Source of the DNA: Owenia fusiformis
Taxonomy: Eukaryota
Assembly: GCA_903813345.2 (NCBI GenBank)
Contig: CAIIXF020000001.1
Coordinates: 19,034,001-19,098,000, forward strand
Length of the DNA: 64,000 nucleotides
Reading direction: 5' to 3'
Both the position numbers and the translations under genes were made by a program. Shown in pieces: positions 1 to 64,000 of the stretch (its first letter is position 1; every line of letters starts with the position of its first letter). The notes beneath the pieces are model-generated. The model had not been told where the DNA came from. It saw nothing but the letters and a program-made list of their open reading frames with translations, and did not search any database.

Positions 1-36
1 ACAACAATGCAAGTTATAATTTAAAAAAGATCTTAC

Positions 37-73
37 CATTAGACCCCTTATCTGTCTGGCCCTTCTCCCCCAT
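37..73 (-). CDS. Probable first coding exon (MGEKGQTDKGSN-, phase-1 donor) of an unidentified minus-strand gene continuing left of the window; whole exon 37-128 includes 5'UTR
   Basis: Minus strand reads ccttacag|GTTCACC...GTC ATG GGG GAG AAG GGC CAG ACA GAT AAG GGG TCT AAT G|gtaaga, with strong acceptor and donor in a GC-richer island. Too short to identify the product. Confidence 0.5.
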
Positions 74-226
74 GACAGCGGAGTAGCTCAATAGGTGGGG
101 CTGTTTACTACATGCTCAATGGGTGAACCTGTAAGGAAGAAATATCAATTATAGATAGATATATAGTAATAATAGAATTCATTTCTCAAATTAAACTCCT
201 AAAAACAGGACATTTATGATCTTAAG

Positions 227-578
227 TAACTGTCACATTGGCCATAGGGGCTCACATTTAGGCATTAATTTTGAATTAATCAATTAATTTTTGCATTTAA
301 TGTAGATATCCTGCTGGAGTATCTATGCTCAGTGTTGTCATTAACAGCCGGTCCACTGGTCATTATCTGGTTACTTTTGATACGGACCAGTTGATTTTTT
401 CACTAGGTATAGGAAAATAACATTGCAACTGGTCCGTAATATCATTTTGACCAGCAGGTTTCAGCCCCTTAGTGTCTACACTGTCTATGCTGTGCCCCAC
501 TCTCTGCCCCAATACAAAGTATTCACACCGTGGCAAACAGTAAGCCCACGCAGGCTCAGTGTGACAGCTCTATAAGAT
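227..578. repeat. Older dispersed repeat/MITE hosting the hAT MITE; related copy at about 6436-6581
   Basis: Ends (a)ctgtcaca...tgtgacagct; the segment tattcacaccgtggcaaa...tgtgacagctctataag recurs, diverged, at about 6523-6581. Confidence 0.45.
330..483. mobile_element. hAT-type MITE
   Basis: Ends CAGTGT...ACACTG flanked by a perfect 8-bp direct repeat TCTATGCT (322-329, 484-491); an 8-bp TSD with CAG ends is typical of hAT. Confidence 0.75.
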
Positions 579-614
579 GAGTTTTTCAAATAAATCAATA
601 ATATATAGAATAAG

Positions 615-722
615 TAATGAATAAAAACAAGGAGCACACAGATCTCAAACTCACAACCTTGTGGTTACAGCACCCATATGCCAAGCTCAAACGTGCTGGT
701 GCCCAAGCGCTCTCGGCCAACT
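615..722 (-). mobile_element. tRNA-derived SINE-like head, copy 1
   Basis: Minus strand has A-box-like TGGCCGAGAGCG and B-box-like GGTTGTGAGTTTGAGA; a clearly homologous copy in the same orientation lies at about 11138-11237. Confidence 0.5.
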
Positions 723-3100
723 CAACAGCCCCCCAAAAAGTTGTTTTGTTAGTTGATCTAACTAGAGACAGCGGATGTTAACGCTCAAACATACGGGAGG
801 AAGCATAATGTACATTTTCTACATGCACAACTGTCCTTAGAGCATTATGTTTGGTTGTGTGTGTTTTTTCTCAGCATTCAATTCTACCCATATAAGGTGA
901 AACTAAATAAAGTTGGTTGTATGTGTGTGAGATAACTATGAATCGCATTATGAAAACACCGACCTAATAATCCCATTAGTTTGTACTACTGAGTCTACCT
1001 TAAGCCTGAATTGACCACAAGACAGAATATTAATAGAAATTACATGAATTGCATAAATTGTATATCCCTAATACATTTTTATATTCTATCCCCATTTGGA
1101 ACCAATTACCTTTCATCATAAATATATATAAATAGAAGAAATTGCAACTAATATCAGACACTCCAAGTGCCACAATATCACTTTTATCACGTTTTTTCTA
1201 TAAATTTTTAATTTTGGTAATCGAGAATCAGGGTAAAAATTCAAAAAAACATGTATAAATGGCAAGAAACACTTTCAAATTCATTCTGAAAAAAAACAAA
1301 ATATTTTCGCTTACCTCATACCTAGATTACACTTCTTTGCAAATGAAAAGTATTCATAGCAGACCTGGGATTTCAAGTAGATAATTTAAACAGTTTTTTT
1401 AACAATTATTGCATGTGTGTTCCTGACTTTTTGGACAGTGACTCATGAAGACCTGCTTATGGAGTGTCAAGATTTCGATGGATTTTTAAGAGTCAAGATA
1501 CGTACTAGTGTTCACTTGGAGTGTCTGTAATATTCGGCAGGAGAATTCAACAATAGTTGATGTATATTACAAACAATAGGACTAAGGAGAGCTACATGTT
1601 AATAATTGCCTAGATTAAATTGCATTCATTTTTTATGGCCTAAGTCTGAGACATAAAAATAATTGATGTTCTTAACAATTTTGTTATGCAAGTACTCTCT
1701 CTCTAGTCTCGATTCTAACCAAGCCACAAACTTAGGCCGATTAAGTTCTGTGTATCAATATTTTAAACCCCTGTGAGTTATATCAAAATCAGTGAAGTTA
1801 TATAAATCTGCTGGGCCAAATTACAAATTTTTTTTTGGACTGCCTTGTTAATTTCCAAGTTTGCCCCTGTATACTCTATAGTGCTGCTATTGTCCAAATA
1901 TGCTTCAAGCCATTAACAGGCAAAATGCCACTACTTGCCATTTGTTACAGATGCTGAACTTCAAACACCAAACTCTGAATACCAACCACTGAACACCATC
2001 CACAAAAAGTTGGAGGCTACAATAATATGTTCACCACAGATAATCAAATACATAATCAAATAAAAAATGATTGGTAAACAGTGTTTTAAGTTTTGTATCA
2101 ACATGTACTGATAGAATTCAAAAATGACTTTTTTCATTATTTACTCAGAAAACATTATGAAAAAAACACAGAAAAGAACTAAATACAAATAAACAGCCAG
2201 GTTAAGTTTCAAGGAAATAATTGGAAACCAATAGATTAAGAGCACATTTCTGGAAATTAATTGTAAAAGTCTTGGTTTGTTCATTCTCAACTTTTGTCAA
2301 TACAGCTTCAAAAAGGACAGGGATTAGATGAGGGTCAGATATTGTATGGCTCTTGCCCGGATGTTCAGTTTTTGGTTTATATTCATTCAGGTGGGATTTT
2401 ATACAAGAGTCAATGTAAAATGTATCTTAAAGTGGTATTTACTAAGCACATGTGTTCACTAGAGTGAGGTGTTCACTAAGACAGGTTTTAACGCAGCTGG
2501 TCTCATAGAATGCAATTGATAAATGAGATGGAAGATATATGATTAAATACAGTGTAGAACTGTGTAGGATGAAATCCTTGGGAGCGATGATTTGAGTGTA
2601 CCCATTGGATCAAAATATTATATTTAAGCCAAATGTTAACAAATTTTCCCCAGAATTCCAACACTCTATCATTAATGACTTATATGTATTATGTATTAAT
2701 TTAAGTGTATGCTATCATTCAGTGAACATAATCATGGTTTAAATCACATACTTCAAATAATCATATCTATTCTATCTATTACTAATGTGAAATCATATGC
2801 TAAAATGTTCATCAACAACTTGTTAGTTGCTTTGCTTTTCAAACACCATGTTATTGTCTATACACCATAAACTTTGAGATTTATACAAACTCACTTTTAC
2901 ATGTCCAAGGTATGCAGAAAGATTCAGCAAGATTTTCATCATTGTCATATAATTTTTCCTGTTTTGTAGATACGTTTAATAAGATAAGTTTAATTATATG
3001 GTTTATTCATCATCAGCAGCTTTTCCATTTTCTGGTATAAATATTAAACACTGAAATACCAAATATCATTAAGCCATATACATCTCTTTATGAAGGATTA

Positions 3101-3197
3101 CAGTGATCTCCCAATCATTAAAGGAAGTGGGCGCATCACCCACCTGAGATTTTGAAAATTGCTTGCCCCCACCTGAAAAATCTTGTGGAGAACACTG
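3101..3197. mobile_element. Short CAGTG-ended MITE family (related copies at about 4695, 30914-31031, 55160)
   Basis: Ends cagtgatctccc...ggagaacactg with shared internal ccacctgagattttg; TSD not resolved. Confidence 0.45.
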
Positions 3198-3553
3198 CAT
3201 TATAATATAATATATATCTCAGCTTAAATGAAATAAATATCCTATATACATCTTACCTGAACAATAGTTTTTCTGCGAATGAATTAAAATAATTGGTTTG
3301 CAGTTATACTAAATGTAATAGTATCCTAAGACTGTAATGTCCTGTATATATGTTCTATCTACACTGTGTATATATCCCTAAAAGTGACTATTATATTAAG
3401 CTGGCTTGCAGATATATGGTTACAACATCGATATCTTCGGCTGATGAGAGATGAAACAAGTTGCTCAGCTTGCCAACAGGTACTTAACTATATATGATAA
3501 ATCCCCAATAATATATTACTAGTCTTTGGCTCTGCCTCTAGCGTAGACTTAAC

Positions 3554-3770
3554 TACAGTAGAACCTGTACGTCCAAACATCCCTCAAATCCAAACACTAC
3601 TCAATATGAACACTTTTTCGTGGTCCCAAATTTGTTAATTCCCATTGACTCGCACGTTAATAACCAGAAATATTATTATTAATATAAACAGAAATATGAA
3701 CACCTCAGCTTAAAATTTGAACACTTTTGGCTGGTTCCAGATGTGTTCAGATTAGAAAGGTTTTAATGTA
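3554..3770. mobile_element. Tc1/mariner (Tigger/pogo-like) MITE
   Basis: TA-CAGTAGAACC...GGTTTTAATG-TA termini with internal GAACAC/GTGTTC subterminal motifs. Confidence 0.6.
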
Positions 3771-6700
3771 CCCTTTGCCAGAATAATGCATTATGACTTA
3801 TATTCTTTATATAACCAATAAATAAACCTCTGAGCCAATCAGAGTCTGTCATTAGTCAACCATGGTTCTGTATGTGAATGAAAATATTGGTAAGGCTTAT
3901 TATAGTGCTGTCTGATTGGTTGAAGGACAAACTCTAAAATGAGTGATTCTAGTAAGAGGATGATACACTAGACAGTAACCTCAGGGTAGGCATTTATATA
4001 AATGAGAAACGCTTAAAGTACACATATTTCTATAATATTTTCAGTGGATATATGATTGCTGATGACATCACCTGTCATTTACAAATTTTAGTGTTCCTCC
4101 TTAATGGCAGAATAAATCCAGGTGATTTTGAATGTATTGTAATCCCAGAATCCTTAACTGTTAAGTGCTCAATAAATCCACCGTTCCTAATCCTTCATAT
4201 AAATGTAATAATCAGCAGAAACACAGAAATAATCTATCTATAGCCACAAATGACGTCATTTATGTCACCGCTGAAAAAGGACATTAATTACATTGAATCC
4301 CGATAGCAATCTACGTTCTGCTATTTTGCGGTTAAAACATGGATTAAATAAAACCAGATATCTCATTAATATTAGAAATCATAAACTGTATACTTCCAGG
4401 AAAGAAACATATTCTATGTTTCAGGTTAAATATGTGAAGAAGTTCTTGTAGAAATGCTGCTGTTAAAACATATTATTTAGATTTCATAAACAATGTGGCA
4501 GCTTGGAATCCATGTCTTGTCTGTTTCAATCTTGCCTGTTGAATAAGATTTTCAATACAATGTTGTTTTCGTGTTATGTTATGCAATATGTTGTTTAGTT
4601 TTTGTATGTATGGATGTGGATGGATATGTGAAAGATTCTTTAGATTATGAATAAAGATTATAAATTATTGTCTTATATCATATTCTGCTATATTGATCAC
4701 CCCGATACCTAAGAAAGTAGGTGCCTCACCAACTTGAGATTTCGAATATAGGTGACTGCACCGAATTGTAAGCCCATTTCCACATGAAAATTAAAAAATA
4801 GCAATTTTGATCTGAACTATGAATATGAGAATTTTGAAACTACTTCAGCAAATATTCTCACAGCAGTCATAAACACAGTTGTTAATAGATATAATCAGCA
4901 AGCATGATTATTAGCAAAATTATTTTTCTGTGAAATGCGATTTACCAGGCACAAAATTACTGGTTAACATTGAAAGGCAAATACAGAGTAGTTTAATATT
5001 TCTGACCATGCAGTTGTTATATAGTTATCTTCTATTCTGATTTTACTAGTTCTTTGTGAAACTGAGAAACCCCAAAATCTCTACTAGTCCCACATCAAAC
5101 TGCTTTTCCTCTGATTAATATTCAATATGTAACATATTCTCACATTTTTGACTGACAATCCCTAGTGACTTATCTATTATTTATTACAGTTTCTATCTTC
5201 TTCATTTCAAGGTGTTCAATAATACATACTAATACATATGCCTGAATAAGCACTTCCCAGGACTATATGGCATAAAAAGAATTCATGACATTGTTTCAAA
5301 ATGAGTGAAAGAAAAAATTGATCAAATTGTGTAGACTGGTAAATTAAGAATGCCTAATTAAATAATTATGATTTTTATGAATACGTCTAACTTCGTGTTT
5401 TAGTACTCAATTCCTCAAAGGGCTAGTTATCCTTTTACCAATTTTATTGATATTCAAATACAAGGCATTAACATGCAACATGTCACTACCTACCATTTGT
5501 TACAGACATTGACCACCGAACACCAAAAACCAAACTGCCAAACACCAAACGCTGTCCACAAAAAGTTAGAGACTATAACAACACAGTTAAATAACACATG
5601 TGGAGGTCACAAAAACTTAAACTTAAATTCCCCAAACATAACCTCAAAACATATCCCTAACAACATGTAACCATGACACCCATAACTTCACATCTCCTCA
5701 AATACATTAATCTAAAGTTCATCTACAGATCCAGATGAACAATACAAGAACAACCTTCATCTTTTCCATTGTATACTATTGATCTCTCAAGGATCAAGCA
5801 ATAATCCAATACAATAGAACCATTAGCACATGTTCTCACTTTAATCATGACCTTCATCAGAATATCTATAAATTCCTGATTGGCATTATTCATACCAGGG
5901 AGGGGGGGGGGTTATTGGTAATAGACAACAGGTTTACTGGAATTTGCCTGTTGTTTTAAAGAATTTGCAACTGTTTCAATGTTAAAACTACATTTGTATA
6001 ATGAACAATAATTTTGCCTGTTGTTTTCATTTGTTTTGTCTGCTGTCAGAAACTCTAATGAAAGAAAACTGATGCTCAAAGCCAGCTTTCATCAAATGGA
6101 TTGCAATTTACGACTTTATCGAGTAAGACTCCATAGTTTAGCTGAAAAAAGTGAGGAAAAGACGATAATTTCGTGACTTTTCAAAATTACCCAAAATAAC
6201 CATTTTGTGCCTATGTCAGCTGCACTTCAGCATATTAAGAACTTATCTGCATTAAAACTACAAAATCATCCATGGTTATCAGAGGGAAGTGTAGTTAGAC
6301 TGAGGAGGAATCAGAGTAAACAGAGCATAACAATGGAACATGAATACATACATGTAGTTACCTTATCAGCTTTAACTTCAAGAGATTCTTTATAGAATCT
6401 GCTCAGTGTTTACTAAAAAATTGCGATGGTGAGGTAGCTGTCACATTAGCTGTATGGGCCCACTGAACGCCACCATGGCCCCAAAGTGTTTTGTCAACAA
6501 TGTATCTATGTCATACCCTGCCATATTCACACTGTGGCGAATGGTGAGCCTGCATGGCCTTTAAGTGTGACAGCTCCATAAGGGTTGGTGTCCAATTATG
6601 AACAGTTCATTTCATTATGGTTTGACCCTAACCCTCCTGTCATCTAACGAAATTTTAAAATGTCATTTTTTGTCGTTCACTTGAATATTAAAAGATCAAC

Positions 6701-7989
6701 ACTCTTCACTAACGAAACCATTATTTACATCCCCTCCCACGAAGGGAACGAACTACTTTATTCCACAAATGTTGATAGATAATGGGACAACATCCTTAAG
6801 CCAGTACCGTTTTTAGAGAGCATATGAGACATGGTAGTGAAGTAACAAGATATGAAGTAATAATTTGGAATGCTGGAAAAAACAACTGAGACGCCAAAAA
6901 ACAAAGAAGGAGGAAAGGTACAATATAGTTAGTCTTATCTCAAAAACAACATCTGATTTCCAACTGAAGCTTTGCATATGATAAAGCATAACAGATAATA
7001 GTTATGTAAACACATCATCCCTGGGTGGAATTTTTGATAAATGATCTATTGACAAATCCGTGAAACCTGCTATCTTGCATATTTGCATATTACAAGAACA
7101 ATCATTATGTGGAAACAAGCTCTGATCAGCTCAAAATTTCAAAAGTTCATAAATAGTGAGAGTAGATGGTCAAACAATCTGGTAAAGGGTAGATTTAAGG
7201 CCAACAAATCAAAAGTTGTGTTTTCAAGAGTATATTTTATCTTTTGAGTCCTGTTAACAATATAAGGATCACACATTATCAATAGCCAAATAATAAAATC
7301 ATCTGTACAAATGAAAAAATTGTAGCTTACATGATTTTCCATGCATACAATATTACTATTAACATTGGATAAATATATTTATCTCATACACCTGATTAAC
7401 TCAATCTAGTCCAACCCATTCTGGTTCGTGGCAACCTAAACTCATTATTATCTTGAAAATACCAACACTATTTGTTATCTAACTTACCCGGAACTAAGAT
7501 GTTACTCAAGATTTGTCGGCATAAACATGGACCGATGATTGAAATATTTATGTTTCTGAAGCACAATTCTGTATCGGGTAAATGAAGCAGTCGACTTTTA
7601 CCTGATAACTTGATTGTGATTATCTGAGCTTATCAACCCTTTGCAAAACTTAACACTTAACTTTACTCTTAAATAAGCGATAATCGTTGATCTAGCCTCT
7701 ATCCAATTAGAATATGAGATCTGGAAATCATGATGCTACATTTTGGATTTTTTAAGTTGCTAAGATTCATGTCACATTCAAATTCCTATATATGTCCAAA
7801 ATTAAGATTGTTAAGATCTCAACAGCTTAACAACTGTAAAATCATATATATAAGTCAGAGGGAAGTGTTGTTTTCTGATTGGAATTCAGAATATGAAGTA
7901 GTTGAGTTCTACCTGTTAACTTGATAATGATTACCTTTACTTTTCTTATGCCACACAATCACTGTTGATACTTCCATTAAACTATCTAA

Positions 7990-10900
7990 CCCTTTTAGTC
8001 CGGTTGCCAAATACCTCTGACAGGCTAAAGGTCGTTTTAAGGTATAAAGTTTTTTTCTGTGCATTTTTCTATTGCTACACATGTATTCTTTAAAATGAAA
8101 TAATCTGCAAAATCATATATGTTGAGCATTATTTTTAGTCGCACCATATAATTATGTAATTAATTTCAAAGGGGGCGTGGCACTTTGAAAGTTATAACAT
8201 GTTAACAGTCATTAAAAATTATTAGACCACTGAGAAATATGTGTTTTGGAGAGATAGAGAGAACAAAGGTTTAATTTAACATACATTGCATGTTTTCAGC
8301 CTGACCCCCAGGGGCCGTGAATGGGGGGAGGGGTCGGGAAAACAGGAATTTTGAGATCTCTCTGAAGTATAGCTTTATTATACTCAAATGAAAGGTAATT
8401 AAGAGTAGATTGCAAATATTGTATCATTTTTCTGATTCGGGCCTCCTGAAATTCAAAATGGCCGCCTAGTGTGGGATTTCGCAATAATTTTGTGATCTTC
8501 AAAGTATGCGTATTTTATATTCAATTTGAAGGAATGTGAGAGCAGGTCACTGTTATAGTATTGTTTTTCCTAATTCATGCCTTAAGATTCAAAATGGCTG
8601 CATAGAGCAGGAATTCTGTATTACTTAAAGATCTTTTCAAAGTAGTGTTACATGATACTATATTAGATTTCAAATAGTATTGTCTTGATGATTTATACCT
8701 TTGAAACCCCTTAATGGTCACTCATATGCTTAAATCTGTGAAACTTCTTATATATCTCTAACGAATGTATGTCTTAATATCTGTGCGAGTTGCTGATATC
8801 TAGTTTGAGATTGATTACATAGTATTACAATAAAAAAAACGTTGTTAAAAGATAATACCTATAGTACATATTTTGATAGAAGCACATGCAATTATATTCA
8901 ATGTACCTCAATTTATAGTCATCATGTGATACAAAATATGATGCTTTTTAAACTAATATGTCAAAAAATGTCATCCAAATGAAAATGTGACTATACTAAC
9001 ATTCCATTTTCATAGAGGTGTGAAAAATAACAATTGTGATCTTTCCCCTCTAAGAGATTACTGAATCACCAACTTAGTTATCAACAATTATTTACCTCTA
9101 CAAATATCGCTCGGGACTATACTGCTGGAGTTCAAGGCTTCTGCTGTTGTATCTAGATTGATACAGATAATTTTAAACAATTTTGGAGCAAACATGTCCT
9201 TTTGGAATGGATGGAAGTCAACCCATACATTGGTGATATTGGCAGTACAACTAAAAAGAATATTGAGCTATTAAATCCCCAAGTATGGAGGATACTTTAC
9301 CAGATTGACTACAATGAAAGAGAAATCAGTTAAGCCTGCCACCTTAACAAAGTACTAGCCATTGGCTGACATGAAACCATCCGACCCTAGCACAATGATT
9401 ACCATGATGATTAAAGCTAAACATCTTACAAATGAATATGGCATGGAATATACAATTTTAACATAGATCAGCAACTCTATAAAATAGCAATAGCATTAGG
9501 TGTGACTAGAGCATATTCAACCAACTTGGTGGAATGAACCAAGTTATTATGATTGTCAGATTCCTCATCAGTCTGAGCTGACAACCTGTCCACCACGGAA
9601 TGCGTCATGATAAACCATGACATCTTATTACTTCTCAGCCCTGTTCCAGGTGAAACAGAAATTATGAGTATCAGAATGCACAGAATGTAAGCATCCTCCA
9701 AGTGTTAAGTAAATACCAAGCTGGTGTGCAGAAATTGAGTGTGATATAATATCATAAATATGATCATATGATATATATAGCGTATTCTTCTTGTGCACCA
9801 TAACCACAACCATCAGTTGCAGGATCAGTTCACCATGCAGCGAAAATCACCTGGGAGGGCAGTGGTGGATATAAAGCGCTTAAAACAATCTACAACAGCA
9901 CTGAAGTTCGAACCCCACGGAGTAGCAAATCCCAACGAACACTACAATATATTCATGAATCTGTATATGGCATGATGTGATTATTTACCATCTACTCTAC
10001 CCTTGATCAAATTGACAGATATTAAAAGGCATACATTACAGATATATCAGAATTTCAGCTGGGGTATATTCCTCAACACTACCCCTGGTAATACGAATAA
10101 TGTGTAATATCGACAAATACACCCCTTAGATATCTAAGCACGAGTGCCAAAGGGAAAGGACCAAAAGTTGTAATGGAACTTAGCAAGAAAAAGCAAACTT
10201 TAAGTGCATACCAGTCAAGAAAAACAAACCCCATATATCCCAAAACCATGATCTAACATGAAAAGAAACAATGTCTTTCCCTCGCCATTCAAGAACCAAT
10301 ATCACAATCCAAGACTAGAACACCAAGGGACATTTCATTCATACTGAAGTCATTACAATACATGTTGAAGAAAACATTAGAAATTGATATCCAATACTCA
10401 TAACATCAAAAATAGTTGTAGATACAAGTACTCATATAAGATAGAGCATTCAGTCTCAAATGATGTGGGATAGATAAAATCCAGTCTCCAAGTCCATAGG
10501 CGTTTCAAAGGGTCAACATCCATTCGCAAAAGCCATCGCCATAATCCATAAAACACAATAATTCACAATGGTCATCAGGAGAGAACTATAGCTGGTTTCG
10601 ATCCCTATTTCTCAACCATTAATGCCAGTGCTGGAATCCACCTCAAAAGGTGCCAAGTGAAAAAATTGTGAGTTCAGCGCCAATTTCTTAAACAATTCCT
10701 ACATCATTCAGCATCTCAAGTGGTAAAACTTGAAATTAATGACTTGTATTTTTCAGCAAAGACCAGAAAGTATTTCTTAAACTTTTTACAAGTATAACCT
10801 TGACCTAACAGTTTGATCACTAAAGCATTGTGTCTTGACTTAAAATCTAAATATTTAGAGCATGCAATGCCATATCTAATAAGCTAGGATACGTACACCC

Positions 10901-12070
10901 CATATGATAGAGCTAGGCACAAAAGCTTTCGAACACTTCACTCCCTTCAGTCGTTCGGGGTACATAAAACATTTGTACCTAGCCCTGCATGGTGTAATCG
11001 TCGATATAACACCTGCTCTTCAGTCTATATTTCTTAATTATAGTATAATATAGCCTTACTTCGAAGAAATCTCTGAGTAATAGCGAATTTCTACTCTAGA
11101 AACAATACAATGATTGTTATCTACTTCAATTTGAGTATAAATGAATAAACACAAGGAGCACACACGTCTCAAACTCGTGGTTACAACACCTAATTGCCTA
11201 GTTTGAACGTGCTGGCGCTCAAGCCCTCTCGGCCATATAGACATACTTTGAATGGATCAGGAAATTATTGAGTAATCCTGCATTAGGCAGGCATTTTGAA
11301 TTTTTCGAGGCCTGAATCAGAAAAATGATACAATATTTGCAATCCACTCTAAATTGCCTTTCATTTGAGTATAATAAAGCTACACTTCAGAAAGATCTCA
11401 AAATTAATGAAAATTTCTTTTTCCCCACCCCCTCCCTCCTATACTCAGCCCGGGGGGGGGGGGGCAGGGTGAAAAACATAGAATATATGTGGAAAAGATG
11501 GATGTTGTGAATATACTACCAAAATTAAAAAAAATTCAGTACTTTGGTTTAAAAAGAAAGACTTAATATTTTCGAAATAGTCCCGTCATTTTTAAAGTGG
11601 TGGCCATCTTGATAACAGACGAATGGGTGGAGGACTTCACTCTATGTCTGGGATAATAACCAATTAAAAGCAATTTGCCTTTGCCTACAAATGCATTAGT
11701 TTGTGAAATATTGATCTTAAAACTTGGATTTTCTAAGATTATCGATATAAATCTGCAAAAAAACAATTATTAGAAAAAATGATGACTCAGCACTTTTTAA
11801 GACATTATAATTTTATGCATTTGTCGAGTTTTGAAGAGATCTGTGTTAAATAAGTGCTTAATATAACCTCACAATATATTTTTTAGTGAGATAAATTAGA
11901 ATAATTGAAAAATAAAGTAAAAAATTTGCTGAGTCAGCAGAAAAAAATGCTCAACCTATAAAATTTTGCAGATTGTTTAATTTACTTAAGAATGTCAAGT
12001 ACTATCAGAATATGCAAAGAAAAAAACTTTATACCCTAAAACGACCCCTTCCTTCTTGGCCACCGGACTA
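7990..12070. mobile_element. About 4.1-kb decayed element bounded by long, diverged inverted repeats
   Basis: About 7996-8140 is the reverse complement of about 11941-12070, and about 8288-8490 of about 11262-11480 (both arms give the same spurious ORF MIQYLQSTLN..SFEYNKA.LQ.DLKI). No intact internal ORF. Confidence 0.6.
11138..11237 (-). mobile_element. tRNA-derived SINE-like head, copy 2
   Basis: aatgaataaacacaaggagcacac...aacgtgctggcgctcaagccctctcggcca matches 615-722. Confidence 0.5.
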
Positions 12071-13321
12071 TTTGCTAAGATTGGACATATACTCTGTCAC
12101 ACATACATAGAGATTACACAGTACAGTTATTTTGTGAAAAAAAGCTATGGATATTTTACTAGTTTTACTTAAGGGCTGGTCAAATTCACCATCACCATGT
12201 GTCTTAAATTGCAAGGGCTTAAGAAGGGAGCACTCGCTGCCTCTGTTAGCTATAAACAGTGTCATAATTGAGGGATTTCAGACCAAATCACTCAGACATA
12301 AAGTTCGTGTTCTTCCTGATTGCTCTATGAAATACCAGGTGTTCAACATCAGAATTTTGATACAAGTTCTTTGGAGAATGAAAGCTACAGTTTGAACATG
12401 TTTTAGGGTATGAGGCCTCTGAGGCTATGTAACAAATGAAATAGAACAGTAATTTATTCAAGAATATTATATTGAATCATTTTATATTTATACCATCCAA
12501 TCAATATTTGTTCAATTGTTAATTCTATTTAATTTTTTAATTTTTATTTTGTGTGATTTTACATTTGTTTTTTGAGCCCTTAGACCCAATGTCCACCCGC
12601 CATTTGTTATAGATGCCAACCGCCAATCATCAATAACCGATTGCGAACCGCCGTCACAAAAAAACGCTTTTTGGTGGTGACATAAAAATTGATATAGAAA
12701 ATCGACAGCTATATTTTATGCTGCAAATTTCTCTCAAATTTTTGTCCAGTCGCCGTACGGTTGGTGTAGATCAAATGTGATCGAGGCATAGCTCTAGAGG
12801 TGGCTGTATGATCATGATCATTTTAGGTGAAATGATCTTGAATACTATATCTGATAAAAAAAACATTTAACAAATACAAAACTACACAAAGTACAAGAGA
12901 ACATAAGCCAAACATGCAAATACAAGTTAAAATATTTAACTTCAGCTTTGTGCTTCATCTTTTAACCAAATAAATCAAATCAAAATCTAAACCTCATTTG
13001 TGCTTTGAATAATTTTATGGTAATATCCACAAATATGATTAGGCAAAATAAAAGTAAGAGGTCTACCATAAGACACTAGTAAAATGCAAAATGCTGGCTA
13101 CTCTGGTTGAAGTGAAAACAAAGTTTGAGGAAGTTTGTTAGATACTGAATCTTAAAGTTGCTGATAATAACTTTAAGGACAGCTTCTGAGTTTCTTGTCT
13201 ACTAAAACACCTCAACATAGAACAGTTTCAAAAGAACCAAGCCCTATGTGAATGGACCCCCTCTGCAAAGAACACCATCCTCAAAGTATATTTTGCAAGA
13301 AGAAAGGGTGTTCCCTATATA

Positions 13322-14078
13322 CAAGGTGTTTCATAATGACCCTATGTACAGCTGATCCTAGATCAAGTTTCTAAAATCTATATACCATAATGAGGCTTAT
13401 TCAATTTAGAACTTATGGACCAAATATTACCATGCACATGATTGATCATTTGGAACATAGTCAATATCACCAAAGTCAGTATCACCATTGTCAGTATCAC
13501 CATTGTCAATATCATCATTGTCAGTATCACCATTGTTAATATCACCATAGTCAGTATCATCATTGTCAATATCACCATTGTCAGTATCACCATAGTCAGT
13601 ATCATCATTGTCAGCATCACCATTGTCAATATCACCATTGTCAGTATCACCATAGTCAGTATAACCATTGTCAATATCATCATTGTAAGTATCACCATTG
13701 TCAGTATCACCAGAATCAGTATCACCATTGTCAATATCACCATTGTCAGTATCACCAGTCAGTATCATCATTGTCAATATCACCATTGTCAGTATCACCA
13801 TAATCAGTATGACCATTGTCAGTATCACCATTGTCAATATCACCATTGTCAGTATCACCATTGTCAATATCATTGAGATATATCCTAAGCATCCATCAAA
13901 TTGCAAACTATTATAAATCATAATGTTTTAAGGCATGGTTATTGGTTATCATAGCTGTTACCATGGCTATTTTGTAAAAATTTGTTTCCAAACTGTTAAA
14001 AGTTATCTAACCTATGGGGTATGCAGCACTATCTTGGAATGGCAGTTGATAGGGGATCAGTTATTATGAAACACCCTG
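13322..14078. mobile_element. Tc1/mariner-type MITE carrying a minisatellite
   Basis: Left TA-CAAGGTGTTTCATAAT, right ATTATGAAACACCCTG-TA; the right end is tandemly duplicated. Confidence 0.55.
13457..13875. repeat. 15-bp minisatellite (consensus GTCAGTATCACCATT), about 27-28 copies
   Basis: Directly visible tandem array; accounts for the repetitive ORFs (MVILT)n, (DNGDT)n and (IVSIT)n. Confidence 0.95.
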
Positions 14079-14146
14079 TACAGACTTCACTGAATGGCAG
14101 TTGATCGGGGATCAGTTATTATGAAACACCCTGTACAGGCTTCACT
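14037..14146 (+). repeat. 55-bp tandem duplication
   Basis: gaatggcagttgat(a/c)ggggatcagttattatgaaacaccctgtacag(a/g)cttcact twice, 2 mismatches. Confidence 0.9.
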
Positions 14147-14208
14147 GTACAGCCAAAGGAGAGTGTAAGGGTACATAAGTTTAACTGTCATATAACCCGA
14201 AGTAATAT

Positions 14209-15863
14209 CACGGGGGATAAGCAAAACGAGGGCGAAGCCACGGACTGCGACTCGCGTAATTCAAAACGAGGTTACAACGCATTATAGCTGAACAATGGCG
14301 GTAAGTCCAAACTTAATTTGGAAGGCATGTTAGGATTTGGGGTAGATTATTGGTTTGGATATTCTACAGAATAGCTAGTATGTTCCAGTCGGTGATCAAC
14401 ATATTCATACTCCACCTGCAATGGCATTCTTGGTGCTCGGCTGTCCAATAGTTTAGCATGAACACAAATGAATTCGAAATCTGCCACATAAAATGTAATT
14501 TTGTCAATATTTGTCCCTAATATACCGATTTAAACAAAGGAATCATAAATGACATCGAATTAATATAATTATTCATGTTCTGTTGTTACAATTACATCTT
14601 CGTGTGATATTTGGTAAGCGGAAAGCGTACAATTACATAGAAAATTGGAATTTATAATAGTCGCAGTCCATCCATCTGCCCAACGCAGTCCGCGGCTCAG
14701 TGTTGCTTAATATCTGAAGCTGAACGCAATCACAGCCAAAGGTAGATAGCACAATGTGTGTACAGGTGTGGCCAAAATGGAGCAACTTTGGACAAAATTG
14801 AATATAAAGGGCTATTTTAATAGACCTACATCGTGTCTCAATCCATTCTGCAAATATATACAAGCTGTCAAATACAGCTGAAATCATGAATTTATGGTAG
14901 CTAGCAATATTGATGGACTGTTGGAAAGATCATCCAGAATTACATTAACTCACCAACTCTCCAATTATTTGATATTTTCCTGATATCTTAAATACTACAT
15001 TCCCCAACAGCTTTTATTGCATCATCAAAAAGTTAATTGTTTCGCATTTCTACTTCTTATAAAAAGTCTCACCACTATCCAATTATCTATATATTTAACC
15101 CTATCCACAAATTGGTTTGTAATAAACATATTACGTTGTCATCTTGCGCTCGACTGTTCTGCCAAATACGCTATTGAATTGCCATATTTCTAGGTCTTAA
15201 ACGATACAATATAGCAATTTGGGACATTGGTTCAGGTAATAGATATATGTTAATCAACGTAACTTTGAATGATAATCTGAATGCTGACTTTCTTTTCCTG
15301 AAACAATAATAGCGTAGGAATATAGTTTACACTATCTTATTTATTTCGTGTTCGCGGCTGGACTGCGTTGCTTAGAATATCAATGGAGGCTGTGTTGCGT
15401 TGTTGAAATAGCTTTGTTTACTGGACTGCGACCACTATGAATGCGCAGTTTGAATCTAATTTTCTCCTCATGAACACATTCTATTATCAAATCATTTTCA
15501 CGAATTATACTCGGAGCCTCAACTAACCTTTAGATATCAGAAACGTGTTAAAACTCCTTTCAAATGTATAGTAAATTAAATAATATGCACATATTTTACA
15601 GGTAAAATCAGAACTTTGCTACTGTTTTAGCTTGATCTGGACAACTGCTTATTTTCTTATCTACAGACCAACAGTAGATACAGAGTAATATTTTGGTCAC
15701 CGATTAGACACTACGATAGCATTTAAAATACTTGGATTTCTCTATTTTGTCGGAAGAAGCAGAAGGCACTGCCGGATGTCCCTCCATTTTGGCGCTGGGC
15801 TGCGGTGTAAAGTTACGCGAGTCGCAGTCCGTGGCTTCGCCTTCGTTTTGCTTATCCCCCGTG
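14209..15863. mobile_element. Non-autonomous DNA transposon, 1655 bp, 51-bp TIRs, 5-bp TSD (CAC...GTG ends, Transib-like signature)
   Basis: TIRs 14209-14259 and 15813-15863 with 1 mismatch; AATAT on both flanks (14204-14208, 15864-15868). Confidence 0.8.
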
Positions 15864-16167
15864 AATATATCATATCATGACAAATAGTGAAATGATGAGT
15901 AAGAGATATATCTTTGTATATCTGTGCTTTTGATGTACACCCTATCAATATTATCACCAATCAAATTCCAATTCATCAACTTTTCACTATCTAACCTTTC
16001 TACATTACCGCTTAATTGCAGAGAACATCTATCACATTCAGTTGAGGAGATATCAAATAATATCTTCAGAAAGCTTGAATTTCAATCTCTGTGTTTTTGC
16101 TTATTAGTGACAAAAAACTGCTTGCTTAAATATAAAGCCTCGTGTGCAGAACATTTAGCAAGCATTC

Positions 16168-16336
16168 CTTCCAGCTCGCTGATTGGTTAAGAAAACGTCA
16201 GCATGGTAGATTTGAAATGATTTATGACCAGGGCTGTCATGGGTACCAGTCGTGGGGATGGGGCTGTTAGACTGCAATACAGTCTATAGTCCATTCTAGG
16301 CAGAGGTTAGTTTATAACCAGACTGCGCGCAGGGTA
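16168..16336 (+). mobile_element. TACCC...GGGTA repeat family, partial copy
   Basis: ctgattggtt...tttgaaatgatttat...ctaggcagagg.tagtttataac...cagggta, homologous to 17596-17829. Confidence 0.7.
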
Positions 16337-16693
16337 GCAGCTCAGTTACAAGCTTGACAAAGTTTCTGGTTTGTATAAGGGAATGGATAAGAAATTATGA
16401 TATTTGGAAGAATGCTGGGCAAAACATGATAAATGATAAATTCAAAGACTTCCATTCCAATAAACCTCCATTCATATTGAATTTCTCTTGATCGCACCTA
16501 CTCCAACTCTCAGTTCATCATGACTCGACACAAGTGGCAAACATACTTGAAAACAATTATCAATTATCAGTTAGATTTTTTGGAGCAAAATGACTGATTA
16601 ATTGAGTTAGTGATTTATAGTACCATCAATAATTATTTTGTTCAACTAAGGGAAAATTCTGCTAAGAATGAATTGGTTATTCAACTGGATGAT

Positions 16694-16845
16694 TACCCTG
16701 CCCGCAGTCTAGTTATAAGCTACCCTCTGTCTAGTATAGACTATATTACAGTTTAGTAGCCCCACCCCCATGACTGGTGCTCGTGACAGGCTGCGTCATA
16801 AATTATTTCAAATTACTGCACTGACCTCTTCTCAACCAATCTGGA
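16694..16845 (-). mobile_element. TACCC...GGGTA repeat family, inverted partial copy
   Basis: Reverse complement of about 16170-16336. Confidence 0.7.
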
Positions 16846-17595
16846 ATGTCACATGTGCTGGAAGGAACACGTGCTAAATGCCCACTCATTAACTATGCAA
16901 TGACATCAGAAGAAATAACCATATATAGAAAGTGTCTATATTCCAGCGACGAACTCTGATTGAATCCCTACCAACTCACTACTATACTATACTTCTGTAG
17001 ATGTTGTAATAGCGTAACAATCTCAAATGAAACTGTTGTGGCCTTTTGCAGAAGTTGAAATTTGAAATATATGTTAGCTTTAATTCATGGTTAGAAAATG
17101 TAATGTTATATTTTTCTAATCATAAAAACAATTTCTATTCAAGCATAAGATGGATCAAAGAATTTTCTTATCTTAAGAGGGATGACACAGCATAGGATAT
17201 GAGCACTACCAGAACCAGATGATTAACTGTTTTTCAATACCAAATTCAACCTTATTGTATTTAGATAGCAATTTTTGAGACCTGCCGATCATAAATCAAT
17301 GGTAACAAAGTATCTTTAATGTTTTTACCAGAAAGCAAGAATATTATATATGCATTATGAATTGAAAAATCCACAGAGATGTTTACCTAAACAAACAGAT
17401 ATTGTGATAGATTAGCTCTAATCTAGATATTGGTGATGATTTATCATTCTCTTTTGTATATATTAAGCCCAGAATTATTCTGACACCATTGTGATATATT
17501 GTTTACACACATGGCTAATCAATAACAAGTAAAATTGCAGTGTCATTGATGCACGTCATGGTGCTTCACAAATATCAGACAACAATACTGCCAGG

Positions 17596-17829
17596 TACCC
17601 TTAGCATTCGTTCGACTGCACTTCTAATGAGAGCTCCGTCTTCATTCTTTCAAGTTATAATAAATCTCTGATCTCACTGATTGGTTGAAAAAGGGTCAGC
17701 TTGGTAAATTTGAAATGATTTATTACTCGGACTATCACAGGCATCAATCTTTTGGGTGGGGCTGCTAAACTGTAATACAGTCTATACTAGGCAGAGGGTA
17801 GTTTATAACTAGGCTCTGTGTGCAGGGTA
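17596..17829 (+). mobile_element. TACCC...GGGTA family, 234-bp copy with 9-bp TSD
   Basis: Flanks ACTGCCAGG and ACTGCGAGG (8/9 identical). Confidence 0.75.
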
Positions 17830-18527
17830 ACTGCGAGGTGTTACACGCAACAGAATGCATGAATATCAGACCATATTAATGAGTGATTATATAATCACTA
17901 GCTAAAGCCTGGGTCTTCAGAAAGTGTAATTATCATTGCTTTCAGTTCCTTAGAGATAATATTCGGATTATTTACATTACCATCCATGAATAAACCAGAA
18001 ACCAACTACTGGAAAAGTGATGAGTATCATACCATTTCATAATATCATTTTTGGCATACTTTTAAGATGCGTTATAAAAAATGAAAAATGCTTATTTACC
18101 AAATGATCTACAGAAAAGTCCCTTCTTATGAAAAAATGTATATGACCTTCCAGTTTACCTTGACCACTGAATATGACCTTGACCTTCTACTGACCCAAAT
18201 ACAATAGTTGACAAAGTATCAGCATGACTATTTTTACTATTTAAAGATCTTTTGTAAAAGACCTGCACTCAGTCTTCATTTTGACCGATGGAAGATGAGT
18301 GAATGAAAATGAGAAGCCTGACCCTAATATTTAGCTACCTTACTAAGTATGGTATAACAAAATAAGAGCTAACAAATAGTAAACTCCAGAAAATGAGTAC
18401 TACAGCTGATTTTATAATTCCTGACATGATCTTAACCATCTCAAATGTAGCCTTAATGGACTTTTATTAGATTCAGTACTTCTTTGAAGTAATGTTTGTA
18501 CTTTTAGGCAGAAAATATGGTCGCATC

Positions 18528-18677
18528 TACCCTGTCCACAGAGTCTAGTTTTACACTATCCTCTGCCTAGTACAAAATATAAGAAAAGCAGCCCAGCTTG
18601 CAGAGTCAGAGATTTGTTGTAAACTGAAAGAGTGAAGATGAAGCTCTATGAAGTAAAGCCAATGAACCCAAAGGGTA
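18528..18677 (-). mobile_element. TACCC...GGGTA family, internally deleted inverted copy
   Basis: Both ends present; flanks GGTCGCATC and GGTAGCATG (7/9 identical). Confidence 0.65.
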
Positions 18678-20894
18678 GGTAGCATGTCTTCATAATATTT
18701 TGATAAGATACAAATCAGATCAAAGAATCATCTCCAATCTTAAGAGTGTAAGTCTTCTTGTGAAGGGTAGTTAATGAAGGAAATAACACATAGATATATG
18801 AGGTCAACGTCATGGAAATATCCAAGATGTACAGACCATGACATCATTTTTTCATATATAGCAGTACACCTAAATATTTTCTACTTTTATTCATGAGAGT
18901 CACCATAGCCTGCATCTAGAACACTTTTCATGTTAAATCAAACAAAAAACAAAATCATATTGAATTGATAAATTCTTACTTTTCAGAAAGTTTTTAGAAA
19001 TTTTTATTAGTTTACGAAAGTTAAGTTATTTTTCTAAGTAACTAAAAGGAAGATTGTTGAATGGTTGCGCGATCCTGCCAATGTCTTTAGTAAACAAAAA
19101 AAAGTGAAGTATTTTTACATTCAAAAAGTAAACAATGCTGACTACCATGTACATCTTATTCCTTTGATGATGATAAGGCTAACATGGCATACAGTTCTCA
19201 TTTTAAAAATATTGACATGACATTTCATGAAAGCCTTATCAGCAGCACACCTTAAGTCAATACTTTAGATAAACTAAAAGTTATTCTAACCTAAATACTT
19301 CACTTTAATGACAGTTTTCCCTCAAGGGAACATAATTCTAAAAATTAATGGTGTCAATCTATATATTATGACATTCACAGCTGGGATGAAAGTTAACTTA
19401 TAACAGCTATTTATCTTTCCATATGCTTACATAATATGTACCTGCTCTAAAGAAAACAAAATAGGCATCTATCTGAATCTGCATGCCAAGTTATCAATGA
19501 ATGTAAATTAAAAAGCCATGGAAAAAAGTTACTTTCTAAGAATGCATAGTTTTAACCACTTGACTGCCCTGTTAATACTTCAATTGGCATAATGAATATA
19601 TTCAATTGGCACAGAAAAAACTATTTGAACGCACTTATTTCGAATTTGACTCAAAAGATGTATTGATTTGGTTAAGCTACATTGTTGAAACTGACACACG
19701 CTTTATGTAATAATCAATTTACTAAAAGATTGGCTGGGTTTGAAGATTGAATTTAGGTTATTTTGGTTTCTAGATAGTTATTGTTTATGGCAGATGTTGA
19801 ATTTTCAACCAGTATCTGGAAGACTGGAACCCCTTAAAAAGAAATAACTGAAAATCATATTAAACATATAGACTCTATATTCTGTCTATAGTTTTTCTAA
19901 ATGACACAAGATATTTTAACCTATTTACAAAAGACAAACTTTATTAGATTCTCTCCATTTGTGCATCTATATATAACCATCCCTCTTCCTACAATATTTG
20001 GCAGAAGGTTCACACTTTAGATTTGACTGAGAAATGGGATTGAAAAGCTTTAAGGTATGGGAAGAGGTCATTTGTCACTAGACTTTTTTGCTGAAAGCCT
20101 TCCAAAAGTAACTGTCGTATAAATTCAAACTGTCGTACTTACAAAATGATCAAGATGCTCACCTATGCACCGTCGTACTTGTAATTATTAAGTAGCCATG
20201 AATAATGGTACGTACTTTACCATAGGTTTATTGGGCCTGCTTTTCAACATTTCGAAAAACAATTTCTACAGGGCTTTGTTGTTTTGATGTCACGTGACAT
20301 GGTTGAGTTCATATTATTTCAAAATGGGCCTTAATTATTTAGAATATTTTGTGTAGCGAGCTACTCAAGCAAAAACTCTGTCCAAAAAGAACCATTTTTT
20401 ATGAAAATTTGAATGAAGCTTTTACTGGTCCATCTGAGCATGGGCTCTACCACCTGATAGAGCCCATGATCTGAGTTTCTAATGAAACATTCAAGAGAAA
20501 CATTCAAGAGAATCAAGAAATGCTAAGTGGTATGCATAGGCACTATGCCAATATTTAAACTTAGAGCCAGTTTGAAACTTCGTCACTAATAATCACGAAA
20601 AAAGTCAAATGATATATTGCTCTTCCCAATATCTTAGCTCAACTGACAATTAGGAATAAAGTTACTGAACACAGCCGGCTCAAAAGCCAGCTGAGGGAAC
20701 GTTCAAATATACCCTCTTGTGAAGTGGTTTTCTCCAACTTCCAGCAGGCGCGCTGGAATAAGTAATGGTATTTAAGAAGATAATTGAATGTAACTTGCCC
20801 TTTTCATGATGCGTGGTGACAATAAGTTCTACTTGTTGTGTAATTTGCAGTAAAGTGGAGAAATTCCAGACCTGGAGCGTACCATTTTTGAATT

Positions 20895-21055
20895 TTTTGC
20901 GCATACATGCACATGCGCATTGTACTTAACATTTGCATGGGCATTGCCGCTGAAAGATCACTGTGACTATTCATATTTAGCTAACGCGAGTTATTTTGTA
21001 GCAAATCTTTACTTTCGAAAGTCACGAGATCTCGCGAGACCTAAAATGGCTGCAA
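20895..21055. promoter_or_regulatory. Promoter-like motif cluster A
   Basis: NRF1-like TGCGCAT...CATGCGCA (20898-20919), palindrome TCTCGCGAGA (21030-21039, the BANP-type promoter motif) and YY1-like AAAATGGC (21043-21050), with local CpG enrichment. Confidence 0.55.
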
Positions 21056-21448
21056 TCTAAATTCAAAAGTTTTGTTGTCTAATAGAACATTGATTTACTA
21101 CAACAACAGACTGTTGAAGGAACAAAATAAGGTAACAACAAATAAATTATGTATTGATTCAAATAAATAGCGTTTTATAAACGCTACTCAGCACAGCGTT
21201 TAGTCAAAATGGGCTTGATTTTTTCTCTTCAAGAATTTTCAATACAGCTTCCCAGAGCTGACAGAAAGCTCGGTAGAGTAAGAATAAAGCTAGATCTACA
21301 TACAGTGGGGGACAAAAATAAAACTCAACGTTCACAAGTTGTCACAATGAGCTAATTTCCAATTTTCGTGTCTCAAACTCTCCCAAGCGGTAGAAAAATA
21401 ATTCCCGTTCACTAAAGTAGCACAATAAATGAATCCAAAGCTTCATAC

Positions 21449-21660
21449 CTGCAAATAATGTATAAATCCCTACCAAATCGAATGAATGTTTTCATGAATC
21501 GCCATGTTTGTTATCCAAGGACGGTTGACTCCCAGAATGCAACATCAGATAACCGTATTTACTCATGACAGGTTTCAAAATGGCGGAACAGCATTTTGAA
21601 AGCTGGCACGTGTCATGTTGCATTCTGGGAGCCAATCCTCCGTTCCGGCGCAATCGGGCG
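21449..21660. promoter_or_regulatory. Bidirectional promoter-like cluster B with probable non-coding first exon on the minus strand (about 21449-21520)
   Basis: Perfect 17-bp inverted pair CTCCCAGAATGCAACAT (21529-21545 and 21615-21631; ZNF143/Staf-site-like core TCCCAGAATGC), divergent YY1-like motifs (21500-21510 minus; 21576-21586 plus), and minus-strand donor GCAG|GTATGA at 21448. Confidence 0.55.
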
Positions 21661-21758
21661 ACAAAATCACCTCAACATTTGAAGAGTCGGCATAACATGT
21701 GAATATCCAATTCAACTTTTGAAGTTCTTATTTGTCATTAGGGACACAAATTCCACTA

Positions 21759-23534
21759 CTCCTTGTTAACTGTTAAAAATAATAAGCACATAACTTCGAC
21801 ATATGAGTGTTACCTGATGAATGGGACCCTCACGTGCCTTCTAAATGGTAGTAAACGAACGCTAGTGTAACTACATCAGCTTATCTTTCTGTCCGATCAA
21901 CAATAAGTACAGTTATACAAGAAATGTAAACGAAGTGAAAATATTTCCAAAACTTTTCCGAAAGGCATGTCATTCCGGAAGTTATGATACGTTATGGTGT
22001 CACTACGGTTAATCATTGAAAAATATTGAAAAAATCACAAAATTCAAGTTCTGGTGTGAGGTTCCATATCCATCCGCCAAAAGGTATGACCCGATATAGT
22101 CCATTTAAAAATTTGTGGTTTTGTTCTAAATAACGCCATAGTTGGCTTCTAGGGTACCTAGTATGCCTCTATTTGGTATCAAAATAAAGAGGAGGAGTTC
22201 AACTTTCATTTGAATTACGAAAATACCGATGCAGGTCAAAATAGTTCCGGCGTGAGCATGTTTACTACGCGTTTGCCAATCATCTCAGAATTGAGGAAAT
22301 GGTAGCAAACGCGAGTTACAATAAATGGACGCTGATATCTCAAAAAGAATTAGCCCATACAATGACTATATTTTTGCAATCCCCTATACATAACCTTCAT
22401 CTTGACACTATATTTAACATAGGGTTTGTGTCTCGATTTTTAAATATCGCTACGCCAACATAGGGACTCATTTTTAGGTGAAATCCCTGCTTCCCCGATG
22501 AAAATTAATGAATAAAGTAGTTCCTGTTTAGGGGACCATATTCTTGAGATTTTTTTGCTAAAAATGGCACATTTAGAAAGTACTTGGCCTCAGCTTTACA
22601 TACATACCTCAAATGGCCACAGTACATACACTTACACCTACTATACACACCACTGAAGTTGGCATTGCTTCGTTTTTAAAGTATTAATAAAAAACACTTC
22701 CTACCCGGAAGTGATATTTACCGTAATAACACCTTATATTACCGAACATGGGTTTAAATGGAATGTTTTTTGATCGCATTATTACACCAAAAGTAGTGCG
22801 AAAATGGCCTTTTCACGGGTTGGCATAAAGTTTTGATGAAATTTAAAGACACAGTTCCTCCTTCACGTATATTATCTCATGGAAATGGGCATACCAGCGC
22901 AAAGATCTTCGTTCCGTGGTGAAGAAAAGCTATCAAACATTGTCTGAAGAGCAGATTTATCTCCGTAATTCAACTTTTAGCATGGCGACCTTGACCTTGA
23001 AAAAAATATAGCCATTTGGGCGATAATAGGTGATTCAAAAGTAAAAAATAGTGCTTTTTCGAAGTTTTACTTTTACCATGTCAACTTGATTTTTCAAGGA
23101 CATCCGCCTGATAGTTGTTGGGCCAAGTTTGATGGAAAATGGGCCTTGTTTGATATGCTGGCAGTGAGGTTGATTGTGGCAAGTAGTAAAACGGCAAACA
23201 ATGGTGGAGTCATACCCGATGCTTGGATGTTCGCATTTTATTTAGCTCTCGTAAAATGAACGAACAAAAGTTCTATTTTCACGCATGTTCGGTAATATAA
23301 CGTATCATCACTTCCGGAAATGACATGCCTTTCGGAAAAGTTTTGGAAATATTTTCACTTCGTTTACATTTCTTGTATAACTGTATTTATTGTTGATCGG
23401 ATGGAAAGATAAGCTGATGTAGTTACACTAGCGTTCGTTTACTACAATTTAGAAGGCACGTGAGGGTCCCATTCATCAGGTAACACTCATATTTCGAAGT
23501 TATGTTCTTATTATTTTTAACAGTTAACAAGGAG
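21759..23534. mobile_element. Non-autonomous Tc1/mariner-like DNA transposon, 1776 bp, about 237-bp TIRs, TA TSD
   Basis: About 21759-21995 is a near-perfect reverse complement of about 23296-23534; ends TA|CTCCTTG...CAAGGAG|TA; no long ORF. Confidence 0.85.
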
Positions 23535-24017
23535 TATATTTGGACTTACTAAGACGGAGAAAATAGAGCACTGAATACACTGAGGTAAGACTTTATTACA
23601 TGTGCGACAGCATGTAATTTTCATAGCTTTTGCAATTCTTTATGATCCCCACTGTACTTGTTGATGGCCCTTGATCACATGTGAAGAATATAGGAACCTG
23701 AATAAAACTAAATCAGTGAAGATACATATGCCAAATATGTGCCCAACAAGTTTTTATCATAAGAGCAAAGGGGGATTGAACTGCTAATTTCATAAATAAT
23801 TTGGCATAATGGAAATAATTTCATCTTGATTCTTCACACAATATTTTCTGCAAAATTCCGACCTGGCGACGCCCATTTATCCGTTAGATTTGACATACGT
23901 GAGGTATACTACACGCCAATTATGATTTAGATATGAAGAATTGCAATTAAAGAACAGTTTGGACTGAATAATGAAGTTATTCTGAGAGGAATAAGTGAGA
24001 AAAACAACAAAACTTAC

Positions 24018-24100
24018 CTAAATTTTAGCTCACTTCGAATTTTTAGTAATATTATTTTGATCGCCCTGCGCATGCGTGAGCGGAAATAAAATTTCCCGGG
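24018..24100 (-). promoter_or_regulatory. Promoter-like cluster C with possible short minus-strand first exon
   Basis: NRF1 motif TGCGCATGCG (24067-24076), ETS-like CGGAA (24081) and consensus donor TAG|GTAAGT at 24017. Confidence 0.45.
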
Positions 24101-26087
24101 AAAACTTAAATGGGGTCTCACAGAGACGCATTTGCGTTAATAAAACTCTTAGATTGATGCCTGGTGAATAACTTCAGTTTAGTGAGTCAAGGAGGAATGA
24201 TAATTGCATATATGAATTTTGCTCTCCCCTGGGCCTCTGATCTGTATCAATAATTAAGATCAGTCCCGCCTTTAAAGGGCATGGCGGATTGGGGCCATCA
24301 TGGGGCTTTCAACAGATCCATGAAATATTTAACCTCCTCACGGTTTCCCGCATATTCCAATTAGAAACATTTAATAAGAAAATGGATATCTTTGTTTGGA
24401 TGATTACGAGCACTAGCGAGGATTTCCCATGCCGGATATATCTAAGCGCCGGGTCAATGACGGTTCTGAGTCCAGTCCATGGGCTTTCAAACAGACCCAT
24501 TAAGAGGAGGAGGGCCAGCCGACATAATCCCCTTAGACTTAGACCCATTCCTTTCCTTGGTTGAGATCTATAAAATATATTTACATCATTTAGGCCTACA
24601 ACATAGCAGGCTAGCGACCCGAGGACTGAAAATATACCCCTCCCATAGGCGTGGCTGGAGGTTTACGATAGACCGACCACCGATGAATCCTGTGATCGGA
24701 GGATGGACCACCGACCACCGTGAGTTAAACATGAAAAGCGTAACATCGTAGTGGTCTGTAACGATGCCATATTTTTAAGTGATGTCTCAGTTGTTAGTAG
24801 AAGACCACTTTCATTCAGGTTAGTCCATTTGGATCATGTTGAGAAAACCACGTAACATAACATAATCATTAAGTTCAGTATAAAAAGAAAAAAAACTTAA
24901 AGTCGGTTTTTAAAATCACGTCGTCATCTTTTTTAAAGATTAAACGCAATGTTTTCTCAGTTGTTAAACGTCAATCTGTTAAATCTACATGGATATTCAA
25001 TATGACAAAAATAGCTTTCCAATGGTGTGCTTAAATTGTTAGTCACTTTTGATCCCTGGCAAGAGAACTCACGTATTTGTTAATCATTTTCATTAGAAAT
25101 ACGTAATTTTCATTCTGAGCCTACACCCCTAATACACACCAAACTAGTTCTCAACCGTTCTTTTCAGTTCTACAAAAAAACTCGTAAAACGGGGTTTTGG
25201 CTGTGGTCGGGAAATATGTCTAAAATAATTACAGTACTTCGTTCATAATTATCACAGTGTTCAATACGTCCATCGATCGCAGTTCGTTCATATCGCACCA
25301 TGTCGGTGTGCATCTTGGATTTCCAAGGTATAATGTTTTGAAAATCAAACTGAGAAACGAGTATGGTCGGTGTCCGATAGTACAACGTCGTTAACGCGTC
25401 CCTATTAGTATCGAAGTACGGCAATTACGGCCTAGTTGTCTCACGATTTAGTTACAGAACGGTATGGTCGCCATCGAATTTAAGTGATTCAAAATTCTAA
25501 ATCACCTTCCCGTCCAAACACGTTCATTAAGTATTCATTAAGTTCGTAAATAGATCATGGAAAGTTGTAGCTATGTTCATTCCACAGTTTAAAACCAGTT
25601 TGGCAACGTTTTTTAGAACGCAGGCAACTAGTTTGGTATGATAGCTATATTTTTGCTAACTCGTTCATAAGCAGTCTTTGATACGTCCTTAATCAGATTA
25701 AACTCGTTTGCAATTAGTTCTACCTAAAACGTTCCTACTAGGAGTGAAGTACGACGCGTTCGTAGTATGTCCAGCTCGTCTTACAGATGTTACGATCATC
25801 AGAAAATGGAGGACCTACCCGTTCGAGTACGTTAACCTAAAAATAAAGATTTCATTGTTGTGTATAATTGATAGGCTTACTATGATTGTTTTTGAACAGT
25901 TGGGGTTGTCCTTGTTTTGGTTGTGTTTTCGTTATATGATGAGGTTAAGATTGTGATTATTGTTGGACATTTTATTATACGATTGTATGGTGTTTTAACT
26001 AGAAATGATAATGAATATTTTTAGTCTTGCTTCAAGAATCAAGACTGTGAACCTCCCCCTTATTTCCTTCACCAACATAACGCACTT

Positions 26088-26155
26088 GAGAGGAGGTGCG
26101 TAAATGCACTTGCGAGGAGGTGCGTCAATGCATTCGTGAGGAGGTGCGTAAATGT
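26088..26155 (+). repeat. Short tandem repeat, about 24-bp unit x3 (gaggaggtgcgtaaatgcact)
   Basis: Directly visible. Confidence 0.8.
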
Positions 26156-26422
26156 GGGGGAGGGGCTTACAGGGGCTTGTCACTAGACTAGAATATTTTA
26201 TGCAGATCGTTCAAACTGAAAATGTATTCGTTATGAAATCGTGATTGCGTTTCATTAAATAGATAAGTTGTAATTGTTTTATCGAGTGGTTATTTAAGCT
26301 TTGCTGTTTTATTGCGCATTTAGGTTGTGATTATTAAAGTAAAGGTTATCCTTTACTTATTAAAACGTAAATGAATAGGAGCGAGATTGTGATTGAAAAA
26401 GAGCTGACGTTGTATCTCCAAG

Positions 26423-26851
26423 TGTGGGTGGAAATAAAAAAGGCAACATCAATTTTCAGAATTAATGCTATATATAGAAATTCATTATTAATTGCCTATT
26501 TTGCTACCCTTTGCATTCGTTCGACTTCACTTCCTAAAAGAGAGCTTCATCTTCAGTAGTTTATAACTCGACTCTGCGCGCGGGGTACTATTTTGCGTAC
26601 ACACAATCATGAATTTTTGAATTCAGATTTTGATTTGAATTTTTGGGGTTGTAATTGTGCTTTATTTGATTGAGTATGGCACATGTGGGTGTAAATAAAA
26701 AGGCAACATCAATTTTCAGAATGAATGCATATATTAGACATTCATTATTAATTGCCCATTTTGCGTACACGTAATCGTGTATTTTTGAATTCAGATTTTA
26801 ATTTGAATTGTTGGGGTTGTAATTGTGTTTTTATTTGATTGAGTATGGCAC
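26423..26851 (+). repeat. About 170-bp tandem duplication, first unit interrupted by an 83-bp insertion
   Basis: gtgggt..aaataaaaaggcaacatcaattttcaga...tttatttgattgagtatggcac occurs twice. Confidence 0.85.
26505..26587 (+). mobile_element. 83-bp minimal TACCC...GGGTA element with perfect 9-bp TSD
   Basis: CTATTTTGC at 26496-26504 and 26588-26596; both termini match 17596-17829. Confidence 0.85.
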
Positions 26852-29089
26852 TTCTAAGAAGTAGTAACATTTTGTTATTGCCACCGTTTCCGAGTGTTAC
26901 ATTCACTTCAGCGGTTGTAACGCATTGTTACACATTCGACGGATTCTCAACCGCTCAATTGTCAATTACTTCATTGCAGTATTATAAATATTTTTCTCAA
27001 ATTTTTAAATTGATAGTTTCAAGTTTGTTAAAGTGGTACTTTGTCTTTTTACTATTTTCCAATATCCAATACCCGAAGAAACTTGAAACTTTAAATGGAG
27101 TAAGTAGGAACATGTAATATCAAACAGCTAGATCACTAAGATGGCATTCTGATACTCATAGCATCTTTCTGTTTCACCATCTCCAGGGTTGAGAAAAATT
27201 GAGATGCCAAGGTTTATCATGATGCTAAGATGGCTATATGGTTGGGATTGTCTTCTCGAACGAAGGGTTTGATTGTGGTTGATTGTGTTTCATTAAACTT
27301 GTAATTATCTGAATGTGATATATCAAATGCTTAGTTGTTTTCATTTCCTTGGAATACTCAAAACCTCTAGAACCAATAAGAAATAAATCATTAGGTCACA
27401 CTGACTTAATAGAAGTGAAATATCGACAATCTAGTTTAGAGCGATTGATAATGTTAACAGTACGGGGTTAATGGGAGTTCCAATGGAGCCTTGGGTTTAA
27501 TTCCACAAAGACATCTTTGTTTAGTAGATCAATACTTAATCTGTATCATGTTGGTTGCTATGGTAACAACATCAGAAGCGTGTATTGAAACGACTGTTGA
27601 AGATTTAGTGGATGGCTATACATCCACTGCGATTATCCAGAGACGACCTGTTGAGCTTTGAAAACATGATTCATTGGAAAGTGATAATATGCAATGCCTG
27701 AGGGTTCTGCTAAAGTTATTAACGGCCATCAGGGTCGTACTATTTGGCACACTTGCTCTTCTGGCAATAACTTGTAGAATTTGGGAACATTGATTTTCCC
27801 AGTCCTTCTTTGCTGCAATTCCATGCATACAAGGTGGGCCAGAAAACTTCCACTTTTTATGTCACCACTAGAAGTGGTGACATATTGTTAGTCTCCCAAC
27901 CTTTTGTGAATGGTGTTGTGTCCGTGCATGTAATGGCTTATTTATTTTGCAATAATTTTTTTACTAAGTCATGTATTAGAAAATATGTTTTTATGAGCAC
28001 ATTAGGGGGATTATTGAAAATTCCTCAAGGTAACTTAGACTCATATTTACAGTATTTGTTATACTTAAAAGTATTTAAAGAATTAGGTATCTTGAACAGT
28101 CTCTCATAGAGGCACAATATGCATTGTTCTTACTCTTAGTTCTTACGATATTGCAGTTGTTTATCTGTTCAAAACTGGAATGTTGGGAATGTATTGAATG
28201 AACTGGTTGAACAACAGGCAAAATGGATATGGTTCCCAAAAAAACTTTATGTACCAGGTACAAGCTTAAGTCCAAACATTAAAATGCAAGTTTTTTGCTC
28301 AGTTTGGGAGCTTTTATTTATGATCTTTCCCACAAATGAAATATCTAACTAAAGTTTAATCCATTGTTAGATTTCCCATAGTCATCCTTTTCTTCAGAGC
28401 TGTATCATTTTTTCTTCATCACTATTTTTGTCATCACTTTTTCTGATTAGTTTCAAAATATTGAGCAGTGAGCACCCTGACCATAAATCTCTGGGACATA
28501 ATTTATAAGACTCAACCGACTTATAATTTAAGGCATCACCAAAATCACTGTAAAATTGTTCCATAATCATGTCACGGAAAATTTGCACTTAATGAAACTT
28601 TTGCCACATTTTATATACTGGGTCTTAGATTTTTAAGGATTAATGGGCTTAATGAAGTGAGGACGATTTTAAGCACAAATGTCAAATGACTTTGGTCGAG
28701 GGCAGGAGCCAAAATTCAAAGGTTAGGATACAAGAAATTGCAAATGATTTTGTACTGGATCACTAAAAAGAAAAAGAATGAAATTCAACCAGAAATTTTT
28801 GCAAGTGTTTTGCAATGTTTGAGCATTTGTGAGAATAAAATTTTCCTCAATAAAATGAGGCCGAGAAATTCATTTTAAGGGATATGACCAGAACCAAATA
28901 ATTTTTACATCAAGTCTCTGCACCCCTCCTCTAGAACACTCACCTCCACAGTAAAGTATATTGGACAAATGTTGGAAGGGGAGGGACCAGAGCCTTAGTG
29001 GAACACTTAAGTTTCAGTTTCATCTCAGTAATAATTGGGATGCTTGTAGATTTGATCATATTTTGATGCAATCTCTAAACTAGGTCGTA

Positions 29090-29153
29090 ATTCTCTCAAC
29101 AACACACCACAACAGAAAGCATAAATAATGTTTCAGATATGCATTTATTTATT
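29090..29153 (-). terminator. Candidate distal polyadenylation site of dvl
   Basis: Minus-strand AATAAATAAA (AATAAA at 29144-29149) followed about 30 nt later by a GT-rich element tctgttgtggtgtgttgttg. Confidence 0.45.
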
Positions 29154-32100
29154 TACTCTGTAAGACAAGATATTTTCTTATCTTTACTATGTCTCTATCT
29201 ACTTATGTGATATCTTTATACACAACTTTATACACAATATTTTAAAATACAAAATACACACCTTCAACAATTAATGGTTTTGACTTTTGACTTTGAGTTG
29301 TTTCAATAATATACATTATAAATATGGCAATTAATTAGTATAGTACATATTTATAATAAAAACCTTGTTAAGATGTACATACATGTAGTTAAATAGTTTG
29401 AAGATCATTTCCTCATTAAATATATATCTTGTAAATACTAAATAGAGTTCCTTGGATGAGTTACTGGAAAATGTCTTTACTTCTCAGTGCATTGGACAAC
29501 ACTGTAAACCTAGAAAATTACAGGCAATTAAATTTTGCAAATTTGCTCCGATTTGCAATTATGCATGTTGGCTAGACTTTTTCACATTTTCTGGACAATT
29601 TGGTAATACAGTTACAGGCTAGACTAAAAGATTGAATCCAATTGTCAAATCGAAGCCCTGTCTATATAAGCGTAATATCATACCAAAAATATCTAGGTTT
29701 CCAGTTCATTTTTTGTCCAGTTAATGCGATGAAGATCATTTCCTTACAAAAACAGAACACTGTATTTGTACCAAAATATTGTTACAATTACTGTACCATG
29801 AGATAATGTCTGCTTCCATATATCCAATATGATTAAAAAAAATCTTGTATGAACTCTTCAACTAAAATCATAAAATATTTTCATAAAGGAACTCCTTTAT
29901 GGTTTGTGTACTTGTCAGTACTACTTACAAATCTTATATTTTCGTAATTTGAATTGATATTTAAAGTCCTGAACACTCATTCTTGCACTGAACATGGGCC
30001 TAGCTAGGTTTGAGGTAGGTAAGGCTATTGCCAAACCAGAAGTTTAATAAAAAAAATGGTTTTGACATTTTAGCAACAGTGGCTTTGAAAATGATGTGTC
30101 ATAGCAATAATATATCCTCTTTGGGTAAAGTCCTGTCTCAGCTTTTTAAATGTAAATCACCTATTTTTGGAATATGTCTATGCCCCTGCTGACTTTGCAA
30201 GATCTTTTAACTCTGTTGATAACTTCCATATTTTTATGTCATTGATTTTAGTGATAAAGAGGAAGCAAGTGATCATTAATTGTTAATGGCAGGTTAAGTT
30301 AATTACAATAAGGCAGTCATAATTGTTCAGAGATAAAAATTATAATTTGAATAAATTGGTTTGCTCAAGATTTAATCAAAGAGAATGAATCAAAAGAAAA
30401 CTAAAATAAGCTAAATAAAGATAAATTAACTTAAGAACAATGCACAGTGAAAACTTCTATTTAATGAGATGGTGTAGTGTGCAGTTTAATGTCTGAGAAG
30501 ATTGTGCTTATATTGCATCTGATGCTCAATGATCACGTTGATCCTGGTGGGAGTCATCTTCACTTGATCTCGATCCACCAGGGAGACTTCATTGTGTCAT
30601 TTCCATATGGCGTCTGCTTCTGGGAGGCTCCATTGTTTCCATTTCATTCTCCAAACACTGTTGAAGACCAGAAAAAATAAATATAAAATTTCTGTTCGCA
30701 AATGATATCCTGAATGAAATTTCACAAAAGGACCCATTCTCCATGCAGCATTCTTGAATCACGGAAGTATAGAACTAGTTACGAACCCCTTTACCTGGGG
30801 ATGCCATGCAAGGGAGTGTGCATGACTGTTCCCAAACCAACAGCATGCAATAACAGTATAAACTTTGAATGAAACTTGTGCATGTTATTATTTTGTTTGT
30901 GTAGTCACCTATAGTGTTCTCCCCATGATTCTCAACTGGGTGATCTTCTCATCTGTTATCTACTGCAAAATTATTTTCTCATTTCAAATTGGTGCTGCAC
31001 CTGGTTGACTGACCACTCGGGAGATCACTGCATTGGTAGTGAGGGTTTATTGGTTCATTGACGGCAATAGCAGGCCACCTCTCTGATGCATTCAATTGCA
31101 ACAACATGACAATCAGTCGTTGAATCTAAACCTCATTACATTTGAGAGAAGTGCCCCCTACCCCAGTGCAACATACAGGTGTATTAACAGAGTCCAGAAC
31201 AAACAATACATTGTCTATATAAACAAGTGATGAAGCACTGATTAATTAATGTGATGTGATGCAAAACAAAAACTCAAAATTAAATGAATTCATCCCAGAT
31301 CTTCTCATAGATTCTCACAGCTCAGTCCAAATTAATATGCACAACTTCAATGCTTTTGATTTTATTAACTAGAATGTATTTTCAACAATCCATCAAACTC
31401 TGGGATTTCGCTTTGCATTGCAAAAACATGGTGCTTAATATAAATGGTGCTTAAAAAGTGCACATAACTACATTATCTATGTACGCATCTTGCATTACAA
31501 GCCTATAACATACCAGGCTTTAAAAATTAATCACATTGTGGATTAGTATCATAGGAGGCGTTAATACTAAAACTGGTGAATAACAAACAAATGTGACTAC
31601 AGAAAGTGCTTGTGCAATATAAATTCTCAATAAAATACATCCTTTCAGCCTAACCTATTTACAAGGTGCATCATAATCAAGGAAACATGGATGGTACCAA
31701 GGGAAAAGGTGGTCAACAAATATGTTAAATAAAGCACATATACGAGGATTGTCCCAAAAGTATGAAACGCATTTGAATCATTTGTTGAAGGCAGCAGAGC
31801 AGTATTTCAAGAGTAGGAGTTCTGATTGAATAGGCTAAAACAGACATGCTATTAAGCCTCCTAAATTGAAAAATGAGTTTAATTCTGACATTTATGTTCC
31901 CTTAGGTAACATCACAAGTTTCATTAATTATTGAACACCTTGTATAATCCTAGGATTTTCAAGTGCAGGTATAAAATCTTAGTATACTATGTTAATTTAA
32001 TTAATAAAATAATAAAAAGATGTGCCAGAGATACACTGATACAGGGTGTACTGAATTGGATCTTAAAATTAACAAGTAGTGAAATTTTTAAATATTTGTT

Positions 32101-32864
32101 CATTTCTGTATGTGACTCAAATGCAATGTTTTGATACCATGTCTTTCACAAACGTTACAATAGTCAAATCATAAAAACTAATTGAATTCCATCAATTACA
32201 GGCTTTCAAATATGGAACAAAACTGTGCATTGTGACATTTACAAGACCTCTTGATAAGGATGAAAAGTTTTCTGCCATTTGATATATTTCCCCGTAAATT
32301 GACTGCTATCCCAAGGGTGGTGTAAACTAGATGTGATACAAAACTGTACAAGCGATAAAAGTGGCAGAATGAAAGCATTTTCTCATAAATCCCGCCTGTT
32401 CACACAAAAGTTCAAAAATAATCCTTACAGATTGTATACAAATCTATAGACAATCACCATGATATCTTGTAATGTAAGGCAAAAATCCCAAAAAGTTCAA
32501 GCAATGGGAAATTATCAACTTAACAAAATAAGAAATTTATGATTAATAACTTGATCACTAAAACAACTATAGCAAGGTGTTGTAATGCATTAGCATTTCA
32601 CGAGATTAAATGGCACAAATGGATACTGTATCAATATTTAATCTCCATTACCATGAAAGCATTACTAAGTGAAAATAGATCACATTAACAGTGTTTCAAT
32701 TCCGTTATTGGGAGTACCATATACAAATGTACATATATGAACAAATTGTTCATATTTCCTCATACTTAGATTGTCATTTAATGGAGAAAATAATAATCTG
32801 GCATCAAGTAGTTCTTTCAACACCATGTCTTATTGTACAAGTAACAGGCAGTAACAATTCTTGC

Positions 32865-33190
32865 ATCAAGTCCCTAAAATCACACCTCCTTCACCCTTAC
32901 AAGTCTTGAATATCACTCCTCCTTTTCCCCCATAAGTCCCTAATATAGCCCTCCTTTTCCTCATAAGTCCCTAATATAGCCCTCCTTCTCCCCAGAAGTC
33001 CCTAATATAGCTCTCCTTCTCCCCAGAAGTCTCAACTGTCCTCCTTTATCACTCAAGTCCCTAATATTATCCTTTTTTTCTCCCAAAGTCCCAAATATTG
33101 CCTTCGATTTCCCTAATATTGGCATTCCTTTGTGTTCTGGAGAAGGGGGTGTAAATGGAGAAATATAACAGGACATAAGGACTTGATACA
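32865..33190. repeat. About 30-31-bp tandem repeat (aagtccctaatatagccctccttttccccat-like, about 8 units) inside short inverted ends
   Basis: Units visible at 32868-33120; atcaagtcc(c)t at the left end and aggacttgat at the right end. Confidence 0.75.
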
Positions 33191-35954
33191 AGAAAAGTAA
33201 GTCACCTGAATTTTATTTAAATCATAACTATTACATGAGAACATCACATGTACAGACGGCCAGAATTAGGGTGAGAAAGAATGTAGTTTGTTCAACTTAT
33301 ACTCTATACTCTATGTTAAGGTTATTTATTCAGATATTGTGTAAAATGAAGTCAAGATGAAATTCATTTTATGGTTGAGCATACATTGATAGTTTGATGC
33401 AATCGTTAACAATACATGCACGCAGCAGCTTGTGTCTCATTAAATAACACTTACTTTTTTGATATAGCAAAAGGGTGCAGGGACAATTCAACACAAACTT
33501 ATTTACTGGGATAGACAATATAAGTGTTTGTATTGTATACTGACCATTATATGTCAATACCATAGGCATTCTAAATGTATACAGACCATGTAACATCCCA
33601 CAACTAAGTTTGTGTTAATTGTAATGTACATACATAAAATTGTGCATTGATTACTCAATGATTTTGATGCTTATTCTAGATAGGACATGTGTTTTGAAGC
33701 ATTGCATAGTACTTATAATATCCAATTTGTTCAAATATTTAGCACTTTTTGTTACGCTTGGGTGACATTTCAGGATAATATGCAAAGCAGGAGTATTTAG
33801 TTTACTAACCAGACTTGTGTTTTATTAAAGGAATAGAGACTGTGATTCTATGAATTCTGGCATGATATATGACCACTGATTTTTCTTTCTAACATTGTTA
33901 AAAGTCCAAAATCATGAGGCAATAACTGATGTCTTTGGTAATGGGTTGAGTTTAGTGAAATGTCATATATTTTACTTTAATCATAGAATCAAGCTTTGTT
34001 CCAATTCTAATATGAAGATGACAAAAAAAGTTAACATCTATTTCACAATTCATTTTCAATTAAGGCCATTACCTAATTAGAAATAATACAGGGTGTCCAT
34101 ATTCTCTATACTTAACACAGACTGTATTGGAATTGTAAAGAGGCTTTATGGGCACGCTGTATGTTCATATTCCAGTAATTCAAATGTTTGCTTAATATTT
34201 AAATGTCAGTCATACATCATATTAGAATTCCTATTCAGAAGTGTTTTTACAAATCATGTATCCAGTAGGTGTCTACATTCAGTATTTCACCAAGGTAATT
34301 AAATGAGTCTAACATCTTCAATGTGTGGCCATTTTGAGATTTATGCAAACAAGAACCAGTGACATCAAATACCCACACCATTTTTTCATGCAGTATTAGA
34401 ATAACATATAACACAAGATAGCTGTGGTATGGTATTGATATTATTCTGTATTAAACTGACTAGCGACAGCTACACTTAATGATCAAATCTCCCCATGCTG
34501 GTTAGATTAATCACAATACAAAAACGAGTCCATCAATTTCCAATTCTCAACTCAACTCCAGACATGACTAATCAATCAGATTTCATCAATTAATCAATCA
34601 ACAAATAAGTCCGACTGACATTGTTTCATTGTCAGATTGTCATAATAAAGTTCATGATCAATTGTCTATTATGTGTTTTAGGTTGCTTCCATTAAACTCT
34701 CAAATGACACGAAGACTATATTTTCCCGTTGAATTAAGTGTCCTACTTTATCCTCATAGTTGCACAGCTAAAAGAACAGACATTCAATTATTGAAAACTG
34801 ATTAACGAGACTGATATCTATCAATAAGGATAAAAGAATTTAGGAAACATTTGAAAAATGATTAAAGGGGTTCCATCTAAGTCTACATGTAAAGGTCAAC
34901 TGATGCTACCATCTAGTAAAGATTATGTACAGTTTTAAAGATTGGTTCATGATAGGAAAGTAAAAAAAACATCTACAAGATATTATGACTATTTTTATAT
35001 TATATTTAATTCTGAGAATTATTATTTATTATGATTTTTAGTAGGATTACATTTTGAAGTACATACTACTAAATAAAACATGATGCACGCTAAGCATTAG
35101 TGAATTACATTACATGTAGCAAGCAGGTTCTGGGTGAACGCTGAATCATTCCAACAAAAATAAATAATGATTTTCTTAATGAACAAAGGTTGTTTGTAAA
35201 AAATTGAAACTGATCAAATAATTATTGCACTTTCTATTAAAATGATTCATGATTAACATGCAATTTTCTAGCTAGTGATACTATTTACAGGGTGACCAAA
35301 TCACATGCTTAACTTTTTTGCCCACTCTGTAGTTACACTACATTCAGAATATCTCACAGACTCTTTCAAATCAATTGCCATACAGATACATATACAAAAT
35401 ACTATGTCAACCATAGCAGATCCAAGATGATAACCATACCTTATATTTCAAAGTTCATATAGAGTCTAGTTTGGTAAAAATTGCTTTGATGGAACTTTGA
35501 ATAAATCATAAAATCCAAAAAATAATTTGCTGCTCAATCAAATAATATTCAATAGTATGAATGTTATACGATGAAATGAACCTAAGGTTTATGCGTATAT
35601 ACTACCAAGAGCATGTTTAAGCTCCAAGTGGCCCACTGTTAAATTTCGAATAGGAAATTGCAATTATATTGCAATGGCAGTATGTGTTATATCATCTATA
35701 TGGCAAAGTATACAACCCATGTTAAAATATCACAATGGTCCACTCATTTTCATCAAAATACTGATTTTCAGTTTACTTCTATAAAATGAAGAGTGACAAC
35801 TATTCTCAATACACAAGCTGTAAAGCTACTATTTGACACAATTTCATATTTGGAATTTTTTCGACCATTATAACATTTTCTACATGGGCAGAGAGTAGAT
35901 AGGATAGGGATAGTGAACCTAATGACAAATTATCTATTTGGTATATAAGTACAG

Positions 35955-36075
35955 TACAGTAAAACCTGGGTGTGTGAACTCAAAACATAAAACCTTATAA
36001 TGTGAACCAAAAGGTGTTCAATGATAACATTCTGAACCTGTTTAGTGGTGTTCACTTGAAACAGAGTTTACTGTA
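35955..36075. mobile_element. Tigger/pogo-like MITE in the putative dvl 3'UTR
   Basis: TA-CAGTAAAACC...GTTTACTG-TA. Confidence 0.55.
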
Positions 36076-36495
36076 TTATATTATATTACTATGTACTACA
36101 TGAACATCATAAGTGAATATCTATTATCTAACCATATTTTTACAAACAAAAATACATAGGAAATTGAAATTGACTAAAATTGTTATGAAATCAACATATT
36201 AAATAATAAAAAGAATTACAACTTCATGCAGCTTGTTTGAAATAAAATCATATCTGATATTTTTTGTACAACTAAAAATAATTTTGCACTAACTGGTGCA
36301 CAAATTGAGATAGAACATCATTCATTTTCAGAAGTCCAGAGAGATTATACATAATGATTTGGACTGTTTCAATGAAACGATTTCTATTTCATGAAATCAA
36401 TAAAACCCAGCAAGGCGGTACTATTCTATATACACTATGTACAGAGACATCTATAAAAACTCAAACAGAACTTAAATGGGATCTAAATAGGGAGA

Positions 36496-36782
36496 TCACA
36501 TGACGTCGACAAAGTACAACTCACAGGGGTTTCCCATCGCCATGCGGAATGATTGGCGGCTTCCACTGACGTCTGGACTGACTTGAGCTAAGTCTCTCGG
36601 GGGAGGAATTGGTTTAGCTGCTGGATCTGGTTTTGTTGGTAAAACAGAAGGATTGGGATTTATGGGTGTGACTCGGCGCATACTCGCCAGAGAAGCTGTG
36701 TCTGTGTCACTACCGCTCCCACTAGCTGACTTGCGATCCAGATTGTTCTTTTTACTGCGACTACTACCAGAAGTGCTGCTAC
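36496..36782 (-). CDS. dvl: Dishevelled, last coding exon (C-terminal domain, ends [35 protein letters not shown])
   Basis: Acceptor ttacag|GT AGC; hallmark Dvl C-terminus SRQSFxMAMGNP..FVDVM; TGA at 36496-36498. Confidence 0.95.
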
Positions 36783-38151
36783 CTGTAAGCAAACATACAA
36801 TATTAAGTTAAGAAAACAAATATCGCCATAACGATAACATCTTTTAAATAGTGGATTTCCGAAAAATAAATTATCTTGATACTTAATTATCAAACATAAA
36901 TTGAAATTAATCTTGTCTAAATTTGCTTTCATTTAGAAGTATTAATCAATATCAAATTTTAGCTATTGATTATCAAAATGTGTCTCAAGATAATCACCCT
37001 CCCGGCCTAAAAACACATGCAGCAATTTTTGACAATGACTTTCCTCTTTTGTTTCTCAATTTTACTCTTAAATTCCATTTACATTTGGTAGAACAGAGAG
37101 GGCATCAAACCATGCAATTGTTAGTTTAACAAATGTCCCACTTCCTAGCAAAATGCAACATTGCAATAGTAGTACAATGGTGATCATTTTCATTTCTCAA
37201 TCATGCATTCACAATATATCATTTTCCGTATTTTTCTACAATTATACACAAAAAGACTTCATTTTTACTGAACACCTAGTTTTGTTAGTTTGATCGATAA
37301 TAGTGTCAGGGCCATGCATACAATACTGCTCTCAATAAATAGATCATCTTTCAAATCATTTTCATTTTCAAATACATACGAGTATAAATATTTAGCCTTT
37401 GAAATAGGCATGCAATTCATTTCCATCAATTACAATGTACATTTCATAATCATTGTTGCCACATTTAATCACTGATATTATACATCAATCTTTTTGAAAA
37501 CTGGAAAAACATAAAAGTGATTGGTTGATACGAGCGTTGTGATACAATATTACGAAGCCAACTAAAACATAAAAACACACACCACTCGGGCAACATAAAA
37601 TGGAAGCCATACCCGACAAATATGCATCTCAAGTTTCTCTGGGTTATATATGGCCAAAATTTGAACATTTATTAGACAGATGAGGTGTCAGAAAGCATGA
37701 AAACAGAAATTATCATCAATTTTCTGAACATATGGTATAAAGGGACTATATTATCAATGTAGAGGGAGTATTAGAATATATCTCACAATGCCTGGAAAAT
37801 GCAGGACAGAACAAGATCGTGTTTAAGACCCTTTAAAACATGCAAGTGGAGAGGGTTTTGTTTTATTTTATCAGGTTTTGTCTGTATTGAGCAAGTAGGG
37901 AATTTTCCATAGGAGGACTTAAGGATTTTAATATTACAAACTCAGGATATTTTATGGTTTCTCAATATCAAATTTGAGAGCATGCCAACTAACACACATT
38001 TTCAAATATCACAATTGTTCAATTTCAATTTCACAAAAAAAAAATATCATGAGTTTTGCGATAGAGGGGTACTGGTAGAGATGCATATCTGGGTTCGCCG
38101 AATGCTCTAAGGTTCCTGGACTATTGAAACTGTAGTTAGGTATACGTCTAC

Positions 38152-38367
38152 CTGACGATGAACCTCCAACTTCCTGTTCACTAGCTGCTCCATCATTATT
38201 ATTCAACTCAAGTTCTGGATCATCTGTAGATTCATTTTCACTGGTTTTGTGATCTGTCTGGATATTGGGAGGTGGGGGTAGCGCTGGGGGTGGCGCTTTG
38301 GGCTTGGGCTTGATGTTGAGGGGGAGGCAACGGCACACCCCACCATGGGCTGTTGTCATAGTTGTCA
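38152..38367 (-). CDS. dvl: Dishevelled, candidate cassette exon (216 nt, phase 1-1; Pro-rich then acidic)
   Basis: Pyrimidine tract then acacag|TG ACA ACT...TCA TCG TCA G|gtagac; open in the Dvl frame: TTMTTAHGGVCRCLPLNIKPKPKAPPPALPPPPNIQ...VGGSSS. Confidence 0.6.
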
Positions 38368-39740
38368 CTGTGTGTGATGATATGGTGTCAGGGAATGGAG
38401 GAGGGACAAAAACAAACCAGACAAGAGTTACTACATGGTGTCAGTATCATTACATGTAAAACTCATTCAATCCAATCCAACAAGACAAATCTTACATCAA
38501 CAGGAAATGTTAACATAGAATTACATATGAAACATCCTGAACAGGAGCAATCAAAAATTAATCTTAAATTAAAGTAACATTTATATGCGGCTTTTAATTC
38601 AGTTTAAGGATCCTTTACATAACCATATTAGTAACAAAAAGTAACACAATCATCATTTTCATTGTGCACAATTCATTTTGATCACTTTTACAACTCATTA
38701 TGATAAATGCATGATTGAGAAATGAATGCAGGTTAGACTGGTTACATTCATAATTTCAGACACCGCTTCAACATAACAAAAATTAAAGGGCTAATAGCTG
38801 TTATTCTCATTCTAAATAACCATCTAATTTAATTCATTAAGATAGGTCACTTTCATAATCAATAGATTTTGATACAGACCTTTGTTTCTGTAATAATTGT
38901 AGCTTAAAAACTATCCATGTAGAAAATGCCTTGTTGAAATTGAAAAAGTGTACATTTTTTTTAATTTGTAATCTATCATACTGCTTTCAAGGTGAGGACT
39001 TTTTATCAAATGTTGTTATTTTCCGTGGAAAGTTCATATTGAAATCTATTAATTACATACATGTACTGTGTTACTTATCTTTATGAATTAAATATATTTC
39101 AGGGTTACTGAGGATGAGAATTACAGGATTAGGGCCTTTAATATTCAAATAAAAAAACTGCTTTGTGTGATTGTGCAACACTACTACATATATGTGTCTT
39201 GTCTCAAAAAGCAAATTGCATTTATATCCATGTAAATTGAATGTTATGGGTAGATATTTTTTGTTTATTTGAAACAAGACTATCTATGATAATTTCACAA
39301 TCTAAATAATACCAAATAAAAATAACTACTGTGCTAGTGCCTGTATCACAAAATAAACTGAAAGTGCATTGCATATGAAATTCCCTGCTCTGAAGCCCTA
39401 TTTTTATATCCATTTAGACCCCTTAGTACTCATTTGTGATACAATATTGCCCTGTCGGAAAATTTAGATGTACTAGTATTAATATGAAGCTTCTACACCC
39501 TCGATGACACATGAATATAGAATGAAGATACAAATGAATCAAACACTGAAATAATGAACGTCATAAGGAAACATGAAGACTTTAGGACACACATAAAGAA
39601 CAAAGGGCAAAGATGCGACTTAAATAATCAAACAGAGGTAGAGGGTTAAGAAATTAATTAACATAGAGGCATAATTAGAGTAGAAGGGTTTGTGGTGTCG
39701 TAGAGGGGTTCATGTGTAAAATGACAAAATTTCTACAAAC

Positions 39741-39974
39741 CAGTGCTACTACTCGTGCTGCGGTCTATATCAAATTCATCAGGGAGATCAGATTTAGAAT
39801 CGGCAAGAAAACCACTCTCCTTGGCCGCTTTTTTGGCTAGTTTTTCCTTTTGTTCTTGATTTAGCGCATTCTCTTTGTCCTTATTGACCCAGAGTTTGCG
39901 TAGATGTTTATACGTGTGATTTACAACATTACAGGCACATGCCGCATTATTATGTGAGGTGGCGTGAGTCAGGG
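39741..39974 (-). CDS. dvl: Dishevelled, candidate cassette exon (234 nt, phase 1-1)
   Basis: gtttgtcttgtag|CC CTG ACT CAC...AGT AGC ACT G|gtttgt; open in frame: LTHATSHNNAACACNVVNHTYKHLRKLWVNKDKENALNQEQKEKLAKKAAKESGFLADSKSDLPDEFDIDRSTSSST. Missed by the ORF track. Confidence 0.6.
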
Positions 39975-41620
39975 CTACAAGACAAACACAAGAGAACCAA
40001 GGTCAGCAGGCAGTCGGCACTTGCAGGCCCAGGCTTGCAGGATCTGTCCAGTCAAACATGGCAGCCAAGCAAACAGCACACGCACAAACTTATCCCAAAA
40101 TTGTAACCCAAGAGATGTCCCATGCATTTCAAAGTGGAATAACAGGTCCAGACCCCAGACCATGCAAAATTAAATGGAGATATGTTTCCGTTTGAAATCA
40201 ATGAAATTAGTACAGATTGCAAAATAATAATTCAGATAGAAGTAATCAATGATAATTCAAACAAATAAAAAGTAAACCAAATCAATGTGTAAAATACCAA
40301 ATCCAAAATAAAATCAACATATTCCAGGTCTGACATCCAATTACATGCAGAATCACCATTGGTATCCTTTTAGTGTAAAATCAACAAATATGATCAAATC
40401 GCAACATGCTTTAAGGTATGGCAGAGTAGAAGTAGCAGCAGAGTAATCTGTCAGTTTGCATACTGACATCATGTGCAAAGTTTCCCTACATGACCCACCT
40501 TAAAGCATGCATGTATCAAACGTATAACATCATTTCACATGAACAAGCAGTGCAAAAAAACATGAAGGAAAAATAGAGATGAAAACTGTTGTCAGCCAAA
40601 CTTATTTTCATTTAAAGTCATAAATAAATAAACAAATAAAAAATTGGGATTTACGACGATCACTCTTAAAATCGTCAAGCTTTATAATTGAAAATCTAAA
40701 AGCAACATGTAGTGGGTGTACTCAGATGCATTCAATGAATGGATGTACTGTAGGTATGGTTTGCTAGGCTGCACATGTAAAGCTCCCAATAGACCTAGTA
40801 TTAGTTTCCCTATACTAAATGGCCATACTGGGTTAAAATCTGAACAATCTAGCACCATTTTATATTTATCACAAATGAAAATAGATATTCAATGACTATT
40901 ACAAGTATTATAATAACAAGTGCAAGAGAATAATTTTTTTCAATGGTGATAGACTGCTCATAATTCAAATTAATAAATGGACTACCAATATCACAAGTTT
41001 TAGCCACTTTCATCAATATTAATCAGAACTAAAAAGTTTCATATTAAATTAAAATATTTTTATGACACATCAGTTTTGTGCATTTAATCTTGTGAAGTTA
41101 TGAGAGTTATTCAACCATTTTTAATGTTAGAAACTCTAATAGAGGTCATGAGAGTTTTCCATTAATGACTACAAGTAATCTACAAAGTAAGATAAGTGAC
41201 TAAAACTTGTTGTTTTCTATGACAAGCATCATAAGGTACAAATTCACAAAGAAATTTGAGAACTGAACATGAAATAAAATGGGCAGCAAAAATGAGGTAA
41301 AATAAGTTGAAAATAGTGATCAAAAGTAAATTCAGCTCTATAAGTATCTAAATCAGATTTTTAATGTTTTAATCCCATTTTACTGGCATTCCGAGTCTTG
41401 AGAAGATTTAGCATATCCTGCCTATAAGCACATAGGAGAGATAGCTACAGGCTGTTGTTAGTCAGTCGAACTCCAAGCGCTGCATCAAAATGCACCGCAG
41501 GTCATTCCAACAATAATATCAACTCAACTTTAAAACTGTTAAAACATTAGAAAGAAACTGACGAATCAGAGAAGAGGTTTCATAACAGCCAACCAATCAT
41601 GTGTCAGCTTACAAACTCAC

Positions 41621-41893
41621 CTGAACCACTGTGGACACTTTCGTTGCCATGTTCTGTGCATGTCTGGCTCATACTAGTGCAACTAGTCATATCATTGGTG
41701 AAATTTGGAGGGGGTGGCGCGTAACTTATCGGGACTTGTGGTGGAGCAGGTGGTTTTGCCGTCGTAAAGTTAGGTCCATATGAGTATTGTGGGTTCCAGG
41801 CAGGAGGGGGTAGGGGTGCTAATGTGTCTCTATCTGCTTCTGATACACTGTCTACATCCTCCAAACTTAGCTGGGACATGTCTACTGGATACG
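41621..41893 (-). CDS. dvl: Dishevelled exon, post-DEP region (DRDTLAPLPPP motif)
   Basis: ttacag|CG TAT CCA...GGT TCA G|gtgagt, 273 nt, phase 1-1; conserved DTLAPLP. Confidence 0.92.
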
Positions 41894-42119
41894 CTGTAAC
41901 ATGAAACAATTAAAGTGAATAGACATTCCCTGTAAAGAGTTTTGTTTTCAAACAAAATGTTAAGCTATATTATTTAGTGTATCACTAATTAAGAGAGTTT
42001 TGTGAAATATTAACAACGTAAATATTCTTCAATATAGTCTAATAAATCAGCAGTGACTTAGAATCTAATTAAATTCTTAATGACGCAGAATAGTCGACTT
42101 TGAAAAAGTGATCACTTAC

Positions 42120-42290
42120 TACTTCCACACATGTCCCCAAATATATAGTAACACTGTTCAGAGAAGGTGATTTTGTTCACTGTATGTTTGATGTAGCCAG
42201 CTTTTAGTAAATTACATGCATAACGTCGGGAGTCTCTCCTATCAGCAAAGCCTTCCACGTGTGTGTGTAACCATTCTACTAAATCTGATC
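42120..42290 (-). CDS. dvl: Dishevelled exon, DEP domain C-half
   Basis: [53 protein letters not shown]; gcag| and |gtaagt, 171 nt. Confidence 0.97.
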
Positions 42291-43339
42291 CTGCAACAGA
42301 AATCAACAGAATATTCATATTCAGCTGTGTTACGATTAAGTATTTTTAAGTGGGTTTGGAGGGATAACGTTTGAAAAATATTTGGATATAATCTTGTGCT
42401 TTTTCAAAATGGCTAATTGAATTTTGCATTAGCACCAACAAAAGTTCCTATCATAAATGTCCAGCAGTTGTCCATAAAATTCAGAATTTAATCATCCTTC
42501 GCTAATTAGTAGTTCCACTCCATAGACCCCATGTTAAATGGTTCCCCTTTGGAATCACTTTATAGGCAATAACCCTGAGATTATGGATCAGGCTGTCAGG
42601 AAATAACCTCTACATTAAGATTACGTCATAAATCCTTTACTTTTTGGCGTTTAATTTACTCATAGTAAAAACTCTACTCAGATGTAAGTGACTTCAGTTT
42701 TTGATTGATCAGGTCTATCACACAATGAAAGCATACAAACAGAAATAGCCAAATCTGATGGGGAAGTATGTTATTGATGTCTAGTGGGTTTCTAAATGAA
42801 GTCTCCCCTCTACATATTCTCATCATTCTTTAAAGTAATTTCAACTTTACTCCGCGACAAGCCACGCTAATAGGACATAAAATCAATAATTCTGGTAATG
42901 AATTCTCAAAATAGAACCAAGAAGATCCAATAAAACCCATGTCTTCTCCATCGTGTTTTGAGTTGAAAACTAGAGTGAAAAGATGAGAATCAGCAAGGAA
43001 TAAAGTACACATGATGTGTTATGTACATAAAGGTGGTCTTGTTCCTAATTTGTCCCCTCCCATTAGCAATTTCCCTAACAGTACCCTGTGTAAGCTTGTA
43101 CATTAAATGGTGAGTGAGAGGTATCCTTAGAATTGACATAGACTTACATGTAGTTGATTTTTGAAATAATACACAAATGCCAGGATATAAAACAAGGCAA
43201 AATGTCACCACCAGCCATTTGAAACAGACAATGAACACCAAACAATGAGTGCTGAATGCCAAACACCAATCACCGAACACCACCCACAAAAAGTTGGGGA
43301 CCATAACAATATATCATCACTTCTGGTGTTGACATAAAA

Positions 43340-43400
43340 ATCAAGTTTATGTGTGTAATTGAGTTTATGTGTGTAATCGAGTTTATGTGTGTAATCGAGT
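43340..43400 (+). repeat. 18-bp tandem repeat x3.4 (atcgagtttatgtgtgta)
   Basis: Directly visible. Confidence 0.85.
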
Positions 43401-43744
43401 GAAATTAACATTTTATACAAGAAGTTTTCTGCGTGATTGGGAATGGCACAAAATTAAGTACCTCGTTACAACGGAGTGGATTAAATATAATATGACAAGT
43501 GAGAGGTTTTATGCATGGGTTGACTAGCTACGTTGATCTTCAGTGTTTTTTTGACTAGGGATATAGTGAATACAAAGAATTCATGTCATGCAATAGTTCA
43601 TCCACTGTCTTTCAGTTTCTATTTTCAAAGCAAGCAATGCCACAAATGTATTTTCTGACTCCAAACTGGAAAAACATTGTGAATATATATGTATCTACTG
43701 TACAGCTGGAGCCAATGGATTAAATAAATAGAGGATAAGCTTAC

Positions 43745-43876
43745 CTATAAAAGCATTTGGTATTGTTATTTTCAGCCACATCCTGTCCCTAATTTCTAGG
43801 CCTGAGTCCGGCTGGGCCATACATTTCACTACCGAGGCCATGTCTGAATTAACTGACAGGTTAAAGTCATCATAGC
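43745..43876 (-). CDS. dvl: Dishevelled exon, DEP domain N-half
   Basis: [33 protein letters not shown]; gcag| and |gtaagc, 132 nt. Confidence 0.97.
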
Positions 43877-44129
43877 CTGCAAAAACAACAGGCAAATATT
43901 ATACCATTTGTTTTGGAATTTTTGTTGGGTATTACATACTACATTCAGCTTCAGGAATTGTTAAATCAGGAATCGTGATCGATAATGTGTTCCAGAAACA
44001 ACTCTCCTATGGATCAGATGCTTGACTCAAGCAAGAAATATATAAGCAGATTTATTGTCGATATCTGTGCATGACTGCTCAAAAAAGCAAGAAAAGAATA
44101 AGCACACTTTACACTGAATATGCACATGG

Positions 44130-44290
44130 TACAGTAAAAACCTATCAAGTCTAACATTTTCTGTGTGGGGGTCAATTGACATAAACCCTCTTGATTCTTG
44201 TTTTACATGTAAAATAAAATATCTCTACTAAAGATGACAAGTTTTTTTATGGTAAACTAGTGTTAGACTTGGATATTGAGATTCACTGTA
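44130..44290. mobile_element. Tigger/pogo-like MITE in a dvl intron
   Basis: TA-CAGTAAAAACC..caagtctaaca...tgttagacttg..CACTG-TA. Confidence 0.5.
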
Positions 44291-44431
44291 ACATATCATT
44301 TCAATGACAACTGAAATAGTAATTCAAACCTAAAGGAATCAATTTAACATTACATTGGCATGCAACAAAACTCTTTAAACACTTACGTTCAGATTCTGGA
44401 ATTGAACTAGTTAAGCTCTGCATCCACTTAC

Positions 44432-44673
44432 GTTCTGACTCAGGTATTGAACTAGTTAAAGATGAAGAGGTTGAGGTCATGGTCGCTACACTGCCGGGTC
44501 CGTGAGGAGGTTTACCCATTATCTCCCGCTGCATGGCTGTAGTATGGGCAACCCAAGCTGATGGGTCTATCGGCCTCACAGGCTCCTGACGGGGTATCGT
44601 GAAGTATCCTTTAGGGTTAGGGTCCCAACATTTGGCAACTACCAGTGTAACTGGTTGGGGAGCATTTCCATAG
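44432..44673 (-). CDS. dvl: Dishevelled exon, PDZ C-terminus and Pro-rich linker (alternative in-frame donor extends it to 44387)
   Basis: [44 protein letters not shown]...SSIPESE; tttcag| and |gtaagt, 242 nt, phase 2-1. Confidence 0.95.
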
Positions 44674-44793
44674 CTGAAAGAAAATATTTGGTTTTTGAAT
44701 ATACTAATTTTAAACAGTCAGAGGAAACATCTGGGACAATCTATAAATCTTGCGAGCACCCTTATAAGGCAAAGCATGAATGAAGATTCTTAC

Positions 44794-44922
44794 CCAGGTC
44801 TTTGGACTGCTTCTCGTAAGGTTTTTACTGCATCGTCATTGCTCATATTTTCAAAGCTAATACCATTCACTTCCAGAATCATATCTCCTGGTTCTATACG
44901 GCCATCTTGGGCAACAGCACCT
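44794..44922 (-). CDS. dvl: Dishevelled exon, PDZ domain
   Basis: [43 protein letters not shown]; 129 nt, phase 2-2. Confidence 0.96.
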
Positions 44923-45214
44923 CTGAAAGTGAAATGTAAAATATTAAGAAAAACATAAAGAGGTTATTTACTGAGAGGAATTGAATATGGGTTTTTACAG
45001 AGGGGTAATATGATATAAATCCTCATATTCTTCTGTTATTTGTGATGAATGTAGACAGTTATTAGTCTATATGTTCAAGGATTATAATTTTCTATAAATT
45101 TCTATAAACATCCAAATGGTAGTGCCTCTACTCTAAATAATTTTCTCATCTCTGATGTCCACTCTATTTTCCATTCTGAAACATGACCACTATATTCTTC
45201 TCATAGATACCTAC

Positions 45215-45302
45215 CCCTTCATGATGGAGCCGACATATATACCACCATCTCCGCCCTTGTTACTCTGGCCTACTATGCTGATTCCAAGGAAATTCACCGT
45301 TT
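45215..45302 (-). CDS. dvl: Dishevelled exon, PDZ domain (FLGISIVGQ carboxylate-binding loop)
   Basis: [30 protein letters not shown]; 88 nt, phase 1-2. Confidence 0.96.
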
Positions 45303-45569
45303 CTGAAAAACAGGTAGACTTTCGTTTAAACGTGACAGAGAAACAATCTTTTGTTTCTAATTTTATGAAGTGTAAACTTGACAATCTCTCTTGAAGTTAA
45401 TCCTTTATCTAGGAGTTCATATGACTGAATCAAGTAAGATTAGTTCTCAACTAGAATTTTGTAAAACTGATAAATTGTCACCTAGGCAAAATTACAACAC
45501 TATACTTATAAATGGGGGAAGAACAGTTCTAATCTATGTTATCTTTTTGCTGAACAAATTATAGCTTAC

Positions 45570-45639
45570 CCATATTTAAAGTGACTGTGATAATATTTAA
45601 TGACATAGTTGAATCGGTTATGCTGCTAAATGAAGAAGC
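45570..45639 (-). CDS. dvl: Dishevelled exon, start of PDZ
   Basis: ASSFSSITDSTMSLNIITVTLNM; tttcag| and |gtaagc, 70 nt, phase 0-1. Confidence 0.96.
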
Positions 45640-46479
45640 CTGAAAGTAAATGAAAACAAATTGAAAAATATTGCATAAATGGACAGACAGATACATGGAT
45701 AAATGGAAAGACAGAGCCAAAGACAGACAGGTGAGTGTGTGATTCTATAGGCTCTAAGAGTTAACTTTGAAATAAACAATATTTAATGGCAAATAACCAA
45801 CATTTAAGAGATAAATCTAAATGAAAGTAAAATATCTTATATCATAGCTGTCATACATAAAATAATGACCAGTTTCATACGATTTTTCACATTTCAATGT
45901 TTTCTGTTCTTGCAAATCAAAATTCATTATTTTCAGCATTTCTTTAATATTTGAAATGGTCAAAATCTTAAAAACACACAAGAATAAGTTATTTCTACTA
46001 AAGGCGCATCTAGACCTGAAGTATCTTGACTCTTGAGTGCTCTCAAGTGGATCTATCTTCTGTTAGTAAACTGTGAATAAATCGAACAGTCTAATTATCT
46101 TGACACAACAGAGCTTTAATAAGATATACAGTGTATGTATCAAATCCATTTGACCTGCATAGTGCATCACCCTGATTTAAAGTGCTCAGGCATCCTTCCT
46201 TCTCCCTCTGAGGTATTTCTGAGATCTTATTATCCACCGCATTCAACTTTGATATCAGTAGGTCAAGAATCCAAGGGAATGAAGGTTTTTCATTCATTTG
46301 ACTGTTCTGAAGTTCAGAGTGCCTCTGATATAATTTGATTAACAGGTTAATAATTGACTGGTGTTAATTCTTTATGACCATCAGTAACCTGCAGCTCTGG
46401 CTGTATTCCAGAGGGAGAAAGAGAACTAGTGAAACTAAGGTTGACTCCATTGTTCCAAATATATAAATAATTTACTTAC

Positions 46480-46706
46480 TCTACTAATAGGTGGCAGTTT
46501 ATGCCGCCTTCTCCGCCTTTGCCGATGACGCCCATATTTGGATGATCGGGTTGTTGTGTCAGTGATTGTAGAAAAGCGGCTGTCATCCTCTGAGTCAAAG
46601 AAACTGGTAGATTCCAAGTCACTAGACATCATTGAGGACGAGCCATCAAAGCCATAGTTCCGTTCACGTGGGTCTCGATGTTTGCTGTGACCATTTATTC
46701 TTGGGA
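46480..46706 (-). CDS. dvl: Dishevelled exon, Ser/Thr-rich and basic region
   Basis: PRINGH...MMSSDLESTSFFDSEDDSRFSTITDT...RQRRRRRHKLPPISR; 227 nt, phase 1-0. Confidence 0.95.
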
Positions 46707-48835
46707 CTGCAAGTAGAGTAAGAATATGTTAAACTTAATAATGCACAATATAACCATATTCAGTTGGAGCTTTATTTGTTTTTATTCATTTCCAAGAATT
46801 AACAACTAATTTGTTATAAAGGCAGGGAATGATTTGTACTTATACTTCACAAAAGCTCATATTCTCTAATCTAAATGGAAGTTTTCTAGTTTCTCTTAAC
46901 ATAGGACTTTTTCTGTATCATTTTCCCTCTAGGAAGTGACATTTCAGGAATTCTTCCTACTAATAGTTAAAGGACTGCAGAGTATTTTCCCAGCAGCCCA
47001 AATACCTTCCTAGCTACATAAACATAACACACAGTTCCAGACGACAACTTGGAATCTACCATTTTGTCTCTAAGAACCTTGTATGGATTTCATTCGAGAT
47101 AACTTCCACCGAGGGACGTCATAAAACATATTTGTGATGTGAAAACCATCTCTACGAGGTAATAAATATTCTTTGACGTACATATTGATTAGCTGTTGGT
47201 AAAATATATGAGCTGAGGTCTAAGTTGGAAGGATAACTTATCAACTCATCATACAGCTTTGAAATGAAAATTACACGATTTTGGAATATTTCCGAACTGT
47301 GGATCTACTTTACTTGCCCTTTGCGATCATTCTGATAATTTTATATCTTAACTCTTCCCTAAAATCAGCAGATCCTTATTTATGTAGAGTTTGCCTCAAA
47401 ACTCAGCTTGAACGTAACCATTTGTTAAACAATTCCAATTATTGCTCTTTTTCATGTTTTACACTTAAAAAGGATGAACACAAAGATGACTTATGTAAGA
47501 GTCTAAATGTCGTAGTCAATCATAACTGTTATTAATCAACCAGGCCCAACATCAATCATCCCTGTGTGCTATATGTTCCACGAATTCTACAAGATAGAGA
47601 GATCTTCAGATGCTGGTAGATCTGATGAGAATTTGACAACCATCATGTTGCTTTAACCACATACCTTGAAATCCATAGATTTTATTTGAGGTAACAGTGT
47701 TTTTTGCTTTAAAAAGAAAACACCATTTAAAAAACTGACATGGTTAGAATTTCAAACGAAACCACAAAGCCAAAGAATATATGCAACTTTTGATTGAAAT
47801 GTATTTATAATATGGAGTAATATGCTTCAGATCCATATAACTGGGTTTACTAAATTATAGGATTTCTACTTGAGTTGATGTTTCAAATTTGTTACATATT
47901 TTTCACATAATCTTTAGGGATTTGGATTTTTATGTTTTCAAGTTAAAGTGATTTCTTACATCTTAAGTTACTTAAACGGTGTAGAATATCAGTGAAACAT
48001 TCCCATATACCATTGTTTAAAAAATAGTCTCACAATTGTTTTAGCCGCCTATCAAATAATTTAAATGCAAACCAACACTTTTCACCTTATGTGTGATACA
48101 AGACCAATGTAGTCATTCTGATTGAATAGCTTGATATTCCAATTCAAAAGAATACAGCCATTGTAAAATCCAATTCCATAATTAGGTTATAGCACCATAA
48201 AAATAGTATCGCTTAAATCACTATCCATGTTTTTCACACAAATATGCTGTTTTCTAATAATATTTTGCCTAACACGCTATGTTATGACACAATCAAGTTT
48301 ATAAATGTGATCAACAAATAGAGATTGTTTAAAGGTTTCCCTTGTCGAAGTAAACAATGTATTTCTTCTTTCTTTTTAATTATTATTAAATATACCTAAT
48401 GGAACATAAAATATTTCATAGTCACTTTGATACATGTCCTATTAACATCTCATGTTTAACCTTGAAATCAAAACAAAGTATCCATATATTTGAAATTGAC
48501 TCAGTTTTAAAATCTTTTTTATCACATGACTCTATTAATTATAATATCAAGCAAAATTTTGACAGTGCATCTCAGTGACAGTCTCCATTTCTAGTTTGCA
48601 TTGTTAAGATTTCTGAGAGATACTGAATCGCCGTAGACTTGCTTTAATGCAAAGAAGATCTCATCTCAAACAAAACATCATCAGTATGGATGTGAAATAA
48701 ATATTAGTTGCATTACACAAGTATTATGCAAAAATGCATGGTCTGAATGGCTCAAGACTAGATCAAAAAACTATTTTTTATTTCAAGAGAATAACCCAAG
48801 AGCTCTCACAGAAGGTAACACTTAACCAGACTTAC

Positions 48836-49202
48836 CATCTATCTCGTAAGTATCAAACACTACACTTCTGGGTATAAGATCTGGCAAAGGTTTCCAAATA
48901 TCCTCCATTCCATAATTATTTGTTATGTAATTTCCATTGATGTAATCATTTCTTTGGATGTCTCCTGTATCTTTAATGTAACTATCTTTGCAATATCCAC
49001 AATGACAAACAACATCTTCTTCAATAAAACTCTGCATCTTTGCAGTAAGAACATCATCATCTTCATCTATTGCTTTGTTTCTTTTACGTTTCTTAAACAA
49101 TTTACGAAATAACTTCGATACAAATGGCATTTTACTGTCTTTTGTTGTTCTCAGTTTATGGTAGTTCTTTTTCCAATGAAACCCTATGCAGTAGTCCAAC
49201 AT
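48836..49202 (-). CDS. dvl: Candidate alternative first (or large cassette) coding exon of dishevelled
   Basis: 122-codon open frame with ATGs at 49202 and 49130, ending GAG ATA GAT G|GTAAGT (consensus donor, phase 1, matching the acceptor at 46706). Confidence 0.6.
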
Positions 49203-52200
49203 GACATGTGATCTTACAAGAGGACCACCTCTAACTTTAAGCGAAATGAACTATAAAACATCTCTCTGTTTAATCAGTATGAAGTAATCCACAGCTTATA
49301 TTCTTGACATTTGCTAAATTCTAGTGCCTTGTAATAGCAAATGTTGGATTATCCAGCTACTTCAGGCATGCCACTTTTATAACATGTTATAATCTACTTT
49401 TATTTTTGTAATATTTTTTTGTCTAAAAGTGTGTGTTTATTCGCCTGGTTAAGCCTATAATAGTAAGCTCTCGACTGGTGAGATTACGATCAACATTACA
49501 AATCTGTTCATTGGTTCTGCAATTGGTGAAACCTCAATCCACATAATATAGATGATATGGCAATTTATCATATATAGACTAATAGTCAAATTCTCTCCAG
49601 AGGTTCCAATTCAATTTATACTGATCAAATTGCTTCCGTTAAAACATCCGCAGATCTTTATTTCGGTATTATTCAATCATATGCAAAACTTGATCCTCAT
49701 TTGTAAATGACATTTCTTTCTCCTTTACTGAGTTAATCAAATTGTTTTGTCTGATTTCTGTAACAAGTGAATGCTGTATTGAAATTGGCAGAAATCGTGG
49801 TAGTGCCTTCACCATATATTCCGCCTGTAGTTCTGGTTTCTATTCTAACCACTGTCTATTAACAGCTCACTTTCCCAGTGTTAATGCTTGCTATCTGAGG
49901 TCTGTAAGAAGTGAGGGGGTATTGACAGGTACTGTAGAGGATGTTACTCTCTCTATTATGTATCCTTACAACGCAACATCACTCTATAGATTACACAACC
50001 CCTCAACTCTTTATTTTAAGCTTTCAGACTCACTGAGAATTGATTCAAATTGATTCCACTATCTTCAATGGAATTTCTATCATTCCATACCCTACTGGTC
50101 CTTAGCAGATAACCTAAATGTTCAATGTATTTTACGTATAGTTCAGCTTCAAGACAAAAGAGCATTTTTTATCATTGTAAACCGAATATATTTTGTGAAT
50201 TTGTCTGCTGGTATAACTGAATGAATTCTCTATGTTGACCAGTTTAATGCTTTGCGAATTTTTCATTCATTCTAATCATTCATGTGAAAATCCTTCCCCG
50301 GGCCTCAACAAGATATGTCTTACATAATCCAGTCCATTTACAAAAAATATTTAACACTTGAAAATAATAGTACAGTGATTGAGATAAATTAGGTTTGCAT
50401 TGTGGATAAGAAGGCTATCAACACTGTGCCAACTTATATGTTTTCCTGTCATGATACTTTTCAATCTCTGCCAATTTTTGATTGCTTCTTTACTCATCCA
50501 ATCACCTCTCTGATGACCATCTTACTTGTGTGGCCACATCTAAATGGCGTTATCACGAAGTATGCTGGAAATTATAGCCTTATACTTCGATCCTTATCTA
50601 ATTTACTAATAGGTTTGATGTGTTAAATCACCTTAATGTAATAATGATCAAAAGTGTCATGTTATTTTTGTATCTTTTTAGAAATCTACTTTCATTATCT
50701 ATTTTATTTTAGTATTGCTATTACCCCATATTATGTACATGTATATGTAGCTATTATGTATCTCGAAAGTAATTTGGTAGATGTTAACATTTGGCATCAA
50801 TATTGGCACTAAAAGTGTAATGGTACAACTGAGTGGATACTGGATGGTACTTGAAGTCAATTAAATTACACAATTTGTGTTTGTCCATTATCAACCTACC
50901 TAAATCCTGGTAAGTTTGGCATGCATAATTCATAATATCTAAAATAGGAACACTTCGATATACAATCTTCACTGAATTCCCATAAAGATTCTGGCCAGGT
51001 TACTTAGAATATCAGCATGACTTGGAGTATTTTCATCACATCTTCAGTCATAATGTTGATATTTTCTAAAAGGTGTGTAAGCTCACGTTTCATCACTACA
51101 TTGTAGGTGTTCGCTATATCAAACGGCAAAGTTAGTTTTAGCAAATGAAACAAAGTTATCTTGGTTAACTGAATCATCTTAGAATATCAAACAAATGTCA
51201 AATAAGATGTCTAATTTTGTAAGTACACAGAAAATTCACACTAAAACTAATCAAAAAACGGTTAAATCCAGCTTAAAGAATCTGAGCTTAACATAGGAAA
51301 CGTTTGCTACGGGAAAATACAATTTTTTATTCTCAAACAAAACATGTATTTGTGTTAAGATATTAATAAGATTATAGATAATTAGATTAATTGATTTAAA
51401 TACATTTGGTTGAATGAAGGTGGCCATGTTTTGTTCAAGTTAAAACTTGCCAAACTGACAATTTCCCACCATCCAGATTATTCCGTCATACCACACATCA
51501 CACCGGTATATAATTCACTAATTCGCAATTTTCATGCTTTTTAAATTCACCGACACATTGGATTCACTAATCCATTTCATATGATTTCAATCGTAAAATC
51601 ACTTATTTGTGACATCATGTTCACGAATGGATCCATTAGGGAAATTAAGCTTCAAGTGAAAGTAATATGTTATTTAGTATGATCTAATTATAGGTTCCCA
51701 TCTAAGGGAGTAACTTCCATTAAAGGTATAGCGTGAGATAAACAGTCTGCCATTAGACCCACTTCCAATCATTCTATATAATATATAAACAAGACATTAA
51801 CATGGAAAATATCACAGCCTGCCATTTGTTACAGAAGCCAAAACGGCATCACAAATTGGAAACCAAAACAGTGTCACTACTTTTGATGAAAAAATGACTT
51901 GGTTGGCGTGCAGGGTCAGGATGCAAGACTAGAGACAGGTTAAACATCTCCCAAGGGATAATAACAATATAGAGATGTCAACAACCATGATTAAATTATA
52001 GTAAGATCTCAATACACTGAATCACTAAATCTAATTGTTCCAACCTGTGTTATAACCACCTTTGGAGTTACAGATGGGCTAAAAGTATATTACATTCCAG
52101 TTTCATCAGCAATCTGTCACAAACAGGCACATAAGCATATTACTTTGCATTTATTCAGAAAAGTTAACATTACAAAATTGAGCAGAAGCATGAAAAACAA

Positions 52201-55200
52201 TGAGCACCCACTGTGTGACCTTATCTGGCACTTTATGTCAGTATATATTAGGGAAATCACATTTCGTCAGGTCCTTGAACATAAAAAACAAAGTTGACAT
52301 GATGTCAATCAAACATTGATGAGATAACACCATGATTTTGAACAAGGAAATTATCCTGTTGTTGACTCTGATTTATCAAAAATGCAATCAGTGTTAATGG
52401 TCAAGTAAAGATACCAATGTCTACCCAATCATGTAATTATCAACTCAATCGTTTCAATATGTGACACCATAGATTTTTTACAAATCATTTACAAATTAAA
52501 TGCATGCAGGTTAAGAAATCGACATGTGAGGTTTGATTGAAAATAGGAGAAATGGTGAATCTAGTGAGGCGGAAAAATTAATAATGCTATTTGATGGGTA
52601 TATACTTTGAACATATCCCTTGGTTTTTGACCTGACCCCTTACCTCATTTTTTATTGCATCTTCTAATTGTTGTTCTTTTCTAACAGAATACAAATGTAA
52701 AAACAAACAAGAAATAGTTTTTCAGAAGAGTTATTTCCAATTAACTTGTAGTTGTTATAACCTTCTATTCTGACAGTTCAGTTTTGGCAATAACTATGTT
52801 TCCCAAAGCTATACGATTATATACTAGCTAAAAAGACATATAAGAAATCTTGGCGCCAATAGAGGTAATTGATGAAGTCGCAAATTTTATCAATTTATAG
52901 TACACATATGCAAAGACTAGATAAAGCATACATGATGGAAAAAGTATGTTTGAATTCATTACAATTAATGAGATAATGTATCCTGTGACAAGGATATCAT
53001 AAACTTCATCCTAGATCATTTATCCATCATCCCCTAAAGGTAGATATACCCCACAAATAAAACATCGTCTTGGTTAAACTTTCAAACATGAAACCCAGAT
53101 GACAAAAGGATATCAGTATGAACCAATATAAAAACAAAGATTTAAAATCAACACCCTTAACTGCAAAAAAAATTCAAAAAGAGAAATCTTATTCAGATTA
53201 AAGAGAAGAGGAACGTGTAATCAATATGTTTGAGTGAAAATGAGGGCAAGGGTGGGAAATTCAGAAAGCATCCTGAAATCAATTTCTTTGTGAGAATCAA
53301 AGAGGCTTGCTGAAAAGCCTATCAATTAATCAATTTCTTAGGAGAAATTTTGACATTTCTGAATTGCGGGAGAGTAGGTATTTCTGTGTTAGATTTTAGT
53401 TTGGTATAGTGGGGCTTGTTTTCATTATGACTAACTGGTTTCTTTCTTGTATGTTTATTTTTGATAATGCGATTTACAATCCACTTTGATCTTTTCTTTT
53501 TTGTAACTTGTGCTTTTATACTTAAATAAATGACCTCCACATGATCAGGTATGTTATGATGGCAGTACATCTCCAAAAATATTATTCAAACATGACATCT
53601 CGAAGATTAATGCCTAAAATATATCAGGAAGACATATGACCTGCTTGTATGATGAGGATCATTTCAAGATTATTTCAACACGCAAACCATCTAGGTAATA
53701 TGATAGACGCATCTGCCTTTAATCATACCTCAACTAAAAGGAGTGAAAATCTCTCCAGTAATTAACTCAAATAGTCATTTCTCTTTACTAATAACCTGAA
53801 CATCTTTGATCTTTGGGGTGGCCATGTTATTCTGCCCTAGGAAGATTCAGAACATTTTACCACAGAAACACGTACAGAGAATCAGTTTGTTTAGACAGGT
53901 ATACAGTAGATGGATATTTCCGTTATGCAGTAGTCTTGCATCAAACCCCTGTTACCTCTTATGTTAACCCTAATGCAATAATGAGAGAACTGAAGTAGTT
54001 TTATGCAAGACTAGCTAAGCAGCCACAAAATTAATTTCACCTTCATAACATAAATTATTGATATCGGAATAAAAAACAGAAATCTGTTTAACATCAGCAG
54101 CTAGATTGAAATGTTGAAATGCCAAACCTGTTTATTTGTTTATTGAATGAGCTCTCATTTAATTATCTGAGATTTCTTAAGACAACTTGCTAAGAAGGAA
54201 TCAGAGGAAGAGTTCATAAGATCTGACCAATGTTTTGGTGAGACAGTTTCTAAATAGCGTCAGACTCTCAGTAAGGAATTAAGAAAGTTCTACTTTGATT
54301 AAATTAGCTCAGTAGGAGATGCAGAGCTACTACCAATTACTAAAAGCAACTGTTACCCTCTTCAAGAGCCCCACTTGGTCTATAGGGCTATACTCTTCTT
54401 TCATCAAGCCCATATCAAATCAGATTGTGTAGCTAGAAAATCATGACATTATTTTTTCTGGCTTTAAGTAGAGAGCACTCAAGAACATTAAAACAGTTAG
54501 CATACATAAATGCCATAATTGCTCCATTTAAGATTGTTAAGATCTTATCGAAAAATCATTTGTAAATTAGAGGATACATCATTTTTTCATCATGAGATTT
54601 AGGGTAAGCAACCTTGGGTTGAAGGCTTTAGATTGATATAGGTACTTGAATATAGACTCTTATAACATGAAGTCAGCTTAACCAAGGTAATGAGAAAAAA
54701 TATGTACTTTTTAATCTAAAGAGCAACAAATATTTAAATGGAGAATCAGAAATAGCAAGCAATTTTAGCAAAATTGTACCAATTTCAAGAATATCACTTC
54801 AAGACTTATATCACATAGAGGCCTATTAATATTGTAAAATAACCTCCCATAGTATACGACTCATAGACAGATAATCAAATCAAAACGATTCTTCATAATA
54901 CGATAACAGTAAACATCCTGGCTGTCAAAAGAGCTAGAAGTTTTCTAATCTAGATTGACAAAACTGTCTTAGAAAATGGCATGTCCCGATAACTCTTTCT
55001 ACATATAACTCACTGCACTAATCTCATATTCTGATATTCTGCCATGGATATTATTGATTTAACCATGGAAAGATTTGTAGAAGTGATATTTTCTGAAAAA
55101 ATCATTCAAGTTTGTATCTTTACCATATGAGAGATCTCTGTGGGATTTCTAACAATACAAGTGATCTCCCCAGCATTGAAGCAAGTATCCATTTGAGATT

Positions 55201-56726
55201 TTTAAAAAAATTGCACTTGCAAAAAATGGTCATCTTTGGTCAAAATTGTGAAAACTAGAATTTTATACCCATTTGAGGTGTAATTTCTATTTCTAGAGTA
55301 TTTCCTTCATTTTTCAGGGAAAAATATTCTCTAGGACTACTCATTTCAATCACTTCGCATTATTTGAATTTCAATCAAGAAAGGAAATTAAAATAGAGGT
55401 GCAATACTGTCCTCATCATATTAATATATTTTTCTTGCAATTTTCTCATCCATGTCTTATCATTCCATAATCTGCCCATAATTTGGAACCATTCAATCTA
55501 TTTTACTCATCACAATATACACAAGGAGTTAAATGAGAAAATCCTTGAAATGAAACATCAAAGTAAACCGCGATCAAAACAAAGAATTGACGAACAAGCA
55601 AACTGCTTGAGCAAATACCAAAAGTGAGGGTTAATTATGAGTTTAATGATTTGTGAATTTAGTTTGAGTAGGTTTTAGGGTCAAGCCTTTTGAAATAAAT
55701 TCAGTGAAAAAATCAGTGGAAGTATATGGACTGATTGCACGTAGGAGTGATTGCAACGCCATCCGTTGTCAAAACAAGAGATAACTTCTCAGTTAGATCC
55801 TTCATGTCTTTTGATTCAAAGACCACCAGTACTGAATAGTATAAAATTCCAATTCTCATGAAGTGTTTAATTTGCACTTTTTCAAGTCCCTATTGGCTAA
55901 CTGTACACATAGATTTCATGGCTATTAATGGGGGTTTGAATATAAATGAAAATTAACTCCTTTTAGTCACAAAAAGAAGTGTCATAGTTCTCTGACTGCA
56001 TATTCTAGATACACATGACTTCCAAAGTGTTATCTCAAATTTGGAGCATGAAGAAATTCCAGAATGTCTCATGGATATACAGACTTGAATACCAGAAGTC
56101 TGAAATGACATTTCTCTGTGCCATTGTATAGAATAAATGATATTAACTCCCAGTAAACACTTAATAAAAATTGTCTGGTCCATTCCAGATCCACTGGTGT
56201 CATTTTTCACAACGCCAACTTGAAATCTGGATTTCTTCAAGTTGTTCACTGTGAAACCTGGTTAACCGTATAACAAATATTATTTAAATATACAGTACAA
56301 TCTAAATCAAATACATGTACATGTATATGTATGTACATGTATATGAAATGTTGCCTAAAAAAATAAATACGAAATATTTTTGAAAATCATAACTTTGTTC
56401 CAATACTGATATGAACTACACACAACACACACACACATACAAACAAAGCTAAGCATTTATGGACATATCTGCCGAATACCTCCTACCCTATTATATTTCT
56501 AGGCAATTGTATATATTATATTTAGGCAAGCAGCAAGGTAACCTTTATTAGAAACATGGTAATTTATCTTTAAGTCACTATTACTGTGAATTATTCAGGA
56601 TCCAATTATTTTACCCTTGCAATGTACCAAAATGTATCATGGGATTCTTCCAGTAAACCCTTTGCTCAATGCTATAGACCCATTTCTCAGATGTATTCGG
56701 GCACACAGTTCATCTTTGAAACTCAC

Positions 56727-56870
56727 CATTTGGATGGTACTGCGGGTGTGATGGTTGCCCTCTCAAGGCGGGATGCATTCGAGGGTCGTAAAACCTCGGA
56801 TCCTGAGGGTGCATGAAACCCTGAGGCTGAGGGGGGTTATAGTGGATGTTACCATGGCTTCCTATTTGGC
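56727..56870 (-). CDS. dvl: Dishevelled, candidate cassette exon (144 nt, phase 1-1; P/Q/H/G/Y-rich)
   Basis: tttgtcag|GC CAA ATA...CCA AAT G|gtgagt; GC-rich island open in the Dvl frame. Confidence 0.72.
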
Positions 56871-59406
56871 CTGACAAATAAAGAACATAAACATGTCGCA
56901 AAATAAAATAACAAAAATCGTGCATTAAGCAAGACATCTGAGTACCAAGAAAACTTCGAATAATAATACTCTCATTAAAAAATTTAACGAAGGTTTCTTG
57001 GCATCTATCAAATGCATATAAGCAACCATGCAACACGTGTATTTCCACCATCAGTGAAGATCAACTCCCATAAGCATCAAACTTCCCATGATGCACTATG
57101 TCACAACAGAATGGAAGCTGAAAGAATGAAATAAGCAAAAGCATTAATTTCTGTCCGACCCTTCCTACTTTTGTCCAAGCATTAGATGAATAGCTCTGTT
57201 ATATATTCTGAATAAACAATTGAAAAAGATCTGCTCCAGGGAGCATATTAGTATTATTGCCCATTGTTGATCAAAGATGTTAAAAAGCAAGTCTGTTACA
57301 TGTTCACTGAATATTGAAGCTGGCTGTTTATTGAAGCATGACCATATTCAAGCCCCAACTAGTCATGCTTAAAATATATAGACTGTTGACACGCAATAAT
57401 ACGTTGATGAAATCTGAAATGTTCTTGCCCAATGTAAATCCATGCTTTCATGACATAGTAGAAACTTGAATGAGATAACCACATTATACTGGGTGTTGCC
57501 TAGCCATATAAATACCTTTCAAAAGAATGGCCTTCAGTATGACTCCCATAAATGTGATGGTATGTATGGTAGATTTCAAGTTTTTTATTCTGTTTCTCCA
57601 TGCATACTTCATGCCAATTCAAATTCAGCAAATTAAAAAATGACAAATTTTTGATTTCTAAAACCTTCAATTTGATTTTAGGTTTGACATACGAGGGTAG
57701 AAAACTTCAATCCCATATCAGTATCCCCATATATGGTCAAGCTCAATTCAGAAATTTCAATTCTAGGCAGTATAAATATATGTGGATACATATTTAAGCT
57801 GTACACCTTGCAAAAAAAGAATTCAAAGCATGATGCATGACATCTATTCGAACTTTTTGAAGATACCACAACAAGGCTGAAACAAATCCAATTATAAAAA
57901 AATACAATGATGATAAAATATTCAAACAAAAGTACCAAAAAGCATGAGCTTTGACTACATTTATTTCAACTACATCAAATATCTAAGAATGCAAGTCAGC
58001 TACAACAAAAGCATATCAGTATTGTACATCATTCTTAGGTCACAGTTGAGATAGAAATGAGTTGAAATTGATGAATAAATCAGTACTTTTGCAACTCGAA
58101 AACAGTCACTCCAGTTAAGTTGCAAATCCCAACGAACAATATATCATTACTCAAACATTAAAGTAGATTTATTAAAGCCTGCATAACATAAAGTCTTACA
58201 ATATTTCTATGAATAATAGTAGGCTCTCTCAAGAGGGGGAATAACACCAGGGTTCAGAGATGACAAACATCTATTATGTAAATCTGTATTGACATGACAT
58301 TGTCACTGATTGGTCAAATCGACAGACAAATGACGTCATTCAAAAATAGATTGGCTTTCCCCAAGTTGGTGATCATTATTGATATCCAAGGCACAATAAA
58401 ACAACATGATTTCATATTTGTAATGTACATGTACTACTTTAAGGCACACAGCGGCGTAACCAGGTTTTTGATAGCAGTTATGCAAGGCTGAAGACCGAGT
58501 AAAACTTTATTCTTTTTAACTTTGTTCATTGGGATTATAATAGGATAGATTGTAAAAATGAAATCTGTCTCCCAATCATGACCATCTGACAACAGAACCA
58601 TCTATTATTACCTTCAACAAATAAAAAATACATACAGGGGAATCTTTTTAGAAATATAGCTGAGCAGCAATACTTGTGCTGCCATCTTTCAATAGAAAGA
58701 AAACCAGAACAAATAACCACAATTTTTGTTTGGAAAAAGACAATCCTCAATGTTATAGACTAATAATAAGAAGGATCTCTACATTACAAAATGTACAACA
58801 AACACAAATTACACAAGAACTAAAAGAAATGATACACAGAATATGCTGTGTTAACTGTGTGAACTTTAAAATCTCCAAACAGCCCGTATTTGCCATAGAA
58901 CTGTGTTATTTTTGCTAAATCTGTATTGACGATCTATACACAGAGGTGAGATAAGTTTCCTGAAGATAAACATATATCTGCAATCAGGAAAATCAGTTCA
59001 GGTCTACTGCCTTGCATTGCTCAGCTAGAACAGTTAAAGAATCCAGTTCCTGAGATTTATCATGATGAGATGAGCCTATAAAAACAACTTCTTATACAGA
59101 TAAAACAAAGATGCAGAATGCATATGAGATCTTGGAGCTATTGTTCATAGGATCAAATCATAAGTTATACAAACGTCAAGGCTATTATGTAGAGCGGAGG
59201 TCCTTGATTTTTTCGTATATACTGTATGTTACCCTACACAGGGATTCTCTCCCTATTCTTATTCATGCACCAATGATCACAGCCACATCCTTACAACCCA
59301 TAGCACACATTCAGCTTGAATGCACACGAGTCCCAAAATGTACAGGTTCGACCAAAGGTCTGGTCTGTTTAGTGAATAACTTAACCTTGATTGAACCCTA
59401 ACTTAC

Positions 59407-59483
59407 CTCCTCTTCTTGAACTGATTAAGGAATCTGTCTCTGTACATGTATCACAGCTGTCTTGATCACCTCCTACATTGGCA
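59407..59483 (-). CDS. dvl: Dishevelled exon, DIX-PDZ linker
   Basis: ttccag|T GCC AAT GTA...AGA GGA G|gtaagt; (H)ANVGGDQDSCDTCTETDSLISSRRG, 77 nt, phase 2-1; completes RPPSFH and carries the TET.S motif. Confidence 0.9.
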
Positions 59484-62400
59484 CTGGAAATACAAATAAT
59501 ATACACAATAGAATCAACAAATTCAATACTCATTAAAAATGAAAGAAAAAGTCGAACATTTTCAAAATGTTATTGTTATTTCTCCATGACAACGAGAGGG
59601 GGAAACACAGTCACTCGCTACACAGTAATAGTTGGGCAATACTGAAACCCAGAATTAGCAATAGTTAAAATGTTGCTTATATACTCAAAATGCTTCAAAT
59701 ACAGAAGTTCTTGATACTCTATGATGTCATTCATTATCAACTATGTAAATAAATAATAAATAAAAAACTTGAATAGTATATGTTTTTCTCAAACAGAATA
59801 CTTGATTTCAGACTAGAACAAAGATGGAAAAATTCAGTTACAAAAAACATTATGGTATTTCAAATTCTGTATGGGTTTCCTATTCTAAGTACAGTACTAT
59901 TATCTTTACAAGAGGTTTGAAAGCACTGAATACCATATGCTTGCTAGGGATAGCGCATCAATGTTTTCTGATAAGTACTGTACAGCATTTACAGAATCAC
60001 ACCTGTGCTAAATGGAAAGCTGAACAACATTGTGCTGACATTCGTTTGAAATTCTTGGACTGATTTGATGTGTTTGTTATCAAATCTGTGTGGTATGGGG
60101 CATCTTAGGCATCTTACCCGATGAAGCTTCAGACCTCCTGACTGACCACCTCCTGTCTGACCATAGCAAAGTCTAGATAGATGAAGCAAATCTCAAATAC
60201 AAGTAATATCAAACAAAATGTTCACATCAATTTCTTTCACTGAATGTATCAAAGTATATATCAATTGCATGATATTAACATGCATAACATTTCACCATCT
60301 GCCATTTGTTACAGATGTCAAACTCCGAATGCCAAACACCTACTGTCAATTGTCAACCGTCAAACACTGTTCACAAATAACCTACATATTAATGTCTCTT
60401 TAGCTAAACATGGGCACGTGTACCTTGGTTACCATAGTGATATGGGGAGTCCGACACTTCCAGTAGCTCATGCCCTTCCCCTATGGAATTATAAAATCCA
60501 TAAGTATTTCTTCTTGCTAATACAAAACCTTTACTTTGATGTTAAAAGCATCTGGAGAATTTTGAATGTATTTAGATGGTTAATTTCTCATGTGTAATAA
60601 AACACATAAGGGCAGATACTCAGGAGTAGCTTGCTATTTGAAACCTAACAGAAGGCTACTAAGGAATGAAAGTAATTACTTAAATATGATGTAACACATC
60701 TATTTATAAGAGATAAACATCATGCATCATAGCTTCTTTACATAAAGATCCTCTTGTGTCAGCTCCTTGTGATAAGAAACATGTAGCTGCCTTCTGTAAT
60801 TATTGTAGCATTCTTATTTCACTGGTTCTAAACAAAAAGCCTTAATTGGTCAAAATGTCCAGTCAACATTTTCTAAATTTTAATTGGGCTCAAATTCAAC
60901 TGCATGCCATACTCAGATATGTGATATTAAGGCAATCACTGTACAAAAGGGGAATTCCTCTTCATCTCTCTAGACTTGCATTTGGACCAGGTGTTTCATC
61001 CATGCGCTTCGCTTTCTCAATATAGTCTTACATGGAAATAAATGAGAAGGGGGTTAGAGACTTGATCTATGACCAACAGAGGCTGAGAATGAAGAATCCA
61101 AGCCTAAACATAGAAATCTACCAATCTTCCTGCATACCCCTCCATAGCCAGCCATGGTGGCTTGTAAAGATTATACCCCTTTTGGCACATTATGATATAA
61201 ATTACCCACCTCAGTGGCCTTACAGTAACTTCTAAGGCACCTTGCACAGAAGAGCATAATTACACCCATTTTACATCAGCATGATTATGAAGTTAAAATG
61301 TCAGTTAAGTATTTGGGTGCTTGGATCTTTCAACTTAAAAGTATATTTGTTGCTTTTGGTCTCAATGTATTACATTGCTTGTGAATGCTTTTGAAGCCTT
61401 GTGTAGCTTATTTAAAGAATTTCTGTGGCATATTTGTAGTTGATAGAAGTGCTCCTTTATGATCATTAATAACAATATGTGATGAACATAACCTGGTGAA
61501 AATTCAATAGATCGTTCTGATAAATCCTGCCACCTTTACAGATATAGAGAGACTAAGATATATTGGTTTGCTTGTTAATATAATATACACTCGGAATTTG
61601 TTGAATTGTAAAGACCTGGAATGATAACATTGGCAGTTAGCAAAAATATAACATTTACTTAATTGAGAAAAATTTCTGAAGAGAACAATACAATGATAAA
61701 AAATACATTTCTAAACTTAGTTAAATTTCAATCAACTCTGACCCATGTATATCAAATATTCGACAAAAAGCCAGCAGATTTAGCTAACTGGATCCCATAA
61801 AATAACATCCATAAAGACCTTTCCCAATGCATGTTTATGTTTGGTTAAGCCATTGAAGGTACTGGGCAAGAATATTCTTAATCTCTAATCCTCCTCATAA
61901 TGTTTAGATTTATTTCCAGGTGTGCTATATAAAAACCTCATGTTGGCCAAGATGAAAGCGATAGAAGAAATCATTATTTGCACTCACATCAACCCAGTCT
62001 TAAGAAATCTGAACATAACAAGCAAGCCTTTCCATTTACGAAAATAATTATAAACGGTTTAAAATGGTCGATTATCATTTTCGGTTCTTTTGTTGAAACA
62101 TACCATTTTTAATAAACATAACAAATGATAGAAACCTAAAAAGATACGAGGAAAATATATATTCAGCATTATCACAACTAAGAGCTCTATTGTAAAGAGG
62201 GCCTGAAGACACTCTGCCACCATGCTGCAAACATGTTGGCCTCAAATGAATCAGACAACATGAAAAAACATGAGGAAGGATTGATCTGCTCAATCTAAAG
62301 TCACTCACTTTTTCAAGTAGATCAGAAACAAAGATGTACATACTTCAGAAAAGCACATATGCACTTTTTAAATGGGCAACTACAACTTTGAATGAGAAAA

Positions 62401-63001
62401 GATATTAAGATGGATTTTAAGAATTTCATTCGATTCTGAAGAAGAGACAACCTGCAGTTTTATTCTGATAAGTTGTTTCTGCTGGCACTAAAATACTGAG
62501 CAAGACAAATTATGGAATGAAGAATCGAGAGCCATATCATGTTTGGGGATGAAATAGAGATGCTGATTGTTCGTTGATGGAATCGATAGCAAGAAATGGT
62601 ATTCAATCAGACCTAATTGGTAATTATCCAGTATAAGTAAATCTCAATTTCTTTTTGTAAGCTCAATTTCCTCAAAGAGACCTACAAAACAGATATTTAA
62701 GAGATTCATTTCGCTGGCATCAGATATCATTTCTCTATTCCAAGCTCATCAGCTATTGCATCGTGATTTCTAATAATTACAGGTGACTTAAGCTTGCACC
62801 CACATGAAAATCCATTTGCACTCACTTGAAAATGAATGAAATCATGAAAAAAAAATTAAAAATGAGAATACTGCATAGTGCAAACCCTTGTAAAAGAATC
62901 CTGGCTGTATCAAAAAAAATCGTAGACACAAGCAAATATTTAGAAACTAATTTCTAGTCATGTTACTCCTGTTATCAATACTTCTTTAATGTAATACTTA
63001 C

Positions 63002-63141
63002 TGAAAGGAAGGGGGTCTACTGTCTCCAATGCCCCCCAGGCGTTCTGTTGGGGGTGGAGGCTGTGTAAGTGGGGCATCCCCGTGGTTGGAATCAGCACAT
63101 TGAGAACCATTGTCAGATGCACTGTTATCTGCAGCAACAAG
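63002..63141 (-). CDS. dvl: Dishevelled exon, end of DIX and start of linker (upstream DIX exons outside the window)
   Basis: LVAADNS...PPPPTERLGGIGDSRPPSF(H); ttccag| and |gtaagt, 140 nt, phase 0-2. Confidence 0.95.
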
Positions 63142-64000
63142 CTGGAAATACAGAAAAACACAATTTATTAGATTCCACATTCATTATTCTTAAGAGGGTG
63201 GTTTCCTAAAGCCCATGGATGACTGATTTTGGTTTCAGTTTTGATGCTGTAATTTGTTTATTAAATATACAATATTTTTTTGGTGATTTCACATCCATAT
63301 ATCGTTAATATCTTTATACCTCATTAATACATAAATAGAGAATTAGCAGTAGAGTTTAAATAATACACTGGTAGAACATATCAATATTTATTTAGTGTTA
63401 GTAGTGTTTATTTCCCTGGTTATTTTGAAACTATAAGAAGTGAAGTTTCTTTGATGTTCACTGTTTTTTCAATAGTCATGGCCCAAGGAAATAGTATTAT
63501 TGATTATCTCTGCAAATACCCACCCCTGTAACAGCAGGTAAGGCAGGATTGAATTCTATAGATTTTAGAGAAATGTATAAAGCATGCATACTATTACATA
63601 CTTTTCACATTTTAAAGACACTCACAATTCAATTCTACAGTGCTATTAACAATCTTCAAAACACTAAAATGTGAATAACTTGAAACCTATTACATGTATG
63701 ATAAATCTGAATACATCTCATGTTATTTGATTCTGAAGAAGTGTGAACAGAGATATAAATACTCTAGATTTTACATGGAGTGTTTTTCCACATTTTTTGT
63801 CATTTATTAATGTTTTGAAGCACCCCTTATCATTAGAGAGTGGAATGTTGTTCAATAAGAACTATTACTTTTAAAGCTTAACTTCCCCTTAAGCATACAG
63901 GTATTCTCCCAAGTTTATTTCATCATACTGTTATTATAGCCAAGCTACAAGCCCCCGTGACCCCCTCTCACTATTTGACTACACATCTTCTCACACAGGA

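What the first reader, a model, noticed from the sequence alone, without database searches (positions are those of the whole stretch)
44387..44465. Duplicated exon end and donor in which every difference is synonymous
The exon ends TCT TTA ACT AGT TCA ATA CCT GAG TCA GAA C|GTAAGTG. 45 nt later comes AGC TTA ACT AGT TCA ATT CCA GAA TCT GAA C|GTAAGTG. Five of ten codons differ, yet both encode [10 protein letters not shown] and the spacer is in frame. Using the distal donor adds [15 protein letters not shown], doubling a Ser/Thr-rich motif just before DEP. Purely silent divergence argues that both copies are translated and under selection, possibly as a splice-controlled phosphosite dosage switch (inference).
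Basis: partly seen in the sequence, partly recalled or inferred. Interest (0 to 1): 0.7.

Follow-up and report, generated by a model that had tools for sequence, protein, structure and literature searches.

The report
Duplicated splice donor in annelid Dishevelled
A 45-base tandem duplication at the end of one exon of an annelid Dishevelled (Wnt signalling) gene created two identical splice donors that are used about equally, so the protein is made with one or two copies of a serine-rich motif next to its DEP domain.

Summary
On the minus strand, the Dishevelled exon 44673..44432 ends with codons for [10 protein letters not shown] plus C|GTAAGTG. A second copy 45 nt downstream ends at 44387. 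The exon is 100% identical to Owenia fusiformis Dishevelled models.

Stranded raw RNA reads join both donors to the acceptor at 43876:
- Distal donor: 10 and 7 reads.
- Proximal donor: 11 and 8 reads.
- A contig from another study also carries the distal junction.
- Intron depth beyond the distal donor is about zero.

So two in-frame isoforms exist, differing by [15 protein letters not shown].

All four differences in the nine homologous codons are silent third positions (P about 0.002). The adjacent spacer/intron differs at 5 of 10 bases. This points to an old duplication with both copies under protein-level constraint.

The long form is not new to databases: 2 of 5 public O. fusiformis models carry it. 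No doubled motif appeared in 326 other Dishevelled sequences examined.

The motif lies in the DEP-proximal Ser/Thr cluster, shown in human DVL3 to be a CK1 charge-threshold switch (PMC13170675). A "phosphosite dosage" role is plausible but untested, and regulated use was not shown.

The parts
44432..44673 (-). Constitutive part of the Dishevelled exon: end of the PDZ region plus the PDZ-DEP linker, ending ...[20 protein letters not shown] + C
   Evidence: The translation is 100% identical to O. fusiformis Dishevelled models. RNA depth is 13-35 in X20 and X21. Loose ends at 44674 continue into the upstream exon.
44433..44462 (-). Copy 1 of the [10 protein letters not shown] codons
   Evidence: The read variants here, 44459 (TTA to CTA) and 44442 (CCT to CCC), are both synonymous.
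44425..44431 (-). Proximal 5' splice site GTAAGTG (the exon ends at 44432). In the long isoform these bases are coding (R-K-W).
   Evidence: Junction 44432>43876: 11 reads (6 starts) in X20 and 8 reads (5 starts) in X21. Three more X21 reads have a 14-nt overhang that matches the end of copy 1.
44387..44431 (-). 45-nt alternative exon extension, which adds [15 protein letters not shown]
   Evidence: Depth in bin 44400-44434 is 16.5 (X20) and 12.6 (X21), against 34.9 and 26.6 in the next exon bin. X3 contig record 12 runs 44386-44674 without a break. Present in the public models P0242 and P0243.
44388..44417 (-). Copy 2 of the [10 protein letters not shown] codons
   Evidence: No read variant was listed here at 2% or more.
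44380..44386 (-). Distal 5' splice site GTAAGTG (the exon ends at 44387)
   Evidence: Junction 44387>43876: 10 reads (8 starts) in X20, 7 reads (7 starts) in X21, and one X3 contig at depth 901.7. Depth beyond this donor is 0 to 0.7.
43877..44386 (-). Intron: 510 nt when the distal donor is used, 555 nt (up to 44431) when the proximal donor is used
   Evidence: Joints 'skips 510' and 'skips 555', with ends CT..AC on the + strand, which is GT..AG on the minus strand.
43745..43876 (-). Next exon, the shared acceptor: (R)[43 protein letters not shown](G), the start of DEP
   Evidence: RNA depth is 16-25.

Best explanation
The window carries most of the single Dishevelled (DVL/Dsh) gene of an annelid. 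The exon in question is identical to the Owenia fusiformis models.

Origin (inferred). A 45-nt tandem duplication spanned the exon-intron boundary downstream of the PDZ domain. It copied the last nine codons (LTSSIPESE), the phase-1 C, the donor GTAAGTG and about 10 intron bases.

Splicing (shown). This left two 5' splice sites, identical from -4 to +7, 45 nt apart, competing for one acceptor. Both are used in roughly equal amounts. The two in-frame mRNAs differ by 15 codons ([15 protein letters not shown]).

Selection (inferred from sequence). The duplication is old and both copies are held by purifying selection on the protein. Every difference between the nine homologous codons is a silent third-position change, while the neighbouring non-shared 10 bases are half diverged.

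Function (inferred by analogy only). The long form carries 17 instead of 12 Ser/Thr in the cluster next to DEP, and the original cluster sits 15 residues further from DEP. In human DVL3 this cluster is multiply phosphorylated by CK1. Past a charge threshold it binds the DEP cleft in competition with Frizzled. The two isoforms would therefore differ in how much phosphorylation is needed to release Dishevelled from the receptor.
For: - Gene identity: Pfam DIX, Dishevelled, PDZ, DEP and Dsh_C hits on P0005. Full-length match to human DVL2, 8wm9_C, E 5.6e-197. Exons map to the minus strand from 63141 to 36526.
- Repeat.
- Distal junction: 10 reads (X20) and 7 reads (X21).
- Proximal junction: 11 reads (X20) and 8 reads (X21), with anchors of 51-74 nt and no read fitting two places.
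- Extension depth is about 42-47% of exon depth, and intron depth beyond the distal donor is about zero.
- Reads are all first-mate-on-plus, as expected for a minus-strand RNA in a stranded library.
- In X3 (another study) the distal-junction contig has depth 902 against exon depth 1638 (all).
- X1 behaves like DNA or unspliced RNA. One contig runs 44316-44686 through both copies and carries different intron alleles, so the duplication is not an assembly artefact of the window.
- Public models: 3 short and 2 long among 5.
- Selection: 4 of 4 differences are synonymous, P = 0.002 (kappa 1), 0.003 (kappa 2), 0.0007 including the donor.
- All 10 read variants in the two exons are synonymous.
- Function by analogy: PMC13170675 (sections 6, 7, 9, 10, 12 read). 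[quoted passage not shown]
Against: - Only two samples, both from one study, gave junction counts, and they gave the same ratio. Nothing shows regulation.
- Spliced reads cannot exclude that short-form reads come from alleles lacking the second copy.
- X3 showed no proximal-junction contig. Contigs drop variants, so this is presence-only evidence.
- No peptide evidence exists for the long form.
- The selection test rests on nine codons.
- In copy 2 the spacer RKWMQ breaks the run of upstream Ser/Thr, so CK1 priming may be poorer than in copy 1. The two added basic residues offset the two added Glu. 'Dosage' need not be additive.
- Deleting the cluster in overexpressed human DVL2 still allowed signalling (PMC8256032 section 5). 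The DVL3 deletion mutant also signalled (PMC13170675 section 10). The cluster's size may therefore matter little.
- No doubled motif was found in any other species examined, so the feature has no comparative support yet.
Confidence: 0.7

Rival explanations
1. Functionally neutral by-product. The duplication made two identical donors, the spliceosome uses both by default, and the long isoform is merely tolerated. The two proteins behave the same.
For: - The donors are identical from -4 to +7.
- The ratio is the same in both quantified samples.
- The insert lies in a disordered linker.
- Deletion of the whole cluster is tolerated in human cell assays (PMC8256032 section 5; PMC13170675 section 10).
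- The doubled motif is absent from 326 other Dishevelled sequences examined.
Against: A merely tolerated insert should accept amino-acid changes. Instead 0 of about 20 non-synonymous sites changed while 4 of about 6 silent sites did (site counts by my own Nei-Gojobori-style tally). About 45% of transcripts carry the insert, so it is fully exposed to selection.
Confidence: 0.25
2. Presence/absence polymorphism instead of alternative splicing. Two-copy alleles always use the distal donor, and the short mRNA comes from single-copy alleles present at about 50%.
For: Spliced short reads are indistinguishable from the product of a single-copy allele. The ratio near 1:1 would fit heterozygotes.
Against: - The copies differ at 4 of 9 third positions, and the spacer versus intron differs at 5 of 10 bases. 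This is far more than the within-species variation seen in the reads (9 variable sites in 374 nt of the two exons). An ancestral single-copy allele should be long lost.
- Three sources carry two copies: the window, X1 and X3.
- No 45-nt deletion was listed in any run (table 4).
- The same ratio was seen in two samples, and about 55% by depth in a third from another study.
Confidence: 0.05
3. The constraint on the second copy acts on the RNA (a splicing enhancer or U1 context) and not on the protein.
For: Exon ends are rich in splicing signals, and both donors must stay competitive.
Against: The differences fall only on third codon positions and keep the amino acids, which is the signature of coding constraint. 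No stable RNA structure was found (161 nt, z -0.08).
Confidence: 0.05
4. Mapping or assembly artefact caused by the repeat.
For: Repeats can misplace short read ends.
Against: - Junction reads have 51-74 nt on the shorter side.
- 0 reads fit two places.
- Reads cover the unique spacer.
- An independent contig spans both copies.
- Public models carry both forms.
Confidence: 0.01

Closest known systems
Splice sites born by short intragenic tandem duplication (Rogers model; Hellsten et al. 2011, PMC3265369, passages read)
   Same: A short tandem duplication copies a functional splice signal, and the spliceosome recognises the copy. Silent-only divergence under a conserved peptide is also seen there.
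   Different: There the duplicated AGGT gives a donor and an acceptor, and so a new intron with an unchanged protein. Here the unit spans an existing exon-intron boundary and gives two competing donors and two protein isoforms. The 14-nt GT...AG spacer between the copies is not spliced out: no such joint appeared at 2% or more.
DEP-proximal Ser/Thr cluster of human DVL3 IDR2, a CK1 charge-threshold phospho-switch (Micka et al. 2026, PMC13170675)
   Same: Same protein family and same position, at the end of the PDZ-DEP linker abutting DEP. Similar density of Ser/Thr: 12 in 20 residues here, 14 sites in DVL3.
   Different: In DVL3 the site number is fixed by the gene. Here splicing gives 12 or 17 sites. 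No phosphorylation, DEP-binding or Frizzled data exist for the annelid protein. I did not align the residues to DVL3, because no full-length DVL3 sequence was in hand. Only DVL2 was aligned.
Lineus longissimus (nemertean) Dishevelled isoforms predicted at the same junction
   Same: Predicted isoforms differ exactly between ...SIPESE and the DEP-proximal exon. Among the 10 models examined (3, 7), 8 carry an insert and 2 do not.
   Different: The insert there (KDQQKMPTSDVLTRGLEILW in place of R) is unrelated sequence and not a copy of the motif. These are predicted models only, with no reads examined.
Short-distance tandem splice sites (NAGNAG acceptors, GYNGYN donors); recalled, no call made
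   Same: Two nearby sites of the same type compete, and the products stay in frame.
   Different: Those differ by 3-4 nt and arise by point mutation. Here the sites are 45 nt apart, arose by duplication, and add a whole motif.

Membership tests
Dishevelled (DVL/Dsh) | DIX domain | tested here: met
   PF00778, E 2.3e-30, on model P0005. The exons for residues 1-77 lie outside the window.
Dishevelled (DVL/Dsh) | PDZ and DEP domains in that order, with the Dishevelled-specific and Dsh_C regions | tested here: met
   PF02377, PF00595, PF00610 and PF12316 are all above the curated cut-offs. Full-length match to human DVL2 8wm9_C, E 5.6e-197. The exons map to the window.
Alternative 5' splice site pair | Two GT donors joined to one acceptor in RNA | tested here: met
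   Junctions 44387>43876 (10 and 7 reads, plus one contig) and 44432>43876 (11 and 8 reads).
Alternative 5' splice site pair | Both products keep the reading frame | tested here: met
   45 nt = 15 codons with no stop.
Alternative 5' splice site pair | Both products come from the same allele | tested here: inconclusive
   Argued only from the age of the duplication and from two-copy DNA-like contigs. No matched DNA and RNA from one individual.
Alternative 5' splice site pair | Regulated choice (needed for a 'switch') | not tested
   Only two quantifiable samples, with 48% and 47% distal use.
DVL IDR2 DEP-proximal phospho-switch | Dense Ser/Thr cluster at the DEP end of the PDZ-DEP linker | tested here: met
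   12 Ser/Thr in [20 protein letters not shown]. It aligns to DVL2 residues up to 407, within the cluster 396-407 named in PMC8256032 section 5. The junction is 5 residues before the start of the match to the DEP construct 5lnp_A.
DVL IDR2 DEP-proximal phospho-switch | Multisite CK1 delta/epsilon phosphorylation | not testable with these tools
   Needs kinase assays or phosphoproteomics.
DVL IDR2 DEP-proximal phospho-switch | Phospho-dependent binding to the DEP cleft, exclusive with Frizzled | not testable with these tools
   Needs NMR/HDX or interaction assays.
Intron gain by tandem duplication (Rogers/Hellsten) | The duplicated segment itself is removed as a new intron | tested here: not met
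   No joint removing the spacer or one copy was seen. Only the two donor-to-43876 joints were listed, at a 2% threshold.

The most novel reading that the evidence does not exclude
Donor choice is regulated during development or between tissues and acts as a natural rheostat of the Dishevelled-Frizzled phospho-switch. The isoform with the doubled motif would reach the CK1 charge threshold at a different Wnt dose or dwell time. One gene could then supply 'paralogue-like' variants with different canonical versus non-canonical bias, in an animal that has a single Dishevelled.
Probability: 0.2. Interest if true: 0.7.

Novelty: new member of a known kind. Interest (0 to 1): 0.42.

Why it matters
Dishevelled is the hub of all Wnt signalling. 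A 2026 study proposed that the number, density and DEP-proximity of Ser/Thr sites in this very cluster set a charge threshold for release from Frizzled. It also asked how conserved the mechanism is.

Here nature provides a matched pair of isoforms that differ only in that parameter (12 versus 17 sites), expressed about 1:1 in a spiralian model annelid. That gives a ready-made test of the threshold idea. It is also a clean, datable example of how a small duplication across an exon-intron boundary creates an alternative donor that selection then keeps.

The scope is modest: one species so far, both isoforms already present in automatic gene models, and no functional data.

Tried and rejected
- No whole genome is held for this window, so paralogues and other copies could not be sought.
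- Tandem Repeats Finder found nothing; the repeat finder did.
- RNA structure around the two donors is no better than shuffles (z -0.08), so a structural switch was dropped.
- The metagenome scan for two GAACGTAAGT 45 nt apart gave 9 loci. All are unrelated repeats, with no Dishevelled similarity (best tblastn E 0.12).
- Protein searches for close relatives found no sequence above 91% identity other than O. fusiformis itself. Oweniid relatives are therefore not in reach.
- I first read the three short representatives as 'long form unannotated'. This was wrong, because the 90% clusters hid the two long models.
- The Penaeus vannamei hit with two motifs (P0002) has them 260 residues apart in a 'low quality' model that repeats the whole PDZ region. 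It is not the same thing.
- X1 gave no junctions. It looks like DNA or unspliced RNA.
- Residue-level alignment to human DVL3 was not done, because no tool-supplied full-length sequence was available.

Full report
**What is there**

The region lies in a minus-strand gene. Its ORFs read as Dishevelled: the basic region, PDZ, the PDZ-DEP linker, DEP, and the C-terminal region ending ...[15 protein letters not shown].

- A protein search with the exon gave 100% identity to three Owenia fusiformis models. The next best hits, at about 76%, were molluscs.
- Model P0005 has DIX, Dishevelled-specific, PDZ, DEP and Dsh_C Pfam domains.
- P0003 matches full-length human DVL2 at E 5.6e-197.
- tblastn places residues 78 to the end on the window, from 63141 down to 36526.

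**The observation**

The exon 44673..44432 ends TCT TTA ACT AGT TCA ATA CCT GAG TCA GAA C, followed by GTAAGTG. Forty-five bases on, the sequence AGC TTA ACT AGT TCA ATT CCA GAA TCT GAA C, followed by GTAAGTG, ends at 44387.

- The repeat finder reports the 45-nt direct repeat at 80% identity.
- A 35-nt pattern with the four variable bases masked occurs exactly twice in the window, against none in 100 shuffles.
- The extension is in frame and encodes [15 protein letters not shown].
- The shared acceptor is at 43876.

**Are both donors used?**

I laid two stranded raw RNA runs of the same species label (X20 and X21, one study) and the contigs of two older runs from two other studies (X1, X3) on 43700-44720. 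Eighty reads were laid in X20 and 93 in X21.

| Junction | X20 | X21 | Other |
|---|---|---|---|
| Distal (skips 510) | 10 reads from 8 starts | 7 reads from 7 starts | one X3 contig, depth 902 |
| Proximal (skips 555) | 11 reads from 6 starts | 8 reads from 5 starts | 3 more X21 reads with a 14-nt overhang matching the end of copy 1 |

- Anchors on the shorter side reach 51-74 nt, and no read fits two places.
- Depth over the extension bin is 16.5 (X20) and 12.6 (X21), against 34.9 and 26.6 in the adjoining exon bin.
- Depth drops to 0-0.7 beyond the distal donor, so the extension is not intron retention.
- All pairs have the first mate on the plus strand, as expected for a minus-strand transcript in a stranded library.
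- X3 shows the extension contiguous with the exon (record 12) but no proximal-junction contig. Contigs show presence only.
- X1 has flat depth of 14-16 over exon and intron and contigs that cross both exon borders, so it behaves as DNA or unspliced RNA. One contig runs through both copies and carries other intron alleles, including a 6-nt insertion at 44355.

The duplication is therefore real in several individuals. About 45-48% of mRNAs use the distal donor in the two samples that can be counted.

**Public models**

My first reading, that only the short form is annotated, was wrong. The search tools show one representative per 90% cluster. The cluster of P0005 also holds P0242 (746 aa) and P0243 (824 aa), which read ...[26 protein letters not shown].... 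Two of five public models therefore carry the long form. They are named only 'unnamed protein product'.

I found no paper describing it:
- 'Owenia fusiformis' with 'dishevelled' gave 2 papers, of which 1 was listed. Its passages do not concern isoforms.
- Two searches on Dishevelled splice isoforms listed 15 and 7 papers. The only relevant one treats nematode isoforms that differ in whole domains (PMC3564985, passages).

These are limited searches.

**Selection**

In the 45-nt register the units match at 36 of 45 positions.

- The 27 coding bases for LTSSIPESE differ at four positions, all third positions and all silent.
- C+GTAAGTG is identical in both copies.
- The last 10 bases (spacer in copy 1, intron in copy 2) differ at five.
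- Given four hits in the 27 bases, the chance that all are synonymous is 0.002 (0.003 with a twofold transition bias). Over 35 bases with the donor untouched, it is 0.0007.
- By my own tally, about 6.3 of the 27 sites are silent. Silent divergence is therefore about 0.6, similar to the 0.5 of the unshared flank, while about 20 replacement sites show none.

This is the pattern of an old duplication whose two copies are both translated and constrained. Gene conversion would have erased the silent differences too.

The leading Ser codons (TCT and AGC) are probably not homologous. AGC aligns with the AGT at intron +15 to +17 after the distal donor, so that Ser was recruited from former intron sequence (inference).

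Within the species, all 10 variants listed in the reads over the two exons are synonymous. They include two in copy 1, TTA/CTA at 44459 and CCT/CCC at 44442.

**Relatives**

| Set examined | Result |
|---|---|
| 119 other longer proteins listed, of 780 hits | none has two adjacent motifs |
| 120 near-length proteins listed | 33 with one motif, 87 fragments without, 0 with two |
| 87 further members of ten large clusters: oysters, abalones, cephalopods, mussels, clams, a chiton, two gastropods, a nemertean | 72 with one motif, 15 fragments without, 0 with two |

That is 326 sequences in all.

- The single motif ...[16 protein letters not shown] followed by FDDLNL is nearly invariant across these spiralians.
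- Several genomic fragments read through the same C|GTAAG donor, so the boundary itself is old.
- Lineus longissimus models show a different insert at the very same junction: 8 of the 10 models examined have it and 2 do not.

**Likely function**

The motif is the end of the Ser/Thr cluster that abuts DEP.

- The junction lies five residues before the start of the match to the DEP construct 5lnp_A.
- Micka et al. 2026 (PMC13170675; sections 6, 7, 9, 10, 12) show that in human DVL3 this DEP-proximal cluster (14 Ser/Thr) is the fastest CK1 target.
- They also show that about seven phosphates pass a charge threshold, and that the phosphorylated linker then binds the basic DEP cleft in competition with Frizzled.
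- They state that site number, density and proximity should tune the response.

Here the short form has 12 Ser/Thr in the last 20 linker residues. The long form adds 5 Ser/Thr, 2 Glu and 2 basic residues and moves the first cluster 15 residues away from DEP. A change in the threshold is thus a reasonable inference, but it is untested.

Cautions:
- The RKWMQ spacer interrupts the Ser/Thr run.
- Deletion of the cluster was tolerated in both human studies.

No RNA structure that might govern donor choice was found.

**Rivals**

- A neutral by-product fits the identical donors and the constant ratio, but not the silent-only divergence.
- A presence/absence polymorphism cannot be excluded from spliced reads. 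It is unlikely, given the age of the copies relative to the polymorphism seen and the two-copy contigs from other individuals.
- RNA-level constraint and artefact are poorly supported.

**Verdict**

The result is an alternative donor pair born from a boundary-spanning tandem duplication, in a functionally charged spot of Dishevelled. Both isoforms already sit in automatic gene models, and the 'switch' part is unshown. It is a new member of a known kind, of moderate interest.

Noticed in passing
window 36496-36531 and 30644-30659, minus strand: The window ORF ends ...[15 protein letters not shown], like the C-terminus of Lineus P0102 (...GNPCEFYVDIM). All five public O. fusiformis models instead end ...GNPLFGE. 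That ending needs a donor CCCT|GTGAGT at 36525/36524, inside those tail codons, and an acceptor ...TTCAACAG|TGTTTGGAGAATGA at 30657. This may be a second alternative-donor event, one that removes the conserved Dishevelled tail.
   Followed up: partly
proteins P0102, P0104, P0120, P0284-P0290 (Lineus longissimus): Predicted nemertean Dishevelled isoforms differ at exactly the same exon junction. ...SIPESER|YDEQ... occurs in 2 models, and ...SIPESE|KDQQKMPTSDVLTRGLEILW|YDEQ... in 8. This is independent isoform variation at the cluster-DEP boundary.
   Followed up: no
window 56728-56946 and 39739-39975, minus strand: Two cassette exons (about 48 and 78 residues) distinguish the public models: 683, 731 and 809 aa short forms, and 746 and 824 aa long forms. 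Their coupling with the donor choice is unknown.
   Followed up: no
window 44190-44345: Part of the intron behaves as a repeat in run X1. Many short contigs pile up at depth up to 85, against about 15 nearby, and contigs break here. X1 also has a 6-nt insertion (TGGCAA) behind 44355.
   Followed up: no
window 43745-44673: Silent polymorphism is high. Ten variants at nine sites in the two exons are all synonymous. Position 44459 differs from the window in every read and contig.
   Followed up: yes
proteins P0002 (Penaeus vannamei) and P0007 (Plutella xylostella): These models repeat the whole end-of-PDZ region ([14 protein letters not shown]... appears twice). They are probably assembly or model errors, which explains the inflated score of P0002.
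   Followed up: partly
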